Of a stretch of 64,000 bases of DNA, positions 1 through 64,000 are shown piece after piece. The DNA lies in contig JAVVEA010000002.1 in the NCBI GenBank assembly GCA_032250835.1, positions 246,596 to 310,595 of the forward strand, written 5' to 3'. The notes beneath the pieces are model-generated. The model had not been told where the DNA came from. It did not search any database and saw only the letters and a program-made list of their open reading frames with translations. The position numbers and the translations under genes were made by a program. Every line of letters starts with the position of its first letter. Position 1 is the first letter of the stretch. Source of the stretch: a bacterium. GTDB lineage: Bacteria > SAR324 > XYD2-FULL-50-16.

Positions 1-380
1 TTCACGTACAGCATAACCCCGGCCAAGAACAACAGCGGAAAACCAATCACCCCCAGGGCCACCGATTTGCGCGCCAACAACTCAAACTGGGTGAAGATGT
101 CGTTGGCATATTGGGGGATGAAGTATCTTGAAATAAAATCAAAAATATTCTCGCGAATCGCTTGGTTCTTGGTGATGTTGCCCAAGATGGCAAAGAAGAT
201 GGCCATCACCGGCACCACCGAAAGGATGGTTGAGTAAGCCAGCGATTGGGCCAAAGAAGAGACTTGGGCCCGCATCAGGTTGCGCGTTAAAATCTGCAAC
301 AGACGGAAAGTGCCAACTACCGGCTTGCCGAGTCCGGTCGCTTCAATGGATTCGTTGATTCGAGATAGTCGTTGGATCAT
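1..380 (-). CDS. YihY/virulence factor BrkB family inner-membrane protein (5' part; runs off the left edge)
   Basis: Manual translation from ATG at 380: MIQRLSRINESIEATG...AQVSSLAQSLAYSTILSVVPVMAIFFAILG; the SLAYSTILSVVP helix is typical of YihY. Not in the ORF track because it is truncated. Confidence 0.75.
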   Translation of the reverse strand, partial: MIQRLSRINESIEATGLGKPVVGTFRLLQILTRNLMRAQVSSLAQSLAYSTILSVVPVMAIFFAILGNITKNQAIRENIFDFISRYFIPQYANDIFTQFELLARKSVALGVIGFPLLFLAGVMLYV

Positions 381-686
381 CGCCTTTGCCCTAGATGCCC
401 TTAGATTTGGGTCCAGCGGACCCGTTGAGTCGGATGGGATGCAAGGAACGGGCATTTTTAGGTTGTTCAGTTGAAATGTCGAGGCCCTTGAGTTTTTTTC
501 GGCTCTTCCGTTAAACTGGCAAAAAAATCGGCACCTAAATTTTGCGACGCTCCCAGAGTTACCGATGTTATCCAGCCGACTTGGCCAGCGCCCAGGTTCC
601 TCCTGTAAGACCCGAAGCATTGAACCCCACCAGACTGAGGTTGGCGGCCGCCTCCTTTTAGCGCTCTGGGACCCAAGGGGTTTGAG

Positions 687-1370
687 GTGGAGTCGGTGAA
701 CCTACCAAAACTCTTAACGGAGCCCGGTTGGCAAGCCGCCTTGGCCGAGGTCCTGGCTTCTGAAGGCTTCAATCAACTAGAAGCTTTTATTACCGCTGAG
801 TTGGAGGCGGGTTTTGCCGTCTATCCCCCCTTGGACCAGATTTTTTTTGCGCTCAACCAGCTCCCGCCACAGAAGGTGCGGGTGGTGATCTTAGGCCAAG
901 ACCCCTACCACGGCCCAGGACAGGCCCATGGCCTCAGCTTTTCGGTGCCCAAGGGGGTGCCCGCGCCGCCCAGTCTGAAGAATATTTTTAAGGAAATCCG
1001 GCAAAGCCTAGGCCGGGCCCCTAGCCAAACCAACCTTGCCCCTTGGGTGGCCCAAGGGGTTTTGTTGCTCAATGCGGTCTTGACCGTGCAGGGCTCGGCG
1101 GCCGGTTCGCACCAGGGTAAGGGGTGGGAAGCCGTGACCGACCGGGTGATCGAATACCTCTCGCAGATGCCACAGCCCGTTATCTTTCTGCTCTGGGGGC
1201 GTTTTGCCCGCGCCAAGAAACCCTTGATCGACTTGGCTAAAAACTTCATCTTAGAAGCGCCGCACCCTTCGCCCCTCTCGGCGCACCGGGGCTTTTTCGG
1301 GTGCGGGCACTTTGCCCAGGTCAACCAAATCCTGAGCCAGCGCGGCGAAACCCCGATCCAATGGGCCTGA
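687..1370 (+). CDS. ung: Uracil-DNA glycosylase (family 1)
   Basis: Motifs ILGQDPYH, GLSFSV, GVLLLNAVLTV, HPSPLS. Confidence 0.97.
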   Translation: MESVNLPKLLTEPGWQAALAEVLASEGFNQLEAFITAELEAGFAVYPPLDQIFFALNQLPPQKVRVVILGQDPYHGPGQAHGLSFSVPKGVPAPPSLKNIFKEIRQSLGRAPSQTNLAPWVAQGVLLLNAVLTVQGSAAGSHQGKGWEAVTDRVIEYLSQMPQPVIFLLWGRFARAKKPLIDLAKNFILEAPHPSPLSAHRGFFGCGHFAQVNQILSQRGETPIQWA

Positions 1371-1371
1371 C

Positions 1372-2193
1372 ATGAACCCGAAGATCGCCCTGATCTTTGA
1401 CTTTGACGACACCTTGGCACCGGACAGCACCACGGGGCTGATGCTGGAGATGGGATTTGATGCGCCCAGCTTCTGGGAAGGGGACTTCGTGCGGATGCTC
1501 GCCAGCGGTTGGGATCAGGTGCCGGGCTTCTTGCACCGCCTGATTGAGCTTTCCGAAGAAAAAGGCGGACTTTTGACGCGGGACTATCTAGCCGATTGGG
1601 GCCGCCGGTTGCCGCTCTTTGAAGGGGTGGCGGGCTTTTTTGATCAGCTGCGTCAATTTGCTCAAGAGCAAGCCCCCGGGGTGGATTTGGAGTTTTACCT
1701 GATCAGCAGTGGGATCGACTCGGTCCTTCGCCACACAGCTATCGCCCAAGAGTTTACCGAAATCTTCGCCAGTGACTTCCATTTCAACGAGGCCGGACGA
1801 GCGGTTGCGGCCAAGCGGGTGGTTAGTTTTACCGACAAAACCCGCTACCTTTTCATGATCAGCAAAGGTATCATTGGCGAGGAAACTAAAAAATATTACC
1901 GGGTTAACGACCGCTTTGATAGCTTCCGCATCCCCTTCACCCAGATGATCTTTGTCGGCGACGGCGGCACCGACATCCCCTGTTTTAGCCTGCTCAAACG
2001 TAAAGGGGGCCAGCGGGTCGCCGTTTACCACGGCGAACACCGGGCCAGTTGGAAGAAGGCGCGGGGTTTTGTTAAAGATGAGCGGGTGGAGATCATGGAG
2101 CAGGCCGACTATTCGCCCCATAGCCCTTTGATGAATAGCTTAAAGAATCTGCTCTTGGAGATTGTGGAGCAATTGGATGCCCCGGACGCTTAA
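1372..2193 (+). CDS. HAD-superfamily hydrolase
   Basis: Motif I FDFDDTL, motif II ISSG, motif IV GDGGTD; starts 1 nt after the ung stop. Confidence 0.85.
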   Translation: MNPKIALIFDFDDTLAPDSTTGLMLEMGFDAPSFWEGDFVRMLASGWDQVPGFLHRLIELSEEKGGLLTRDYLADWGRRLPLFEGVAGFFDQLRQFAQEQAPGVDLEFYLISSGIDSVLRHTAIAQEFTEIFASDFHFNEAGRAVAAKRVVSFTDKTRYLFMISKGIIGEETKKYYRVNDRFDSFRIPFTQMIFVGDGGTDIPCFSLLKRKGGQRVAVYHGEHRASWKKARGFVKDERVEIMEQADYSPHSPLMNSLKNLLLEIVEQLDAPDA

Positions 2194-2194
2194 G

Positions 2195-3502
2195 ATGAAC
2201 CCAACTTCCCCAAAGCTCCAGCCGACTGGCTCTGGATTGTTCCTGGGGCGGTCCTATTATTTTTGGGCGCTCACCTTAGGTTTTTGGATCAAGCTGAACA
2301 TCGTGTTGTTCACCTATAAGCCCTATACGGCGACCAAATTTTACTTCCCTTTGCTCTTATTGGTGGTGCTGTGGAAGGCAAAAGAAGTTGGGCTTAAGAG
2401 GCTTTGGACCGATCGAGACTTAGCGGCGGCCAGTTTGTTTTTGCTTACCTTTGCGGTGCCGCTAGGTTATCTCTGGAACCCCCATAGCTGGGCGGTTTAC
2501 CGCCAATGGGGTCTTTCTATGTTGAGCTTTTACCTGCTCTTTGCGGGCGCTTTGCTCTTGGATCTGCGCGAACGGAGGCGGTTGGTTGAGATGATCGCCT
2601 ATTTCTGCCTAATCGGCCTGGGGTATTTGTTGCTGCAATACCTGTTGGGCTGGTCCTATGAACCGGGGCACTTCCGCCGTGCCAACCCTTTTCCTCGCCC
2701 TTATGGCATACTAGACGATCCGGCGCATAGCGCCGGGATATACCTGACCGGTTTGGCGTTGTCGTTGGTGTTGCCTTTAACCGCGCCCAGGCTGCGTTGG
2801 ATGTGGGCCATGGTGCCTCTGTACCTATATGCCCTCTGGGTTAGCCGGACGCTGGGGTCTTACCTGGGGCTGGCCGGAAGTTTGATGGCCTTGGTGGGGT
2901 TGGCTCCTTTTTGGAGCCTAGACCTCAAGGGCAATCGCTTGGGCCGGTTGGTTTTTGGGCTTTGGTTGTTCTTGTTTCTGGCGTTCCTGGCGGCCTCAGT
3001 GGCCTATCATAAGGACTACCGGGGCATGAAAACCCAGATGGCATCTTCCTCCAAAGCGATTTCGATGGAACTGAGGGCGGCCTTGGCGTTCACGGCCTTG
3101 GATATCTTTGAAGCCCATCCTCTGGTGGGGCTGGGCACCGCTAACGACCACTACCCGCCCAACCAAAAAGCCTGGGCTGCTAGCCGAGCCTTGGAAGTAC
3201 GTTTCTTGGCTCAGCATATGACTCCGCTGGCCATGTTGGTGGGGTCTGGGCTGGTGGGCTTGCTGGCCTTTTTGTGGCTGCTTTACCGGACCTGTTTAGC
3301 CTATGGTAGGGCTTGGAAAGGTGCCGCGAGCCGAGCCGAACGGGCCAAGGTTTGGATCTTGTTGGCTTGGTTTTTTGGCCTACAAATCCTTAGTTTGACG
3401 CTCTTGATGCTCTATTCCATCAGCTTTTGGATATTCCTCCTATTGCCCCATTTGCTGAGCAATCCGCCGCAAGAGCCGGCCCCGCACCCAGGTTTGTTTT
3501 GA
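2195..3502 (+). CDS. O-antigen ligase/polymerase (Wzy/WaaL-like) membrane protein
   Basis: Many TM helices, periplasmic loop with R...HPLVGLG and H motif; adjacent to a glycosyltransferase and a flippase; ATG at 2195 chosen just after the upstream stop. Confidence 0.7.
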   Translation: MNPTSPKLQPTGSGLFLGRSYYFWALTLGFWIKLNIVLFTYKPYTATKFYFPLLLLVVLWKAKEVGLKRLWTDRDLAAASLFLLTFAVPLGYLWNPHSWAVYRQWGLSMLSFYLLFAGALLLDLRERRRLVEMIAYFCLIGLGYLLLQYLLGWSYEPGHFRRANPFPRPYGILDDPAHSAGIYLTGLALSLVLPLTAPRLRWMWAMVPLYLYALWVSRTLGSYLGLAGSLMALVGLAPFWSLDLKGNRLGRLVFGLWLFLFLAFLAASVAYHKDYRGMKTQMASSSKAISMELRAALAFTALDIFEAHPLVGLGTANDHYPPNQKAWAASRALEVRFLAQHMTPLAMLVGSGLVGLLAFLWLLYRTCLAYGRAWKGAASRAERAKVWILLAWFFGLQILSLTLLMLYSISFWIFLLLPHLLSNPPQEPAPHPGLF

Positions 3503-4638
3503 CTCAAAACCCTACACCCAAGGTATTGATCGTTAGCCACACCGCCTATATGGGCGGTGCCGAGCGGGTGTTGTTACGGTTTTTGGGTGAGCAACAGATC
3601 GGACAGTTTTGCTTGCTCGCCCCCGAAGGACCGCTGGCTGAGGCGGCTCGCCAATTGGGCTTAAACCTGCGGGTCTCCAAGGGGCTGGCGCCGTTAAAGC
3701 GCGAATCAAATCCTCTTTGGCCTGCGGTGTTTTTCTACCGCTTCCTGCGGGCCAGTGTCGAGATTTGTGTGGCCGTTCTAGCTGAAGGCAGCCAAATCCT
3801 CCAGGCCAATGGATATGCCAGCATGCCCTACCTCTTGCTACCGCGCCTATTCTGCGCCAAGCCCTTGGTCTGGCATATGCACGACTTTAAGCCCGGCGTA
3901 GCTTCCGGGGTTTTGTGTCGCCTCTTCGGGGCTTTTTCGCTCAAGGTGGTCTGCGTCTCTGAATCGGTGGCTACCGCACTTAAGGACCAAGGGTTGCGCC
4001 GCGAAAAACTGACGGTCATCCCCAACCATATCCGCCGAGAGCATTTAAGCGATGGGGCACTCTTGCCGCTGGCCCAGGAACTGCGGGGGCGCGGCCAGCG
4101 GTTGCTGGGGATGATGGGGAGTTTGGAGACCCGTAAAGGCTTCTTAGAGGTCCTAGACGCCCTGGCGCAACTACCTGAAGGCCGGTGGCACCTATTGATC
4201 GCCGGATCGGCTCACAGCGCTTCACAGGAGCGATACCAACAGGCCCTAGAGACCAAAGTGGCCGAGCTGGGCCTGCAAGAGCAAGTTACCTTTTTGGGGC
4301 AGCAAGAAGACGCCGGGGCCTTTTACGCCAGCCTAGATCTCTTTTTGCACTACCCCAAGGAGCCAGACCCCCTGCCCACCGTGTTGTTAGAAGCCCTGGT
4401 CTCGGGTCTACCGGTGGCTGCCAACGATTTGGGCGGCAATCCAGAGATTTTGGCCCAAGGGCGTTGGGGCCGGTTGGTCCCTGCTGGGGACCTAGGCGCT
4501 TTGGTTGAGGTCTTAAATGACCCGCCACCGGCTCCTAGTCCCGCCGATCAGGCAGCGTTGCTGGCGCACTTCTCTTTGGCCCACAAGGAAGGCGCTTTTT
4601 TGGCGCTCTACCAACAAGCCCTGGGGGCTCATGGTTGA
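3499..4638 (+). CDS. Glycosyltransferase family 4 (GT-B)
   Basis: GGAERV N-terminal motif; EPDPLPTVLLEA...G.PV...GG.PEI C-terminal motif; probable TTG start overlapping the upstream TGA. Confidence 0.85.
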   Translation: MTQNPTPKVLIVSHTAYMGGAERVLLRFLGEQQIGQFCLLAPEGPLAEAARQLGLNLRVSKGLAPLKRESNPLWPAVFFYRFLRASVEICVAVLAEGSQILQANGYASMPYLLLPRLFCAKPLVWHMHDFKPGVASGVLCRLFGAFSLKVVCVSESVATALKDQGLRREKLTVIPNHIRREHLSDGALLPLAQELRGRGQRLLGMMGSLETRKGFLEVLDALAQLPEGRWHLLIAGSAHSASQERYQQALETKVAELGLQEQVTFLGQQEDAGAFYASLDLFLHYPKEPDPLPTVLLEALVSGLPVAANDLGGNPEILAQGRWGRLVPAGDLGALVEVLNDPPPAPSPADQAALLAHFSLAHKEGAFLALYQQALGAHG

Positions 4639-5896
4639 GCTTTGGGCCAAGGGCCGTGTCGCGGTCCGCTCGCTTGCCCAAAAGGGCTTCTTTAATCTGC
4701 TGTTGGCGCTGGGCGCGGTGCAGGTGATCTCTTTTACCCTAAAGATATTGCTGGGCCGCTGGCTTAGCAGCGAAGACTTCGCCCGGGTTTCTTTGGTGTT
4801 AGAAACCCACAGCCTTTTAGCGACGGTGATGACCCTGGCCTTGCCTACGGCAATGATCCGCTTTGGCTTGGCCGAGGGGCGATTGGACGAATATTTAGCC
4901 GGAACGATGCGGCTCTTTGGGCTCTGGGCCTTGATCACTTTGGGGGGATTTTACCTTCTGCTGTCTTTAGTGGCGGTTTTTACCGACCCTTTGGTTCAAA
5001 GCTGGCTTTATGTGACCGCGGCAGTGGCCCCTGGGTTGGCGCTTTTTAACTACCTGATCAACTGGCTTTCGGCGCGTCGCCAGACCTCGGCCAGGGCTTG
5101 GTTGGTCTTCTCCCAACGGGCCTTATACGCCCTGGGGTTGGGGCTGGGGGCCCAGGGCGGCGGCCTGATCGGGGCGCTTTGGGGGTTTTTGGGTCAAGGC
5201 CTGCTCTTTACCTTGGCGCTTTTGGGGCTCTTCGGGCGCTGGCTTTTTGCCCAGACCCAAGCTCTGGACTTAAAGGCGCTGGTCCGGTTTTCGGCGGTTG
5301 ATAGTGTCGGACACTTGGCGGGGTTTGCTAGCGGGTTTGTGTTGTTGTGGATGGCCGAGCGGCGGTTGGAATTGGCCCAGGTCTCTTGGTTGGCCATGGC
5401 CCTTTCCTTTACAGTGGTGGCCAAGTTTTTTTTCGCTAGCCTGTATAACGTCATGTATCCCTACTTGATGGAGCGTAACGACCGCACGGGGTTTGTCCGG
5501 CAGTTGCGCTCGGTCTTGGGACTCGGGGCGGTGATGGGATTGGGGTTGGCTCTGGTGGCCATGTGGCTGGTGCCTTATCTGATCCACTGGATGTTGCCCC
5601 CGCGCTTTGACGCCGCCGGTGACTTGTTCCGCTGGTTGATCTGGGGGGAGTCGCTGATCGGGCTTTGTTTGATCTTGGAGATGGCCTTAGAAGTCCTCGG
5701 GGCGGTGCGGCTTAAGGCTGTGGCGTTAGGGGCCGCCTTGGCCTTGTTGACCCTATTGGGTTGGGTATTGATGGCTCGTTGGGGGGCGCTGGGCGCGGTC
5801 TGGGCTTTTTTGGCGGCAGCGGGGCTGCGGCTGGTTTGGTTATCCCTTGGCTGCTGGTGGATTTTGAGGAAACCAAGCGATCAGCCGCTGTTTTGA
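4631..5896 (+). CDS. Polysaccharide flippase (Wzx/MATE-like)
   Basis: About 12 hydrophobic segments, LGRWLSSEDF motif, context with GT4 and Wzy-like gene; ATG overlaps the GT stop. Confidence 0.75.
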   Translation: MVELWAKGRVAVRSLAQKGFFNLLLALGAVQVISFTLKILLGRWLSSEDFARVSLVLETHSLLATVMTLALPTAMIRFGLAEGRLDEYLAGTMRLFGLWALITLGGFYLLLSLVAVFTDPLVQSWLYVTAAVAPGLALFNYLINWLSARRQTSARAWLVFSQRALYALGLGLGAQGGGLIGALWGFLGQGLLFTLALLGLFGRWLFAQTQALDLKALVRFSAVDSVGHLAGFASGFVLLWMAERRLELAQVSWLAMALSFTVVAKFFFASLYNVMYPYLMERNDRTGFVRQLRSVLGLGAVMGLGLALVAMWLVPYLIHWMLPPRFDAAGDLFRWLIWGESLIGLCLILEMALEVLGAVRLKAVALGAALALLTLLGWVLMARWGALGAVWAFLAAAGLRLVWLSLGCWWILRKPSDQPLF

Positions 5897-5938
5897 TTCT
5901 GTTTTCTCTAGAACAACATTCTACAATATGGTAGGCTA

Positions 5939-6142
5939 ATGGGAGAAGAACCAAATAAAGTGTACAACCCCTACACTGGAAGTTATATGACCATGCCTGA
6001 TGGCGCTAAGGTCCGAAAAGAGCTGATCAACCGCACCACCAACACGTTCCGCGAAGCAAAGAATACCGACCCGGAGTTGGTGATCAATCTTGCTTTGATC
6101 TTTTTATTACAGCTGTTGCTGTTTAAGTTTTTGATCGGATAA
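5939..6142 (+). CDS. Small hypothetical protein with C-terminal TM helix
   Basis: 67-aa ORF filling an intergenic gap, hydrophobic C-terminus. Confidence 0.55.
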   Translation: MGEEPNKVYNPYTGSYMTMPDGAKVRKELINRTTNTFREAKNTDPELVINLALIFLLQLLLFKFLIG

Positions 6143-6233
6143 TTGGCAGCCTGAAAAAAAAACTTAAAGTTTTGGGCCCCTGAGACCGAAGAGGTACTGT
6201 ACCCCAGTTCATTAATCTCTCAGGGAGTTGCCC

Positions 6234-6488
6234 ATGGAACCCAATCGCCTGCGCGAAGCGCTGAAGACCGCGATCTTGCTGTCTCAAGCTGCTACCAGTA
6301 GCCATAAGGTGGAAATTGCCGAGATCGGCGAGGTCTATATCAAAGATGGCTTTGCCGCCATCATGACCTTGGACGGACGCTGGAAACGGCTGACCGAAGA
6401 AAACATTGAGGCCCGCCTCGACGAGGTGCTCGCAGACAGTCAGGAGGAGCGCATCAAAGAACGCCTCCAGCAGATGATCTTCAACTAA
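6234..6488 (+). CDS. Hypothetical protein
   Basis: GGGAG RBS before ATG 6234, host-like codon usage. Confidence 0.6.
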   Translation: MEPNRLREALKTAILLSQAATSSHKVEIAEIGEVYIKDGFAAIMTLDGRWKRLTEENIEARLDEVLADSQEERIKERLQQMIFN

Positions 6489-6527
6489 ACCTACCGCTTA
6501 GCCGGAACGGACCCTTCTCCGTTCCGC

Positions 6528-6707
6528 TCACCTCGACGAATCCGCCGGTTGCGGCCCTTGGCATAAAGGGCAAGGACGCTTCTGTGGCGGGGGTTCTTCC
6601 GCTTCGACCCAACCGGGCCCAGGATAAAAATTTTTAATGCAATGACGGTCCCAGTGGTAGACTTCCCACCGGGGTTCATAATAGTAAGGTCCTTGGGTTT
6701 GACACAT
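6528..6707 (-). CDS. Small putative metal-binding protein (59 aa, H-x4-C...CxxC)
   Basis: Strong RBS AAGGGAGGT 3 nt before ATG 6707; MCQTQGPYYYEPRWEVYHWDRHC...PCPLCQ. Confidence 0.55.
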   Translation of the reverse strand: MCQTQGPYYYEPRWEVYHWDRHCIKNFYPGPGWVEAEEPPPQKRPCPLCQGPQPADSSR

Positions 6708-6777
6708 GCTACCTCCCTTGTTGACGCCTTTGTAGCAGCCCTTTGGGGAGGTTAAACAGGACAAAAAAGGGACATGG

Positions 6778-7680
6778 CTATTCGGGATGGTAGCCGAACT
6801 GGGCCAAACGGTTGGGGTCATTGACCCATCCTTTGGCGACCTTGACATGTAAATCCAAATAAACTTTTGAGCCCAGCAGGGTTTCGATCCTCAGGCGTGC
6901 CGCCGTGCCGATCTGTTTCATCATCGAGCCCTGCTTGCCGATCAGTATTTTCTTGTGGGCGTCCCGTTCGACGTAGATGGTCGCCCATAGCCTGACCATA
7001 TCGGCTTCTTCTTGAAACTTCTCGATCTGAACCGCCACGCCGAAGGGTACTTCTTGGTAGAGCCTACGGTGGACCTGCTCGCGGACCAACTCGGCGCATA
7101 AGACGCGCTCGGGCTGGTCGGTGACTGTTTCGGGGTCGAAATAAGCGGGGCCTTCGGGCAGGCGCCGGACCATTTGGTCGCTTAGGCGTTGCAATCCCTT
7201 TTTCTTGAGCGCGCTGATCGGGAAGGTTTCGGCGAAGTCAAAGAGCTGGTTGTAGAGTTCCAGCGTGCGGATCAGCTCCACATCTTTGGTCTGGTCGATC
7301 TTATTGACCAGCAAAAAACATTTTTCTTCCATTCCCTTGAGGCGCTCTAAAATCGCCCGATCTCCGGCACCAATCTCCAGCCGGCCTTTCAAAGGTTCGG
7401 TCAAAAAGAAGATCAAGTCCGCCTCGGTAATGCTCTTATGGGCATAACCCACAATGCGCTTGTGCAGCTCGTTTTTGGGTAGGTGGATGCCCGGCGTATC
7501 TAAGAGCACCGCCTGAAATTGTTCGGTGCTCAAGACCCCGCGGATCATGTTGCGCGTTGTTTGGGGCTTGTCGGCGGTGATCGAAATTTTTTGGCCCAAA
7601 AGGGCGTTGAGCAGCGTTGACTTACCCACGTTGGGGCGTCCGATCAAAGCGACAAATCCAGAGCGGAAGGGCGGTACCAT
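6778..7680 (-). CDS. era: GTPase Era
   Basis: GRPNVGKSTL, DTPG, NKID, KH domain with IGKQG. Confidence 0.97.
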   Translation of the reverse strand: MVPPFRSGFVALIGRPNVGKSTLLNALLGQKISITADKPQTTRNMIRGVLSTEQFQAVLLDTPGIHLPKNELHKRIVGYAHKSITEADLIFFLTEPLKGRLEIGAGDRAILERLKGMEEKCFLLVNKIDQTKDVELIRTLELYNQLFDFAETFPISALKKKGLQRLSDQMVRRLPEGPAYFDPETVTDQPERVLCAELVREQVHRRLYQEVPFGVAVQIEKFQEEADMVRLWATIYVERDAHKKILIGKQGSMMKQIGTAARLRIETLLGSKVYLDLHVKVAKGWVNDPNRLAQFGYHPE

Positions 7681-7771
7681 ATTGCTATTTTCCTGGGCAC
7701 TTGAGAAAAGGCGTTTCAGGGCTCTTTGAGGGAACCCCTGTAAAATTTTAAGCTAGTCTAAGAAAAGTTGG

Positions 7772-7800
7772 TTGACAACCAGAAAGGGCTCTATTAACTT
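7772..7800 (+). promoter_or_regulatory. Sigma70-type promoter of the tRNA/rpmG/secE/nusG cluster
   Basis: TTGACA-N17-TAACTT, 40 nt upstream of tRNA-Thr. Confidence 0.5.
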
Positions 7801-7840
7801 GCATGTTTCACAGGAATCGCAGAGACCAAAAAGGTTATTT

Positions 7841-7916
7841 GCTGGCTTAGCTCAGTTGGTAGAGCGGCTGTTTTGTAAACAGCGGGTCGGGAGTTCGAGT
7901 CCCTCAGCCAGCACCA
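7841..7916 (+). tRNA. tRNA-Thr(TGT)
   Basis: Cloverleaf; anticodon arm GCTGT-TTTGTAA-ACAGC; CCA encoded. Confidence 0.96.
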
Positions 7917-7927
7917 TTACCCCAGGG

Positions 7928-8012
7928 GGGGAGATTCCCGAGTGGCCAAAGGGAACAGACTGTAAATCTGTCGGCACTGCCTTCGAAGGTTCGAATCCTT
8001 CTCTCCCCACCA
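7928..8012 (+). tRNA. tRNA-Tyr(GTA)
   Basis: Anticodon arm ACAGA-CTGTAAA-TCTGT, long variable arm, CCA encoded. Confidence 0.96.
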
Positions 8013-8055
8013 ATCTTTTTGCCCCTTCGATTGTCCTAACATTTTAATCGTAGAA

Positions 8056-8130
8056 GCCCGGGTAGCTCAGGGGTAGAGCGTTTCCTTGGTAAGGAAAAGG
8101 TCGGCAGTTCAATTCTGCTCCTGGGCTCCA
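8056..8130 (+). tRNA. tRNA-Thr(GGT)
   Basis: Anticodon arm TTTCC-TTGGTAA-GGAAA, CCA encoded. Confidence 0.95.
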
Positions 8131-8148
8131 CTACACTACGGTAAAAAG

Positions 8149-8298
8149 ATGAGAGACATCGTTCAATTGCAGTGCGGCGAATGTAAACGTCGTAATTACA
8201 GCAAGACCCGCAACAAGAAAGCCAAGCCCACCAAGATGGAATTGAGCAAGTATTGTAAGTTTTGCCAAAAGCACACGACGCATAAAGAAACCAAGTAG
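8149..8298 (+). CDS. rpmG: 50S ribosomal protein L33 (zinc-binding C+ type)
   Basis: [17 protein letters not shown]...[16 protein letters not shown]; position before tRNA-Trp/secE. Confidence 0.95.
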
Positions 8299-8373
8299 GC
8301 CAGTAGCTCCAATTGGTAGAGCGGCGGTCTCCAAAACCGCATGTTGGGGGTTCGAGTCCCTCCTGGCCTGCCA
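8297..8373 (+). tRNA. tRNA-Trp(CCA)
   Basis: Acceptor AGGCCAG/CTGGCCT, anticodon arm GCGGT-CTCCAAA-ACCGC, CCA encoded; first 2 nt overlap the rpmG TAG. Confidence 0.95.
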
Positions 8374-8399
8374 CAAATGGAGCGAGATGGGGAAACTAG

Positions 8400-8585
8400 A
8401 TGTTTAAACGGATCGGAAAATTTTTCTCGGATGTTCGAGGCGAATTCAAAAAGGTCACGTGGCCTTCTCGGGATCAGACCGTCAAACAGACCGGAGTGGT
8501 GCTCGTCATCACTTTGATCACGGCAGTCTTCTTAGGGGTGGTAGACTACGGTCTGAATGAACTTGTCAAACAGGTGATCGGATGA
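8400..8585 (+). CDS. secE: Preprotein translocase subunit SecE
   Basis: EFKKVTWP motif plus single TM; between tRNA-Trp and nusG. Confidence 0.95.
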   Translation: MFKRIGKFFSDVRGEFKKVTWPSRDQTVKQTGVVLVITLITAVFLGVVDYGLNELVKQVIG

Positions 8586-9145
8586 CCAACGAGCAACCGG
8601 CGGTGGACAGCAACTTTAAGTGGTACATTCTTCAGGCCTACGCGGGCTATGAAGAGAAGGTGCGCGTGCTGATCAACGAACAATTGAAGATCCAGGGCCT
8701 GGGGCATTTGATCCAGGAAATCTTCATCCCCTCCGAGGAAGTAACCACTAAGAAAGGCGACAAGGTCAAGAAGACCCAGGTCACTTACTTCCCCGGCTAC
8801 ATCTTGCTCAAGATGCATTTGACCGATGACCTCTGGCACCTCTTAAAAAACGTGCCCAAGGTATCCGGCTTTGTCGGCGGTGACGAGACCAACCCCCAGT
8901 CCGTTTCGGATAGCGAACTGGCAGGTATCCGCGGACAGATTGAGTCGGGCATCAAGCAACAAGAAATTGACTCCACCTTTAACGTCGGCCAAAACGTGGT
9001 GGTTATCGACGGCCCCTTTGCCGAGTTCAACGGGGTGATCGACGAGGTCGACAAAGAACACAACAAGCTTACCGTGTTGGTCAGCATCTTCGGACGCTCG
9101 ACCCCGCTGGAACTCAGCTTTGATAAAGTTCGGCTGGTTGAATAG
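8582..9145 (+). CDS. nusG: Transcription termination/antitermination factor NusG
   Basis: WYILQAYAGYE, FPGYIL, KOW motif GPFAEFNG, SIFGRSTP. Confidence 0.97.
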   Translation: MTNEQPAVDSNFKWYILQAYAGYEEKVRVLINEQLKIQGLGHLIQEIFIPSEEVTTKKGDKVKKTQVTYFPGYILLKMHLTDDLWHLLKNVPKVSGFVGGDETNPQSVSDSELAGIRGQIESGIKQQEIDSTFNVGQNVVVIDGPFAEFNGVIDEVDKEHNKLTVLVSIFGRSTPLELSFDKVRLVE

Positions 9146-9175
9146 CCCTTAGGGCAACTTTAAAGGATCCATAAG

Positions 9176-9607
9176 ATGGCAAAGAAAATCTCAGGCTATA
9201 TCAAGCTGCAGATCCCGGCCGGGCAGGCCAACCCCTCTCCGCCGATTGGCCCTGCTTTGGGTCAGCATGGCGTTAATATCATGGAGTTCTGTAAGAGCTT
9301 CAACGCCAAGACTCAGGCCGATGCCGGTCTGATCACCCCCGTGGTGATCACCGTTTACGCCGACCGAAGCTTCAGCTTCATCACCAAAACCCCTCCGGTT
9401 CCGGTGTTGATCATGAAGACCTTGAAGTTGGAAAAAGGCTCCGCTGAGCCCAACTTGAAAAAAGTTGGTAAACTGACCGAAGCCCAAATTGAAGAGATCG
9501 CCAAGGTCAAACTACCTGACCTGAACTGCTACGATATCGAAGCAGCCAAACGCTTGGTAGCAGGTACTGCAAAGAGCATGGGCATCAACGTGCCCGCCGC
9601 TTTCTAA
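9176..9607 (+). CDS. rplK: 50S ribosomal protein L11
   Basis: [31 protein letters not shown]. Confidence 0.98.
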
Positions 9608-9631
9608 GCAAACCGACAAAAGGAAGCTAAG

Positions 9632-10327
9632 ATGTCTAATCTGACGAAACGCCAAAAGGAATGGTCCAAGGAATTGGATCGGACCCAGAAATTCAGCCTT
9701 GACGAGGGCTTGGCCCTGGTTAAGAAATACGCGAAAGCTAAATTTACCGAGAAGGTAGACGTGGCGCTGCGCCTTGGCGTAGACCCCCGTAAGTCGGACC
9801 AGATGGTCCGCGGCTCTTGCGTTCTCCCCCACGGCACCGGCCAGACCTTGCGGGTCTTGGTTTTTGCTAAGGGCGACAAAGAAAAAGAAGCCTTAGAGGC
9901 AGGTGCCGACTTCGCCGGTGGCGAAGAATTGGCCGACAAGATCGCCAACGAAGGTTGGTTTGAATTTGACCGTGTCGTTGCCACCCCGGACATGATGGCC
10001 GTGGTTGGTAAGATCGGTCGCCTTTTGGGTCCTAAGGGCCTGATGCCGAACCCCAAAGTGGGCACGGTGACCGCCGACGTCAAGACGGTGGTCGGCGAGA
10101 TCAAAAAAGGTCAGGTTCAGTTCCGTACCGACAAGGGCGCTAACGTACACGCCACCTGCGGTTTGGTGACCTTCGAGTCGAGCCAACTGGCCGACAACAT
10201 CAAGACCATTTACGACCAATTGGTCAAGCTCAAGCCTTCGAGCGCCAAAGGTACCTACATCAAAGGGATCACCATCTCTTCGACCATGGGCCCGGGTGTT
10301 CGTTTGGACGAGAACCAATTCCGCTAA
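9632..10327 (+). CDS. rplA: 50S ribosomal protein L1
   Basis: [37 protein letters not shown]. Confidence 0.98.
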
Positions 10328-10412
10328 GTCGGCTTTGGTTTGAACGTTGATTTTGCGGTTGCGCGATAAGCGCAACCCATGACCCCTTCGGGGGTCCCCC
10401 GGTTTTTACAGC

Positions 10413-10470
10413 GGTTATCGGAGACAGCAGGAGCCCTTTGGGGCTTAAAGATTCCTGCCGAGATGGCTGA
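10413..10470 (+). promoter_or_regulatory. L10 leader (L10/L7-L12 autoregulatory RNA)
   Basis: AGACAGCAGG-hairpin(GAGCCCTTTGGGGCTT)-AA...CCTGCCGAG core in the rplA-rplJ intergenic region. Confidence 0.75.
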
Positions 10471-10611
10471 CCTCCTTTGTGGACTGGATTCGTTCCCGAT
10501 TCCGGTTGCCTCCTGGTCGTCTTCCGATTTTCCAAAAACTCGTTGCCTTCGGAGTCTAAACGAAGGTTCGAGGCTTTTTTAGCCTTTGGTTAATCTATAA
10601 CAGGAGACTTC

Positions 10612-11139
10612 ATGTATCGGTCGCAGAAAGAGCAACTGGTCGCAGAGTTCCATGAGATCTTCGAACATGCCGTTTCGGGCGTGTTGATCGACTTCCAGGG
10701 CACCACGGTTGAGTCCGTGACGGCGCTGCGCAAGTCGCTCAACGAAAACGGAGCGAAGCTACGGGTGATGAAAAACACCCTGGCTAAGATTGCCGCGAAA
10801 GGCACGGCATACGAAGCGCTTGCGGATAGCTTTGTGCAAAACAGAGCCCTGGTATACAGCAATGAGGACCCCGTTAGTCACGCTAAAGTGATGACCGAGG
10901 TCGCCAAGAAGAACGAGAAGTTCAAAATCGTCGCGGGCCTTTTGGTCACCGGCGAGCAAGGTAAATTGTTGGACGCTGCCGGTGTGGACGCGCTCTCCAA
11001 GTTGCCGAGCAAAGAAGAGCTTTTGGTCAAGTTGCTGTACGTCATGAGCGCCCCGACCACCAATTTTGTGCGGACCCTCAACGAGGTTCCCGCCAAGTTC
11101 GTCCGCACCCTTGCGGCAATCGCAGAAACGAAAAACTAG
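10612..11139 (+). CDS. rplJ: 50S ribosomal protein L10
   Basis: VMKNTLAKIA, LSKLPSKEEL; AGGAG RBS; synteny. Confidence 0.96.
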   Translation: MYRSQKEQLVAEFHEIFEHAVSGVLIDFQGTTVESVTALRKSLNENGAKLRVMKNTLAKIAAKGTAYEALADSFVQNRALVYSNEDPVSHAKVMTEVAKKNEKFKIVAGLLVTGEQGKLLDAAGVDALSKLPSKEELLVKLLYVMSAPTTNFVRTLNEVPAKFVRTLAAIAETKN

Positions 11140-11157
11140 CCATCTTAGGAGCAAACA

Positions 11158-11541
11158 ATGTCTATCACCAAAGACCAAGTTATTGAGTTCATCTCAAGTA
11201 TGTCCGTTTTAGAACTCTCTGAAATGGTCAAAGACTTAGAAGAGAAGTTCGGCGTAAGTGCTGCTGCGGCCACCATGGCTGTTGCTGCTGGCCCCGCTGC
11301 TGCTGCTGAAGCGGCTGAAGAAAAAACCGAATTTGACGTCATCATGACCAGCTTCGGTGCCAACAAGATCAACGTGATCAAGGAAGTCCGTGGCATCACC
11401 GGTCTGGGCCTGAAAGAAGCCAAAGACATGGTTGAAGCTGCTGGTGCTGACTGCAAAGTCAAAGAAGGCGTGTCTAAGGACGAAGCCGAAAGCATCAAGA
11501 AGAAGTTGGAAGAAGCTGGCGCTTCGGCGGAAGTTAAGTAA
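11158..11541 (+). CDS. rplL: 50S ribosomal protein L7/L12
   Basis: [29 protein letters not shown]. Confidence 0.98.
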
Positions 11542-11566
11542 TTCCGCTGCCCACTTCGGTTGGCTT

Positions 11567-11607
11567 GACCCGGCTCCCCAGAATTTTGGAGGGCCGGGTT
11601 TTTTTTT
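11567..11607 (+). terminator. Intrinsic terminator after rplL
   Basis: GACCCGGCTC...GAGGGCCGGGTT stem followed by a 9-T tract. Confidence 0.8.
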
Positions 11608-11653
11608 GCCCTTTTCCTATGGAATTGCTTAGGTGGGATTATTTTTTATAGTC

Positions 11654-11710
11654 TTGACGGGACCCTCAATTGGTTATAATCTATAGTATAGATAATAATT
11701 AGTATATTTA
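11654..11710 (+). promoter_or_regulatory. sodB promoter with overlapping AT-rich palindromic operator (Fur/PerR-like)
   Basis: TTGACG at 11654, TATAAT at 11675; imperfect palindrome TTATAATCTATAGTATAGATAATAA at 11674-11698. Confidence 0.5.
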
Positions 11711-11740
11711 CATCCCATCAACCTAGCCCTAAGGAGCATC

Positions 11741-12331
11741 ATGGCTTTTACTCTACCTGACCTGCCTTACGCCAAAGACGCCCTGGAACCCCACATCAGC
11801 GCCAAAACCCTGGAAATCCACCATGGGAAACACCACAACGCTTATGTGACCAAACTCAATGAGTTGACCGACGGGACCGATCTTGCAGGCAAGTCCCTTG
11901 AAGAAATCATCGCCGCCACCAAGGGCGACACCGCCAAGGCGGGGCTCTTCAACCAAGCCGCACAGGTCTTTAACCACACCTTCTACTGGCATTGCATGAA
12001 GCCCAGTGGGGGCGGCGCACCGACCGGCGCGATTGCCGAAAAGATCAACGCTACCTTTGGTTCTTACGACAAATTTGTGACCGAGTTTAAGGCCGCCGGC
12101 GCAGGCCAGTTCGGTAGTGGCTGGGCCTGGTTGGTGCTTGAAGGGGGTCAACTGAAGATCACCAAAACCTCCAACGCAGACAACCCCCTGGCCCATGGCC
12201 AAAAGCCCCTATTGACGGTGGACGTTTGGGAGCATGCTTACTACATCGACTACCAAAACCGCCGCCCTGATTATTTGACCACCTTTGTGGACAAGTTGAT
12301 CAATTGGGACTTCGTTAATTCAAATCTTTAA
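11741..12331 (+). CDS. sodB: Iron superoxide dismutase
   Basis: HHGKHH, AAQVFNHTFYW (Fe-type Gln), FGSGWAW, DVWEHAYY. Confidence 0.93.
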   Translation: MAFTLPDLPYAKDALEPHISAKTLEIHHGKHHNAYVTKLNELTDGTDLAGKSLEEIIAATKGDTAKAGLFNQAAQVFNHTFYWHCMKPSGGGAPTGAIAEKINATFGSYDKFVTEFKAAGAGQFGSGWAWLVLEGGQLKITKTSNADNPLAHGQKPLLTVDVWEHAYYIDYQNRRPDYLTTFVDKLINWDFVNSNL

Positions 12332-12411
12332 TCGGCAGCGCCGATTGAATCCATCGGGGGGCTGTTTGTGGGCTCCCCAAGATCCCTTTCCTTATCCATC
12401 AGAGAATCGCC

Positions 12412-12696
12412 ATGTCTTGGGAACAAGCCTATTTGGAACAACGTTTAAAGAACCAACTTTCGATCCACGATAACGCATCCGTCAAACCCGACCAATTTGT
12501 GGCCGGATTGGGCGAAATTTATGACACGCTGCTGGTCGCGGCTAAGCAGGACCAACCCGGCGCCAAAGTGAAGTTAGCTGATTTTGCGGTGGAGTACCTG
12601 AATATTGGGCGCAGCGTTTTCCAAGGTGGAGCGGCTTACCACGACATCAAGACCAAGGTCTTGGCCGATTTGGGTGCACTCAAGCCGGCGGTCTAA
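12412..12696 (+). CDS. Hypothetical protein
   Basis: 94-aa ORF with host-like codon usage filling the gap after sodB. Confidence 0.6.
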   Translation: MSWEQAYLEQRLKNQLSIHDNASVKPDQFVAGLGEIYDTLLVAAKQDQPGAKVKLADFAVEYLNIGRSVFQGGAAYHDIKTKVLADLGALKPAV

Positions 12697-12751
12697 AGCC
12701 GACTGAGCCAAAGCTCCCATGCCCTTAGGCCCTCACCAGAGGGTTTGGGGG

Positions 12752-13192
12752 CTATTTTTTTACCCAAGGCGAATCCAGCAACCGCTGGTAAGTATCCCCT
12801 AAAATCTGTACGATCCGCCCGGCTGCGGCCGACTTTTCGGGATGCCGGGCAAAGCGGTCGGGATGGTATTTTTTTAACTCTTCTTTGCGCGCCTTTTTTA
12901 GCTCTTCTAAGGTAACCGGCGGCGTCAAGCCAAAGGCGGCCAGATCTTTTAAGAAGCTGTCGCTGTATTCACTAGCACTTTTTGTGGGGCGCTTCGAGCC
13001 AAAGGTTTCGGCTTGCGGGCGCTCAAAATTTGGCTTTTTTGGCCCCTTTGGCTCGGGACCGGGTTGGTCTGGGTCGATCCCTAAGCGGCGCTCCCAGGCG
13101 CTCAAGCCCTGGTCAAAGAGCTGTGCAAATTCATCGAGTTGATCTGAGGCTAGGCTGGCAAGCAGTCGAGCCAAGCGTTGGTTTAAGTCCAT
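12752..13192 (-). CDS. J-domain (DnaJ-like) protein with C-terminal J domain
   Basis: ELKKARKEELKKYHPDRF motif. Confidence 0.75.
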   Translation of the reverse strand: MDLNQRLARLLASLASDQLDEFAQLFDQGLSAWERRLGIDPDQPGPEPKGPKKPNFERPQAETFGSKRPTKSASEYSDSFLKDLAAFGLTPPVTLEELKKARKEELKKYHPDRFARHPEKSAAAGRIVQILGDTYQRLLDSPWVKK

Positions 13193-13378
13193 GGCAATCC
13201 TCCTGCTCTTGACTAGCCCCTGGAAAACTCCCGGTCAAGGGGCGCTTAGTAAGGTTGCTTATGGTCATTTGTGGGGTAATGGCCTAAAATCCGTAAAGTC
13301 GCTGACTGGGCGGCAAATTGCACTTGGAAGAATGGCCAAAAGTCTTTAGACTCAAAGGTCCAACCAGCTAGGGATCGC

Positions 13379-15169
13379 ATGCAACCGTCACCAAAAAATT
13401 TGATTCTCATTTTCGCCCTGATTCTTGGGTTTGTCTTGGTCTTCAGTATGACCAGCGCACCAGGAAGCGGGCGCGAAGTCCCCTTCTCGGCCTTCTTGAA
13501 CTTGGTCGAATCCGGCCAAGTGACGGATGTGATCATCAAGGGTACCCAGGTCACCGGACGCACCACCAATCAGGAAGTCTTCCAGAGCAACGTGCCCCGC
13601 TACTTCGCGGTGGTGCCTTTGCTGTATGAAAAGAAGGTCCACTTCCGGGTGGAGTCTGCCGAAGGTTCGGGTCTGTTCTTTGCCATCTTGTCCAGTTGGC
13701 TGCCCATACTGCTGATCATCGGTGTTTGGGTCTTCTTCATGCGGCAGATGCAGGGCGGCAATAAGGTGATGGGCTTCGGCAAGTCCAAACCCAAAAAGGC
13801 CGAAGACAACGCCGTTAAGGTGACCTTTGCCGATGTGGCGGGGATTGATGAGTCCAAGGCTGAACTAGATGAAATCGTCGAGTTCCTCGCCGATCCTAGT
13901 AAGTTCGAAAAATTAGGCGGCAAGATCCCCACAGGCGTGTTGTTGGTCGGGGAGCCCGGTACCGGTAAAACCCTGTTGGCCAAGGCCATTGCTGGTGAAG
14001 CCGGGGTGGCGTTTTTTAGTATTTCGGGCTCTGATTTTGTGGAAATGTTTGTCGGCGTCGGCGCTAGCCGGGTCCGTGACCTCTTTGCCCAGGCCCGCGC
14101 GGCTGCGCCTTGCATCATTTTCATCGACGAAATCGACGCCGTTGGCCGCCATCGTGGTGCTGGTTTAGGCGGCGGGAATGACGAGCGTGAGCAGACCTTG
14201 AACCAATTGCTGGTCGAGATGGACGGCTTTAATGGCAACGAGGGCGTGATTGTGGTCGCCGCCACCAACCGCCCTGACGTATTGGATTCGGCCTTGACCC
14301 GCCCCGGTCGCTTCGACCGGCAGGTAACGGTTCCCAAGCCCGACATGGAAGGCCGTAAAAAGATTTTGGGCGTCCATACCCGGGGCATCACCTTGGACCC
14401 CGACGTGAACCTAAAGATTTTGGCCCAGGCAACGCCCGGTTTCACCGGTGCCGACTTAGCCAACTTGGCCAACGAGGCGGCCCTGACGGCTGCCCGCAAG
14501 AACCAAAAGACCGTGGGCATGGCGGACTTTGAAGAAGCCCGCGATAAGGTGATGCTGGGTAAAGAGCGCCGCAGCATGGTGATTCCCGCCAAGGAAAAAC
14601 GCACCACCGCCTACCACGAAGCGGGACACGCTTTGGTAGCGGCCCTGACGCCCGGCGTGGACCCGGTCCATAAAGTGACCATCGTCCCCCGTGGCCGCGC
14701 TTTGGGTTTGACCATGTTACTGCCTAGCGAGGACAAAAACAGCCAACACAAAAGCCATCTAGAAGGCATGTTGGCGATGATGATGGGTGGGCGCGCCGCT
14801 GAAGAGTTGATTTTTAACCACTTCACTACCGGTGCCAGCAACGACTTAGAGCGAGCCACCAAGATCGCCCACCGGATGGTTTGCAACTGGGGCATGAGCG
14901 ACAAGCTGGGCCCGGTTTATCTGGCGGTCAACCAAGGGGAAGTTTTCTTGGGTCGGGATATGATGAAGAAAAAACACTTGAGCCAGTCCACCGCCCGGAT
15001 GATCGACCAAGAGGTCCAAAGCATCGTCAACGCGGCTTACCTAAGAGCCAAAAACCTGCTCACCGAGCATATGGAAAAGCTGCATTTGGTTACCGAACGA
15101 TTGATTGAGCGCGAAACCATCGACGGTTCTTATATCTTAGAGGTCTTGGGTAAGGAGGTTCCCGCCTAA
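13379..15169 (+). CDS. ftsH: ATP-dependent zinc metalloprotease FtsH
   Basis: Two TMs, [24 protein letters not shown]. Confidence 0.98.
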
Positions 15170-15172
15170 GCG

Positions 15173-16324
15173 ATGGACCCTCTCTTTATAGTTCCTTTGG
15201 CGCCGGCTCCGGCGGCTATTGCCCATTTAAAAACTTGGTTCGGCGCCACCGAAACGCCGCCGATAGATCAACCCCTAGGGTTGATCTTGGGGCGGGCCGC
15301 CAGCCCGCCGAAGGGCTGGGAGGCATTAAAGAACCGCTGGCCCAACTGGACCTTTTTTAAAGCGCCCTATCTGGCGCTGGCCTTTAGCTGGACCCATTGG
15401 CCCCAGTTGGCTCAGGCCTTGGCCGAGGAAACACCCGCTTGGTTTGAGCAGATTCAAGGCCTTTTGGTGCCTCAAGAGGCCCCACGCTTTTGGCTTCGCG
15501 GGACCGTCTTCGAGCCCGGTCGGCCTTTGGTGATGGGTATTTTGAACCTCACGCCCGATTCTTTTTCGGACGGCGGTTTGTATCAAGCCCTGCCCAACGC
15601 TTTGGCCCGGGCCGAAGAGATGGTCGCCCAGGGGGCGGACCTGCTAGACCTAGGTGGTGAATCAACCCGCCCCGGTTCGGAACCGGTGGGGGCCGAAGAA
15701 GAATTGGCGAGGGTTTTGCCGGTCTTAAAGGCGCTACGCCAACGATACCCGGAACTGCCCCTTTCGGTGGATACGGTCAAGCCACAGGTCGCCCGGACCG
15801 TTTTGGCTGCAGGGGCGGACTTGATCAATGACGTTTCCGGCTTGTCTGGGGGCGTCGAAATGGTCGATGCGGTGGTGGGCGCTGGGGCTGGGTATGTTTT
15901 GATGCACACCCAGGGGACTCCTAAGACCATGCAACTAGACCCGAGCTACGGGAATCCGGTGGTCGATGTCTATGCTTTTTTAGAAGAGCGGCTCGCTTTC
16001 TGCATGGATCACGGCTTGAGTCGTGACCGGATATTGGTGGACCCAGGCATTGGGTTCGGCAAAAGGTTGGACCATAACCTGGAACTACTGCGGCATCAGG
16101 CTGCTTTTAATGCTTTGGGTTGTTGGGTCCTGCTGGGAACATCGAATAAATCTTTTTTGGAGAAGGCCCTGGGCCTTCGGCTGGATGAGCGCGCAGAAGC
16201 CAACCTAGCGGGGCAGGTTTTGGGTTTTGAGCGCGGAGCCGGAGTCTTTAGGGTGCACGAGGTACTCCAAACCCGTCGGGCCTTAGATTTGGCCCGACTT
16301 TATCGTCCTTTGGGCTCGACATGA
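15173..16324 (+). CDS. folP: Dihydropteroate synthase with N-terminal extension
   Basis: VMGILNLTPDSFSDGG, GGESTRPG, DPGIGFGK, FRVHEV. Confidence 0.95.
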   Translation: MDPLFIVPLAPAPAAIAHLKTWFGATETPPIDQPLGLILGRAASPPKGWEALKNRWPNWTFFKAPYLALAFSWTHWPQLAQALAEETPAWFEQIQGLLVPQEAPRFWLRGTVFEPGRPLVMGILNLTPDSFSDGGLYQALPNALARAEEMVAQGADLLDLGGESTRPGSEPVGAEEELARVLPVLKALRQRYPELPLSVDTVKPQVARTVLAAGADLINDVSGLSGGVEMVDAVVGAGAGYVLMHTQGTPKTMQLDPSYGNPVVDVYAFLEERLAFCMDHGLSRDRILVDPGIGFGKRLDHNLELLRHQAAFNALGCWVLLGTSNKSFLEKALGLRLDERAEANLAGQVLGFERGAGVFRVHEVLQTRRALDLARLYRPLGST

Positions 16325-17121
16325 TCGAACTGCTCTACGAACTTCGCTGGCAAGACCTAATAGATATCGCCTTACTGACAGCGATCATCTATAGCTTCAT
16401 CATCATGTTGCAAGGCACCCGCACCGTCCAAATCGCCACCGGCTTCTTCTTGGTGGCGGTGATCTACTACTTGACCGACTTTCTAGGCCTCGCCGGATTG
16501 AACTGGGTGTTAAACAACCTGTTCAGCAGCATTGTGGTGGTGATCATCATCTTATTCCAGGCCGACATCCGAAAGGCCCTTGCCCAGATTGGCGTGCGCA
16601 CTTTTTTTAGGGACTACAACCCCCGCAAGGCGGTCACGCTGATCGACCAGTTGATCAAGGTCTGCGAGCACTTCGCTAAGACCCGCACCGGCGCGTTGAT
16701 TGTGTTAGAAAAAGACATTGGCCTGAAAGAACACTACACCAATGCCACCCGTTTGGACGCCCAGTTCAGCCCTAAGTTGTTGGCCACCTTGTTTAACACC
16801 CACGGCCCCCTACACGACGGCGCGGTGGTGATCGATAAGGGGCAGTTGATCAGCTACGCCGGTTGCATCTTACCTTTGTCGAACCAAGAAGACCTGAGCG
16901 GAAACCTAGGGACGCGCCATCGTGCCGCCTTGGGCCTTTCGGAGATGACCGATGCGGTGATTCTGGTGGTGTCTGAAGAGCGCGGGGTGATCAGCATCGC
17001 TCATTTGGGGCAGATGATCCCCGGCGGGAGCGAAGCCAACCTGCGCCGCAAGTTATATGAGCTGTACATGGAACGCCCGATGGACAAAGCCGAATTGGCT
17101 CGAGAAGAGGAGGGCGCATGA
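16321..17121 (+). CDS. cdaA: Diadenylate cyclase CdaA/DacA
   Basis: Three N-terminal TMs, HDGA and GTRHRAA catalytic motifs, VVSEERG. Confidence 0.93.
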   Translation: MIELLYELRWQDLIDIALLTAIIYSFIIMLQGTRTVQIATGFFLVAVIYYLTDFLGLAGLNWVLNNLFSSIVVVIIILFQADIRKALAQIGVRTFFRDYNPRKAVTLIDQLIKVCEHFAKTRTGALIVLEKDIGLKEHYTNATRLDAQFSPKLLATLFNTHGPLHDGAVVIDKGQLISYAGCILPLSNQEDLSGNLGTRHRAALGLSEMTDAVILVVSEERGVISIAHLGQMIPGGSEANLRRKLYELYMERPMDKAELAREEEGA

Positions 17122-18071
17122 TCAAGAAGCTCAAGCTAAAATTCAACCTAACCAACAACTGGCCCCAAAAGCTGGTGGCTTTGGTGCTGGCTTGTTTTAT
17201 CTGGGCTATGGCCCCTTCGCCTAGTAAGAAAGGGCTAACGGAGATCCAATTTTTTGTGCCCGTTAGTTACATCAACACGCCCAAAGATCTAGAGATGACC
17301 AGCACGCCCTTGCAGACCGTCAGCGTGGTGGTCGAGGTGCCGCCCCGCGATCTGCCCGACGTGCATCCCTCGAATTTTCAGGCAGTGATCGACCTAGACG
17401 GTGCGGCTCCGGGCACGCGCAAGTATAAGATCCACAAGCGGGCGATCAAAGCCCCCAAGGCGGTCAGTATTGTTCAGGTGAACCCTGAATCGGTTGAGAT
17501 CACTTTTGAAAAGGCGATCACCAAAGAGCTACCGATCCAACCGGTCCTGGTTGGCACTCCGGCGCAGGGCTATGTGCTGGAAAAAGTCACCATGATTCCC
17601 GCCCGCATCGAGGTCCACGGACCTGCCCGTAGTTTAGAAGGGGTGGACCAGCTAGAGACGAAGGCGCTGAACATTGAAGGAGTCAGCGGCGAGATCGAGA
17701 TGTTCGCCCAGATTGCTTGGCCCGAGGGGGTCAAACCGACGCCTGCGGCACCGGACAACTTCACGGCGCGGATTCAGGTAGGCTCCGAGCCGGTCAGTCG
17801 GAGGTTTGATAAGATCCCCATTGGCGTGGTCAACCAAACTTACGTCACCCGGATCAACCCGAAAAACTTCAACCTCCTGATCCGAGGGCCTAAGTCTTTG
17901 GTGGACTCGATGACTATCGACGACATCCAGGCCTTCATCGACCTAAAGAGTTATAAGCCCGGCACCTATAAGGTCAAACAGCCCACCGTAAGGCTGCGCC
18001 CGGAACTGCAAATCCAAGAAGCTTGGCCGCCTATCGACGTGTGGGTGCTCAACCAAAAGATTTACGAATAG
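17118..18071 (+). CDS. cdaR: CdaR/YbbR-domain regulator
   Basis: NW..KL.AL..A..IW N-terminal TM, three YbbR-like repeats, ATGA overlap with cdaA. Confidence 0.88.
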
Positions 18072-18073
18072 CC

Positions 18074-18796
18074 ATGCCCAAACTGCACATCAACGTTGAC
18101 CATATCGCCACCATCCGCCAAGCCCGACTGACCACAGAGCCAGACCCGGTATATGCGGCCTTGATGGCTGAACAGGCCGGGGCCGACGGGATCACCATCC
18201 ACCTGCGCGAAGACCGCCGCCACATCCAAGACCGGGACTTGGCTCTTTGCCGTCAAATGGTCCAGACCCGATTGAACCTGGAAATGGCGGCCACCGATCA
18301 GATGACCGAGATTGCGCTGAACCAAAAGCCGGATATTTGTACCCTAGTGCCCGAAAAGCGCGAAGAGGTGACCACAGAAGGCGGTTTGGACGTAAAGGCA
18401 GCTCAAGAAAAATTGCGGCAGATTATGCCTGCCCTGAAAAAAGCGGGCATCCGGGTCAGTTTGTTTATCGACCCCGAGAAGGAACAGATTGATCTCGCCG
18501 CCCAGTTGGGTGCCGATGACGTGGAATTACACACCGGCGAATATGCCAACGCCACCGGACCGGCGGAGTTAAGCCAACTAGTCCGGTTGGCCCAAGCCGC
18601 CAGCTACGCCCACGGACTGGGGTTGCAGGTCAACGCCGGACACGGCCTGACCTACTTCAACGTGACCCCCGTAGCGGCGATCCCCGAAGTAGCCGAGCTG
18701 AACATCGGCCATAGCATCATCTCTCGCGCCACCTACGTAGGCATCGACCAAGCGGTCCGCGAAATGATCACCCTGTTGGCCAAAGCCCGCGCTTAG
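18074..18796 (+). CDS. pdxJ: Pyridoxine 5'-phosphate synthase
   Basis: [36 protein letters not shown]. Confidence 0.97.
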
Positions 18797-19063
18797 GTTG
18801 AATGTCTTGAGGCGGCCAACTTGGGGGCTTTAGCAGGGCCAAGGTGCCGCCTAAAACAAACATACCAGGCTGGTCATCATACAACTCCGCTCCTTATATC
18901 TGTTCTATGGGCGGGGCCCCGCTCCTCTTCTTAGCCTTCTCGGGCCGTTAATTTCCAAAACACTCGTCGTTGCAAAGTCTCATCATTGGAATGCGTTCCT
19001 TTGACTTATCAAGATGAAATTGACTTTGAGTTTTATTATATGATAAAAAGGGGCAAAGGTGCT

Positions 19064-19212
19064 GCAACTGTGCCTGGACCCCTGTTGTTGCCGAAGCTAC
19101 TAAGCAAGCTGTATTCAAGATTGACTCTATTTTTCCTCTATCTTGGAATGTTTTTCCGTGTGTAACAGGGGCTTATTGGAAAAACAGTCCAGATAGCAAA
19201 AGGAAAAATATG
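19064..19212 (+). promoter_or_regulatory. Structured 5' leader (RBS-sequestering hairpin plus loop-loop pairing), unknown family
   Basis: Hand-folded: 19128-19158 pairs with 19177-19210 (about 29 bp including AGGAAAAATA); loop AACAGGGG (19164-19171) is complementary to CCCCTGTT (19079-19086). Confidence 0.6.
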
Positions 19213-20925
19213 AGCCTCTCAGATCCTGCCAAGTTTCTAAAAGATAAAGCGAAACTCCTCCGTCGTCAGCTTAAAAACGCCACTTCTCTAGGTAGTCAAA
19301 CCGCTGCGCTTGAAGCTGTAGCATTTAGCTATACTGGAAAATCATGGGACTGGTGCGCCCATCAAAACAGGGTAGGGAAACTGACGATTCGCCCAAGTGA
19401 TTTTTCAATAAGTCGATTTCTTGAGTATACTCGAATACCCACAGAGGTTGGGCAATTGATAGAATATCGAGTGTTCCGTTGGCGAAAGCATAACGAACCT
19501 ATTGATGTTATTATTCAACCTGCAACTGAAGCGGATTTTCAAAAGATCCTTGATTGGCTTCAAACGGAGCAGGACTCTGAAGGTTTAGGGTTTTACGGTA
19601 ACCGTAACATTATCGCAGACCATTTTGAAGAAGGTGAATTGATCGTTGCAAAAACGAAAGACGATTACCCGGCTGGGTTTATTACAGGACCCATTGCCGG
19701 GCCAGATATTCTTTCAGTACAGAGTGATTTCAGGAATAAGGGCGTTGGCAAAAAACTGATTGAATACGTTATTGCGGCGGCCAGGGAAGCAGGGGAGTGT
19801 GCGATAAAAGTTGACATCAATCCTCGGACAGCAATTCCTTTTTATAAGAAACTAGGATTTCAGGTATCTGAGTCCGAAAATGCTAGGTCTGTGACCGGGT
19901 GGCTAACGTTGGAAAAGAGCATGCAACTTCCTGCCGGAACCCCAGTCCAACTAGAGATTAAGTTTTATCCAGAAAGTAAAAAATGGAAAGAAACAACAGA
20001 GCCGTTATCTACAGTCTTTCCCAACGCGATTAAAATCAAAAATGGATTGATTCATCTGAGTGAAAGAGTGGTGTTCAATTACTCGAATTATTCGGCTGTT
20101 CGAGATCCTGTTATCTCAATATCTGTCAACGGGAACGAGCTATATTGCGATAAAGCAAAGTATAGTGAGGCAAAAGTATTGGGAGTAAAACGGCATTCTC
20201 ATGGTTACTACATTGAAACATTGAGGCAACCTTTTGAGGTTATTGAGTATGCTAGGGCGGGCAAAGAGGTGGTGGCTTCCATTACAAACCTACAGTTGTT
20301 TCCAAATTGCAATCACCTTTACACCACATTGAATCGCCTTTTTCGTAAAGGTCAAAATCATGCAGAAGACTGGTTTGACTATACTGCAGAAAAGAACGCT
20401 TTTAGAAAAATCGAAAAGAAACTTGGTGGAATGGAAGCCAACAATTCGCAGGATATTGGGTTGGACTACTGCCTAAAACACGGTGGAGTGGATGGGTTTA
20501 TTTTTGCCCTAAATACTATACCAGAATTTGGAGATCCCATCCTCCGCCAATTTTTTGCGAAAGTGTTGGCGGATTTGGATCCAATTGTTCAAAAACGATT
20601 TCCCGGAGACGAAACGATTCAGCGGGCAATCACTGCTTTATTTGAAGGAAAGCACGCAATCCAGGACCCTTTTTACCGTATTTATGCTGAGAAATTAGAC
20701 CGAACCGCCAATATGGTCAGAAGAACAGTAGAATATGCATTGCGGTCATTTGGCAATTTGCATGCCCGAGGTTTTCAGTATGGGGTGGTTGAACATGCAA
20801 TTTCTGCGATTGTAAGTAGTGCCGGAATTGAGAGTTACAATGAGCAAAGTTCGCCTGAAGCAAAAAAACTAGCAAGATCGGAACGGGCTCGCTTCAAGAA
20901 GCTGGCAAATCAATATTTTAAGTAA
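19210..20925 (+). CDS. Multidomain protein: short helical N-terminal module + GNAT acetyltransferase + unknown C-terminal domains
   Basis: GNAT motif A V..DFRNKGVGKKLI and motif B N..AIPFYKKLGF; N-terminus K.KAK.LRR.L...ALEAVA...G.SW; visibly more AT-rich than its flanks. Confidence 0.75.
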   Translation: MSLSDPAKFLKDKAKLLRRQLKNATSLGSQTAALEAVAFSYTGKSWDWCAHQNRVGKLTIRPSDFSISRFLEYTRIPTEVGQLIEYRVFRWRKHNEPIDVIIQPATEADFQKILDWLQTEQDSEGLGFYGNRNIIADHFEEGELIVAKTKDDYPAGFITGPIAGPDILSVQSDFRNKGVGKKLIEYVIAAAREAGECAIKVDINPRTAIPFYKKLGFQVSESENARSVTGWLTLEKSMQLPAGTPVQLEIKFYPESKKWKETTEPLSTVFPNAIKIKNGLIHLSERVVFNYSNYSAVRDPVISISVNGNELYCDKAKYSEAKVLGVKRHSHGYYIETLRQPFEVIEYARAGKEVVASITNLQLFPNCNHLYTTLNRLFRKGQNHAEDWFDYTAEKNAFRKIEKKLGGMEANNSQDIGLDYCLKHGGVDGFIFALNTIPEFGDPILRQFFAKVLADLDPIVQKRFPGDETIQRAITALFEGKHAIQDPFYRIYAEKLDRTANMVRRTVEYALRSFGNLHARGFQYGVVEHAISAIVSSAGIESYNEQSSPEAKKLARSERARFKKLANQYFK

Positions 20926-21190
20926 ATCAGGGGGCAGCACTTGTTTTATTTCAGAGGGTGTACCGCTAGTCACCCCCTCAAGCATCGCTGCGCTCGCTTA
21001 TCGGGGTGAATCCAGCGCGTTGTCGCCAATCTGGGCCGAGATTAAAGTCTAAGCCTTTGCTTTTTTCACGGGCTGGGTACACTTCCTTAAAGCGCTGGAA
21101 TATTGAGGCCTTGCTTTTTTGGAGCGCACCTTCATCCCTCAAGTCCTTTCGAAGGGGCGCTGCCCCCTCGGCGGCTCCGCCTCACAACGC

Positions 21191-21331
21191 AGCTTCGAGG
21201 CCGAAGATCGAGGACTCGTTTCTTTGCAACATTTCCATTAGGTGTTGGCTTCACCAACGACTTAGGCTGCGCAACCGCCGCCAGCTCGCGTCGTCACAGA
21301 CGTCACCCTCGGCCTGCGGCCTTGAAGCTCC
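21191..21331. repeat. Degenerate copy of the palindromic repeat family, with terminal inverted repeat
   Basis: GTTGGCTTCACCAAC (21244-21258), GCTCGCGTCG and CCCTCGGCCTGCGGCCTTGAAGCTC match the 46.5-kb unit; AGCTTCGAGGCCG (21191-21203) is inverted relative to CGGCCTTGAAGCT. Confidence 0.65.
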
Positions 21332-21402
21332 TTAGTGGGCCGATGGCCCCTGGACCCCACTTATTTTTTTCTCTATTCGCTCCGCGCCTTTTATTTCGCC
21401 CC

Positions 21403-21460
21403 CAAACAAAAAAAAACCGGAGCTTTACCCAAAAGGGTAACGCTCCGGTTTCTGTTTTTT
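21403..21460. terminator. Bidirectional intrinsic terminator
   Basis: AAACCGGAGC-T-TTACCC-AAAA-GGGTAA-C-GCTCCGGTTT stem with an A-tract on the left and a T-tract on the right. Confidence 0.7.
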
Positions 21461-21478
21461 GCTCGCCCTTACCTAGTC

Positions 21479-21775
21479 TTAATCGCCCGAATAGGTGCTG
21501 TCGATGGTGATGATCTGCGCGCAATGGCCCATGCTGTCGCCTCGGGTCTTGCTGATCGGGGAGGCGTTATGGCGCATGTCCAGCTGGCGTTGGATATTGG
21601 ACTTCAAACACCAATACTTGGTGTTGCCGTGGGTGCGCAAGATACAGCGGATATTGCTTTCGAGACATACCTTGGGCTTCTTGATGCCCCGTACCGTATC
21701 GTTCGCCGCCCAGGCAGGCAGGGTTAGCCACATTGCCATTAGGGCCAGGGCTAGGGTTTTTTTTAGAGCACTCAT
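21479..21775 (-). CDS. Small secreted hypothetical protein with 4 Cys
   Basis: Signal peptide MSALKKTLALALMAMWLTLPAWA; followed by the terminator. Confidence 0.6.
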   Translation of the reverse strand: MSALKKTLALALMAMWLTLPAWAANDTVRGIKKPKVCLESNIRCILRTHGNTKYWCLKSNIQRQLDMRHNASPISKTRGDSMGHCAQIITIDSTYSGD

Positions 21776-21851
21776 GGGCTTAATGCGTTCGAGTTGGGTT
21801 CACGTCGAGGCCAGCGCCTCGGGTTTCCCTATGAGAATTCAAGTACCATGC

Positions 21852-22451
21852 CTAACGGTCATAGGGCTGGCGGCCTTCAAAGGCACGGGCCAGGGTGGCC
21901 GAGTCGGCGAATTCTAAATCCCCGCCAGAGGGCATGCCCCGGGCGATACGGCTGATCTTGATGCCCGGCTTGCTGAACAGGTCGGTTAGGTAATGGGCCG
22001 TGGCCTCGCCTTCTAAAGTGGGGTTGGTGGCCAAGATCAACTCGGTTACGCCGCCTTGGACCACGCGGCGTTCCAATTCGCTGATCCGTAGGTCTTCTGG
22101 GTAGACCCCGCTTAAGGGGCTGATGGCCCCGCCTAAGACATGATACAGGCCTGAATAGACATGGCTGGCTTCAATGGTGAAGACGTTGCGCCCCTCTTCG
22201 ACGACGCATAATTGGCTTTGGTCCCGCTTGGCATCACCGCAAATACCGCAAGCCTCTCCTTCGCTCAATCCAAAACAAACGGGGCATTGGCCGATCAGCC
22301 GAACCGCTTGCTCAATGGCCGCCGCTAAGGCCAAGGGAGTGTCTTTGGGCTGGTTGAGCAGGTGGAAAGCCAGTCGTTTGGCCGACTTCTTCCCCACCGA
22401 AGGCAGCTTGGACAACTCTTCAATCAAGACCAATAATGAGGCGGGCAGCAT
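21852..22451 (-). CDS. recR: Recombination mediator RecR
   Basis: LPSVGKKSAKRLA HhH, C4 zinc finger, YHVLGGAISP, TOPRIM ATNPTLEGEATA. Confidence 0.97.
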   Translation of the reverse strand: MLPASLLVLIEELSKLPSVGKKSAKRLAFHLLNQPKDTPLALAAAIEQAVRLIGQCPVCFGLSEGEACGICGDAKRDQSQLCVVEEGRNVFTIEASHVYSGLYHVLGGAISPLSGVYPEDLRISELERRVVQGGVTELILATNPTLEGEATAHYLTDLFSKPGIKISRIARGMPSGGDLEFADSATLARAFEGRQPYDR

Positions 22452-22810
22452 TACTTTTTCTCGCCACCAAAGGGGAAGCCCATCCCGGCTAATTTACTCA
22501 GGTCAAAGTTGCCTAGCATGTCGCCCAGGTCGGGGCCGCCAAGGCCCTTGTCCTTGACCTGCTTGATATTTTCGTTAACGGCGGCGCGGATCAGGTCTTC
22601 TAAGGTTGCCTTGTCGTTCTTGTCCATCACCTCCGGGTCGATCTCCACCTTAAGCAATTCCAGATTGCCGTTCATCTCGGTTTTGACCATGCCGCCGCCG
22701 ACCGAAGCGGTGACCGTCTCGTTAGAGGCGGCGCTCTTTTTTTCTTGTAAGGATTTCTGGAGCTCTTGGGCCTTGGCCATCAAGTCATTTAAATCCATTC
22801 CGTTAAACAT
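22451..22810 (-). CDS. ybaB: Nucleoid-associated protein YbaB/EbfC
   Basis: GGGMVK, LEDLIRAAVN; AAGGAG RBS before ATG 22810; between dnaX and recR. Confidence 0.93.
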   Translation of the reverse strand: MFNGMDLNDLMAKAQELQKSLQEKKSAASNETVTASVGGGMVKTEMNGNLELLKVEIDPEVMDKNDKATLEDLIRAAVNENIKQVKDKGLGGPDLGDMLGNFDLSKLAGMGFPFGGEKK

Positions 22811-22812
22811 GC

Positions 22813-25533
22813 TCACTCCTTCTTGGGGTTAGGTGGTTCCCAGGACTTAGTTTGACTTTGGGGGAACACTTCTTTGATTTTAAGGACCTGGGGGTCTTCG
22901 AAGGCCGCCTCTTTACGGGCCACTTCGGCAGCGGCTCGCCCGCGCAGTTCTAGGGCCCAGAGGCTTTCTTCGGCGGCGCGGTCGCTCGCGAGAATCTCAA
23001 TCTTAGGCTCATGGCCAAAGTACCCAGCAGCAAATTCGGCCAGTTGGGCCCGCTTCTCGTTGGAGAAAAGTGCCGGGTTGCGGCAGCCGATCACCAGTTT
23101 TTCGGCGCTAAATTCTAAGGCTACGCTACTTTTTAAGAAGGATAGCAGACTTTGGTTACCTACTCCACTAAAGCGGGTCACAAAATCCCGCCAATCGGGT
23201 TCTGAATCCTGGGGCGCTGTTGTTTGGAGCTCAGAGGCTGCAGACCTAGTGGAAACCTCGTTCCAAAGCGCCGAGGTGGGGTTGCTGGGCAGGGCAGCCT
23301 CGATTTCCTGTTCTACCGGGCCTTCGTCCTGGGTTACCGGCACGGGGTCTTGGGCCTCCATTTGGACCGCTGCCGGGGCTTCAAAACGCAATCCGGTGGC
23401 TTCGGTTGCGGCCACCGGGTCTGTTCCTGATCCCTCTAGCGCTTCGTTGGGCGCTGCGGCTGCCGGGGCCGGAGGCTCTTCAGCCGGTCCAGCGGTGCCT
23501 TCGCCCATTTCTTCGGGGCTGGGGTCGTAAGCTTCGGCTAATTCCCATAGATCACCACCTACATATTCCGGCGGTTCGGGTCGTTCGTCTAGCGGGCGCT
23601 CGGGCAGGGTGTCTGCTTCAGCGTCCAGCCATTCGGGCGGTTCACCGGGGTCTTCAGGGGCGCTCCAAGCGGGGGCCGAGGTCCTGGACTGCTCCGCCAC
23701 CCGTTGGGGTTCGGTTTGGGGCGCCGCCACGGCAGGGGGTTGCGGCAGCGGTTTGGCGGCAGGAGCCTCCGTTTCGTTGCTCCGCTCCGCGCTCGGTGGG
23801 ACTAGTGGTTCTGGGGAGCCTTGGGCAACGGGGGCCTCGGATCGCTCCGGTAAGTCTTTAACCGAAGGGACCGCCGGTTTTCCTGGGTCCGGCTGGGCCG
23901 GTTTGGGGGGCGTACCCGTTGCGGGGCCGGGAGGGGCCGTTTCGGTATCGGGGGCTTGATCGACCTGCACAAGTTCCGGAGCCGGGGTTGCTTGCCTTTG
24001 GTGGGCCTCAGGCTGGACCGGGTTGAGGGCGGCTTGAGCGGGTTCGGGGTTCTCTGGGCCCGGCGGCGCTTGAATCACCCTAGGGATTGCCTCAGGTTCG
24101 ACCGATGCCGGGGCAGGCGGAGCCAACTCAGCCTGTGGGGCGGGCGTTGGGGAGCTCAGGTCTGCGGGGTGTTGGCTGGCAGCCGGTCTTGGCGTGGGCG
24201 GCACGGGGCCGGGCAGGGTCGCCGGATTGGCGGCCTGAGGCGTGGCTTGGCTGGGGGGCACCTCGGTGGGGCCTACTGCTTGCGAAGGGTCTAGCCGCTG
24301 GGCCGATAGCTCCGGTTGGTCCGGCTCAGTTTTCGGCCTAGGGGCTTCGGGTCGGTGGCGCTCAGGTGCGGGGGTTATACTTTTTTTTAGCGGGTCCCGA
24401 GCCGATTCGAGTAGGCCCAAGATTTCGCTCAACCCCTGCAATCGCTCTAGGGCGCAGAGCTTGACCAGCGCCATCTCGAAGGCCATCTTCGACTGGGAGC
24501 TTCGACGCATCTGGGCTTCGGTTTCCATCAGGATCTGGAAGATTTGCTGCAAAGCGGCGCTACTGATTTGCTGGGCCAACTCGCGGTAGTGGGTCAACTG
24601 ATCGGGTAAAAACTCACGCCAAGCGAGTTTGTCCGGCGGCAGTTCCTTGACCAAGGAGAGGTCCTTGACGGCGGTCATCAACTCGGCCAGCAGCTTGTCT
24701 AAACTGCGGCCCCGGCGGACCTGGGCCTCTAGGTTGTCCAATGCGGCGTAGAGGTCGCGGGTGATGATGGCGTCCAACAATAAATCCATCTCCCGGGCTC
24801 CGCCCAGCCCTAAGAGCGAAACCACCGCCTCGTCGTCAATCTGCTGGCCCGAAAAGCTAACCAGCATGTCTAGCGTGGTCAGGGCGTCGCGCATCCCGCC
24901 TGAAGAAGCCCGAGAAATCAGCCCTAGGCCCGTCTGGCTGATGGCTAGTCCCTCGTCTTGGGCTACCTGGGTCAGGTAAGACACCATCTTCGATTGGGGG
25001 ATGAAGGCGAAGTCAAAGCGCTGGCAGCGCGAAACGACGGTGATCGGGATTTTGTGCGGGTCGGTGGTGGCCAAGATGAACTTGACGTGCGACGGGGGCT
25101 CTTCCAGGGTTTTGAGCAGGGCGTTGAACGACTCGGTGGTGAGCATATGCACCTCGTCGATGATGTAGGTCTTGTAGCGGCCCTTCGAGGGGCTGAACTT
25201 GACGGACTCGCGTAGTTCGCGGATGTGCTCGATGCCCCGGTTGCTGGCGGCGTCGATTTCCATTACGTCGGCGCTGATGCCTGCGGAGATTTCCCGGCAG
25301 GGTTCACACTGATTGCAAGGTTCAGCGTCTTGGGGGTTTTGGCAGTTTAAAGCCTTGGTCAGGATGCGCGCGCAGGAGGTTTTGCCGGTACCGCGAGGGC
25401 CGGTAAACAAGAAGGCATGGGCAACGCGGCCCGTTTTGATGGCGTTGATCAGCGTCTGGTAGATCGCCTCTTGCCCGATCAGATCGGCGAAACGCTGAGG
25501 GCGCAGCTTTCGGGCAAAGACGAGATAAGACAT
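22813..25533 (-). CDS. dnaX: DNA polymerase III subunit tau/gamma with long Pro/Ala/Glu-rich linker
   Basis: ARKLRPQRF, GPRGTGKT, IIDEVHML, SRCQRF. Confidence 0.96.
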   Translation of the reverse strand: MSYLVFARKLRPQRFADLIGQEAIYQTLINAIKTGRVAHAFLFTGPRGTGKTSCARILTKALNCQNPQDAEPCNQCEPCREISAGISADVMEIDAASNRGIEHIRELRESVKFSPSKGRYKTYIIDEVHMLTTESFNALLKTLEEPPSHVKFILATTDPHKIPITVVSRCQRFDFAFIPQSKMVSYLTQVAQDEGLAISQTGLGLISRASSGGMRDALTTLDMLVSFSGQQIDDEAVVSLLGLGGAREMDLLLDAIITRDLYAALDNLEAQVRRGRSLDKLLAELMTAVKDLSLVKELPPDKLAWREFLPDQLTHYRELAQQISSAALQQIFQILMETEAQMRRSSQSKMAFEMALVKLCALERLQGLSEILGLLESARDPLKKSITPAPERHRPEAPRPKTEPDQPELSAQRLDPSQAVGPTEVPPSQATPQAANPATLPGPVPPTPRPAASQHPADLSSPTPAPQAELAPPAPASVEPEAIPRVIQAPPGPENPEPAQAALNPVQPEAHQRQATPAPELVQVDQAPDTETAPPGPATGTPPKPAQPDPGKPAVPSVKDLPERSEAPVAQGSPEPLVPPSAERSNETEAPAAKPLPQPPAVAAPQTEPQRVAEQSRTSAPAWSAPEDPGEPPEWLDAEADTLPERPLDERPEPPEYVGGDLWELAEAYDPSPEEMGEGTAGPAEEPPAPAAAAPNEALEGSGTDPVAATEATGLRFEAPAAVQMEAQDPVPVTQDEGPVEQEIEAALPSNPTSALWNEVSTRSAASELQTTAPQDSEPDWRDFVTRFSGVGNQSLLSFLKSSVALEFSAEKLVIGCRNPALFSNEKRAQLAEFAAGYFGHEPKIEILASDRAAEESLWALELRGRAAAEVARKEAAFEDPQVLKIKEVFPQSQTKSWEPPNPKKE

Positions 25534-25568
25534 GAAGGCCTCAAGGGATCGCTTCAGAGGCGGGGGGT

Positions 25569-25657
25569 AAAGTGATCCGCGTACATCTTTAGGTGCTTAG
25601 TGCTGCTGCCTTTCGGCTCTGACACGGTTCACCCCCGCCAATTACGCGGATCACCCC
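25569..25657 (-). ncRNA. ffs: Signal recognition particle 4.5S RNA
   Basis: Minus strand GGTGATCCGCGTA...GTCAGAGCC-GAAA-GGCAGCAGC...TACGCGGATCAC; helix 8 motif; classic position upstream of dnaX. Confidence 0.9.
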
Positions 25658-25662
25658 AAGTC

Positions 25663-25752
25663 TGGCGGAGAGAGAGGGATTCGAACCCTCGATAGAGTCT
25701 CCCCTATACACGCTTTCCAGGCGTGCTCCTTCAACCACTCGGACATCTCTCC
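25663..25752 (-). tRNA. tRNA-Ser(GGA)
   Basis: Anticodon arm CACGC-CTGGAAA-GCGTG, long variable arm, G73, CCA. Confidence 0.96.
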
Positions 25753-25788
25753 CTTTGGGAAACGGTGAGTGGCTCCGCCCCAATCTAA

Positions 25789-25865
<77 letters not shown>

Positions 25866-26066
25866 ATTTGTTGGACCGTCTTAAAGGACGGACCGGCCGG
25901 AAACATCCGGCGGCAATCAAAAAGGCATCCTAATAGAAAGCCTTCAGGATGTAAAGACCCACAATTCAAAAAGAACAGAAAGCCAAAAACTAGACCTGCT
26001 TGCCAGTATATAGAGGCAGATGTTAAGCCTAGCCAGCAGATTTTTCAGTTCGCTTTAAAAGCCAAC

Positions 26067-28238
26067 ATGGACATTTTACATCAATCATTAATTCTCACTT
26101 GCCTTGGGGCTCTGGTTTTTTGCGCTGCCCCATTGGCCTGCTGGCGTCCGTCAAGACCCCTATTTTGGCCCGCATTCGGCCTCTATGCCCTTTTTTTACT
26201 GCTTCATTGGGAATTGGTCTTTGGCCTTAAGGGGGCCTACCACGACACCGAAAATAATCTTGAAGCCCTAGTGACGGTGGTGAACCAATGGGTTTCCTGG
26301 GGTCGTAGTTTGGGTTGGATACCATACATTGGCGGCGGTCAGCCCTTCGCTCTTTACAACAACCTGATTTATTTTCCCGAAGCGCTGATTTTTGGGAAAC
26401 TGGCCACTCTTTGGGGGTTGCACTTAAGCCCAAATCAGATTTTTCAATTCGCCTATTTCTTGGCCTACTTCTCCTTTGTGACCGGTTCCGGTTTGTTGTT
26501 TCTGCTATTTTTCGAGCGCCGCAGCATTGCCTTTTTCGGTATGGTGGGGCTCTGCTGGAGCGGGATGTTGTGGACTGAGTTGGGCCAACCGAAAATGTTT
26601 ACCGCTTTTTTTGGCTTTTCTTGGTCGGCCTTTTTTTTGTTGTTGGCGATCAAACAAAGACGGCCTTGGGCCTTGCCGTTCTTCGTTCTTTCCCTCTCGC
26701 CGTTGGTCAATTATTACTTGCCTACCTATGCTTTGGTGGGCTTCGGGACCGCATTCCTTTCGGCGGCGCTGATTTATCGCAGCCAGTTTTTCGCTTGGGT
26801 CAATTGGCGCCCTTTGTTGGTGGATAAAAAAGTTTGGATTACGTCGCTGGCTGTGGGCTTGTTAGTCTTCGCGCCGGTGGTCTTTAGTCATCATGTGTTA
26901 GGGGACTATTATAGCCCCACTCGAGACAGCCTCAGCGGCACCGTTTCGGTTGGGAATACGGGTGAGCAGGCAAATGCTTCGGCACAGCTGCGCTTATCGG
27001 CTCAGTGGGTCAACCCAGCAATCTTGGACCTGCACAATACCTTTTACCTGGGCGTGGTCTGGGTTCTTTTATCTCCGCTGGCCATGCTGTCAAAGCGTGG
27101 CAGGTTTTTGCTGCTGCCGGCAGTCTTGCTCTGGCTTTTGTCTTTAGGTACTGTTACCCCACTTTGGAACCTCCTGATAAGCCTCCCATTGATGAACTAC
27201 AGCCGTCACAGTTTCATGTTCGGAGGGTATTCGACCTTCTTTTTGTTGCTGTTGGGTTTGGAGGGCTTGGTGCAGTTGAGTGGCAATCAGGCTTTGTGGA
27301 AACGGGTCAGTTTGCTTGGGTTGGGCGGGGTATTCTTGTCTGTCTTGATGTGCAGCGGTGAACAACCGGAACCAGAGTCGGTCTGGATGGCGGCGATTTT
27401 CTTTGGCATCTTACTTGGTTTCTTGGCCGGAGCTCCGGTCAAATATAGAAACATAGCAAAATTGGCCCTCTTGGGGGGCTTGTCGGTGTATTTAATACTC
27501 CAACAAATGAGCCAGATTGAGTCAGACTCGGTGCGTGCCTCCAGGCAAGTGGTCACTCGATTCGAACTTCCCGAATGGTTTGAATATGCCAAAGAGGTTC
27601 CAGCTGGAATTCCCTTTTTTTTAAGGCCTCTCCAATATAAAAATGTCCAATGGTACCACCACACGCCAGGTGATCTGTTTATGCTGCAAAAGGAATTTGT
27701 TCCTCTGTTGCAGAAGTTAGGCCCAGAAATGCAGGTTTTAATTAACAAACGCGCCCCGATTTTCCGACTTTTTGAGCCCGCAGAACAGCCCTTGTTGGAA
27801 TCTCCCCAAGCCCTATATTCTTTGTTGCGCCAAAGCTTGCTGGCAGATCAGGGCGGCGATTGGCAGAAAGGCAAAGAACTTTTAGCCCCCCACCAAGACT
27901 TTTGTCCCCAATCCCGGCTTTGTTTTGCTCAACCTGAGCGGCCAGATCCGAACCGAAAAAAGTTAAAACTGACCTTGGATCGCCCGGCTCTCTTGTTGCG
28001 GCTGGTCAATTGGAGTCCCTATTGGAGGGCAACCTTGGGCGGGCGCGAGTGGCCGATCCATCAAGGGGCCTACCATACTCAATGGGTCGAGTTGCCCGCT
28101 GGGGAATATGAACTGGAATTCATTTATTCGGACCCCTATGATGCTCTTTTGAAGTTAAACTTGTTGGGTCTGTTTTTTGGTTGGTTGGCCAAGTGCTGGT
28201 GGCTGCGCAAAGAGGGGGGATCATGTTGCGCAAGCTAG
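26067..28238 (+). CDS. Large polytopic membrane protein, YfhO-like (GT-C fold candidate)
   Basis: W.PYIGGGQPF N-terminal loop, many TMs, C-terminal W.PYWRA...VELPAGEYELEFIY motif; start reassigned to ATG 26067. Confidence 0.6.
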   Translation: MDILHQSLILTCLGALVFCAAPLACWRPSRPLFWPAFGLYALFLLLHWELVFGLKGAYHDTENNLEALVTVVNQWVSWGRSLGWIPYIGGGQPFALYNNLIYFPEALIFGKLATLWGLHLSPNQIFQFAYFLAYFSFVTGSGLLFLLFFERRSIAFFGMVGLCWSGMLWTELGQPKMFTAFFGFSWSAFFLLLAIKQRRPWALPFFVLSLSPLVNYYLPTYALVGFGTAFLSAALIYRSQFFAWVNWRPLLVDKKVWITSLAVGLLVFAPVVFSHHVLGDYYSPTRDSLSGTVSVGNTGEQANASAQLRLSAQWVNPAILDLHNTFYLGVVWVLLSPLAMLSKRGRFLLLPAVLLWLLSLGTVTPLWNLLISLPLMNYSRHSFMFGGYSTFFLLLLGLEGLVQLSGNQALWKRVSLLGLGGVFLSVLMCSGEQPEPESVWMAAIFFGILLGFLAGAPVKYRNIAKLALLGGLSVYLILQQMSQIESDSVRASRQVVTRFELPEWFEYAKEVPAGIPFFLRPLQYKNVQWYHHTPGDLFMLQKEFVPLLQKLGPEMQVLINKRAPIFRLFEPAEQPLLESPQALYSLLRQSLLADQGGDWQKGKELLAPHQDFCPQSRLCFAQPERPDPNRKKLKLTLDRPALLLRLVNWSPYWRATLGGREWPIHQGAYHTQWVELPAGEYELEFIYSDPYDALLKLNLLGLFFGWLAKCWWLRKEGGSCCAS

Positions 28239-29206
28239 ATCGGTTATGGGTTTGGGCCTTGCTCAGCTTGGTAGGCTGGTGGCTGAGCTGCTTTTTACAA
28301 AATTATCTTGATCGCTATTTACCTTCGGCCTATCAGCCCAGCGCGATCCAAGGCATGACCTTTTACTTTCCCTTGCACGGAAACCTAGAAAACCAACTGG
28401 GCGGAGTCGTCCAATTAACCAGTGAATTTCCGGCCCAATGGCGCGACGGGGGCCTGTGGTTAAATCAGCGCAATAGTTCCACGGCTCAGCTTCAAGGCTT
28501 GGAACTGGAAGCTTTTGATCGGACCTACAGTCTTTCTTTTTGGGTCCAACTGTCAAAGGAGCATTTTTTAATCGACCGAAGACCATGGAGCGGCACCGGA
28601 AATTTTAACTTATTTTTCGTGGGCCACCAAAAGCAGCCGGAACAAGCCCAGCTTGAAATATACTTTAATAACTATTCCAGTGAGATAGAAGTGGCTAGCG
28701 CCGCTTTGAAGGAGGCCGAACCAATGGTTTTGGGCTATGATTTTAAAGCCAGCCAATATGCCGTGCATTTTTTATTGGTACGCCAATCAGAGGAGATGCA
28801 AGTTTATCTAAACGGTCAGTTGACCCGCAGCCTTCCTTTAGAGCTTAAGACTCAGGCTCGTAGCGCCGAGGTGGCCCTGATTGGGGCGGCGGGTAGCCAT
28901 GCTGGCGGACGCTTCACGACGGCGGAGTGGGCCTTCTTTGACCGACCTTTAGGGCCCGAAGTGGCGCAGCAGCTTTTTGAGCAGTTCAAACAGCAAGGGC
29001 AACGTCAAGGAAATCCACTCATGGATTGGTTGTTTTCGCGCCAGTTCAGCGGCCCTGCTGGGCCTTGGTTTAAGACCCCCACTTGGGCTTGGGGGCTGTG
29101 GTTGCCCTTGTATCTCCTGACGCTTGCGGTTACGCTGGTCTTTTGGGTCCGTTGGATTCCTTGGTTATTATGGCTGCTGAGCGACGAACGTGAGTCCCAG
29201 TTCTGA
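28223..29206 (+). CDS. Membrane-anchored LamG/concanavalin A-like domain protein
   Basis: YSLSFWV, VYLNGQL, FFDRPL...VAQQLF pattern; N- and C-terminal TM segments. Confidence 0.55.
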   Translation: MLRKLDRLWVWALLSLVGWWLSCFLQNYLDRYLPSAYQPSAIQGMTFYFPLHGNLENQLGGVVQLTSEFPAQWRDGGLWLNQRNSSTAQLQGLELEAFDRTYSLSFWVQLSKEHFLIDRRPWSGTGNFNLFFVGHQKQPEQAQLEIYFNNYSSEIEVASAALKEAEPMVLGYDFKASQYAVHFLLVRQSEEMQVYLNGQLTRSLPLELKTQARSAEVALIGAAGSHAGGRFTTAEWAFFDRPLGPEVAQQLFEQFKQQGQRQGNPLMDWLFSRQFSGPAGPWFKTPTWAWGLWLPLYLLTLAVTLVFWVRWIPWLLWLLSDERESQF

Positions 29207-30518
29207 AACAAACCCTCTGCCCAGGTCCGTTGTGGAAACTCCCCAATACCACCGTCATTATCACGATATCCACCGAGAAGTTTATGCCCGGCCCTTTCCG
29301 GTCCTTTCGGCTCCGGTGGTGGTCACACAGTTGACGCTGTTACAAGACCGCCTGACCAAAGATATTGAGTGGGACCACTTAGTCCAGCTTTGCCGCGCCA
29401 TGGGGGTGCCTGAGCCGCCGGACCAGCGCAGCTACCACGGTAATTTTGGGGAATTTCATTTACACTGGCAGCGGCACCTAGAATTTTCCACCTACCAGTT
29501 GGTTTTGCCTCATGACGGCAGCGGTAGTGACCGGACGGCCTTGGAATTTCTACCTGAAGGTTGGCTGAGGGATTTGCCGGGCGAGATGGTCGGTGCGGTG
29601 CATGTGATGGTCGAGGACTATGAGGCCGAAGCAACGACGCCCGGTCGTTTGGCGGAACGTTTGGGCACGGTTGCGCCGATGGGCGCTCAGGTACGAGAGC
29701 GGCAGGCCTTGGCTTGGAGTAACTTTGTGCCAGACGAACAGGGTTTTACCCGTTACTTGATCCAAACCAAAAAGCTGAGCCCCGCCCAGACCGGCCGTTT
29801 GACCCAGCGGATTTTGGAACTGGAAACTTACCGCCTGTTGGCCCTGTTGGCTCTACCGGTGATCAAGCAGATGAGCGAGACGCTTGATGGCATGGAATAT
29901 AGCATGCTGCTAGTCAGCGACCACATCCAGCGAATCTTCACCGCCGAAGACCAAAAGAGCTTATTGGCTAAGTTGAGTGCCGAAGCGGCTCGCTTAGAGG
30001 TCCTGCGTTCCCACGACTACCGCTTTAGTGCCGCCCATGCCTATTTTGAGCTCACCGAAGAGCGTTTAGAAGAACTCAAGCAAGAAAAGCTGGCGGGAAT
30101 CTTAACCTTTAGTGAGTTCCTCAACCGCCGTATGGTCCCCGCTCGGCGCACCTTGCGGCACACCCAGCGCCGCATCAACGATCTAATCCAACGGATCGGC
30201 CACGCCCGAGAGCTGTTGCAAACCAACATCAGCTTGACCATTGAAGAGCAAAATCAGGAGCTATTGCTCAGCATGGAGAAACGTAGCCACTTGCAGTTGC
30301 GGCTGCAAGAAGCGGTCGAGGGCCTGTCGATTGCCGCGATCAGCTACTACATGGTGAGCTTGGTCAAATACCTATTTTCCGCCTTTAAGAGCATGGGCAT
30401 CCCGATCAATAAAGACCTAGCTACGGGCATTGCGGTGCCCTTGGTGATTTTTACGGTTTGGTTTGCGATCCATAAGATCAAGAAACACGTGTTGACCGAC
30501 GAAGAAGAAGCCCACTAG
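29190..30518 (+). CDS. DUF3422 family membrane-anchored protein
   Basis: EVYARPF, WQRHLEFSTY, GRLTQRILELETYR, QLRLQEAVEGLSIAAISYY. Confidence 0.88.
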   Translation: MSPSSETNPLPRSVVETPQYHRHYHDIHREVYARPFPVLSAPVVVTQLTLLQDRLTKDIEWDHLVQLCRAMGVPEPPDQRSYHGNFGEFHLHWQRHLEFSTYQLVLPHDGSGSDRTALEFLPEGWLRDLPGEMVGAVHVMVEDYEAEATTPGRLAERLGTVAPMGAQVRERQALAWSNFVPDEQGFTRYLIQTKKLSPAQTGRLTQRILELETYRLLALLALPVIKQMSETLDGMEYSMLLVSDHIQRIFTAEDQKSLLAKLSAEAARLEVLRSHDYRFSAAHAYFELTEERLEELKQEKLAGILTFSEFLNRRMVPARRTLRHTQRRINDLIQRIGHARELLQTNISLTIEEQNQELLLSMEKRSHLQLRLQEAVEGLSIAAISYYMVSLVKYLFSAFKSMGIPINKDLATGIAVPLVIFTVWFAIHKIKKHVLTDEEEAH

Positions 30519-30560
30519 CCCCAAGGGGCTTGCCACTGCCTGCTTCAGCCCATGGACTAC

Positions 30561-30609
30561 CCGCCGAACCTTGGGTCTTACTTAAGACCCTAATACTTCG
30601 GGCGGTTTT
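30561..30609 (+). terminator. Long hairpin/terminator after the DUF3422 gene
   Basis: CCGCCGAA..GGGTCTTA-CT-TAAGACCC..TTCGGGCGG followed by TTTT. Confidence 0.5.
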
Positions 30610-30764
30610 AGGGCGTCTCGAAGGTCCTGTGGCCCATCTTTAGGTTTGGCTCCTGCTAGTTTTATTAGGCTATGTAAAGCATCACTTGTAGACTGTACGT
30701 GGGTGGGGTACCATATCAAGAGGTGTCTTTATAGTTGCGAGCCGAACACATCAAGGGGGAGTTG

Positions 30765-32642
30765 ATGGCGAAGCAAGACCCAGCCGGTCGTTTGGGGTTG
30801 GCGGCGGAAATCCTAGATCTTTGCGAAGAATGCGTGGCCATTTATCAGGTGGTTGGCGCAGGTGAGGATTTTATCTTCAAGGGCCTCAACGAGACGGCCC
30901 AGGCGGCTGAAGGGTTCAAGGAAGCCGAACTGTTGGGCCGTTCGGTCTTAGAGGCTTTTCCGGGCATTAAAGACATGGGCTTGTTGCCCGTTTTTAAGCG
31001 GGTGGCCTTGAGCGGGAAAGCTGAGGTTTACCCCTTGGCTTTGTACCAAGATGACCGCTTAACGGGCTGGCGTGAAAACCGGGTCTTCCGCTTGGCATCT
31101 GGCGATATTGTGGCCATCTATAAAGACGTGACGCTCAACCAACAGCTTGATGAGCAGGTCAAACACCTGATCCGCTACCCCGAACAGAACCCCTATCCGG
31201 TGATGCGTTTTGATCGGGACGGTTATTTGATCTACGCCAACCCAGTCGCGACCAGACTTTTAGGCGATCTGCATGTCCATACTGGCGAGCAATGCGAGGC
31301 CTTTGATCCGGCCATCAAGACGGCATTGCAAGAATCGGAGCGCCAATCCATAGAAATGCGTCTGGGTGGTCTGGATTTCCTTTTTGCCTTGGTGCCCGTA
31401 GAAGATGGTGCCTACGTAAACGCCTATGGGGTGGACATCACCGAACGTAAAGCCTACGAACGTGAATTGGTCCGCGCCCGCGAATTGGCCGATGAGGCCA
31501 ATCGAGCTAAGTCCTTGTTTTTGGCTAACATGAGCCACGAAATCCGCACCCCCATGAATGGCATCATTGGGATGTCTTCACTGCTGATGCGCACCTCGCT
31601 GGACGAAAAGCAGCGCTCTTTCCTAGAGGACGTGATCCAGTCAGGCGACAACCTATTGGAATTGATTGATAATATCCTGGACTTTTCTAAAGTCGAGGCC
31701 GACAAACTGGACTTAAGCCCCGCTGCTTTTGAATTGCCGCTCTTTGTGGAGCGGACGGTGGCCATGTTGCTGCCCGTCGCCAAAAAAGCGCAGGTCAATA
31801 TCCAGGTTCATATTGAGCCCCAAGCCTTCTTATGGGTCGAAACCGACGAATTGAGGCTGCGTCAGGTGCTCAATAACCTACTGGGCAACGCCATCAAATT
31901 TTCTCACCAAGGTTCGCAGGTCCATCTTGGGGTCCGCTTGGCGGCTAGCGGAGGCGGCTATCTGCAATTGCAGTTCTCCGTTCAAGACTGGGGTATTGGC
32001 ATTGCTCAAGAACACCAACAGGGCATCTTCGAGCAGTTCACCCAAGTGGACAGTTCGGCAACGCGTCGCTATTCGGGCACCGGTTTGGGCTTGGCGCTGG
32101 TCAAGCGTTTGAGCGAACTGTTGGGAGGTAAGGTCTGGTTAGAGAGCAAACTGGGTGAAGGGTCCACCTTTCACTTTACCATCACCGCCCGGGATCTGGG
32201 TTGGACCGACCATCCCGCAGATTGGCAGCCCAGCCCCAAACCTTCGTTGGCGGTGCCGGTGGAACATTTGGCAGCCAAGGTGCCGCTGAAAATTTTGGTT
32301 GCTGAAGATAACCTATTGAATCAGCGTATGTTGGCCGAATGTCTGCACGATCTGGGCTACCATCCCGAACTGGTAGAGTCCGGCAAGAAAGCCTTGCAGC
32401 GCTTGAGTGAAGCAGAGTTTGATTTGGTGTTGATGGATATCCAGATGCCTGAGATGGACGGGCTTGAGGTGGTCCGGCGTTACCGCGCCATGGGGCGTGA
32501 AAGGTATCCTCATATCGTGGCGGTGACCGCCAACGCGCTTAAAGGCGACCGGGAACGTTTTCTGGCCCAAGGAATGGATGATTACCTCTCTAAGCCGGTA
32601 CGCCCCAACGCTCTGGCTCAACTGATCCGCCGGCTGGTCTAG
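30765..32642 (+). CDS. Cytoplasmic hybrid sensor kinase (PAS-PAS-HisKA-HATPase-REC)
   Basis: [44 protein letters not shown]. Confidence 0.92.
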
Positions 32643-32717
32643 GGCTGGCCAAAGCCTGGAGTGGGGTTTATATTGTTAGCCAGACCCCAGCCCGGCAAAC
32701 CTTCTTTCGCACAGGCC

Positions 32718-33185
32718 ATGACACCCATCGGAACCATCCACTCGCCCTATTTTGAAATCAGCAATATGCCGGTCCAGCCGCGCGGAGCCCAAACGGTAGA
32801 AGGACGCGTGGTGGTGGAGGCGGAATTCGAAGCCGGGCTCAAAGACCTAGAGGGCTTCAGCCATCTTTACCTGATCTATCAATTCCATTTAGCCCAAAAG
32901 ACCCAGCTGTCGGTGGTCCCTTTTTTAGATCCCGAACCGCGCGGCGTCTTCGCCACCCGTAGCCCGCTGCGGCCGAACCATATTGGTCTTTCGGTGGTTG
33001 AGCTGCTGGAGGTGAAGGGGTGCGAGCTGTTGATCCGCGGGGTGGACGTCTTAGACGGTACCCCCCTATTGGACCTAAAACCTTACATTGCCGCCTTTGA
33101 CCAAGTGGGCCAAAGCCGCTCGGGCTGGATGAAGGCTAGTGCCGACGAAGTGGCCGCCATGCGCTCCGATGAGCGCTTTGGTTAA
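32718..33185 (+). CDS. tsaA: tRNA m6t6A37 methyltransferase TrmO/TsaA
   Basis: PIGTIHSP, GVFATRSPLRPNHIGLS, DVLDGTPLLDLKPY. Confidence 0.9.
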   Translation: MTPIGTIHSPYFEISNMPVQPRGAQTVEGRVVVEAEFEAGLKDLEGFSHLYLIYQFHLAQKTQLSVVPFLDPEPRGVFATRSPLRPNHIGLSVVELLEVKGCELLIRGVDVLDGTPLLDLKPYIAAFDQVGQSRSGWMKASADEVAAMRSDERFG

Positions 33186-33481
33186 CTAGAAAAGGCCGCC
33201 AGCAGGGTGACCGCCGCGACCGAAGGACTGAAGTAGGTCTGCTTGACCTCAAGGTACCGGGGGTCGCTGAAGAAAGCGTCGTGTTTTGTTTGATCCGGAA
33301 AGACCAGCATAAAGACCCGGTTGATCGGCTCCGGGGTTTGGCTTTGAAGGACCTGCTCGATGGTGAAGTCATAGGCGAAAGCACCACCATATTCGGCTAA
33401 AAAAGGGGCCATGGCAGCGCGGTATTGGGCGTAGATCGCTTGATCCGAAACCATCAGCCCCATCAATCGGTTAAAGGACAT
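33182..33481 (-). CDS. DUF1330 family protein
   Basis: YAQYRAAMAPFLAEYGG, FPD...AFFSDPRY. Confidence 0.8.
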   Translation of the reverse strand: MSFNRLMGLMVSDQAIYAQYRAAMAPFLAEYGGAFAYDFTIEQVLQSQTPEPINRVFMLVFPDQTKHDAFFSDPRYLEVKQTYFSPSVAAVTLLAAFSS

Positions 33482-33539
33482 AAGCTCGCTGCGTTTAGGG
33501 TTCAGCCTAGTTTAATCCTCCCATTAACGGCAGGTCAAG

Positions 33540-34343
33540 TCAGGCCTCATGCCGCTTGATCCAGGCTCGCTCCACCGATTTTTGCAGTTTGTCGTGGTCT
33601 GCCGTATGTTGGCCCGAGACTTTAAGTCGGTCGAAGTAGCTGTCCAACAGTTTTTTTTCCGCCTCGTTGAGCGTGGGCATCACTTCGTCGAAATTATCGC
33701 GTAACTTGACCAGCAGAGGGCCGGGCTGGCGGGTCTCGCGCTGTACCATGGCCTTGATTAAGGCGGGTTGTTTGCTGTCTTTTTTGGCCTTTTCTAAGAT
33801 CTTCAAGGCAAACTCGCGTTCGGCAAAGATTTTACCCACCAGGACCATCACCGTATTTTGGTCGGTCATGCTGGCTTTACCGTCGAGGATCACAAAGGCG
33901 TTGCGCACGTCTTTTTTGCCCAACAGGGTCCGCAGCAGGCTCTGGTGCAGTTCGATCACCGCCGTTCCCTTAGGCAATTCCTTCCAACTAGAACCCAACA
34001 ACCAAACGTCGCGGTTCTGTCCCATCTTGATGCGCTGGTGGCGGATCTTTTCTTTAAGGACTAAATAGCTGTTTTCTTTCATGTCCAAGATAGAGCGCAG
34101 CCCCACGTCCAGGTTCTCGCGCCGCCGAGAGAACTCAACGCCCTTTTTTAGTAACTTGTTGGAGTCCCGCTGGGTGTTGGTGACTAGCCCGACATAATAC
34201 CACTTGCGCAGCAATAGGTAATGCAAGGCGTTCATCGCCTCATTCCAGTTGCGGGTGATCGGCAATTCGTGGGTGAAGCCTTGACCAAGGTCGGCCCCTT
34301 CCAAGTCGTGGATGCTTGGGCCTAAGTGATTGGGTATGGCCAT
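33540..34343 (-). CDS. Hypothetical protein
   Basis: 267-aa ORF with GGAGG RBS; no family recognised. Confidence 0.7.
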   Translation of the reverse strand: MAIPNHLGPSIHDLEGADLGQGFTHELPITRNWNEAMNALHYLLLRKWYYVGLVTNTQRDSNKLLKKGVEFSRRRENLDVGLRSILDMKENSYLVLKEKIRHQRIKMGQNRDVWLLGSSWKELPKGTAVIELHQSLLRTLLGKKDVRNAFVILDGKASMTDQNTVMVLVGKIFAEREFALKILEKAKKDSKQPALIKAMVQRETRQPGPLLVKLRDNFDEVMPTLNEAEKKLLDSYFDRLKVSGQHTADHDKLQKSVERAWIKRHEA

Positions 34344-34520
34344 CTTTCCTCCAGGTTGGGGTCTTAGCGTTCAGCGAGAGTCATTTTCCGCTACTTTCTC
34401 TTGCGGGGGGAATGAACTCTAGGGAACTAACCCTAACATGCAGTGGGGTGCTTTTGGAAGGGGAATTTTAGGGCAATCCTCTAAGTAAAGGCATTTACAA
34501 AGGATTTTCAAGGGGCTGGG

Positions 34521-36458
34521 TCAGGAAGTTTCCTGAGGTGGGCGGCTCGGCAAAGTGAACCAAAACTGACTTCCTTCGCCGAGCTGCGATTTTACCCCTA
34601 AGCTGCCGTGATTCTTGTCGATAAATTCCTTCACCAAGATCAACCCCATTCCGGTGCCCGGCTCTTCTTCGGTACCGGGTTGGGAACTCATTTTGGCTTC
34701 GACCTTAAAGAGCTTCGCTTGAACCTGAGGGTCCATACCTAAACCCTTATCGGCGACCCAGCATTTCATTACCGGGCCCTGGATTTCAGCACTCAAGGTG
34801 ATTTGGCCTCCCTTAGGGGTGTATTTTATGGCGTTAGACACAAGGTTTCGCAGTACCGTGTTGGCCATTGAAGGGTCTGCCCAGACTGGCAGTTTTTCGG
34901 GTAGCTGATAAACCAACTCAATTTGTTTGGCCTGGGCGACTGGTTCCAAGACTCGGCGGACCTCGTTGAAAATTAGGTTAAAGTCGAACTCCACGGGGGC
35001 TGGTGCCATCCTCTCAGACTGGCTAGCCGCCCAGGTCAATAAGTTTTCGATCAACCGAGAGAGGTTAGATAGGTAATTTCGGGTCATCAGAAACAGCCGG
35101 TCGTCTAGTTCTGAGGCCTTTTGTAAATGTTCGTTAAAAAGCGTTGATAGGTTGTTGATTGGGCCGCGGAGGTCGTGGCTGATCAGTGAAAAAAACTTGT
35201 TTTTGCTTTGGTTGGCTTCGTTGAGTTGGGCGGTGCGCTCGTTCACCTGGACTTCCAACTGGCTGGCGTATTGGCTGGTTTGCTCTAAAAGTTGGTGGCT
35301 CAATTGCAGAATGCGGCTCGCAATGGCCAAACCAAAGAGGCTCATTTCAATGAGACTGGCCCATTGCAGGGCATCACTGGCTTCGTAAATTTCGAGGTCA
35401 GGCAGCCAGACCCGACAAGCTAATAACAAGATGCTCACCATCAGCGGAGACCAGGCAATTGTATAAATCTTGGCTTCCCGGATGCCGCGCTTGGCTAGAT
35501 ATACGGCGAGCCCAAACATCCACAGACTGACCAATATACCGACCATACTGGTGGCCGTCATGGCCTGGCCAAAGCCCAAAAACCCAGAAAATAGGCTCAA
35601 ACCGGTCAGTACAAGGTACCAAAATCGCTGAACCCAACGGACTTGAGGGATGTGCCGGTTAAGCCCAATAAACTCCCCGCCGAAAACCAAGATACCCAAG
35701 AGGGCGTATATCGAAATCACCAGCGTACTGACCGCGGTAAACTGGGGCCAATGGGGCCATAGATACAGTCTACCCAAGCCGTTGTAGTTGGTGATAAAGA
35801 GCGTGATGCCGCTCAAATAAAACAAGTAGTAGTAGAGTGTTTTTTCGCGCAGCAACAAGGCCATCATCCCGACAAACAAAAAGAGCAACACAAAACCCCC
35901 TAACAACAAGCCCCAGCGCAATAAACGGGCTTGATTGTAATTGGCGTAAGCTTGTGCTTCCCATAAAACCAACGAAACCTCCATCAATTGCCAAGTTTCA
36001 AAGCGCAGGTAGATCTCGTGGGACAAACCGGGTTCAAGGGTTAGGGGCAACGCTTGGCTGGCAGTGTGCAGAGTTACTCGCTCTGGGGGGAGTTGGTTGC
36101 CGCCCTCTAGGTGGACCACGCCGCTGGGGGTCGGTTGGTAAAGGTCTAGTTGCTGGACGAGCCAGAGTTTTTGTTCTAAGACCCAGTCGCGGGTTAGGCC
36201 GGGGGCTAGGTCGAGTTTCAGTCGGATCCAGAGCGCAGGCGAGTCAAACCCTAGGCTCCATACGTCGGTGTGGCTTTGTGGGGTATGCTTAGTGAACGGG
36301 AGTGCACGCACCTCTTCAAAAGACAGGCGTTTACCTTGTTCAAATCGGTACTCTAGGCCGTTCATCAAACGGGTCTGGGGCCCCGAGATCTGGACCGCCC
36401 CAAGGGCAGGCTCAGTGAAAAGGAAGAAAACCGTTAAGAAAGGTAAGAGAACGTTCAA
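34521..36458 (-). CDS. 7TM-DISM sensor histidine kinase (no receiver)
   Basis: DISM extracellular domain (SLGF...LWIRL), 7 TMs, ISHDLRGPI, NLVSNAIKY, GTGMGL; start uncertain, TTG near 36458 chosen to avoid overlap. Confidence 0.85.
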   Translation of the reverse strand: MNVLLPFLTVFFLFTEPALGAVQISGPQTRLMNGLEYRFEQGKRLSFEEVRALPFTKHTPQSHTDVWSLGFDSPALWIRLKLDLAPGLTRDWVLEQKLWLVQQLDLYQPTPSGVVHLEGGNQLPPERVTLHTASQALPLTLEPGLSHEIYLRFETWQLMEVSLVLWEAQAYANYNQARLLRWGLLLGGFVLLFLFVGMMALLLREKTLYYYLFYLSGITLFITNYNGLGRLYLWPHWPQFTAVSTLVISIYALLGILVFGGEFIGLNRHIPQVRWVQRFWYLVLTGLSLFSGFLGFGQAMTATSMVGILVSLWMFGLAVYLAKRGIREAKIYTIAWSPLMVSILLLACRVWLPDLEIYEASDALQWASLIEMSLFGLAIASRILQLSHQLLEQTSQYASQLEVQVNERTAQLNEANQSKNKFFSLISHDLRGPINNLSTLFNEHLQKASELDDRLFLMTRNYLSNLSRLIENLLTWAASQSERMAPAPVEFDFNLIFNEVRRVLEPVAQAKQIELVYQLPEKLPVWADPSMANTVLRNLVSNAIKYTPKGGQITLSAEIQGPVMKCWVADKGLGMDPQVQAKLFKVEAKMSSQPGTEEEPGTGMGLILVKEFIDKNHGSLGVKSQLGEGSQFWFTLPSRPPQETS

Positions 36459-36616
36459 GCAATTCCCCGAAAATTTTTCCGCTAGTTTAACCGAATTAGC
36501 TTGAGCTGTCAGCAACGGCAGGGAGCGAATTGGCAAAGGGCCACGCAACCAACTGAGAGGTATTGAAGGGGGAAGTACCCAGAGGTTCAGGGTCCCAAAA
36601 CATCGCGCAGGTAAAA

Positions 36617-39046
36617 CTAAACTTCTTGCTCCGGGGCGGTTAAGCCTGTAGATCCGGTCCCCAAGGCAAATCGGTCGCCCAACCAATCGAGCAACGCCAT
36701 TTCTAATGGCTCCAACCGGACCGGCTTGGACAAGAGGTCGTTGGCCCCTGATTCTTGGCATTGGGACACCGGGGGGTCCGTCTTGGGGTTGCGCATCATG
36801 ATGATGATCAGTTCCTTTTGCCCCGGTAGGGCGCGGATCGCCTCGCTGGCGACCAAGCCGTCCATCACGGGCATACTGCAATCGATCAACAACAGGTCAA
36901 AGGTTTGCCGGCTACAAAGATGTAGGGCCTCTTGTCCGGTTGTGCAGCTTTGGATATCTAATCGGTGGCGGCTTAAATAAGAGAGCAATATCTTGCGGCT
37001 AATCCGGTCGTCTTCGGCGACCAATACCTTGGGCAGACGTGTTGATTCGTCCAGTTCGTGCTGCGCGAAAATGGGTACCTGATAGCTATCTTCAAGACTC
37101 TCTAAAGTGACTTCAAAATAGGCCTGCGTCCCCTTACCTAACTGACTTTCAAGCCAAAGCCGCCCCCCCATCAACTCGGCCAACTGAGAGGCCAAGGTTA
37201 GGCCCAACCCGGCGCCACCGAAGGATTTCCGGGTGGAAAGGTCGGCTTGGTTGAAGGGGGTAAAGAGCCCAGATATCTTTTCTGGCGCGATGCCGATCCC
37301 TCGGTCGCTGACCTTAAAGAGCAGCTTCCAGTGATTTTCAACGGCGAATTCGCCGCTAACCATTAGCTCTACCGGTCCGTGGTTACTGAATTTGATGGCG
37401 TTGCTTAGCAGGTTGCCCAGGACTTGTTGGAGGTGCCGCAAGTCTCCGTTTAAATGTTTGGGTAAGGTCTCGGCGACCTCAAATTTTAGCTCTATGCCCT
37501 TTTCTAAAGCTGCCGGGGTGAAAAGCGCAATGGACTGCTCGAGCGCCTCAGTTAAGGAAAAGGGTGCTTGGTTGGTCGGCATCCGCCCCTTTTGGACCGC
37601 CGAAAGATCCAAGATGTCGCAGATGATGTCTAACAATCCATGACTAGATTGGCTTAAAATTTGGAGCAGTTCGTCTTGCTCTGGGTCCAAGCCAGTGCCT
37701 TGGAGCGCTTCAGCAACGCCGATGATCCCGTTCAGCGGCGTGCGCAATTCGTGGCTCATGTTGTTCAAAAATTCGCCCCGGGCCCGGTCGGTTTCTTTGA
37801 GCTGGGCGATCAATTCGCGTTGGGCGGCGGTTTTTTCCTGTTCTGATTCGAGCAGGCGCAGGCGAGTGCCGTTGAAACGGTCGGCTATGGCTAGGCTAAG
37901 CAGGAGGATCTCCAATCCAGAACCGAACAACATCCCGTGGCGCACCAAAAAAACGGGCGGTAACAGACCCATGGCCTTGAGGCTATATAAAACAATGCCC
38001 AACAAAAAAAGACTCCACCCGGCCAGATAAAAACGGGCCGCGCGGTTGCCTTGCCAGAATCGTTGTAAACCAACGCCAAAAGCCACCGCCGCCGCCGGTA
38101 TGCTGAGGAGTACCGATCCTTGGATGGCCCAGGAAAAGGGCCCCAAGAGCGACAGCAAAACCACCGTTCCGCCCAGCCCGATGACCCAACCCAATAGGCG
38201 GTCTAGCCAACTCCGCTCATCGCCCATCAAGGACTTGATGAAAGCGCCCACGAAGACGATGGTCAAGCCCACGTTGAGCGGGCGGGCCAGCTTATTCCAT
38301 TGGGGCCAGTCGGGCCAAAAGTATTCAAAGGCATAGCCCGTCAAGGTGGCCACCACGAGGCTAAAACTGACCACATAGGCCACATAATAAAGGTATATCC
38401 GCTCTCGGTTCAGCAAGAAGAGGATCGAGTTAAATAACGCCATCACCAGCACCATGCCAAAATACAGCCCCATGCCCAACTGCTCGATCCGGTCGTCGCG
38501 GTAGAAGTCCTCTGGGAGTTGCAGGCTCAACGGGATTTCTAGGGTATCGCGGCTTTGGACTCGGAGGTAGACAACGATCGATTCGTTCGGCGCTAAATGC
38601 AGCGGGAAGACAAACTGGTGGTGGGGTAAGGGGCGCTCCTTAAAGGGGCGGGCATCGCCGGTGTGCGCTTGAAACTGGATTCCTTCGGGGCCGACAAAAT
38701 AGACTTGCAGGTCGTCGATCAAAGGGTAGGCAAAGACCAACCGCCAGTCGCTGGGGCTGTCTTGCCCATTTTTCAAAGGCAATCTGGCCCAATAGACCGA
38801 GTCGGTAAACCCAAAGTTGGGCGTACCATTGACCTGAAAGAAACGACCTCCAAGCTCCGCTTGGCGGACTTGGTCTAAGGTAAGGTTGCCTTGGGGGTCC
38901 TCTAGGACTTCCAAACTCCCGCTGAGGTCGCTCACCGAGTGAATCCCCAGCCAGAGCGGCTCGGACCGGAGGTTTCCGGCGTAGGCCGTTAAGGCGAAGA
39001 GAACCAGTAGGAAGATATTAAAGCTTTTTGGCAGAAATCCCGTCAT
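36617..39046 (-). CDS. 7TM-DISM hybrid sensor kinase with receiver
   Basis: NFGFTDSVYWARL, 7 TMs, MSHELRTPLNG, NLLSNAIKF, DLLLIDCSMPVMDG. Confidence 0.9.
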   Translation of the reverse strand: MTGFLPKSFNIFLLVLFALTAYAGNLRSEPLWLGIHSVSDLSGSLEVLEDPQGNLTLDQVRQAELGGRFFQVNGTPNFGFTDSVYWARLPLKNGQDSPSDWRLVFAYPLIDDLQVYFVGPEGIQFQAHTGDARPFKERPLPHHQFVFPLHLAPNESIVVYLRVQSRDTLEIPLSLQLPEDFYRDDRIEQLGMGLYFGMVLVMALFNSILFLLNRERIYLYYVAYVVSFSLVVATLTGYAFEYFWPDWPQWNKLARPLNVGLTIVFVGAFIKSLMGDERSWLDRLLGWVIGLGGTVVLLSLLGPFSWAIQGSVLLSIPAAAVAFGVGLQRFWQGNRAARFYLAGWSLFLLGIVLYSLKAMGLLPPVFLVRHGMLFGSGLEILLLSLAIADRFNGTRLRLLESEQEKTAAQRELIAQLKETDRARGEFLNNMSHELRTPLNGIIGVAEALQGTGLDPEQDELLQILSQSSHGLLDIICDILDLSAVQKGRMPTNQAPFSLTEALEQSIALFTPAALEKGIELKFEVAETLPKHLNGDLRHLQQVLGNLLSNAIKFSNHGPVELMVSGEFAVENHWKLLFKVSDRGIGIAPEKISGLFTPFNQADLSTRKSFGGAGLGLTLASQLAELMGGRLWLESQLGKGTQAYFEVTLESLEDSYQVPIFAQHELDESTRLPKVLVAEDDRISRKILLSYLSRHRLDIQSCTTGQEALHLCSRQTFDLLLIDCSMPVMDGLVASEAIRALPGQKELIIIMMRNPKTDPPVSQCQESGANDLLSKPVRLEPLEMALLDWLGDRFALGTGSTGLTAPEQEV

Positions 39047-39301
39047 TTGCTCAAACAGAAAGGAATATGGATCAAACTGAGAGCTACAACTCCCTCGAGG
39101 AATTAGTCTACGGGTTTTAAAGGGCTCAATCTACGCAAATTTTTGTTAAAAACTACCGGCCCCCGCTCTGCCCCTTAACTAGGCTCAAGCAGCTAGGTAG
39201 ACCCGATCTTTAAGGCGGGTTTTGATTGCTTAAAGTATTAGTTACATTGGTGTAGATTAGTTGATACAATCAGGGCGAGGGGTAAACCGAAAGGAGAAGA
39301 A

Positions 39302-39957
39302 ATGTACCTCAAAAGTTCGGATCAGCCGATTTTTGATTTAGGCTTCGGAGGCCACCGCTGCCATTGGGGAACCCATATCTGCGGTCTTTACGGCAGTGAA
39401 GCAGAACGCGACCAAATCATTTTTGGCTTTTTAGGAAAAGGTTTGCTCGAAGAGGATCTGCAATTCTTTTGTTATGACCTCGAGGGTCGAGACCGGATTT
39501 TAAAGGGACTGCAACCCTTCAGCTCAAAATCTTTGGAAGATTCCCCGGATCAATTGGTTTTAAAGCCTGCCAAGGAACTCTATTACCCCTCGGGTAGTTT
39601 TTCTCCCTGGGAGATGGACCGGGGCTTAAGCCAGTTTTACGAGCAATCCCAAGCCAAGGGCCCCCGCAACATCCGCGCCAGTGCCGAGATGTCCTGGGCG
39701 CTCCAAGCCGTGCCGGGGGTGGAGGACTTAATGGCCTATGAGTCGCGGCTCAATTACTTTATCCCCGGAAAACCTTGGGTTAGCATCTGCCTCTATGACC
39801 TCACTCGGTTTTCTGGTGAGGTGATCATGAACGTTTTGAGGACCCATCCCTATTCGATAAGCGGCGGTTTGATCACCGAAAATCCCTACTACCAAGAGCC
39901 AGACCAGTGGCTCGCCCAGCATGCACCCCAGTTTCTTGACTCCAACGCAGTCCTCTG

Positions 39958-39958
<1 letters not shown>
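39302..39958 (+). CDS. Stand-alone MEDS-domain sensor protein
   Basis: GTHICGLY, RASAEMSW, YESRLN, ICLYD..RF, LRTHP. Confidence 0.85.
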
Positions 39959-41925
<1,967 letters not shown>

Positions 41926-42036
41926 TCGCCTTCCCCACATCTATTTAAATCTATGTTACAATGGCCTTGCAGGCCGCCAGAACCTTGGGGGGACAGCGGT
42001 CTCTTGGGGGGGATAACCCATTGGTAGGAGGTGACT

Positions 42037-42807
42037 ATGTCCGGCAACTTATCGGGAAAGGTGGCGTTGGTGACGGGAGCAGGCGGCGCAGGCGGAATTG
42101 GCCGAGCGACCGCATTGCTTTTTGCCCGTCAAGGGGCCCAAGTAGCGGTGGTAGATGTAGTGGACGGTGGCCAGGAGACGGTGCGTCTGATCGAATCGTT
42201 GGGTGGTAAAGGCTTGTTCATCCCCACCGACGTGACCCAGGCGGATCAAGTGGAGGCGATGGTTGCGAAGACCTTAAAACACTTCGGGCGGCTTGATTAT
42301 GCCCACAACAACGCAGGTATTGAAGGGATCATGGGGCCCATTGCCGACTGCACGGTGGAAAACTTTGACCGCACCCTTGCGGTGAACCTAAGGGGTATCT
42401 TCTTGAGTATGAAGTATGAAATCCCGGTGATGATCCAAGGCGGAGGCGGGGCTATTGTCAATACGGCTTCCATCGCGGGGCTGATCGGTTTTCCCGGCCT
42501 ACCTGCTTACGTGGCGAGTAAACACGGGGTCAACGGTTTGACCAAAAATGCGGCCCTCGAATATGCGACCCAAGGCATTCGGGTCAACTCGGTTTGCCCC
42601 GGCGCGATCAAAACCCGCATGATCGACGAGATTGGCAAACAAATGGGCGTGCCCGACGCCGCGCAAGCCTTTGATGGGGTCCACCCGATCGGGCGGATGG
42701 GGCGGCCTGAAGAGATCGCTGAACTGGTGGTCTTTTTGTGCAGCGACGCGGCCAGCTTCATCACCGGGGCCCACTACGCCGCAGATGGGGGTTACACCGC
42801 CCAGTAG
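42037..42807 (+). CDS. Short-chain dehydrogenase/reductase
   Basis: TGAGGAGGIG, NNAG, YVASK; AGGAGG RBS. Confidence 0.93.
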   Translation: MSGNLSGKVALVTGAGGAGGIGRATALLFARQGAQVAVVDVVDGGQETVRLIESLGGKGLFIPTDVTQADQVEAMVAKTLKHFGRLDYAHNNAGIEGIMGPIADCTVENFDRTLAVNLRGIFLSMKYEIPVMIQGGGGAIVNTASIAGLIGFPGLPAYVASKHGVNGLTKNAALEYATQGIRVNSVCPGAIKTRMIDEIGKQMGVPDAAQAFDGVHPIGRMGRPEEIAELVVFLCSDAASFITGAHYAADGGYTAQ

Positions 42808-42808
42808 C

Positions 42809-45094
42809 CTAGACTGTGGGGAGTTCGAGCTGTTCGAGTAGCTTCAAAAAAGCCTCTTTGGTCAGTGGCTTGGCTAGATAGCCGTCGAAGACTGGCGGCT
42901 GTCCGGCTGGGTCCTGTTTGCCGCGCGGCAGCAGAGACAGGGCGATTAACTTGGGGGTCCTTTGGTGGTCCGAGCGGATTTTTTGGGCCACTTCTAGCCC
43001 ATTGAGCTGTTGGAGATCGGTGCTCATCAAGACCAGATCAAAGGGCTGGCTAGAGACCAAACGGGCCGCCTCTGTTCCTGTATGGGCTAAAGTCAAGACC
43101 GTGCCTAATTCTCTTAGGACCTGACTACAGGTTTCCAGGTGCAGCTTGTCTGGTTCGAGCAATAATAATCGAAGCCCCTGGGCCTTGGTTTGGAGGCTCG
43201 CGTAGGTTGGCTTGGTTGCTTCGGGCAGGGTAAACCAAAAGGTGGTCCCTTCGCCTAATTGACTTTCCAGGCCAATCTGCCCGCCGCATTTTTTGACAAA
43301 TTCCCGGCAGAGGATCAACCCCATCCCGGTCCCCGCTTCCGAAGCGGTACCCAACTCAGACTGCACCTTGGCGTCGGGCTGGAATAAGAGTTGTTGCCGG
43401 TCGGGACTAAGCCCCACCCCACTGTCGCAGACCATCACCTTAGCAAAGCCCAACAGCGGTTCGGCCTTAACCGTGACATGCCCACCCTGGGGTGTGAACT
43501 TTAGGGCATTGTGGATCAAGTTGCGCAGGATCGTGTTGACCATGGCCGGGTCGGCATGCACCCAAAGATTGCTCTGCACTTCAAAATGCAATTCAATCTG
43601 CTTGAGGCCCGCCTGGGCGGCATAAAGCGGTTGGTTTTCGGCCAAGGTGCGGTTGAGGTCTAAGGTGACGGGGTTAAAGTCTAGTTCCCCCCGCTGGCTT
43701 TGGGCCCAACTGAGCAATTCGGTGAGTAGGTTGTAGGTGCTTTTGGTGTTGACCTTCACCAGATCAAACAACTCTTCGGTTAAGTCGGCCGGTTTTAACA
43801 TCACGTCATTAAACAGTAACGACAACCCCCCGATGGGCCCCCGTAAGTCATGGGCCAAGATCGAAATAAACCGTTCCTTTTCTAAGTTGCTCGCCTCCAA
43901 ATTGGCGGTGCGTTCGCGTACCTTTTGCTCTAAGCCGTTGGTGTGCTCGTCCAGGGCCTGGGCCATTTGGGTGAAACTGGCACTCAGGCGGCCCAACTCG
44001 TCTTGGTTCGGCTCGCCCAAATCCACCTGATAATTCCCCTGGGCGACCATGATGGTGCTTTGGTTGAGCCGGGCGACTCGGTTTAAGATCAGTACCTTGA
44101 CCATTAAAGTCGAGATTCCCGCCAAACTCAACAAGGCTAAGGCCAGCAATAATCCCAAGGGGGCAAAGAAGTCGTCGTCGATCCAAACGCCCATCTCCAT
44201 GAGCGTTACATTATACCAGCCAATCTGGGGGATATAAGCCAGCCCGACCATGTAATGTTTGCCCGCAATATCTAGAGGTAAGGCCAGCGCTTTGGAGTGG
44301 TTTCCTTGTAGTTGGGCCATAGCGCTGCGTAGCCGGTTTCGGTCTGACTCTTTCGAAATCAACTGCAACAGCGTTTTGCGGTCCTTTTGGGTCTTGGTGA
44401 TCGAACGGAAGTCGATCAGGGCGGTATCCTGGTGCGCTTGGATGGCGGTGGTGGCGTTGATGAAAAACTTGCTCAGCCCCGGTTGGGTGTCTAAAATCAC
44501 CTGGGTGATGAAGGTGGTCAGGTCTAGGCCCGTTCCGATCACGGCAGTGGCGCGGCCGTCGGCTTCGACGACGCAGTTGATCCAAACCTTGGCAACCTTG
44601 ATCTCTTCATCGTAGTCTACGTTGAGTAAACAGGGCTTGGGCTGGTGCAGAGTCCGAAAAAACCACTGGTGTTCGGGGTTGCTTGGTTGCAGTTGGTAGC
44701 GCAGTTGGCGGCCGTCATACTGGTTGTGGGCATCGTTGAAATAATAATTCCCCGAACCGGCGATAGCAAAGAAGTAACTTTGGTCCGCAAAGTCGTTGCG
44801 GTAGCTTTCCAACTCGGCAATGCCGTGTTGTTTTAGGGTGGAGTCGGCTTCTTTTAAGCTCCAGCGCTTGATGGCCGAAGATTTGGCCAAGCGCTGGGCC
44901 AAGGCCAACTCGTTTAAGAAAGGACGCAGGCTCCGTTCTTTGTCGTAAAGGGTTTGCTTCTCGGCCAAGAGGCTGCGCAACTCTAACTCCAAGGAACCCA
45001 TCACCTGCCTAAAGCCCAGGTAGGCGAAGGCCAGGGTGACCAAGAAGATGCCGATCATCAGCAGGGTCAGTTTGGTGCTAAGCTGTCGCCACAT
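42809..45094 (-). CDS. Periplasmic-sensor HAMP histidine kinase with degenerate receiver
   Basis: Two TMs flanking a Cache-like domain, DELGRL HAMP, LAHDLRGPI, NLIHNALKF; receiver has Ser in place of the phospho-Asp (DLVLMS). Confidence 0.85.
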   Translation of the reverse strand: MWRQLSTKLTLLMIGIFLVTLAFAYLGFRQVMGSLELELRSLLAEKQTLYDKERSLRPFLNELALAQRLAKSSAIKRWSLKEADSTLKQHGIAELESYRNDFADQSYFFAIAGSGNYYFNDAHNQYDGRQLRYQLQPSNPEHQWFFRTLHQPKPCLLNVDYDEEIKVAKVWINCVVEADGRATAVIGTGLDLTTFITQVILDTQPGLSKFFINATTAIQAHQDTALIDFRSITKTQKDRKTLLQLISKESDRNRLRSAMAQLQGNHSKALALPLDIAGKHYMVGLAYIPQIGWYNVTLMEMGVWIDDDFFAPLGLLLALALLSLAGISTLMVKVLILNRVARLNQSTIMVAQGNYQVDLGEPNQDELGRLSASFTQMAQALDEHTNGLEQKVRERTANLEASNLEKERFISILAHDLRGPIGGLSLLFNDVMLKPADLTEELFDLVKVNTKSTYNLLTELLSWAQSQRGELDFNPVTLDLNRTLAENQPLYAAQAGLKQIELHFEVQSNLWVHADPAMVNTILRNLIHNALKFTPQGGHVTVKAEPLLGFAKVMVCDSGVGLSPDRQQLLFQPDAKVQSELGTASEAGTGMGLILCREFVKKCGGQIGLESQLGEGTTFWFTLPEATKPTYASLQTKAQGLRLLLLEPDKLHLETCSQVLRELGTVLTLAHTGTEAARLVSSQPFDLVLMSTDLQQLNGLEVAQKIRSDHQRTPKLIALSLLPRGKQDPAGQPPVFDGYLAKPLTKEAFLKLLEQLELPTV

Positions 45095-45241
45095 TTCGGG
45101 TCTTGGGTAGAGGGCATTTTTGGGGTTATCCTGATTGCACTCTAACAGATGAGTCTCTTAAGGAAAACGAGAATTGAGGCTGCTTTAGGCCCTGGATTTG
45201 AAAACCTGAAATTACTCGATAACCCCATCCTTAAGGAGCCA

Positions 45242-45655
45242 ATGAAACCTAGAATCAGCATGATCACCCTGGGCGTTGCCGACCTGGAACGCTCCGTGAA
45301 GTTCTACCGCGATGGCCTGGGCCTGCCGCAGATGGAGTCGCCGCCAGGGGTGGCCTTTTTTACACTCAACGGAACTTGGCTGGGGCTTTACGGTAGGGCC
45401 GCCTTGGCCGCTGATGCCCAGGTGGACGCAGAGGGCAACGGCTTCGGTGGATTTGCTTTGGCCCATAATTTATCTAGTCCTGAGGCGGTTGATCAGGGCT
45501 TTAACGCGGCTCTGGCCGTTGGTGCCGCCGTGGCCAAAAGGCCACAAGATACCGATTGGGGCGGATATTCCGGCTATTTTAAGGACCCCGATGGACACCT
45601 ATGGGAACTGGCCTACAATCCCTTCTTTTGGGTTGGCCCGGCTGACGAGCCCTAA
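45242..45655 (+). CDS. VOC/glyoxalase family protein
   Basis: ISMITLGVADLERSVKFY, WGGYSGYFKDPDGHLWE; AAGGAG RBS. Confidence 0.9.
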   Translation: MKPRISMITLGVADLERSVKFYRDGLGLPQMESPPGVAFFTLNGTWLGLYGRAALAADAQVDAEGNGFGGFALAHNLSSPEAVDQGFNAALAVGAAVAKRPQDTDWGGYSGYFKDPDGHLWELAYNPFFWVGPADEP

Positions 45656-45899
45656 TAGCTGAAGGTAAATGCTTGGGAGTGGCAGGCTGAGAGATTTTCC
45701 GCTGGGCAACGAGCCGACGCGAAGAGGTTAGAGGGAATGGGCCGCGGCCCCGCGCTGGACGAGCGCTCCGCTGGTTTGGGTCTGGCGGTGAAGGGGGAGA
45801 ACCTAGCTCATCGCCGAGGAGGAGCGGTCAACGGCTAGTGGTTATTTCGGAAAAAAGGGGCTGTTTGTGCTTCCTGGAGCGACCCTTCGCCAGGGCCGT

Positions 45900-46253
45900 T
45901 CAGATGCAAGAAAGGAAACCCTGAGGCAATCCGGCGATTCGGCCAGCTTGAAGCAAAAGGCCTTTGGGGAAGAGTGTCGTGAGGCGTTGGTGCGCTTCGC
46001 GGTGGGTGAGGTCATAATGGTCAGCAAACCACTGGATCAATACTTTTTTGCGCGGTGGCAACCCCTGTTCTTCAAAGATCCGGCGCAGCCACCAAAGCAC
46101 CTGCCAATGTAAAGGGTTTAACCCAATCTCTTCGGCTTGGGCCAAACGCCGCGCCACTTGGGGCGTCCATAGGCTGGGGTCGGCCAAATGGCCTTCCATT
46201 AATTCTAGTGGTTCGTCGGTCGGGAAATCAGGCGGGGGCCGTTGGGCGTTCAT
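45900..46253 (-). CDS. TusE/DsrC family sulfur-relay protein
   Basis: W...VA..LA..E.I.L...HW.V...LR, LFP.G...QA.RIAGLP...CI with penultimate Cys. Confidence 0.8.
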   Translation of the reverse strand: MNAQRPPPDFPTDEPLELMEGHLADPSLWTPQVARRLAQAEEIGLNPLHWQVLWWLRRIFEEQGLPPRKKVLIQWFADHYDLTHREAHQRLTTLFPKGLLLQAGRIAGLPQGFLSCI

Positions 46254-46504
46254 AGCGGTTCGGGGCAAGGGGTTGGTCTCGACACCAGTATAACACAAAG
46301 AGAAAAAAGTTTTTGGTTCGTTAAGCTACCGGCCCGGGTCGAATGGCCAGAGGGCCCGGGGGTACCTTTGAAGGAAATTACGCCAACCGTTAGTTTGGCG
46401 GCTATCTACGCAGCTGTATCTAAGTTGAGTTTGTTTTAGGGGCTTATATAAGGTCAGCAGGTTGCTTGGGTGTAACTTCTGTGGTGCGGCGAAGATCGAC
46501 CTAG

Positions 46505-46749
46505 GGCCTCGAAGCCCTAGGTCTGTAGGAATATTTTTATAGGGAAGTTGGCTTCGCCAACGGCTTGGGTCTGGCGCCACTCGCCGGCTCGCGTCGCTAC
46601 GCCCGTCGCCCTCGGCCTGCGGCCTCGAAGCTCTAGGTCTGTAGGAATATTTTTATAGGGAAGTTGGCTTCGCCAACGGCTTGGGTCTGGCACCACTCGC
46701 CGGCTCGCGTCGCTACGCCCGTCGCCCTCGGCCTGCGGCCTCGAAGCTC
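46505..46749. repeat. Tandem repeat, about 2.1 x 116 bp, directly downstream of tRNA-Ser(CGA)
   Basis: GGCCTCGAAGC recurs at 46505, 46621 and 46737; the two full units differ at two positions by eye. Confidence 0.9.
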
Positions 46750-46760
46750 CTTGGCGTGCG

Positions 46761-46845
46761 AAGAGAGTGGGGGATTTGAACCCCCGAGGCTGTTACACCT
46801 GACGGCTTTCGAAACCGTTGCCTTCAACCACTCGGCCAACTCTCC
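46761..46845 (-). tRNA. tRNA-Ser(CGA), CCA not encoded
   Basis: Anticodon arm ACGGT-TTCGAAA-GCCGT, long variable arm, G1-U72 and U73. Confidence 0.92.
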
Positions 46846-46919
46846 ACGCGCTCGTCCCTGTGGGGGGACGTCTCCATTGGTATGCCAAGCCGGGGCGGCT
46901 GTCAATGGCTAGACTAGGG

Positions 46920-47315
46920 CTAGCGGGCGAAGATTTGCAACATTTGGGGGTCCACCTGGGCATCGAAGCCCCAGCCCTCACGTTTGACTTCGGCCCGATC
47001 TAACCGGCCGTCGCGGAAGCTGAGGTAAAGGATATACGCTTCTTCTTTACGGTACTGGCCAAGGAAGAAATAGGTGTATTCTTCGCGGAAATCCACATAG
47101 CTCATCACCGAAAGGTTACCCTGTTGGCGGTAACCTAAGGGTTCGCCCAGCTGCTCGAGTAGGTCGACCTCGGTGGTCAGCCCGAGGGTCAAAAACTTGG
47201 GCGCTCCCGCCTCAAGGTCCACCTTACCCAATTTGGCCCGGGCACAACTGCCGCCGGAGCCCAGGAGAATCACTCCAATCAACAGCCCCAAGAGTGGCCT
47301 AAAGAGCGAGTTCAT
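46920..47315 (-). CDS. Lipoprotein, SmpA/BamE-like motif
   Basis: Signal peptide ending in Cys; GLTTEVDLLEQLGEP; start reassigned to ATG 47315. Confidence 0.6.
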   Translation of the reverse strand: MNSLFRPLLGLLIGVILLGSGGSCARAKLGKVDLEAGAPKFLTLGLTTEVDLLEQLGEPLGYRQQGNLSVMSYVDFREEYTYFFLGQYRKEEAYILYLSFRDGRLDRAEVKREGWGFDAQVDPQMLQIFAR

Positions 47316-47686
47316 CGCGCGCTGCGGCGGGTGCCGGGGTTGTTCGAGGTGGCCGGGGCAAAGGCGCCCCAACCCTCGCCGGTTTTCTCGATCTTCGCTT
47401 GGACCACCCGGCCCTCAGCGAACCGCAAGACCAACTCGTTGCCCTCATAGGTTCCATATAAAATGAAAAACTCACCCCGTTCGTGGTTGTAGATCACCGT
47501 TTCCAGTCCGGCCACTTGCCGGTGTACCAAAGGCTCACCTAATCGGTCGAAGACTTCGGCCCGGGTCGTTTGGCCGATCACGATGAAATCAGGCATCCCT
47601 TCTTGAGCCTGAAATTTCCCGAAGGAACTGACCGAACAACCGCCCAGCCAGACTAAGGTCCCTATGATCATCAGTTTTTGTAGCAT
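47312..47686 (-). CDS. Lipoprotein, SmpA/BamE-like motif
   Basis: Lipobox LGGC; GQTTRAEVFDRLGEP; AGGAG RBS. Confidence 0.65.
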   Translation of the reverse strand: MLQKLMIIGTLVWLGGCSVSSFGKFQAQEGMPDFIVIGQTTRAEVFDRLGEPLVHRQVAGLETVIYNHERGEFFILYGTYEGNELVLRFAEGRVVQAKIEKTGEGWGAFAPATSNNPGTRRSAR

Positions 47687-47768
47687 AAAATTCTCCTGCT
47701 ATTTTTTTTAGGCCCCAGTGTAACGGAGGTCCCCATGGCCTTCAAGGGCTTGCAGTTTTTCCCTGGGC

Positions 47769-47978
47769 TCAACCCTTCTTAAAAAACTCGGTTTTTAAGA
47801 CAATGGTCGCTTTGCCAATGCGGCACTCGATCTCGTTTTCATTGGAGGTCAGCCGGATATTTTTGATCGGCGTACCGCGCTTGAGGTTCAAGGAAGATCC
47901 CTTAACTTTTAAATCTTTGGTCGCCAAGACGGTATCGCCGTCTTGTAATTCGTTGCCGTTGCAGTCTTTGGTGCTCAT
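47769..47978 (-). CDS. PhnA/YjdM C-terminal domain protein
   Basis: KDCNGNELQDGDTV..TKDLKVKG...LKRGT.IKNIRL...LKTEFFKK. Confidence 0.85.
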   Translation of the reverse strand: MSTKDCNGNELQDGDTVLATKDLKVKGSSLNLKRGTPIKNIRLTSNENEIECRIGKATIVLKTEFFKKG

Positions 47979-48174
47979 CTACATTTGTATAATGGGGTTG
48001 GCAGACTAATGAGAATCCCTATTGGAAAACATGGCCCCTATTTTGTCTACGGGAATCCGTGGAGTAAAAAAGCCCTGAAGCTCAATGAACCTGCTTTAAT
48101 CTGGGGCTCATCCAGCGTTCATCTTGGGCGTCTAGTCTCAAAACCAAAACCGATACCTTGTTTTAGGAGACTTG

Positions 48175-48651
48175 ATGTTACCTTTGCGCTCGACTTGGAT
48201 TTTAGTTTGGATGTTATTAGGGCCCTGGGTGGTCTTGGCTGGTGAGGACGCATACAAAGAGCCTTGGGCTCCGGTGGACGCTTCAGTCAACGCCGCTATC
48301 GACGAAGCCTACCAAGCCCAAGTGAAGCCGATATTTGAGCAGAAATGTTACGACTGCCACGTCACCGACCCGGATTATCCTTGGTATGTACAGGTACCTG
48401 GATTAGGGGCCTTGATGCGCCACCACAACGAAGAAGGGGTTAAAGACTTGGACCTCACCAATGGTTTCCCCTTTGGGGGCGAAGGTGGCGTGTTAAAACA
48501 ATTGCGCGAGATTGAAAAGGAAGTGCTGGTTAAACGGGAGATGCCGCCCACCTATTACCTGATCACCCACCCCAGCGCGGGCCTGGATGGTGAAGAAAAG
48601 GCGCAGCTAGCTCAGTGGATCCAATGGACCCGCCAGCAACTGGCTCACTAG
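48175..48651 (+). CDS. Haem-binding domain protein (c-type CxxCH)
   Basis: Signal peptide, CYDCH, YPWY, EMPPTYY..THP. Confidence 0.85.
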   Translation: MLPLRSTWILVWMLLGPWVVLAGEDAYKEPWAPVDASVNAAIDEAYQAQVKPIFEQKCYDCHVTDPDYPWYVQVPGLGALMRHHNEEGVKDLDLTNGFPFGGEGGVLKQLREIEKEVLVKREMPPTYYLITHPSAGLDGEEKAQLAQWIQWTRQQLAH

Positions 48652-51020
48652 ACCGAGAGGTAGGGCTGTAGGCAGGCGAGCAGCTTGTCTTTGTCTAGCG
48701 GCTTGTTGAGGTAACCCTCAAAGGGGGATTCCTGGGCTAGCTGGATCAGCTCTTCTTTCGAATAAGAAGTCAGCGCAACAATCAAAGGGGCCGGGACTGG
48801 CGCACGGCGCACCGCCAAGTTAGCCTCAACCCCATTGAGGTCCGGCAGGTCAATATCCATCAAAATCAAGTTAAAAGGACTGGCTAGGTGGCGGTCCACT
48901 GCCGTCTGGCCGTCTCCGGCGGTCTCAAAGTTGATCCCTAATTCTTTGAGTACCTTGGTGCTACTTTCTAAATGCAAGGCGTTGTCGTCTACCAACAAAA
49001 CCCGCATAGCCTGTAGGCGCTTAAGTTCCAGCAAAGTCGCCTGCTGGGCGGCGGCGTGGTCGGCTTGGCCGCTGGGCAGGGTGAACCAGAATTGACTGCC
49101 TACCCCTGTTTGGCTGCTCACCCCAATCTGGCCGCCATGGCGTTTGACGAACTCGGCACAGAGGATCAGCCCCAGGCCCGAGCCAGACTCGCTGTTGGTG
49201 CCCAAGCTAGAGTGGGCCTTTTTATCGAGCCTAAAGAGCGAATCTTGGATTTCCTCACTCATGCCCACGCCGGTATCGGCTACCTCGACCCGCACCCAGT
49301 CTTCTTTTTGGCTGGCCGATACGGTAATGCTACCGCCTTGAGGGGTGAACTTTAGGGCGTTGTTGATCAGATTGCGCAGGATGGTGGTCACCATCGGTAA
49401 ATCGGCGTAAAGGCCGATTTCTGGGTCTACTTGAGCCCTAAGCGTCAGGCCCTTCTGTTGGGCGGTGCCCTGGTAGAGTCCCAAGTTCGCTTGCAGGGGT
49501 GGCAAGAGCGCAAAATCCTTGGGGTTGTATTCGATTTCGTCTTTTTGGCTGCGCGACCAAGACAGCAGGTTTTCTAGCAGTTGGTGGGTGTTTTTGGCTG
49601 AAGTGCGGATGCTGTCGAAAAGCGGTTGGCTAATGTCGGAGCCCTGTTCGAAGACCTCGTTAAAAAGCACCGAAAAGCTACCGATCGGTCCGCGTAGGTC
49701 ATGGGCCACAATCGAAAAGAACTTGTCTTTGGTCTCGTTGGCTTGGCGCAACGCCTGGGTCTTGTAGGCCACCTCCTTTTCTAAGTCTGCCGCGTAGGCT
49801 TTGCTGACTTCCAGCGTGGCCGCTTGGGCCGCTTCCTTTTCTTTGCGTAAGTTCAGGATGCGCCGGGTCAAAAAGCCGGAGAGCAAGGTGACCTCCAAAG
49901 CCACACCCCACTGCCAGGGGTGGGGCATGAAATTGCGCCCTGATTGCAGGCTGATCATTTCTAAAATCCCTCCGGCGAGGGCCGGGGTGAAGCTGATCAA
50001 AAGCCAGATAGCCTGGGCTTGGCGGCGGATGCTAAAGTAAAGGGCGTAGCCAAAGAGACCCAAGACAATCAACACCGGCAGGTTGTTGATCACCTCGGCG
50101 GCCAGTTGGGTGTCCACCCAGTTGACCGGTACGGCGACCAAAGAACCCAAGAGCGGCAGGTACATGAACCAACGCAAAATCCAGCGTTCCTTGGTGATCC
50201 CTAACATGACCCAACTGTATTGGATCTGAAAGAAGAAGGTGCCCAGGAAAAAAATCGATTGGGTGATTACATGAGAAAACCAGATAGGCCAAAGGCTTAA
50301 GCCAAACCAAGCCTCAAAAAGACGGTCCCGAGAAAGCACAAAGAGGCAAAAAAAACCGATATACCCCGTAAAGTACAGCAGTTCCCGATTCCCGAAGGAG
50401 CGGTATAGGCTTAAATTGTAAATCCCCATCACCGCCAGTATCCCGAAGATCAAGGCATAGCTGGCCAAAGACCGGCTCACCTTCTGGGCAAAGGCCTCGG
50501 CGGTGTAAAGCGAGGCTTCGCGCTCGATGTTGGTGATGCTGCGGATCATCAGCATCCACTGCGTTTCGCCGGGGTCCAAGGTGAGGTGGAAGTAGGGGAA
50601 GTTGGTGCCGTTAACGGGAAACTCCGCTCCCTTAAGGAAGTCCAACCGGTCTTGTAGGACCCATTGCCCCGCATGCCTTTGCCACAATTCGGCTTCAAAG
50701 GCCCAGTCTTCCCAATATAAAACCCGGTCTTGGTGGTACCCTGTGGGGTTGTTTAAATTGAAGCGGACCCAGGTGTTTTTATCGGGGCTGCCGAACTCGG
50801 AAAACTGGGCGTGGTAGGCTGCTGGCTCCAGGAAACTTTGGGCCGCCGCTTCGGGGCCGCTCAATTGGCGCTGCAAATCCGCCCAGAAGGTCAGGCCGGG
50901 ATTTAAGTTGGTCCTAGCGGCCTCGGACTGCACGACTACCGGCACCGCTTGGACCGGTGAGGCAGCAGCCAGAAGGACACAAAAAAAGCCGAGCCAAAGG
51001 GCACGGAGGAAGTTTCCCAA
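48648..51020 (-). CDS. 7TM-DISM hybrid sensor kinase with receiver
   Basis: Signal peptide, DISM domain, 7 TMs, VAHDLRGPI, NLINNALKF, LILMDIDLPDLNG. Confidence 0.88.
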   Translation of the reverse strand: MGNFLRALWLGFFCVLLAAASPVQAVPVVVQSEAARTNLNPGLTFWADLQRQLSGPEAAAQSFLEPAAYHAQFSEFGSPDKNTWVRFNLNNPTGYHQDRVLYWEDWAFEAELWQRHAGQWVLQDRLDFLKGAEFPVNGTNFPYFHLTLDPGETQWMLMIRSITNIEREASLYTAEAFAQKVSRSLASYALIFGILAVMGIYNLSLYRSFGNRELLYFTGYIGFFCLFVLSRDRLFEAWFGLSLWPIWFSHVITQSIFFLGTFFFQIQYSWVMLGITKERWILRWFMYLPLLGSLVAVPVNWVDTQLAAEVINNLPVLIVLGLFGYALYFSIRRQAQAIWLLISFTPALAGGILEMISLQSGRNFMPHPWQWGVALEVTLLSGFLTRRILNLRKEKEAAQAATLEVSKAYAADLEKEVAYKTQALRQANETKDKFFSIVAHDLRGPIGSFSVLFNEVFEQGSDISQPLFDSIRTSAKNTHQLLENLLSWSRSQKDEIEYNPKDFALLPPLQANLGLYQGTAQQKGLTLRAQVDPEIGLYADLPMVTTILRNLINNALKFTPQGGSITVSASQKEDWVRVEVADTGVGMSEEIQDSLFRLDKKAHSSLGTNSESGSGLGLILCAEFVKRHGGQIGVSSQTGVGSQFWFTLPSGQADHAAAQQATLLELKRLQAMRVLLVDDNALHLESSTKVLKELGINFETAGDGQTAVDRHLASPFNLILMDIDLPDLNGVEANLAVRRAPVPAPLIVALTSYSKEELIQLAQESPFEGYLNKPLDKDKLLACLQPYLSV

Positions 51021-51184
51021 TTGGTTTCCCTGATTAAGTCCGCCAGGGGGGTAGGCCCTGGATTGTGGGCGCTTAAAGCTGCCCCAAATTCATGTTATAT
51101 ACCCGTGACTTATACACTAAAGGGCCTTTCCTAGCAAAAAATATCTTTCACCAATTTTGATGCCGCACTTTCCTTAGGGCCTTA

Positions 51185-51556
51185 TCAGCGGTGCTGGTCG
51201 ATCAAAATAGGGTTTCCGTCCGGGTCCTTTAAGGTAAGAAAGGCTGGCCCTTGGGAGGTCTCGTCAGCCTCTTCGATCAATTCAAGGCCCCGCGCCTTGA
51301 GCTGCTTTTGCAGTTCGCGGACGTCAGTAAAGGACTCTAAAGGTTCGGCCTGCGCGTTCCAGCCGGGGTTAAAGGTTAAAATGTTTTGCTCAAACATCCC
51401 TTGAAACAAGCCCAGTGTCTGGTCCTTGTTCCGGAGGATCAACCAGTTTTGGGCCTCATCCCCACCGACCACCGCAAAGCCCAATTTTCCATAAAAATCC
51501 TTCGAGGCGGCTAGGTCTTTGACAGCCAAGCTGAGCGAAAAAGTTCCTAATTCCAT
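51185..51556 (-). CDS. VOC/glyoxalase family protein
   Basis: [34 protein letters not shown]. Confidence 0.88.
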
Positions 51557-51777
51557 GAGGTATCCCCTACCATAAGTTTGATGACCGCACCCTCGTTAAG
51601 ACGTATCCAGCCTAGCCTACTATGCACCTCAATTCAATCCCCCTCATTCATGAGCTAAAACGGCCATCCTAGCACCCAACCAAAAATTTGACCCCAAGCG
51701 TGGCGGCTGCGCCGCTACGAACCAACATCAAAGACCCCCTACTTAAGGACTGGCGCTGATTTTACAGAATCACCGCC

Positions 51778-52662
51778 TCAAACCAGCCGCTGTTTAAACT
51801 CCTGCCACAGTTGCTGGGCGATGGGGCCTAGGGGACTGCCTTTGCGCTTGATCAAGTGTGCCGCACCTTGGTCTCGGTTTTCGAGCCCCGAGGTCGGGGG
51901 ATTTAAAAGCAGTCCCTGTCCCAACTCCCGCTGGATCAGGTGACTCGGCAGGTTGCCCCAACCTAATCCGGCCAGGATGATCTCTTTTTTGGTCATCACG
52001 TCGGTTACCTCCCACTTGCGCCCGCCTTCTAAGACCCCAAATTGTTCGCTGCGGCGCTGCACGGCGCTGTCTTGGATCACCACTTGGGGGAAAGCCATCA
52101 AGTCGGATTCAGAGAGGGTCTTTTGGGTCGTCAACAACGGAAACTGGGGGCTGACGACCATCAACATTTCCAGGTCAAAGACTTTAAAGCCCTCAACCCG
52201 GTGGTCTAGGTTGGGCCAAACCACAAAGGCCAAGTCCACCTCCCCTTGGATCAGCTTTTCAATGCCGCCGTACATATATTGAGAGACCAGCACCAATTGG
52301 GTCTGGCAATGGTCCTGCTCAAAGGGCCGTAAGATCTCTAAAATCGGGGCCAAGGGAATCATCGGGTCGATGGATACCCGCAGTTCCGGCTCATTGCCTT
52401 GGGACAAAAACAGACCTAAAGACTCAAACTCCTGGGCTTGGTGCAACAGTCTTTGGGCAGACCGCAACATCCGGCGGCCTTGCTCGGTCAGCTGCATGCG
52501 GTACCCGGCCCTAGAAAAGAGGGGGGTCTCTAATTGTTCTTCCAGCTTTTTGACCGCCACACTCAGGCTCGGTTGGGTGCGGTGTAGCTTTTTGGCTGCT
52601 GCGCCCAGGCTGCCCGTCTCGGCGATGGCCACAAAAACCCGGATCTGCTCAAGGGTCATCAT
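51778..52662 (-). CDS. LysR-type transcriptional regulator
   Basis: HTH GSLGAAAKKLHRTQPSLSVAVKKLE, GLGWGNLP. Confidence 0.93.
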   Translation of the reverse strand: MMTLEQIRVFVAIAETGSLGAAAKKLHRTQPSLSVAVKKLEEQLETPLFSRAGYRMQLTEQGRRMLRSAQRLLHQAQEFESLGLFLSQGNEPELRVSIDPMIPLAPILEILRPFEQDHCQTQLVLVSQYMYGGIEKLIQGEVDLAFVVWPNLDHRVEGFKVFDLEMLMVVSPQFPLLTTQKTLSESDLMAFPQVVIQDSAVQRRSEQFGVLEGGRKWEVTDVMTKKEIILAGLGWGNLPSHLIQRELGQGLLLNPPTSGLENRDQGAAHLIKRKGSPLGPIAQQLWQEFKQRLV

Positions 52663-52675
52663 AGTTAAAATCTAT
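52661..52675. promoter_or_regulatory. LysR T-N11-A box
   Basis: ATAG-N7-CTAT palindrome at the LysR start, in the divergent promoter. Confidence 0.6.
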
Positions 52676-52797
52676 GGTTTTGATTAAAACAAAATAATAT
52701 TATTCTAATAAAAGACCCGATAAACTGTAAACATAAAACCCCCTCCCGTTACTGAAGTTAACCAGGGAGACATTGCAGAACCCAAACTGGAAACAGC

Positions 52798-53025
52798 ATG
52801 TCCTCACAAAACAAGCCTTATGTTTTAGATGTCAACGCAGGCGACACCCTGTATCTTTGCCAATGTGGCCAGTCGAAAAATGCGCCTCACTGCGATGGCT
52901 CGCATCAGGGTTCCGGCAAAACGCCTCATGTGGCAGAGTACGCCGAGGCGCAAAAAGTCTTTGTCTGCGGCTGTGGCAAAAGCGGAAACAACCCATTTTG
53001 TGACGGGGCACACAAGTCTAAATAG
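52798..53025 (+). CDS. CDGSH iron-sulfur protein (two CDGSH motifs)
   Basis: CQCGQSKNAPHCDGSH and CGCGKSGNNPFCDGAH. Confidence 0.92.
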   Translation: MSSQNKPYVLDVNAGDTLYLCQCGQSKNAPHCDGSHQGSGKTPHVAEYAEAQKVFVCGCGKSGNNPFCDGAHKSK

Positions 53026-53092
53026 CCCGGTAATTGCCGGGTCCCGCCTGCTTGTGTGGGACCGGCATCCAACAAATTCCCAAGGAGCCTTC

Positions 53093-53785
53093 ATGATCCG
53101 ACCGATCCGCTTTAAAGACCTCTTCCTGAGCGACTTGGGTTGGCTCCGGAGCCGCTTCCACTTCTCTTTTGCCGAATACCGCAACCCCAATAACCTAAAC
53201 TTCGGGGTCCTGCGGGTCATGAACGATGACCTAGTGGACCCGCACCAAGGCTTTGGACGTCACCCGCACCGGGATATGGAAATCGTGACCTACGTGATCC
53301 AAGGCGGCTTGACCCACCAAGACAGCATGGGCCACAGGGAAACACTGGGCCCTGGCGATATGCAATATATGTCTGCCGGGACCGGGGTAACCCATTCGGA
53401 GATGAACGAAGGCGACCAAGAAAGCCGCTTCTTGCAGATGTGGGTGCTGCCGGGCCAAAAGGGGGTTGCGCCCAAATATGGCTCCAAACGCTTTGAGCCA
53501 GAAGAACGCCACAACCGCTGGCTGCAGTTGATCGGCCCCGGCGAGGGCCAAGTAGCGCTCGCCCAAGACGCCAACTTTTACGTCACCGAACTAGACGCCG
53601 GTCAAGCCTTGGACTTTCAACTAGGTGAAAACCGGCAGGTATACCTTAAACTAATCGAAGGCCAAGCAGACCTCAACGGAGTCGAAATAGGCCACGGCGA
53701 CGCCGCCGAGGTGCTGGACGAAGACCTGCACCTTAAGACGCAGCCAGGGGCCCATATCCTGCTGGTAGAAATGGCAAAGTTTTAA
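53093..53785 (+). CDS. Pirin family protein (YhhW-like)
   Basis: GFGRHPHRDMEIVTY, MSAGTGVTHSE, LQMW; AAGGAG RBS before ATG 53093. Confidence 0.93.
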   Translation: MIRPIRFKDLFLSDLGWLRSRFHFSFAEYRNPNNLNFGVLRVMNDDLVDPHQGFGRHPHRDMEIVTYVIQGGLTHQDSMGHRETLGPGDMQYMSAGTGVTHSEMNEGDQESRFLQMWVLPGQKGVAPKYGSKRFEPEERHNRWLQLIGPGEGQVALAQDANFYVTELDAGQALDFQLGENRQVYLKLIEGQADLNGVEIGHGDAAEVLDEDLHLKTQPGAHILLVEMAKF

Positions 53786-53963
53786 TCAGCCAATGTCCGG
53801 CCTGGTTTTACGTTTCCTTGGCTCGCAATAGGGGGCGGCTAAAAAGGGTGCCCAAGCAGTGGTTCCAAAGATGTCGCGTCTTTGGGGGCAGGTTCACGGT
53901 GAGAGTCCAAATGAACCACCGCCCTCCAAATTTGAAACCGAGATATTAGCCGAACCAGACCGC

Positions 53964-54920
53964 TTAGAAACGCTTAAAGGAACTGAGCAGTTCGCTGTTG
54001 GTGGGGTATTTTTTGAGTAGCTCGATCAGCTTTTCCATGGCTGCCACCTCGTTCATGCCCGACAAATCACGGCGCAGCAGCTCAAGACGCTGGTATTCTT
54101 CTTCTTCAAACAATAGCTCAGCGCGGCGCGTGGCGCTCTGCAATAGGTCGATGGCCGGAAAGACACGGGTCTGGGCGATGTTTTTTGAAAGCACCAACTC
54201 CATATTACCGGTACCTTTAAACTCTTCCATGATCACGTTATCCATAGCGCTGCCGGTATCTACCAAGATGGTCGCCACGATGGTGATTGAGCCCTTGCCT
54301 TCTACATTCCGCGCCGCCCCGAAGATCCGGCGGGGGATTTCTAAGGCCCCGGCCCCTACGCCGCCGGACATGGTCCGGCCTCCGCTTCGGTGTTGGGTGT
54401 TGTGCACGCGGGCTAGGCGGGTGAGCGAATCGAGCAGGATCATTACGTCATGCCCGGCGGCGGCGTCTTTAAAGGCCGCAGCGATCACCTGATCGGCCAC
54501 CTTGATGTGGTTGTCGTGGGCTTGGTCCATCGAGGAGGAATAGACCTTGGCGCTGACGCTACGGGTAAAGTCGGTCACCTCTTCGGGGCGCTCGTCGATC
54601 AGCAGGCAAGAGACCTTGATTTCCGGATATCCGTTGGTTACGGCGTTGCAGATGTTTTTTAAGAACGTTGTCTTGCCCGAACCCGGCGAAGAAACGATCA
54701 GCGCGCGTTGCCCCATCCCAATGGGGCACATCAGGTCCATGGCGCGGACCGACAAATCTTGGTTGCCCTTCTCTAAAATGATGCGCGGGTAGGGGTTGAT
54801 GGCGGTGGCCGCAATAAATTGCTTCTCATCTGCCGAAACCGTTCTGCGGGCGGGCTCATTGGAGCGCTGTGGTTGGGGGCGCGCCTGCCGACGGCGGAAA
54901 TTGGTACCCGATGAACTCAT
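53964..54920 (-). CDS. rho: Rho-family ATPase lacking the N-terminal RNA-binding domain
   Basis: PIGMGQR, PGSGKTT, LLIDERPEEVTD, LLDSLTRLAR, EEFKGTGNMEL, RVFPAID; only 318 aa. Confidence 0.85.
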   Translation of the reverse strand: MSSSGTNFRRRQARPQPQRSNEPARRTVSADEKQFIAATAINPYPRIILEKGNQDLSVRAMDLMCPIGMGQRALIVSSPGSGKTTFLKNICNAVTNGYPEIKVSCLLIDERPEEVTDFTRSVSAKVYSSSMDQAHDNHIKVADQVIAAAFKDAAAGHDVMILLDSLTRLARVHNTQHRSGGRTMSGGVGAGALEIPRRIFGAARNVEGKGSITIVATILVDTGSAMDNVIMEEFKGTGNMELVLSKNIAQTRVFPAIDLLQSATRRAELLFEEEEYQRLELLRRDLSGMNEVAAMEKLIELLKKYPTNSELLSSFKRF

Positions 54921-55343
54921 GTATCTATGCCTTAGATTGATTTTGAGGGTGGGAATTATAAGTAGGTTTGGGTTGCTGGTACTCCCAAATCACCCTTGTG
55001 ACTCGCCTATGGGTGTTACTTTCAACTAACTGGGCTCGTTGAGGGAAGACTTAAATGAATAATATTTGTTAATTCAGCTAATTGTATAAATGCCGTGGGT
55101 CTGATTGTCTGGTTCTGGTTGGGTCGGTGGCATTAAGCGCGGTTTTTGTCGGCTGGGGCTTAAGGTAGGCACGGCTGGCTGGCCTTACAGGTTACTTTTT
55201 TGTCCTAGCTCTTTTCCCCCTAACCCTTGTCGTAAAGTGCAGTTGCCCTGGGTGCGGGGACTAATTTAATTCCCAAATCCACCCGTCTGCGGTACTCTGA
55301 ACTCCCCGTTGGGTTTTTTAAAGCTCTTTGTCGTTGATTGATT

Positions 55344-56327
55344 ATGAACCGTGGTTGGAACTTTTTGGGATTGTGGCTGTTTGGCTTGATGCTGTGGGGG
55401 GCCGCGTCGGTTCCGGTGGCTTTGGCCGAGACGAAGGAGCCAAAGCGTTTGGCCTATTTGGTTTCGGATCTTCGCATTCCCTTTTGGTCGATTATGGCCA
55501 AAGGCGTACGGCAAAAAGGCCTTGAGCTGGGCTATCAGGTCAGCCTTTACAGTGCCGACAACAGCCGGCGCAAAGAATTGGAAAACTTGGCCCAGGCCTT
55601 TAAAGAGTCGGTAGATGGCCTGATCGTTTCCCCGACCAACTCCTCGGCCTGCGCGACTATTTTGACCTTGGCGCAGCGCGAGGGGATTCCGGTGGTGATC
55701 GCGGACATCGGAACCGACAAGGGGGAATACCTGTCTTATATTTCGTCGGACAACCAAGGCGGGGCCTACGCCATCGGCAAGGCGCTGGCCGCAGAACTGC
55801 TTGATCGGGGCTGGGGTAAAGGTGAAGTAGGGGTCATCGCCATCCCCCAAAAACGGGCGAACGGACAAGCCCGCACCGTCGGTTTTTTAAAAGCCATGGA
55901 AGAGAGCCAGATAACCACCGTGGGCATCTCCCAGCAGGTGGACTTTTCTTATGAGGAAACTTACCGGTTTTCCAAAGAGTTGATCCAAACCCACCCTGAT
56001 CTACGAGCCCTATGGCTCCAAGGCTCCAATCGTTACCAAGCGGCTTTGGATGCGATACGAGATGCCGGTAAGCAGGAGGAAATCCTCCTGGTCACCTTCG
56101 ATGCAGAACCCGAATTTTTGGACCTGATCCGTAAGGGGGTGCTGGTTGGTGCCGCCATGCAACAGCCCTTCCATATGGGCGAAGAGGCCGTCCGGGTTTT
56201 AGATACCCATTTCTCGGGCAAGCCGGTCCAACGACATTTGCAGCTGCCGATCTTGGCGGTATTTCAAGACAACCTAGACCAACTGACGCCGCTAGTGCGT
56301 CGCAACACCCTGGGCCTTGTACCTTAA
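55344..56327 (+). CDS. Periplasmic sugar-binding-like protein (RbsB/PBP type I)
   Basis: Signal peptide, PFW, DGLIVSP, IPVV..D, SDN..G, QQPF.MG. Confidence 0.85.
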   Translation: MNRGWNFLGLWLFGLMLWGAASVPVALAETKEPKRLAYLVSDLRIPFWSIMAKGVRQKGLELGYQVSLYSADNSRRKELENLAQAFKESVDGLIVSPTNSSACATILTLAQREGIPVVIADIGTDKGEYLSYISSDNQGGAYAIGKALAAELLDRGWGKGEVGVIAIPQKRANGQARTVGFLKAMEESQITTVGISQQVDFSYEETYRFSKELIQTHPDLRALWLQGSNRYQAALDAIRDAGKQEEILLVTFDAEPEFLDLIRKGVLVGAAMQQPFHMGEEAVRVLDTHFSGKPVQRHLQLPILAVFQDNLDQLTPLVRRNTLGLVP

Positions 56328-56330
56328 TTC

Positions 56331-58658
56331 TTGCCGTTTATGAATCTGACCGACAAGCCACGCTTATCAATTTACGTTATTTTAGCCGCTGTGATTGTGG
56401 TCACCGTTTCGGTGTTGATGGCCGCTTTTGGTTGGTTCAGTTTCCGCGCTAGCGAGGGACAACTACTCGAACACCACAAAAAACAAGGGAACCTTAGTCT
56501 GCGGATGTTGGAGGGGAACTTGCCCCAGTTGATCGCCTCTTACGCAGTCAATGACTATTTGCTGCTGCTCAAAGCCGAAGCCGAGGCACGAGGTTATCTG
56601 GGCTTGGTGCTCGAAGACTACCAGATGGAAAAAATCTTCGGTCCCGAAGCGGCGAAAAACGGATTTGTGCACAGGCAAGGTAATGAATTGGAAGCCTATA
56701 CACCCAAGTCAACAGAACAGGCAGGACTGCTGAAAAACGCCTTTTTTCAGCAAGAATTGACTATTTATACTGGAGCCGGGCATCCCTTGGGGCGGTTGAC
56801 GATCTACCATTCCGACCGCGAACTTCAATTGGAAAAAACGGGCGTCATTAAGCGAGTGTTGCTTGAAATCCTGGCGGAAAGTGTCTTTTTAATCCTAACA
56901 TTGTTCTTGTCGATCCGGTACTTGCTGTTTCGGCACGTTTTTCAGATCATTTATGGCATCAATAACACCGACGAGGACGGGCTGCCAAAGCACCAGTTAA
57001 CCCTTCGGGGGCCGCAGGAGGTGTACCTTCTGGCTCAATCGATCAACGGCATGACTCAGGCGGCCCGGAGGTATCAAAAAGAGGTGATCAATACCCAGGA
57101 ATCCCTTCGCCAAGAAAAGGAACGCTTCCAGTTGGCCATCGATGGAACCTTGGACGGTCTTTGGGACTGGGACTTGGTGACGGGCCGAGTCTTCCACTCG
57201 CCCCGCTTCGAAAGGATGTTAGGTTATGAAATCGGCGAATTGCCCGATACCATCGCTTGCTGGCGTGAACTGCTCCATCCCGAAGACCGGGAACAGGCTG
57301 AAGCCAAGGTGCAGGACTATTTGGCGGCCCCAAAAGAATCTCCTTATGAACATGTCTTCCGCATGCGCCGTAAATCGGGCGGATGGAGCTGGATCAATGG
57401 GCGGGGCAAGGCGGTCTTCGACGCCGCCGGAAAGCCGCTACGCTTCGTTGGCTTCAACACCGACGTGACCAACCACTACCGGCTGATTGAAGAACACCAA
57501 CAAGCCCGTTTAGCGGCCGAACAAGCCAGCGAAGCAAAGAGCCGGTTCTTAAGCATGATGAGCCACGAGCTCCGCACCCCAATGAACGGCGTTCTGGGAA
57601 TGGCTCAACTACTTCAAATGAGCGATTTAGACGAAGACCAAAAAATGAGTGTGGAGGTGATCTTGTCTTCAGGCAGTTCACTGGTCAAGATTCTATCGAG
57701 CATCTTGGATTTTGCTAAGCTTGAGGCCAACAAACAGACGGCGATCTTAGCGCCCTTCTCGATTCGGCAAGTGATCGACGAGGTGGTGTCCCTCTTTATG
57801 GGGGAGGCCCGCTACCGCAGACTAACGCTTGATTATAGGGTGGACCCGGAGATTGCGGACTGGTTGGTTGGGGACGAAGAATTATTGAAGCGGGCGATGA
57901 TCAACTTGGTCGGCAACGCCGTCAAATATACCGAAGAAGGGGGCGTGCAGGTTAGCGTTTCTTTGCTCGGGGAGCATGGGCTTACGCAGGGCCTGAAAAT
58001 ATCGGTGGTGGACACCGGCATCGGGATTGCGCCACAAAAACGAGAACTAGTTTTTGAGCCCTTCCAACAAGTGGATTCTTCGTCTCAGCGCAAATATGGG
58101 GGAACCGGCCTCGGCTTGGCTTTGACCAAAGAAATTATCGAGTTGTTGCAAGGTAAAATCTACCTGGAAGACAAAGCCGAGCGAGGTTCGTGTTTTTCTG
58201 TGGAATTATGGCTAGAGAGGCCCACAGGTGAAATCCCTGTCTCAGAGCCCATTTCGCCCCTAAAGGCGAGGGTGCTTCACTCGCAAAAGAAGCTACTGGT
58301 CGCTGAAGACGACCCGGTGAACCAAGCCGTGATCCAGCGGCTTTTGTCGCAGATGAATCTTCAGTTCGACCTAGCCTTCAATGGAGAAGAAGCGGTGCGC
58401 AAATCGGAACGGACGCAATACGCCCTGATTTTGATGGACTTGATCATGCCCGAGCTCAACGGCTTCGATGCCTGTAAACAGATCAAACAATCCGAATTAA
58501 GCCAAAACCGCGACACTCCGGTTATCGCCCTAACCGCCCTAACCAGCGAAACAGACCGCGAGCGCTGCCAACAGGTCGGAATCCAAAAAGTCCTGACCAA
58601 GCCATTGAACTTTAATGAGTTGCAGGATGTTTTGTCGGGCTATTTAGTTGAGGGTTGA
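56331..58658 (+). CDS. Membrane hybrid sensor kinase (periplasmic-PAS-HisKA-HATPase-REC)
   Basis: Two TMs, DGLWDWD...HPED PAS, MSHELRTPMNG, ILMDLIMPELNG. Confidence 0.9.
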   Translation: MPFMNLTDKPRLSIYVILAAVIVVTVSVLMAAFGWFSFRASEGQLLEHHKKQGNLSLRMLEGNLPQLIASYAVNDYLLLLKAEAEARGYLGLVLEDYQMEKIFGPEAAKNGFVHRQGNELEAYTPKSTEQAGLLKNAFFQQELTIYTGAGHPLGRLTIYHSDRELQLEKTGVIKRVLLEILAESVFLILTLFLSIRYLLFRHVFQIIYGINNTDEDGLPKHQLTLRGPQEVYLLAQSINGMTQAARRYQKEVINTQESLRQEKERFQLAIDGTLDGLWDWDLVTGRVFHSPRFERMLGYEIGELPDTIACWRELLHPEDREQAEAKVQDYLAAPKESPYEHVFRMRRKSGGWSWINGRGKAVFDAAGKPLRFVGFNTDVTNHYRLIEEHQQARLAAEQASEAKSRFLSMMSHELRTPMNGVLGMAQLLQMSDLDEDQKMSVEVILSSGSSLVKILSSILDFAKLEANKQTAILAPFSIRQVIDEVVSLFMGEARYRRLTLDYRVDPEIADWLVGDEELLKRAMINLVGNAVKYTEEGGVQVSVSLLGEHGLTQGLKISVVDTGIGIAPQKRELVFEPFQQVDSSSQRKYGGTGLGLALTKEIIELLQGKIYLEDKAERGSCFSVELWLERPTGEIPVSEPISPLKARVLHSQKKLLVAEDDPVNQAVIQRLLSQMNLQFDLAFNGEEAVRKSERTQYALILMDLIMPELNGFDACKQIKQSELSQNRDTPVIALTALTSETDRERCQQVGIQKVLTKPLNFNELQDVLSGYLVEG

Positions 58659-58783
58659 CGTTGGATTGTTTGGTTTTACGCTACCCCAACGAAGCGGACC
58701 GGCCTTTAAGTTGTTGAATGGAGTAGGTTTAGCCGACTGCTAAGAAAAGTGGATTTGACGAATTTTCACGAATCCGCCAGCTA

Positions 58784-58832
58784 CCCTCGCTTCGCTATGG
58801 GTATTTTCTTTAGGGAAGTTGGCTTCGCCAAC
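58784..58832. repeat. Solo partial copy of the palindromic repeat family
   Basis: CCCTCGCTTCGCTA (as in the 60.5-kb unit) followed by TAGGGAAGTTGGCTTCGCCAAC (as in the 46.5-kb unit). Confidence 0.75.
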
Positions 58833-58956
58833 ACTCAGAGGCCAGAGGCAGTCCACCTAGTTTCATAGGCTAACTGCTGGACTCTGAATGGCGGAGGCGC
58901 TTCACCCGGTCGGGTGCAGAGAAGGGTATCGGGTCGTCTCTTTGGTCGGTGGATTT

Positions 58957-59928
58957 CTAGAAATTATACCCTACAGCTACTTCGGTCAGGTTTCCCTGCC
59001 GCTCGGTGGTACCGGCAGTTTCGGTGTAGCTGGTTTGGTAGCCGCTGATAATCCATCCATTGCTGGGAACCCAGCCTAGGCCAACACGGCTGGTCTTGAG
59101 CTCTCCAGAAGAGAGGTTATATTCGGACCATTCGAGCCGGCTCGTGGTCTCGGTGCGAGCGCTCAGGAGGAGGTTGGTCATTTTGATTTCGGCGGTCAAC
59201 TGGGTGAGGACCGATTCTTGATGGACGTTGTTGTAATAGGTCCCTTCGGCGGCGGCGCGAAGGCTGCGTTGGTTGGCGTACTCAAGGCGCAGCAGCGTCT
59301 CGTCGGGCTTACCCGCCATCAGGGCGAATCCGTAGCTGGTCACGTTCCAGTCCACGGCGGGGCGGTAGGACTCGGGCTGGCTGACCTGCTCAACTCCGAA
59401 CCCGGCGAAAAAGACGCGGCCCAATTGATAGGTCGCTGAAAGTCCCAGGCCGGTTTCCTTCTGGTCGTCGTAACTGCTGCGCTGGGTCGAAGAGGAGCGG
59501 TAAGAGCCACCCAAGGAAAGTTGCTTGAGTAGATAGGCGAAGCTGAACTGCGAGGTCGAACCGACGGTTTCGTAGGTACTAGAGACCCCCAAGGCGTCGA
59601 TATTGGTGTATTTGATCTTCTCGCTACCTGTGGATTGTGCTTCGATATTGACGTTCTCTGCCTGGGCCACCAAAAGACCCCGGTTGGCGCTGATCTCGCG
59701 TTTCGAGGAGTCGTCAGACTCGGCCCAACTCCCTTGGAGGGTACCGGCGGCGACCGTAGCCGTGCGGTTGTCATCCTGTTCGTTCTCGCCCTTCAGATAG
59801 CGCCAGGATCCGGCGGCGGGCAGGACCAGCGGTTCACTCGGGTCTAGCGAAGGGGTGACCATCTGAGCGAATGCCCCCGGAGCGAAGACAGCCAGGGCCA
59901 GCAGTAGTAAAGCGATAGGTCGGGTCAT
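58957..59928 (-). CDS. Putative outer-membrane beta-barrel protein
   Basis: Signal peptide, alternating beta-strand pattern, C-terminal VAVGYNF. Confidence 0.65.
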   Translation of the reverse strand: MTRPIALLLLALAVFAPGAFAQMVTPSLDPSEPLVLPAAGSWRYLKGENEQDDNRTATVAAGTLQGSWAESDDSSKREISANRGLLVAQAENVNIEAQSTGSEKIKYTNIDALGVSSTYETVGSTSQFSFAYLLKQLSLGGSYRSSSTQRSSYDDQKETGLGLSATYQLGRVFFAGFGVEQVSQPESYRPAVDWNVTSYGFALMAGKPDETLLRLEYANQRSLRAAAEGTYYNNVHQESVLTQLTAEIKMTNLLLSARTETTSRLEWSEYNLSSGELKTSRVGLGWVPSNGWIISGYQTSYTETAGTTERQGNLTEVAVGYNF

Positions 59929-60527
59929 GGTTCAGTTCTTCTGTTCGGGTTCTATTGACAGACGGTCATTTTTGATAAGATGCAAATTTGGTGCAAGTAT
60001 CCCTATATAAAGTGGCAATGGGCCTTCTTAAAGGGGCTATCATTCTGGCATTGATGGGCGGCGCGCTCAAAAAACCTAAGGACCGGTGGTAGGGCTCCGA
60101 CCCGGTTTGTTTTTAAGTTTTAATCCCTTCACTGGTGATTTTTAGAAATAGGGTCCCCGAGTCCAACTCAGTTTCGCTTTCAAGGTAGGGTGTTGGGTCC
60201 CCTCCTGTTTAACGCCGTTGCCTAAAGTTAAAGGGTATTGCCACCGATTGGCGACCTATCGGGAGGCTATTCCTGAATTTATTGCTGTTTTACTATCTTT
60301 TCTAACTTAAAAAAAGAGAATCCAGAAGACTGCCTAGAGCGAACCAATCCGCTAGCTACCCAAGCTTGGGCGCAACCTATAAAAGCTCAAAGGAAATCCA
60401 TTTTCGAACTAGTATCGTCTGGTGGATAACCGGCGACTTGGGCAGGTGATACGCCCAGGCTGGAAGAAAAGCTAAAGGGGGCTGGATATTTGGTTGGGCC
60501 TGCGGTTTAGGCTGGGCACCGCTCAAA

Positions 60528-60755
60528 GGCTCGCGTCGCTACGCCCACAGCCCTCGCTTCGCTACTTGAATTTTCTGTGGGGATGTTGGCTTCGCCAACG
60601 CTTATGGTCTGACGACCCTCGCCGGCTCGCGTCGCTACGCACGCAGCCCTCGCTTCGCTACTTGAATTTTCTGTGGGGATGTTGGCTTCGCCAACGCTTA
60701 TGGTCTGACGACCCTCGCCGGCTCGCGTCGCTACGCACGCAGCCCTCGCTTCGCT
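60528..60755. repeat. Tandem repeat, about 2.4 x 96 bp, directly downstream of tRNA-Ser(GCT)
   Basis: GGCTCGCGTCGCTACGC recurs at 60528, 60624 and 60720. Confidence 0.9.
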
Positions 60756-60770
60756 CGGTGCTGCTTAGCG

Positions 60771-60860
60771 TGGCGGAGAGACGGGGATTCGAACCCCGGG
60801 ACCCGTTTCCAGGTCACTTGATTAGCAATCAAGCCCATTCGGCCACTCTGGCATCTCTCC
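60771..60860 (-). tRNA. tRNA-Ser(GCT)
   Basis: Anticodon arm CTTGA-TTGCTAA-TCAAG, long variable arm, G73, CCA. Confidence 0.95.
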
Positions 60861-60875
60861 TAACCGCACTTTTCG

Positions 60876-60963
60876 TGGAAGAGGGAGTGGGATTCGAACC
60901 CACGGAGCTATTACACTCGACGGTTTTCAAGACCGTTGCCTTCAACCGCTCGGCCATCCCTCC
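60876..60963 (-). tRNA. tRNA-Ser(TGA)
   Basis: Anticodon arm ACGGT-CTTGAAA-ACCGT, long variable arm, G1-U72, U73, CCA. Confidence 0.95.
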
Positions 60964-60991
60964 TTAACACGAATCATGATCTATAGCGACC

Positions 60992-62260
60992 TTAGCGAAT
61001 TTCTGTCAAGCCATTCATGTAGGGGCGCAGCACTTCGGGTATCACCACGCTCCCATCGGCCTGCTGGTAGTTCTCTAAGACAGCCACCAACGTCCGCCCC
61101 ACCGCTAGGCCCGACCCGTTGAGGGTGTGCAACAATTGGGGCTTGCCGCCGGATTGGGGTTTGAAGCGGATTTGGGCGCGGCGCGCTTGGAAGTCGGTGC
61201 AGTTCGAACAGCTCGATATCTCCCGGTAGCGGTCCTCAGAGGGAATCCAAACCTCGATGTCGTAACACTTAGCCGCCGAAAAGCCGATGTCCGCCGAACA
61301 AAGCGAAATCACCCGGTAAGGCAGTTCCAATAGCTGCAACACCTTCTCGGCATTGGCGACCAGCTTTTCTAGTTCCTCAAAACTATGGTCCGGGTGGGCA
61401 AACTTGACCAACTCCACCTTGTTAAACTGGTGCTGGCGGATATAGCCCTTGGTGTCTTTGCCGTAAGAGCCCGCCTCGCTGCGGAAACAGGGAGTGAAGG
61501 CGGCGAAGTAGAGCGGCAGTTGCTCTTCGGGCACAATCTCGTCACGGTAAATGTTGGTTACTGGCGCTTCGGCGGTGGGGATCAGGTAAAGTCCGTCGGT
61601 GGTTTTAAAGAGGTCTTCTTCAAATTTGGGCAGCTGGCCGGTGCCGGTCATGGTCTCCGCATTGGCCAACAGCGGGGGGTAGACCTCGGTGTAGCCGTGT
61701 TGCTCGCTGTGTAGGTCGATCATGAAATTCCCCAAGGCGCGCTCCAAACGGGCCCCGGCTCCTTTGAGCAACGTAAAGCGGCTTTGGGCGAGCTTGACGC
61801 CGCGCGGAGCGTCTAAGATACCCAGGGCGTCGGCCACATCGGCATGGTGCTTAGGGGCAAACTCAAAGGCGCGGGGCTGGCCCCAACGGCGCACTTCGGG
61901 GTTGTCCTCTTCGCTGGTTCCGGTGGGGGTGCTTTCGTGCAAGAGGTTGGGGAGCAGCAGCGCCCCTTCGAACAGGGCGGCTTCGACCTCTTTAAACTGC
62001 TGGTCCAGTTCTTTGATTTGGTCGCCCAATTCGCGGGTTTTTGCGATCAAGGCTTGCTTGGCTTCGGGCTCCAATTTTCCCTTGCCGACTAGCTGGCTAT
62101 TTTCGTTGCGCTGGTTTTTGAGCTCGTCGATCTGGGCGATCAGCGCGCGGCGTTTTTCGTCTAAGGCCTGTAAAGGCTTTATGTCAAAATCGTTGCCCCG
62201 GCGCTGGAGGGAGTCAGCCAGGGTTTCGGGCGCATCGCGCAGCACTTTGAGGTCGATCAT
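60992..62260 (-). CDS. serS: Serine--tRNA ligase
   Basis: N-terminal coiled coil, [40 protein letters not shown]. Confidence 0.98.
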
Positions 62261-62421
62261 GGACTGTCTTTTGGTTTTGTATCAATATAGGCCACCAAGG
62301 GCCCGTCAAGCCTGTTTGACCCTAGCCTAACCAGCAGACTGGAATCTGCCAACTCAAAAGCTAGACCCCCGTTTACAGCGCCGGTCCGGGGGTGCTATCG
62401 GTAAGTAAATTAAGGAGCCCT

Positions 62422-62838
62422 ATGAGCCAAAAAAATCCCTTCCTGGGCGTCTGGATATTAGACCCCAATTCTTGTCAGTACAGCATGGGCGAGCCTCCCA
62501 AATCGGGGCGTTACGAAATCCGCGAAGACGGAGACAAGCTGATCTTCACTATGGGTTGGGTGGACGCCGAAGACAAACCGCTGGAAATGAGCTTTGCGGT
62601 GCTGGTGGACGGAGAGGAACACCCCTTCGAAAACCCCGCCTTAGCCGACAGCACCAAATACCGCTACCAAAGTGAGCGGATCTTGGAGTCTTGGAGCTAT
62701 AAAGACGGCCGGGAATTGGGCTACTCGCGCCGCGAACTCAACGAAGCCGGAACCATCATGCTGGTGGTCCAGCAGGTCAGCGACCCTAATGGCGGCAGCC
62801 TGCAAAACCTCGCTACCTACCATTTAGGGACCGCTTGA
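62422..62838 (+). CDS. Hypothetical protein (possible beta-barrel/lipocalin-like)
   Basis: AAGGAG RBS before ATG 62422; F.G.W.LD motif. Confidence 0.65.
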   Translation: MSQKNPFLGVWILDPNSCQYSMGEPPKSGRYEIREDGDKLIFTMGWVDAEDKPLEMSFAVLVDGEEHPFENPALADSTKYRYQSERILESWSYKDGRELGYSRRELNEAGTIMLVVQQVSDPNGGSLQNLATYHLGTA

Positions 62839-62848
62839 GTTCTTCTAA

Positions 62849-64000
62849 TTAGCCAAACTGTGGTCTTAGGCCGAAACCTTTTGGGGAACCTTTAGGCGGT
62901 TGCGGCGACGAGGTTCGCGTTTCCGCAGAGCCCAGAAGGTAGCACAGGATATGGGCTGGGATTTGAAAAATTTGAGTAGTTACCTCTTCAAAGGCTATTT
63001 CTCCAAAGTCTTCGATGTTTTTTGTGACTACATAGGCGCGGTCAATTCCTTTTTCCAGTGAATACTGAATAATGCCATCTTTTCTAGTTATCTTTGGGTT
63101 TTCCCGATACTTTACCTCAAAGGGTATTTCGGCATCAGGGCGTTGAACGATGATGTCCACTTCTTTTTTTGTGCGGGAGTCGCGCCAGTAACCAAACTTT
63201 GGTGTTTTAGAGTAATAATAAGCGTACAGGTGGCGCATTACGGTAGTTTCAACGATTAACCCCATTTCTTCGTCTCGCAGCAGAATTTCTTCCCCTTTCA
63301 GCAGCACAGCATTTCTCAGGGCGGCATCCACAAGATAATACTTGTTGCGGGCTTTGAGGACCTGTTTACCTTCTGTTGATAGCGGGGGCAGTCGGTAAAT
63401 TAAGTTGGCTTGCTCCAGATGCCCCAGGTAATCAGCAACAGTATTCGCAGGAACACCTAGTTCTTTGGCGCAAGTCTGTTTGGAGAGGATTCCGCCAGGG
63501 TGCTTGCAAAGGTAGTAAAAAAGACGTTCCATTTCATCAACATGCCGCACCCCAAAAAGGGAAGCCATATCACGTTTCAAAACCCTCTCGACTACGTCCT
63601 CTCTTAGAAGCCTTTGCCCTAGCGATACATCTTCTAATTTTGCGGTTTCAGGAAATCCGCCTACCAATAGGTAGCGTTTAAACCAAGGCAGTAAAGTCTT
63701 TGATTTTTGAGCAATGTGCCCCAACTCTGCCTGGGTGAGATAAACTAGGTCGATCGGAGCCGATACTCCGATGTCGGGTCCTGGTTCGCCAAGGATTCTT
63801 AAGAATTCATAAAAGGATAGGGTAGGGATGGGAATGGTGTCCCACCTGCCAACGCCGCTTTCCGCTAGCTCATGCTTTTGTGCAACACTAGCAGAGCCGG
63901 TCGCTAAAATGCGCAGATGTGGCTTGAAGTCCACCAAAAGCTTGATTTCGGTAGCCCAGTCTTTGACATATTGGACTTCATCAAGCAGCAAAGTAGCTGG
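62849..64000 (-). CDS. AAA_14/DUF4143 ATP-binding protein (5' end beyond the window)
   Basis: Walker B LLDEVQ, ATGSAS, YLLVGGFPE, KYYLVD, EVDII...FEVK; more AT-rich than its flanks. Confidence 0.85.
   Translation of the reverse strand, partial: PATLLLDEVQYVKDWATEIKLLVDFKPHLRILATGSASVAQKHELAESGVGRWDTIPIPTLSFYEFLRILGEPGPDIGVSAPIDLVYLTQAELGHIAQKSKTLLPWFKRYLLVGGFPETAKLEDVSLGQRLLREDVVERVLKRDMASLFGVRHVDEMERLFYYLCKHPGGILSKQTCAKELGVPANTVADYLGHLEQANLIYRLPPLSTEGKQVLKARNKYYLVDAALRNAVLLKGEEILLRDEEMGLIVETTVMRHLYAYYYSKTPKFGYWRDSRTKKEVDIIVQRPDAEIPFEVKYRENPKITRKDGIIQYSLEKGIDRAYVVTKNIEDFGEIAFEEVTTQIFQIPAHILCYLLGSAETRTSSPQPPKGSPKGFGLRPQFG

Follow-up and report, generated by a model that had tools for sequence, protein, structure and literature searches.

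A long hairpin at positions 19128-19210 of the window (the whole stretch of 64,000 nucleotides that was analysed) takes up the SD and the start codon of a gene for a GNAT fusion protein. In the reading that we favour, with a probability of about 0.55, it acts in cis as a lineage-specific OFF hairpin for translation, located in the 5' leader of a gene gained by horizontal transfer. Transcripts containing both arms, produced either from the gene's own promoter-like site (19020-19049) or by read-through of the co-oriented pdxJ operon, would fold into an imperfect stem of 28-32 bp. It is by position that an RNA role is argued, because the 3' arm consists of the SD and the start codon; 30S subunits would then be excluded and the protein would be made at a very low level. 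Most probably it would serve to silence a foreign gene and to protect it against transcription arriving from outside. Candidate ways in which the hairpin may be opened are transcription from a start within the 5' arm, the action of an antisense RNA, passage of ribosomes along an upstream frame, and cleavage of the duplex by RNase III, for which a long perfect duplex is a substrate. This reading infers three things: a start of the RNA upstream of 19128, repression of translation, and selection of the hairpin for this effect.

The start-burying hairpin

The hairpin is composed of the following parts:

19128-19157, plus strand: 5' arm (anti-SD arm) in three helix segments, read directly and present in the MFE and centroid folds
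19158-19177, plus strand: apical loop of 18-20 nt, holding AACAGGGG at 19164-19171 (sequence and RNAfold)
19178-19210, plus strand: 3' arm with the SD AGGAA (19201-19205) and the A of the start codon (sequence and RNAfold)

Helix 1, read in the sequence and returned by RNAfold, joins TATTTTTCCT (19128-19137) to AGGAAAAATA (19201-19210) through 10 bp. Helix 2 pairs CTATCT-T-GGA (19138-19147, with T19144 bulged) with TCCAGATAG (19188-19196) through 9 bp, and helix 3 pairs TGTTTTTCC (19149-19157/58) with GGAAAAACA (19177/78-19186) through 9-10 bp. The helices are set apart by a 4-nt bulge, CAAA (19197-19200), and an A/G mismatch. All the pairings listed in the preliminary description were recovered in place, and RNAfold on 19120-19215 returned the same long hairpin as both the MFE and the centroid fold. 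The stem is imperfect, with two G-U pairs among 34 predicted pairs, and the hairpin spans 83 nt. Bases of the loop have unpaired probabilities of 0.92-0.99, except the last one (0.22). The predicted energy is -34.6 kcal/mol compared with -17.3 ± 2.96 for dinucleotide shuffles (z = -5.84), and none of 200 shuffles was as stable; the hairpin is real and far beyond chance. The entire 181-nt leader is less striking (z = -2.12; 5 of 200 shuffles equally good).

The start site is deeply buried in this structure. In a transcript starting at 19056 (185-nt leader context), each base of the SD has an unpaired probability of at most 0.03. The opening cost, defined as the free energy of keeping -15..+3 unpaired in the context -90..+30, was computed for 1474 SD-bearing long ORFs of the genome; it is 17.1 kcal/mol for this gene, against a genome mean of 8.66 (sd 3.42), which places it at rank 30. 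Another 29 start regions score equal or higher; in GC-rich coding sequence, internal positions wrongly called as starts probably account for many of these. Occlusion here is strong and uncommon, yet not unique in the genome. Of the translational OFF switch that had been proposed earlier, the burial of the RBS and start codon is hence borne out by these values, while for the switch itself the analysis turned up neither a partner nor a ligand nor an alternative fold. The opening cost is high despite a leader GC content of only 38%.

We also ranked the hairpin among the inverted repeats of the whole genome (3.66 Mb, 43 contigs), collected with a 9-nt exact seed within 110 nt, which gave 1649 repeats and 1583 after removal of overlaps. 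By fold energy corrected for GC content with 20383 background windows from contigs C1-C6, it ranks 20th of 1583, and 11 of the 20383 background windows are as extreme. The repeats ranked above it are mostly terminator-like, with perfect stems of 15-25 bp and loops of 3-5 nt lying between A and T runs. The number of pairs in unbranched MFE hairpins had no discriminating power and was set aside as a measure.

The gene, its surroundings and its relatives

The gene behind the hairpin and the features that delimit its islet are:

19210-20925, plus strand: gene for a 571-aa GNAT fusion with an N-terminal helical module, GNAT domain, beta-rich domain and helical C-terminal extension (ORF list, Pfam, HMMER, AlphaFold model)
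18797-21478, no strand assigned: insertion relative to related genera, with a low-GC core at about 18950-20950 that carries leader and gene (neighbourhood comparison and GC profile)
18909-18924, plus strand: short terminator-like hairpin after pdxJ, a 6-bp stem followed by CTCTTCTT (terminator scan; weak)
21405-21460, no strand assigned: inverted repeat at the right-hand end of the insertion, resembling a strong two-way terminator, with 26-nt arms that are 85% complementary and flanking A and T runs

The plus-strand genes ftsH, folP, cdaA, ybbR and pdxJ lie upstream and are co-oriented with the fusion gene, and a 98-aa ORF, recR, ybaB and dnaX follow downstream on the minus strand. The gap between pdxJ and the 98-aa ORF measures 35 and 48 nt in two related genera and is occupied by a minus-strand gene of about 370 aa (radical-SAM) in three others. 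Since this gap is short or differently filled in the relatives, 18797-21478 is an insertion at a variable spot; no remnants of the radical-SAM gene were found at the locus. The core of the islet has a GC content of 38-47%, compared with about 56% around it, and low GC begins about 260 nt before the ATG. The leader has the low GC of the gene, so the two entered together and the leader did not originate as an artefact of the junction. With only the weak 6-bp terminator-like hairpin in between, transcription may plausibly run on from pdxJ into the islet. The right-hand 400 nt (20970-21371) consist of dispersed repeats with copies on many contigs. A direct repeat, CCTGGACCCC (at 19073 and 21349), was considered as an att-like duplication and rejected, because its right copy lies inside the dispersed repeat and the leader is otherwise dissimilar to that repeat. 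Searches of phages with blastn and tblastn, and of plasmids with blastn, gave no match to the islet DNA.

The ATG at 19210 is the first possible start of the 571-codon frame. Pfam places the GNAT domain at approximately residues 130-225, and residues 8-50 show a sub-threshold match to the start of PF20066; PADLOC gave no match. An exhaustive HMMER search recovered 592 proteins, nearly all of about 245 aa, which align to residues 100-340 (GNAT plus a conserved beta-rich domain). Among these, the helical C-terminal extension is common to one relative only, of 460 aa. This partial relative was also seen in a word-based protein search, and its sole recovered locus is cut inside the gene and includes no upstream sequence. 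The first 97 residues are absent from all 592 relatives, have no relative by word search and have no second copy in the genome. No close relative of the full protein was detected by peptide-pattern scans of genome, metagenome and viral contigs; the protein was not found in 40 relatives, nor its profile in 87 other genomes of the phylum. In the AlphaFold model only residues 100-340 are predicted with confidence, and the matches in the PDB search are generic GNATs. Atlas searches led nowhere useful for the C-terminal part; for the N-terminal part they pointed, below threshold, to small proteins bearing PF20066. The GNAT core family includes 13 plasmid records from Proteobacteria, and each of the four contexts inspected shows it standing alone next to umuDC, transposases or an integrase. 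The N-terminal module is common to genes with differing output domains, namely FGE-sulfatase, FliN-C and pentapeptide.

The leader seems to be confined to this lineage. An Rfam E-value scan of 18000-21500 on both strands gave four weak matches (E 0.014-8.7), none of which overlaps 19064-19212, as had been expected. There is no second copy of the leader in its own genome, and the 88 genomes of the phylum yielded six short matches only (22-52 nt, E 8e-4 to 8e-3 per genome), which we take as chance. Exact patterns of the hairpin had no match in genome contigs and none in viral contigs. We compared the start regions of genes sharing one or the other part of the protein, with the following results:

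GNAT-core homologues (7 plasmid, 1 metagenome), n = 8: opening cost 4.1 to 10.9 kcal/mol; fold z -1.2 to +1.7
N-module genes from the phylum, n = 3: opening cost 6.1, 9.5 and 14.2 kcal/mol; fold z -0.1, -0.03 and -3.25
N-module genes from plasmids, n = 12 (of 47 records, chosen for taxonomic spread): opening cost 3.1 to 15.1 kcal/mol; fold z -2.96 to +1.09

The preliminary description had looked to conserved structure upstream of homologues as a test, and the outcome, as far as it goes, is negative: the leader itself has no homologue, none of the eight GNAT-core homologues has a structured start region or a comparable start-burying hairpin, and two of the 15 N-module genes reach an opening cost of at least 14 kcal/mol. 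One of these two, L057 of another genome, possesses a start-burying hairpin with eight G-U pairs (-25.7 kcal/mol for the sense strand, -5.8 for the opposite one), and this hairpin carries a clear RNA signature; no sequence similarity between it and the present leader was found. A heptamer pair, CAGATAG/CTATCTG, shared by helix 2 and the upstream block of two other loci (L055/L056) was dismissed as chance, as it is a 9-nt match with E = 1.4 in a four-sequence search. Judged from these sequence comparisons, the hairpin is lineage-specific.

Alternative readings of the leader

Several further features of the leader bear on how the hairpin may work:

19020-19049, plus strand: promoter-like site P1, TTGACT, 18-nt spacer and TG-extended TAAAAA (9/12 in the relaxed consensus scan; absent from the stricter scan)
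19121-19149, plus strand: promoter-like site P2 inside the 5' arm, TTGACT (19121-19126), 17-nt spacer and TGGAAT (19144-19149) (9/12, poor -10)
19205-19232, minus strand: antisense promoter-like site, TTGGCA, 16-nt spacer and TATTTT (consensus match, 9/12)
19040-19165, plus strand: upstream open frame with ATG at 19040, in-frame GTG at 19070 and stop TAA at 19163-19165 in the loop (within 18986-19165 of the ORF list, and sequence)
19064-19091, plus strand: weak upstream stem-loop, GCAAC (19064-19068) with GTTGC (19087-19091), stem -3.6 kcal/mol, with CCCCTGTT (19079-19086) in its loop

By consensus match, P1 is predicted to start at about 19056, upstream of the whole structure, which would give an mRNA with both arms. 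The predicted start of P2 by the same kind of match, about 19156, coincides with the 3' boundary of the 5' arm and would give transcripts without the anti-SD arm; RNA from this position has only a weak fold (105 nt, -18.6 kcal/mol), in which most of the SD region is unpaired. These features, together with the co-oriented housekeeping operon directly upstream and its weak terminator, are consistent with a working promoter in the 5' arm, in which case the native mRNA would be translated and only read-through mRNA silenced, so that the hairpin would be a fold-back shield and nothing more. We consider this unlikely, though worth keeping in view, for P2 scores 9/12 only, its -10 has no A at position 2 and it is absent from the stricter scan; moreover, promoter-like sites in the 3-kb region are not enriched (5, compared with 3.3 ± 1.8 expected from shuffles). 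No sigma-54 type -24/-12 spacing fits in the leader when checked by eye. The stem could also be a palindrome acting on the DNA level without any role in RNA, either as a site for protein binding or recombination or as a neutral local inverted duplication that overlaps the start by chance. Its nearly pure Watson-Crick pairing, its almost equal energies on the plus and minus strands (-34.6 and -33.6 kcal/mol), the contrast with the G-U-rich and strand-specific hairpin of L057, and the fact that no conservation argues for selection at the RNA level all point in this direction. However, a DNA site has no reason to hold the SD in its 3' arm and to end exactly at the start codon, and operators do not usually span 83 bp or consist of three offset helices around a 20-nt centre. 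It is also single-copy in the genome and without integron attC core sites, and any transcript across the region would still fold and occlude the SD, whatever the origin of the repeat. We regard a purely DNA-level palindrome as improbable. Counted against the OFF hairpin are that the leader is an orphan, that the stem is nearly equal on both strands, and that a start downstream of 19157 would leave the mRNA of the gene without the hairpin.

Another possibility is a riboregulator in which the SD-burying hairpin is locked or tuned by a loop-loop pseudoknot of 8 bp (19079-19086 with 19164-19171) and responds to a signal in trans, such as an antisense RNA, a protein or phage infection. The loop sequence AACAGGGG is the exact complement of CCCCTGTT, with a duplex energy of -12.6 kcal/mol, and in transcripts that begin at 19056 or downstream of it most bases of the two partners are free, opening them costing 1.2 and 1.5 kcal/mol; in addition, the minus-strand promoter-like site (19232-19205), for which no terminator was found, could yield an antisense RNA. 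If the 5' end lies at 19050 or 19040, however, the CCCC of the kiss partner is taken by GGGG (19050-19053), and freeing it costs 5.9-8.1 kcal/mol. Loop matches of at least 8 nt turn up within the 138 nt upstream in 2.0% of dinucleotide shuffles (98 of 5000); counting both flanks, the rate is 5.2% (2000 shuffles), and real genomic positions of the same geometry have such a match in 2.9% of cases (175 of 5999; 13 of 462 in the low-GC subset). The match was spotted by eye, post hoc. Elsewhere in the genome there is no complement of the loop of at least 13 nt, and the three matches of 12 nt equal the chance expectation; besides, the loop contact alone would not free the SD. The pairing is thus energetically feasible and exact, but as a sequence match it appears only marginally unusual, and the contact is probably fortuitous. 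The tertiary kissing interaction suggested in the preliminary description comes down to a single match of 8 nt, which chance produces in 2-5% of controls, and we find a riboregulator of this kind decidedly improbable. Still broader is the proposal that the leader is the founding case of an undescribed class, a pseudoknot-locked SD hairpin released in trans that gates a GNAT fusion with a multi-output N-module, with L057 as a further start-burying case; we give this only a very slim chance. Translation of the upstream frame might likewise open the hairpin, for the frame (19040 or 19070 to 19165) traverses the entire 5' arm and ends in the apical loop, so that a ribosome reaching the TAA at 19163-19165 would unwind the arm, by coupling or, if stalled, by attenuation of the cat/erm type. 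The regulated gene encodes an acetyltransferase, and leaders of some drug-modifying genes (cat/erm type) act by translation attenuation. Against this, ATG 19040 is without a convincing SD, GTG 19070 could draw on nothing but AAGGTG, at the very 5' end of the P1 transcript, a 5-codon frame at 19148 has GGA directly abutting its ATG, and T-rich sequence yields Phe/Leu-rich open frames by chance. Such an opening mechanism seems very unlikely.

Known systems and biological meaning

The closest parallels to the translational OFF hairpin are found among insertion sequences. In IS200, an inverted repeat at nt 69-138 of the tnpA 5'UTR sequesters the SD and blocks or weakens 30S binding, and IS200 also has an upstream terminator against impinging transcription and an antisense RNA, art200 (PMC4513863). 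The two leaders share an inverted repeat of about 70 nt with the SD in the 3' arm and a gene on foreign or mobile DNA, and the minus-strand promoter-like site opposite the present leader recalls art200, an antisense RNA here being a consensus-level candidate. The leader does have an IS200-type inverted repeat with the SD and start in its 3' arm, and neither a transposase gene with IS ends nor homology to the IS200 left end was found. Unlike IS200, the element precedes a GNAT fusion instead of a transposase, is single-copy, and shows no IS ends, no sequence or Rfam match and no match in phage or plasmid DNA. The 5'UTR of the ISPpu9 transposase (Asr9/Ssr9) is predicted to bury the RBS, weakening mutations increase translation of a reporter 26-fold, and opening of the leader has been ascribed, as a proposal, to an antisense RNA (PMC8450116). 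A long leader predicted to bury the RBS is common to ISPpu9 and the present element, which differ in that there is no homology between them, no sRNA genes were identified at this locus, and the gene class and host lineage are other ones. The promoter-like P2 in the 5' arm would also permit a layout like that of IS10/IS50, in which only read-through carries both arms. In IS10 and IS50, read-through transcripts fold back and thereby protect against outside promoters. The present locus departs from these elements in the weak consensus of its internal promoter-like site and in having no transposase and no terminal repeats.

The preliminary description had drawn an analogy with the IncI-alpha/IncB plasmids, whose repZ/repA translation is activated by a pseudoknot and needs translation of a leader peptide, the Inc antisense RNA targeting the loop. 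The likeness consists of an SD held in secondary structure and a leader-hairpin loop complementary to a distant single-stranded stretch, the pairing being proposed here. In its layout the analogy breaks down: the locus has neither a rep gene nor a plasmid context, it offers no leader peptide equipped with an SD, and the loop is part of the inhibitory hairpin itself. RNA thermometers of the fourU and ROSE types likewise pair a U-rich stretch with the AGGA of the SD. These are short, marginally stable hairpins that melt near growth temperature, and the class was rejected for the present element since a stem of 28-32 bp and -34.6 kcal/mol is far too stable to melt physiologically and has no Rfam match. 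Leaders that work by translation attenuation (cat, cmlA, erm) were rejected as well, as the open frames overlapping the 5' arm include none with a properly spaced SD. Integron attC sites have the core sites RYYYAAC and GTTRRRY at the ends of the palindrome and lie downstream of the cassette ORF; the arms here end in TATTTTTCC... and ...GGAAAAATA and the element lies upstream of the ORF, which excludes this class.

Translational control by burial of the start site is already well known, and this hairpin is one well-formed case in one genome and not a new RNA family. If it works as inferred, a bare single-gene foreign insertion behind a housekeeping operon would be silenced translationally without a repressor protein, and a non-transposase example would be added to control in the style of IS200 and ISPpu9. 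With 83 nt, three helices and one candidate tertiary contact, it also makes a compact test object. The product is a near-orphan fusion whose core, GNAT plus beta domain, comes from an unstudied but widespread family of proteins of about 245 aa that travels on plasmids, and the tight control hints that this product may be costly or conditionally useful.

Proteins headed by the N-terminal module and their upstream regions

The N-terminal helical module of the 571-aa GNAT-fusion protein (PF20066 positions 7-59) sits at the head of proteins with unrelated output domains, and is matched by 47 plasmid records. The following arrangements were found in the window and in loci of other genomes (L055, L056, L057 and L061):

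window 19210-19500 (module stretch): module with GNAT
L055 1486-1665: module with FGE-sulfatase
L056 766-1752, minus strand: module with FGE-sulfatase
L057 1459-1640: module with FliN C-terminal domain
L061 686-1189: module with pentapeptide repeats, then a separate GNAT gene

Both FGE-sulfatase genes share an upstream block of 55 nt (L055 1404-1458 and the matching L056 stretch; 91% identity), within which lies a 7-bp inverted repeat, CAGATAG/CTATCTG; this heptamer pair also occurs in the second helix of the hairpin in the window. The match between block and window spans 9 nt and is probably due to chance, because its E-value is 1.4. The FliN-type gene, from a class-level relative, possesses a start-burying hairpin of its own (L057 1379-1461) with eight G-U pairs, which is stable on the sense strand only (-25.7 kcal/mol vs -5.8 kcal/mol on the other strand). 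Comparison with the window hairpin revealed no sequence relation between the two.

Upstream frame and other hairpins of the genome

Upstream of the GNAT-fusion gene, an open frame (window 19040-19165) ends with its stop in the hairpin loop and would give a peptide of 41 residues, basic at its start and rich in Phe and Leu towards its end. Reading of the sequence gave no convincing SD for this frame, and no homologues of the peptide were found.

Three other genes of the same genome have SD-burying hairpins and low-GC leaders, with opening costs (the energy to keep the start region, -15 to +3, unpaired) of 17.7-17.9 kcal/mol, close to that of the window gene; in two of the three, the gene itself is also low in GC:

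C9:73231, plus strand: SD-burying hairpin, low-GC leader
C38:236158, minus strand: SD-burying hairpin, low-GC leader
C2:11115, minus strand: SD-burying hairpin, low-GC leader

The most stable inverted repeats of this genome are perfect hairpins of 20-25 bp with loops of 3-5 nt (C4:97741, C10:66072, C33:318 and C38:74830). They are presumably two-way terminators, and A and T runs flank one inspected example.

The insertion and the pdxJ/orf98 junction

Towards its right end the insertion is GC-rich, and this part (window 20970-21371) is made up of dispersed repeat units, copies of which (70-250 nt, 71-97% identity) occur on many contigs of the same genome. In three related genera, a gene on the minus strand occupies the junction between pdxJ and orf98; its product is about 365-380 aa long and carries a radical-SAM motif of the CxxxCxxC type:

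L013 2215-3406: junction gene
L015 194-1500: junction gene
L027 308-1500: junction gene

The spacing between pdxJ and orf98 is just 35-48 nt in two other genera, and the junction is a variable spot.

Follow-up and report, generated by a model that had tools for sequence, protein, structure and literature searches.

A gene in the window (the entire 64,000-nucleotide stretch of DNA that was analyzed) encodes a multidomain GNAT protein of 571 amino acids on inserted DNA, behind a conserved RNA leader that buries its ribosome-binding site. We give about an even chance to the explanation that we favor, namely that the locus is a mobile single-gene cassette for a leader-repressed acetyltransferase of GNAT and beta domains, likely an effector of conflict or of mobile-element maintenance. 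The features of the locus are as follows:

18797–21478, no strand: inserted DNA of 2,682 bp, from the pdxJ stop codon to the stop codon of a small secreted-protein gene
19210–20925, forward strand: coding sequence of the 571-residue long-form GNAT protein, identified from the ORF, Pfam, homologues and codon-position conservation
20970–21374, no strand: copies of two genome-dispersed repeat units 3′ of the gene, detected by BLAST
21405–21460, no strand: 26-nt inverted repeat (I1, 85% complementary) bordered by runs of A and T, resembling a terminator in either direction
21479–21775, minus strand: conserved small secreted-protein gene beside recR, the right border of the insertion

The ORF at 19210–20925 is real and contains all peptides quoted in the earlier note, whose layout of N-terminal helical module, GNAT domain and beta-rich segment is borne out by Pfam matches and an AlphaFold2 model. 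The gap between pdxJ and the secreted-protein gene spans just 11 nt in relative G003 (L002) and 27 nt in G007 (L004). The insertion is GC-poor (0.43 over 19001–21000 versus 0.54 for the entire window), and the dispersed repeats gave 44 BLAST matches across the genome, with a coverage of about 21–28 over the core at 21243–21340. Codon-position identities of 0.58, 0.68, and 0.36 relative to a 45%-identical homologue indicate purifying selection on the gene. As the earlier note had stated, no antitoxin ORF is adjacent, the flanks being pdxJ and non-coding DNA. As part of the favored explanation, the gene would have been acquired horizontally as a single-gene accessory cassette of promoter, leader, and ORF.

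The existence of a structured leader, proposed earlier, was confirmed by folding and by comparison with L028, the locus of the 45%-identical homologue. The upstream region contains:

19020–19047, forward strand: promoter-like site inferred from sequence, with a −35 element TTGACT at 19020–19025, a 16-nt spacer, and a −10 element GATAAA at 19042–19047
19054–19209, forward strand: conserved 5′ untranslated leader of ∼155 nt, delimited by alignment to L028
19063–19086, forward strand: 24-nt block TGCAACTGTGCCTGGACCCCTGTT, identical in both leaders by alignment
19125–19214, forward strand: long imperfect hairpin with 34 pairs predicted; folding places its 5′ arm UUUUUCCU opposite the Shine-Dalgarno (SD) sequence and AUG

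The promoter hexamers are kept in L028 (TTGACT, 16 nt, GATAAT), and similarity between the two loci starts at this site (67% identity there versus 37% upstream); a consensus promoter scan did not flag the site at 19020–19047. Transcription is predicted to start near 19054. The leader is 76% identical to that of L028 in both halves, as compared to 36% at third codon positions. The predicted hairpin encloses the SD sequence (GGA at 19202–19204) and has a folding energy of −34.6 kcal/mol (z −4.84), a stability reached by 0 of 200 shuffled sequences. The equivalent L028 hairpin (−32.9 kcal/mol, z −4.65) likewise buries the SD sequence and AUG, and a consensus fold of the two leaders retains the hairpin with invariant, complementary anti-SD and SD arms; fully compensatory pairs number 0 of 43 in this two-sequence comparison. 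The leader matched no catalogued RNA family in Rfam 15 over 17000–23000 at E ≤ 1, and its burial of the ribosome-binding site would be expected to gate translation. Neither a second copy in its own genome nor a blastn match among 72,556 plasmids was found. Exact matches to the 24-nt block among 45 loci were confined to the window's own loci and L028, and IMG/VR contained none. Three other candidate features were set aside: a mir-373 match on the opposite strand at 21403–21461 (28.7 bits versus 69, chance level), a minus-strand promoter-like site at 19232–19205 whose −35 element is not kept in L028 as judged by eye, and a reading of the hairpin as an integron attC site, also judged by eye, for which the core-site-like flanks are not kept in L028 and no integrase lies nearby.

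The domain organization of the protein was derived from profile matches and from an AlphaFold2 model based on an alignment of 12 rows (mean pLDDT 78.6; prediction from the single sequence gave 35.3 and was of no use). The model comprises five helices over residues 6–89, a GNAT fold at 98–235, eight strands at 244–339, and helices at 390–570, corresponding to these segments:

19222–19374, forward strand: N-terminal module, residues ∼5–55, three helices, net charge about +5 (PF20066, hhalign)
19375–19500, forward strand: second helical stretch, residues 56–97, otherwise present only in P0041 (31% identity)
19501–19920, forward strand: GNAT domain, residues 98–237, with acetyl-CoA motif R175-N-K-G-V-G180
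19927–20229, forward strand: beta domain, residues 240–340, eight strands with invariant D314-K-A-K-Y318 (model, alignment columns)
20230–20373, forward strand: low-confidence linker, residues 341–388 (pLDDT 30–43), partly deleted in P0002
20377–20922, forward strand: C-terminal helical domain, residues 390–571, present only in three long-form proteins

The 571-residue protein belongs to the GNAT superfamily by fold and by Pfam matches above cut-off, namely Acetyltransf_7 (45.1 bits, cut-off 27, E 1.3e-11, residues 143–219), Acetyltransf_1 (39.7 bits, cut-off 20.7), and Acetyltransf_10 (37.8 bits, cut-off 23.6). GNATs bind the pyrophosphate of acetyl-CoA through the motif R/Q-x-x-G-x-G/A, and the corresponding R175–G180 segment is kept in all 10 family rows that span it, with S in the last position of one; the tyrosine of the PFY position is replaced by W or F in most relatives. 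Whole-model fold searches (Foldseek on PDB, VIA-align wide, BFVD) returned GNAT matches only. The beta domain is modeled well (block-mean pLDDT 69–95 over residues 241–340, ≥84 in nine of ten blocks). Apart from two single chance matches, no Pfam family matched it in 12 members at E ≤ 10, and the profile search of PDB gave nothing convincing (best E 0.59). The C-terminal region had no PDB match at E ≤ 10 by profile search, and an Atlas search with residues 236–571 gave no usable match.

Judged from sequence comparison, residues 1–∼50 are probably a diverged copy of the promiscuous Glyoxalase_8 N-terminal module. The likeness to Glyoxalase_8 (PF20066, ∼145 residues) resides in an N-terminal helical module of ∼50 residues with an AK.LR ... 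ALE..A ... W pattern. However, the long-form protein has no counterpart of the beta-rich C-terminal region of Glyoxalase_8, and it retains only in part the residues that canonical members conserve best (AKRLR, HSQALE, DWNTL). The earlier suggestion that the module is Glyoxalase_8-like holds weakly, below the Pfam cut-off and for the first ∼55 positions only: residues 8–50 align to model positions 9–51 of 143 (E 0.001, 19.6 bits, cut-off 23.7), a six-frame genome search raised the match to 21.8 bits, also below 23.7, and the protein falls outside Glyoxalase_8 as defined by the entire model. Alignment of the module to 29 canonical members with hhalign gave a probability of 79.9% (E 1.4e-5, 42 columns, 33% identity). 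A phmmer search of 1.84 billion representatives with residues 1–97 found no true relative, only the protein itself and P0003; the latter match (E 2.5e-4, six stretches) was taken as spurious and reflects a sixfold Cys-rich repeat, which we take to be YHS/TRASH-like. The canonical Glyoxalase_8 alignment matched nothing in the PDB by profile search, and a full-text literature search by the family's name and accession yielded no paper. Fusion of the module to varied domains, as had been proposed, was evident among 57 proteins that it retrieved, in partners that include FGE-sulfatase, MreB, FliM, FliN, and small VOC-type proteins; this retrieval is partly circular, since the profile included the window's own module. 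The partners had been expected to be effectors in mobile DNA, but many are of housekeeping type (MreB, FliM, FliN).

The protein had been described as an orphan, which proved overstated. Two further long-form proteins, 45% and 36% identical to it, were found, one of which, P0002, lacks the N-terminal module, together with a short-form family of roughly 240–290 residues composed of GNAT and beta domains with the invariant DKAKY motif. These counts are lower bounds, as a word-index search and a C-terminal profile search each missed P0041. Judged from sequence, the combination of GNAT and DKAKY beta domain in accessory DNA appears to constitute an undescribed two-domain family with predicted acetyltransferase activity. 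No partner gene is conserved across 13 related loci, where the only shared neighbors were those of near-identical contigs and one AbiJ-like gene common to L027 and L032. Some relatives reside on conjugative elements or adjoin defense or toxin-antitoxin-type genes, including QatABCD, genes like hipBA and higBA, and an AbiJ-like gene that lies next to one encoding a PIN_12 domain. Such neighbors occur at three of nine distinct related-locus sets with readable flanks (the L040 group, L027/L032, and a Mesorhizobium plasmid, the last judged by eye only). Searches of 50,697 phage records and of IMG/VR found no member of the GNAT and beta family, and 72,556 plasmids contained one. PADLOC-DB 2.0 yielded no matching family for P0001 and P0002 (E ≤ 1) or for L037, a short form (E ≤ 0.001). 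The absence of a PADLOC match, the small number of defense neighbors, and the near-absence from phages and plasmids count against a conflict role. Two further ideas were discarded: genes lying 3′ of short forms at L027 and L033 are unrelated to any long-form part, contrary to what a Rosetta-stone relationship would imply (hhalign probability 0.1%), and a module-like N terminus on the 392-residue protein of L027 was unsupported (probability 8.4%).

In the explanation we favor, a horizontally acquired cassette would consist of a sigma-70-like promoter, the conserved ∼155-nt leader, and the 571-residue ORF. The leader is predicted to lock the SD sequence and AUG within a hairpin of great stability. 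We propose that synthesis is for this reason blocked by default after transcription, a trigger being needed to open the hairpin. The GNAT and beta core would form the catalytic and substrate-recognition unit and acetylate a macromolecular or small-molecule target. The N-terminal three-helix module would work at the protein level, as an adaptor or for targeting, rather than bind RNA, and the family-specific C-terminal helical domain behind its flexible linker may be regulatory. It is the locking by the leader, together with the genomic settings of the relatives, that makes a tightly repressed effector of inter-genome conflict or mobile-element maintenance the most likely role.

An alternative that we consider improbable is an inducible resistance or detoxification enzyme, in which the core acetylates a small molecule such as a peptide-nucleotide toxin or an antibiotic directed at translation, and the leader acts as an attenuation switch opened by ribosome stalling on a short ORF. 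Translation attenuation of this kind is known from erm and cat genes. Consistent with such a switch, both leaders contain a short ORF that overlaps the 24-nt block (14 codons long in the window and 20 in L028), the SD-sequestering hairpin lies downstream of it, and in L028 it ends 2 nt before the hairpin. The window's short ORF, however, terminates 22 nt short of the hairpin and would be without an SD sequence if transcription starts near 19054. All eight shared short-ORF codons moreover have identical third positions despite saturation of synonymous sites elsewhere, which suggests constraint on the RNA or DNA sequence rather than on the peptide. Among NCBIfam models, resistance acetyltransferases and ArsN2 were weakly matched, but all far below their cut-offs: AAC(3)-XI with 20.5 bits versus 300, AAC(6′) group E with 18.7 versus 140, and ArsN2 with 19.4 versus 125. 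Additional N- and C-terminal domains would also be unusual for enzymes of this type.

Still less probable is a toxin of the TacT/AtaT/KacT type that acetylates aminoacyl-tRNA and is neutralized in cis by its own C-terminal domain or leader. No RHH/DUF1778-type antitoxin gene adjoins the gene or those of its relatives, and the short form stands alone, with no conserved partner. TacT3 ranked 48th among the best 50 matches, and KacT reached an E value of 0.0056 versus 5.1e-7 for YjaB and 1.1e-6 for Naa50, so the protein seems no closer to the tRNA-acetylating toxins than to generic protein acetyltransferases.

The model of the earlier note, in which the basic module binds its own leader for autoregulation and a portable leader-module cassette precedes interchangeable effectors, is now very unlikely. 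Module and leader do occur together in both long-form genes with readable upstream DNA, so autoregulation may operate at this single gene, and the module is basic, fused to varied domains, and the best-conserved protein segment between two long forms (63% amino-acid identity). However, a leader covariance model applied to 23 sources matched only the window and one other long-form locus with upstream DNA, and none of three loci (L024–L026) in which the module is attached to an FGE-sulfatase or FliN domain. Across 88 genomes of the phylum it matched only the window's own; the other 87, three of which contain module fusions, had no match. Folding of the regions upstream of the L024 and L025 genes revealed nothing unusual (z +1.17 and +0.46), and the ribosome-binding-site hairpin upstream of L026 (z −2.47) is unrelated. 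P0002 does without the module, and elsewhere the module sits on proteins such as MreB, FliM, FliN, and small VOC-type proteins. Control of interchangeable effectors by an RNA and module cassette is thus unsupported, because the leader was found only upstream of two long-form genes; the leader belongs to the long-form gene and appears independent of the module.

That the conserved upstream region is mainly DNA, a promoter with a repressor operator and an incidental hairpin, has similarly little to recommend it: the invariant 24-nt block does lie directly downstream of the promoter-like site and the 5′ half of the leader has no unusual RNA stability (z −0.17), but conservation extends over ∼155 nt right up to the AUG, both hairpins are far stabler than shuffled sequences, and the complementary anti-SD and SD arms do not vary between the two leaders.

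A bolder reading is speculative, and we regard it as an outside prospect. The long form would be a self-contained, doubly gated sensor-effector, in which a new class of leader RNA keeps translation off until an event like infection or the entry or loss of a plasmid triggers it, and the C-terminal domain and N-terminal module restrain or aim the GNAT-beta enzyme. Separately, the module may be an undescribed docking tag that one phylum has placed on MreB, FliM, FliN, FGE-sulfatase, and the long form, so as to bring them to a common partner. At present the locus is a clearly bounded lead rather than a mechanism. From one gene it nonetheless offers three undescribed things, namely the GNAT and DKAKY family, an SD-burying leader, and an N-terminal module that is for now subsumed under a Pfam "glyoxalase" family yet found on cytoskeletal and flagellar-switch proteins and enzymes. 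If the enzyme is a conflict effector, the leader would represent a new way to silence one; if the module is a docking tag, it would suggest that MreB, FliM, and FliN have a partner in common in this phylum, which has been little studied.

Generic GNATs such as RimI, Ard1/Naa10-Naa50, YjaB, and PA4794 are single domains of about 150–180 residues. In contrast, the GNAT domain of this family is always joined to the DKAKY beta domain, which has no Pfam or PDB sequence match, and the long form adds N- and C-terminal helical domains. With TacT, AtaT, KacT, and ItaT the long form shares the GNAT fold, an accessory or mobile setting, and apparently tight control of expression; it differs in being multidomain, in having no adjacent antitoxin gene, and apparently in having no special sequence closeness to these toxins. 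SD-sequestering leaders keep type I toxin mRNAs (hok/tisB) and the mRNAs of erm/cat attenuators untranslated. The long-form locus resembles these in its stable predicted hairpin over the SD sequence and start codon and in its placement on mobile DNA, but neither an antisense RNA gene nor a convincing leader peptide was found there. CapRel(SJ46) is a single-chain fused toxin-antitoxin sensor. Although it has no homology to the long-form protein, it provides an analogy, and an analogy only, for a lone-gene enzymatic effector with a flexible linker and a family-specific C-terminal domain.

The open reading frame described in the earlier note, with the peptides quoted from it, lies at 19210..20925 (+) and encodes 571 aa, and that observation was confirmed overall. 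GNAT models of Pfam exceeded their cut-offs in this protein (Acetyltransf_7, E 1.3e-11, residues 143-219), and the acetyl-CoA motif R-x-x-G-x-G is intact in it and kept in 10 of the 10 relatives that cover the motif. An AlphaFold2 model built from a 12-row alignment (mean pLDDT 78.6, pTM 0.49) contained the following parts:
residues 6-89, five helices
residues 98-235, GNAT fold
residues 244-339, eight-strand beta domain (block-mean pLDDT 69-95, at least 84 in 9 of 10 blocks)
residues 341-388, low-confidence linker
residues 390-570, helical domain

The first word-index search yielded a single homologue, P0002 (460 aa, 36% identity to the window protein); its N-terminus corresponds to residue 98 of that protein, so that it has no N-terminal region. 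A later profile search added P0041 (574 aa), whose 45% identity extends along the whole protein, N-terminal module included. Scanning of contig collections with the protein region after the GNAT domain yielded 19 loci, two of which encode long forms (L028, P0041; L029, P0002). The remaining loci encode nine different proteins, of which eight are complete (242-292 aa) and the ninth is a fragment; all consist of a GNAT domain and the same ~100-residue beta segment, with D-K-A-K-Y invariant, and align to the window protein at 31-37% identity over the GNAT-plus-beta region. A structure search of the Atlas returned "GNAT family" clusters of 241-267 aa, with 52-160 members each, aligning across residues 98-345 of the window protein (TM 0.56-0.60). 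The two-domain GNAT-beta core is thus a family in its own right, and the window protein is a rare long form of it with extra ends. The short-form homologue on Mesorhizobium plasmid NZ_CP080528.1 (L047, 3344-4327) carries DKLKS in place of the otherwise invariant DKAKY.

The gene lies in the sole strongly low-GC stretch of the window (0.43 over 19001-21000 versus 0.54 for the whole; gene 0.425, leader 0.391). In two relatives' genomes (G003 and G007), a small secreted-protein gene beside recR converges on pdxJ, the two stop codons being 11 and 27 nt apart. The same two genes are separated by 2,682 bp (18797-21478) in the window's genome, and this insert contains:
about 220 nt of unassigned sequence
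promoter-like site, leader (19054-19209, +) and gene
20970-21374, copies of two repeats dispersed in the window's genome (44 BLAST matches genome-wide)
after these copies, a terminator-like inverted repeat
Gene and leader are single-copy in this genome, and of the phylum's 88 genomes only the window's own gave a match to the protein's beta domain. No integrase or transposase adjoins the gene. The ~95-nt core of the repeat family (21243-21340, with further copies near 46547-46633 and 46663-46752) gave about 21-28 BLAST copies in the genome, of which two immediately precede tRNA-Ser(cga), and the longer unit of ~240 nt (20970-21213) has 3-7; the family has no Rfam match, and its fold is not unusual (z -1.24). 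Two further reading frames were noted: 21479-21775 (-), of 98 aa with a signal-peptide-like N-terminus, kept beside recR in several relatives, and 22813-25533 (-), dnaX-like and of 906 aa, with a very long proline-/alanine-rich middle as read from its translation.

The structured leader is real. A hairpin at 19125-19214 comprises 34 predicted pairs, in which UUUUUCCU pairs with the SD and the AUG is also covered (dG -34.6 kcal/mol, z -4.84; none of 200 shuffled sequences folds equally well). In L028, the DNA 5' of the P0041 gene is alignable with the window from a -35 TTGACT onward and folds into the same hairpin (z -4.65). Identity between the two loci was 37% upstream of the -35, 67% in the promoter-like segment and 76% in each half of the ~155-nt leader, as compared to 54% over the coding sequence, 36% at third codon positions and 41% at those of the adjoining N-module codons. 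This pattern indicates that the leader itself is under purifying selection and speaks against a recently shared 5' end. The consensus fold, drawn from two sequences from which no further covariation is obtainable, contains 43 pairs, of which 10 show a compatible change on one side and 0 a change on both sides; no Rfam family matches the leader. A 24-nt block (19063-19086) is identical between both leaders, and its CCCCUG could form a 6-bp pairing with CAGGGG in the apical loop. A putative short ORF also covers this block (14 codons at 19059-19103; 20 codons at L028 7139-7201, where its stop precedes the hairpin by 2 nt). Relative to the hairpin, its placement is not the same in the two leaders; the predicted peptides have QLCLDPC in common, every shared codon being identical at its third position.

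Residues 8-50 match positions 9-51 of 143 of PF20066 Glyoxalase_8 (E 0.001; 19.6 bits, below the 23.7 cut-off), so the likeness to this family suggested in the earlier note was a fair lead; a literature search found no paper naming the family. Among the 88 phylum genomes, PF20066 matches spanning only positions 7-59 or 7-75 occur inside ORFs of 264-329 aa, to which Pfam assigned module plus FGE-sulfatase (two) and module plus two FliMN_C domains (one). A profile of four modules, the window's own among them, retrieved 57 proteins.

Partners of the module by precomputed Pfam (number of proteins)
PF20066 only, typically ~145 aa: 32
FGE-sulfatase: 7
MreB: 5
FliMN_C: 3
FliM: 3
GNAT (window protein and P0041): 2
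other VOC-type: 2
FtsZ fragment: 1
ClpX zinc finger: 1
Lon N-domain: 1

The window's putative copy of the module aligned to the canonical profile (AKRLR ... HSQALE ... RDWNTLSA) at 79.9% probability, retaining AK.LR, ALE, A and W, and is the best-conserved protein part between the two long forms (63% identity). The module is therefore a genuine and promiscuous element that also occurs outside mobile DNA. In one relative, a module-FGE-sulfatase gene is directly upstream of mreB (L024, 1486-2451 and 2673-3155), and elsewhere MreB itself bears a closely similar module as a fusion (P0010, P0011, P0014-P0016), which suggests a functional link or fusion by deletion. Flagellar switch proteins (FliN-type, FliM) carry the same module (L026, 1459-2253; P0009, P0050, P0054, P0056); in L026 the RBS of the gene is likewise covered by a hairpin (z -2.47, 4 of 200 shuffles), whose sequence bears no relation to that of the window's leader.

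The earlier interpretation joined leader and module in one cassette controlling interchangeable effector domains. A covariance model of the leader, run on 23 sources and the 88 phylum genomes, matched only the window and L028 among the former and the window's own genome among the latter, with no match at the three loci carrying the module on other domains or at any short-form locus among these sources. The leader is thus a feature of the long-form gene and not of the module: the module with varied partners and the leader both stand, and the central link between them does not. Autoregulation inside the long-form gene is an unsupported possibility.

All-against-all comparison of neighbours at 13 related loci revealed no conserved partner gene, and therefore no antitoxin-type partner; neighbours in common were restricted to near-identical contigs and an AbiJ-like gene common to L027 and L032. 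Several relatives occupy accessory contexts. In L040 and its near-identical copies, the short form is about 270 bp from the end of a complete QatABCD system; in L027, one gene matches both AbiJ_NTD4 (Pfam) and PDC-S32 (PADLOC), and another is a PIN_12 gene; and P0041 is surrounded by ParA-like and conjugation-type genes. The sole plasmid match is a conjugative Mesorhizobium megaplasmid, in which the copy is flanked by hipBA-like and higBA/ImmA-like ORFs (translations of the unannotated record read by eye). The GNAT-beta family was not detected in the phage records and IMG/VR searched, and no PADLOC model matched it. A 392-aa ORF just 3' of the short-form gene in L027 (4496-5674) has a module-like start (..HSHVYELLAAALGHQSW..), with an hhalign probability of only 8.4%; it has no Pfam or PADLOC match.

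The gene is best read as encoding a horizontally acquired, translationally gated, multidomain GNAT-beta acetyltransferase of an uncharacterised accessory-DNA family. Among the matches listed, its nearest characterised GNATs are the generic protein acetyltransferases YjaB, Naa50, RimI and Ard1; TacT3 and KacT are also present, yet appear no closer to the window protein than these generic enzymes.
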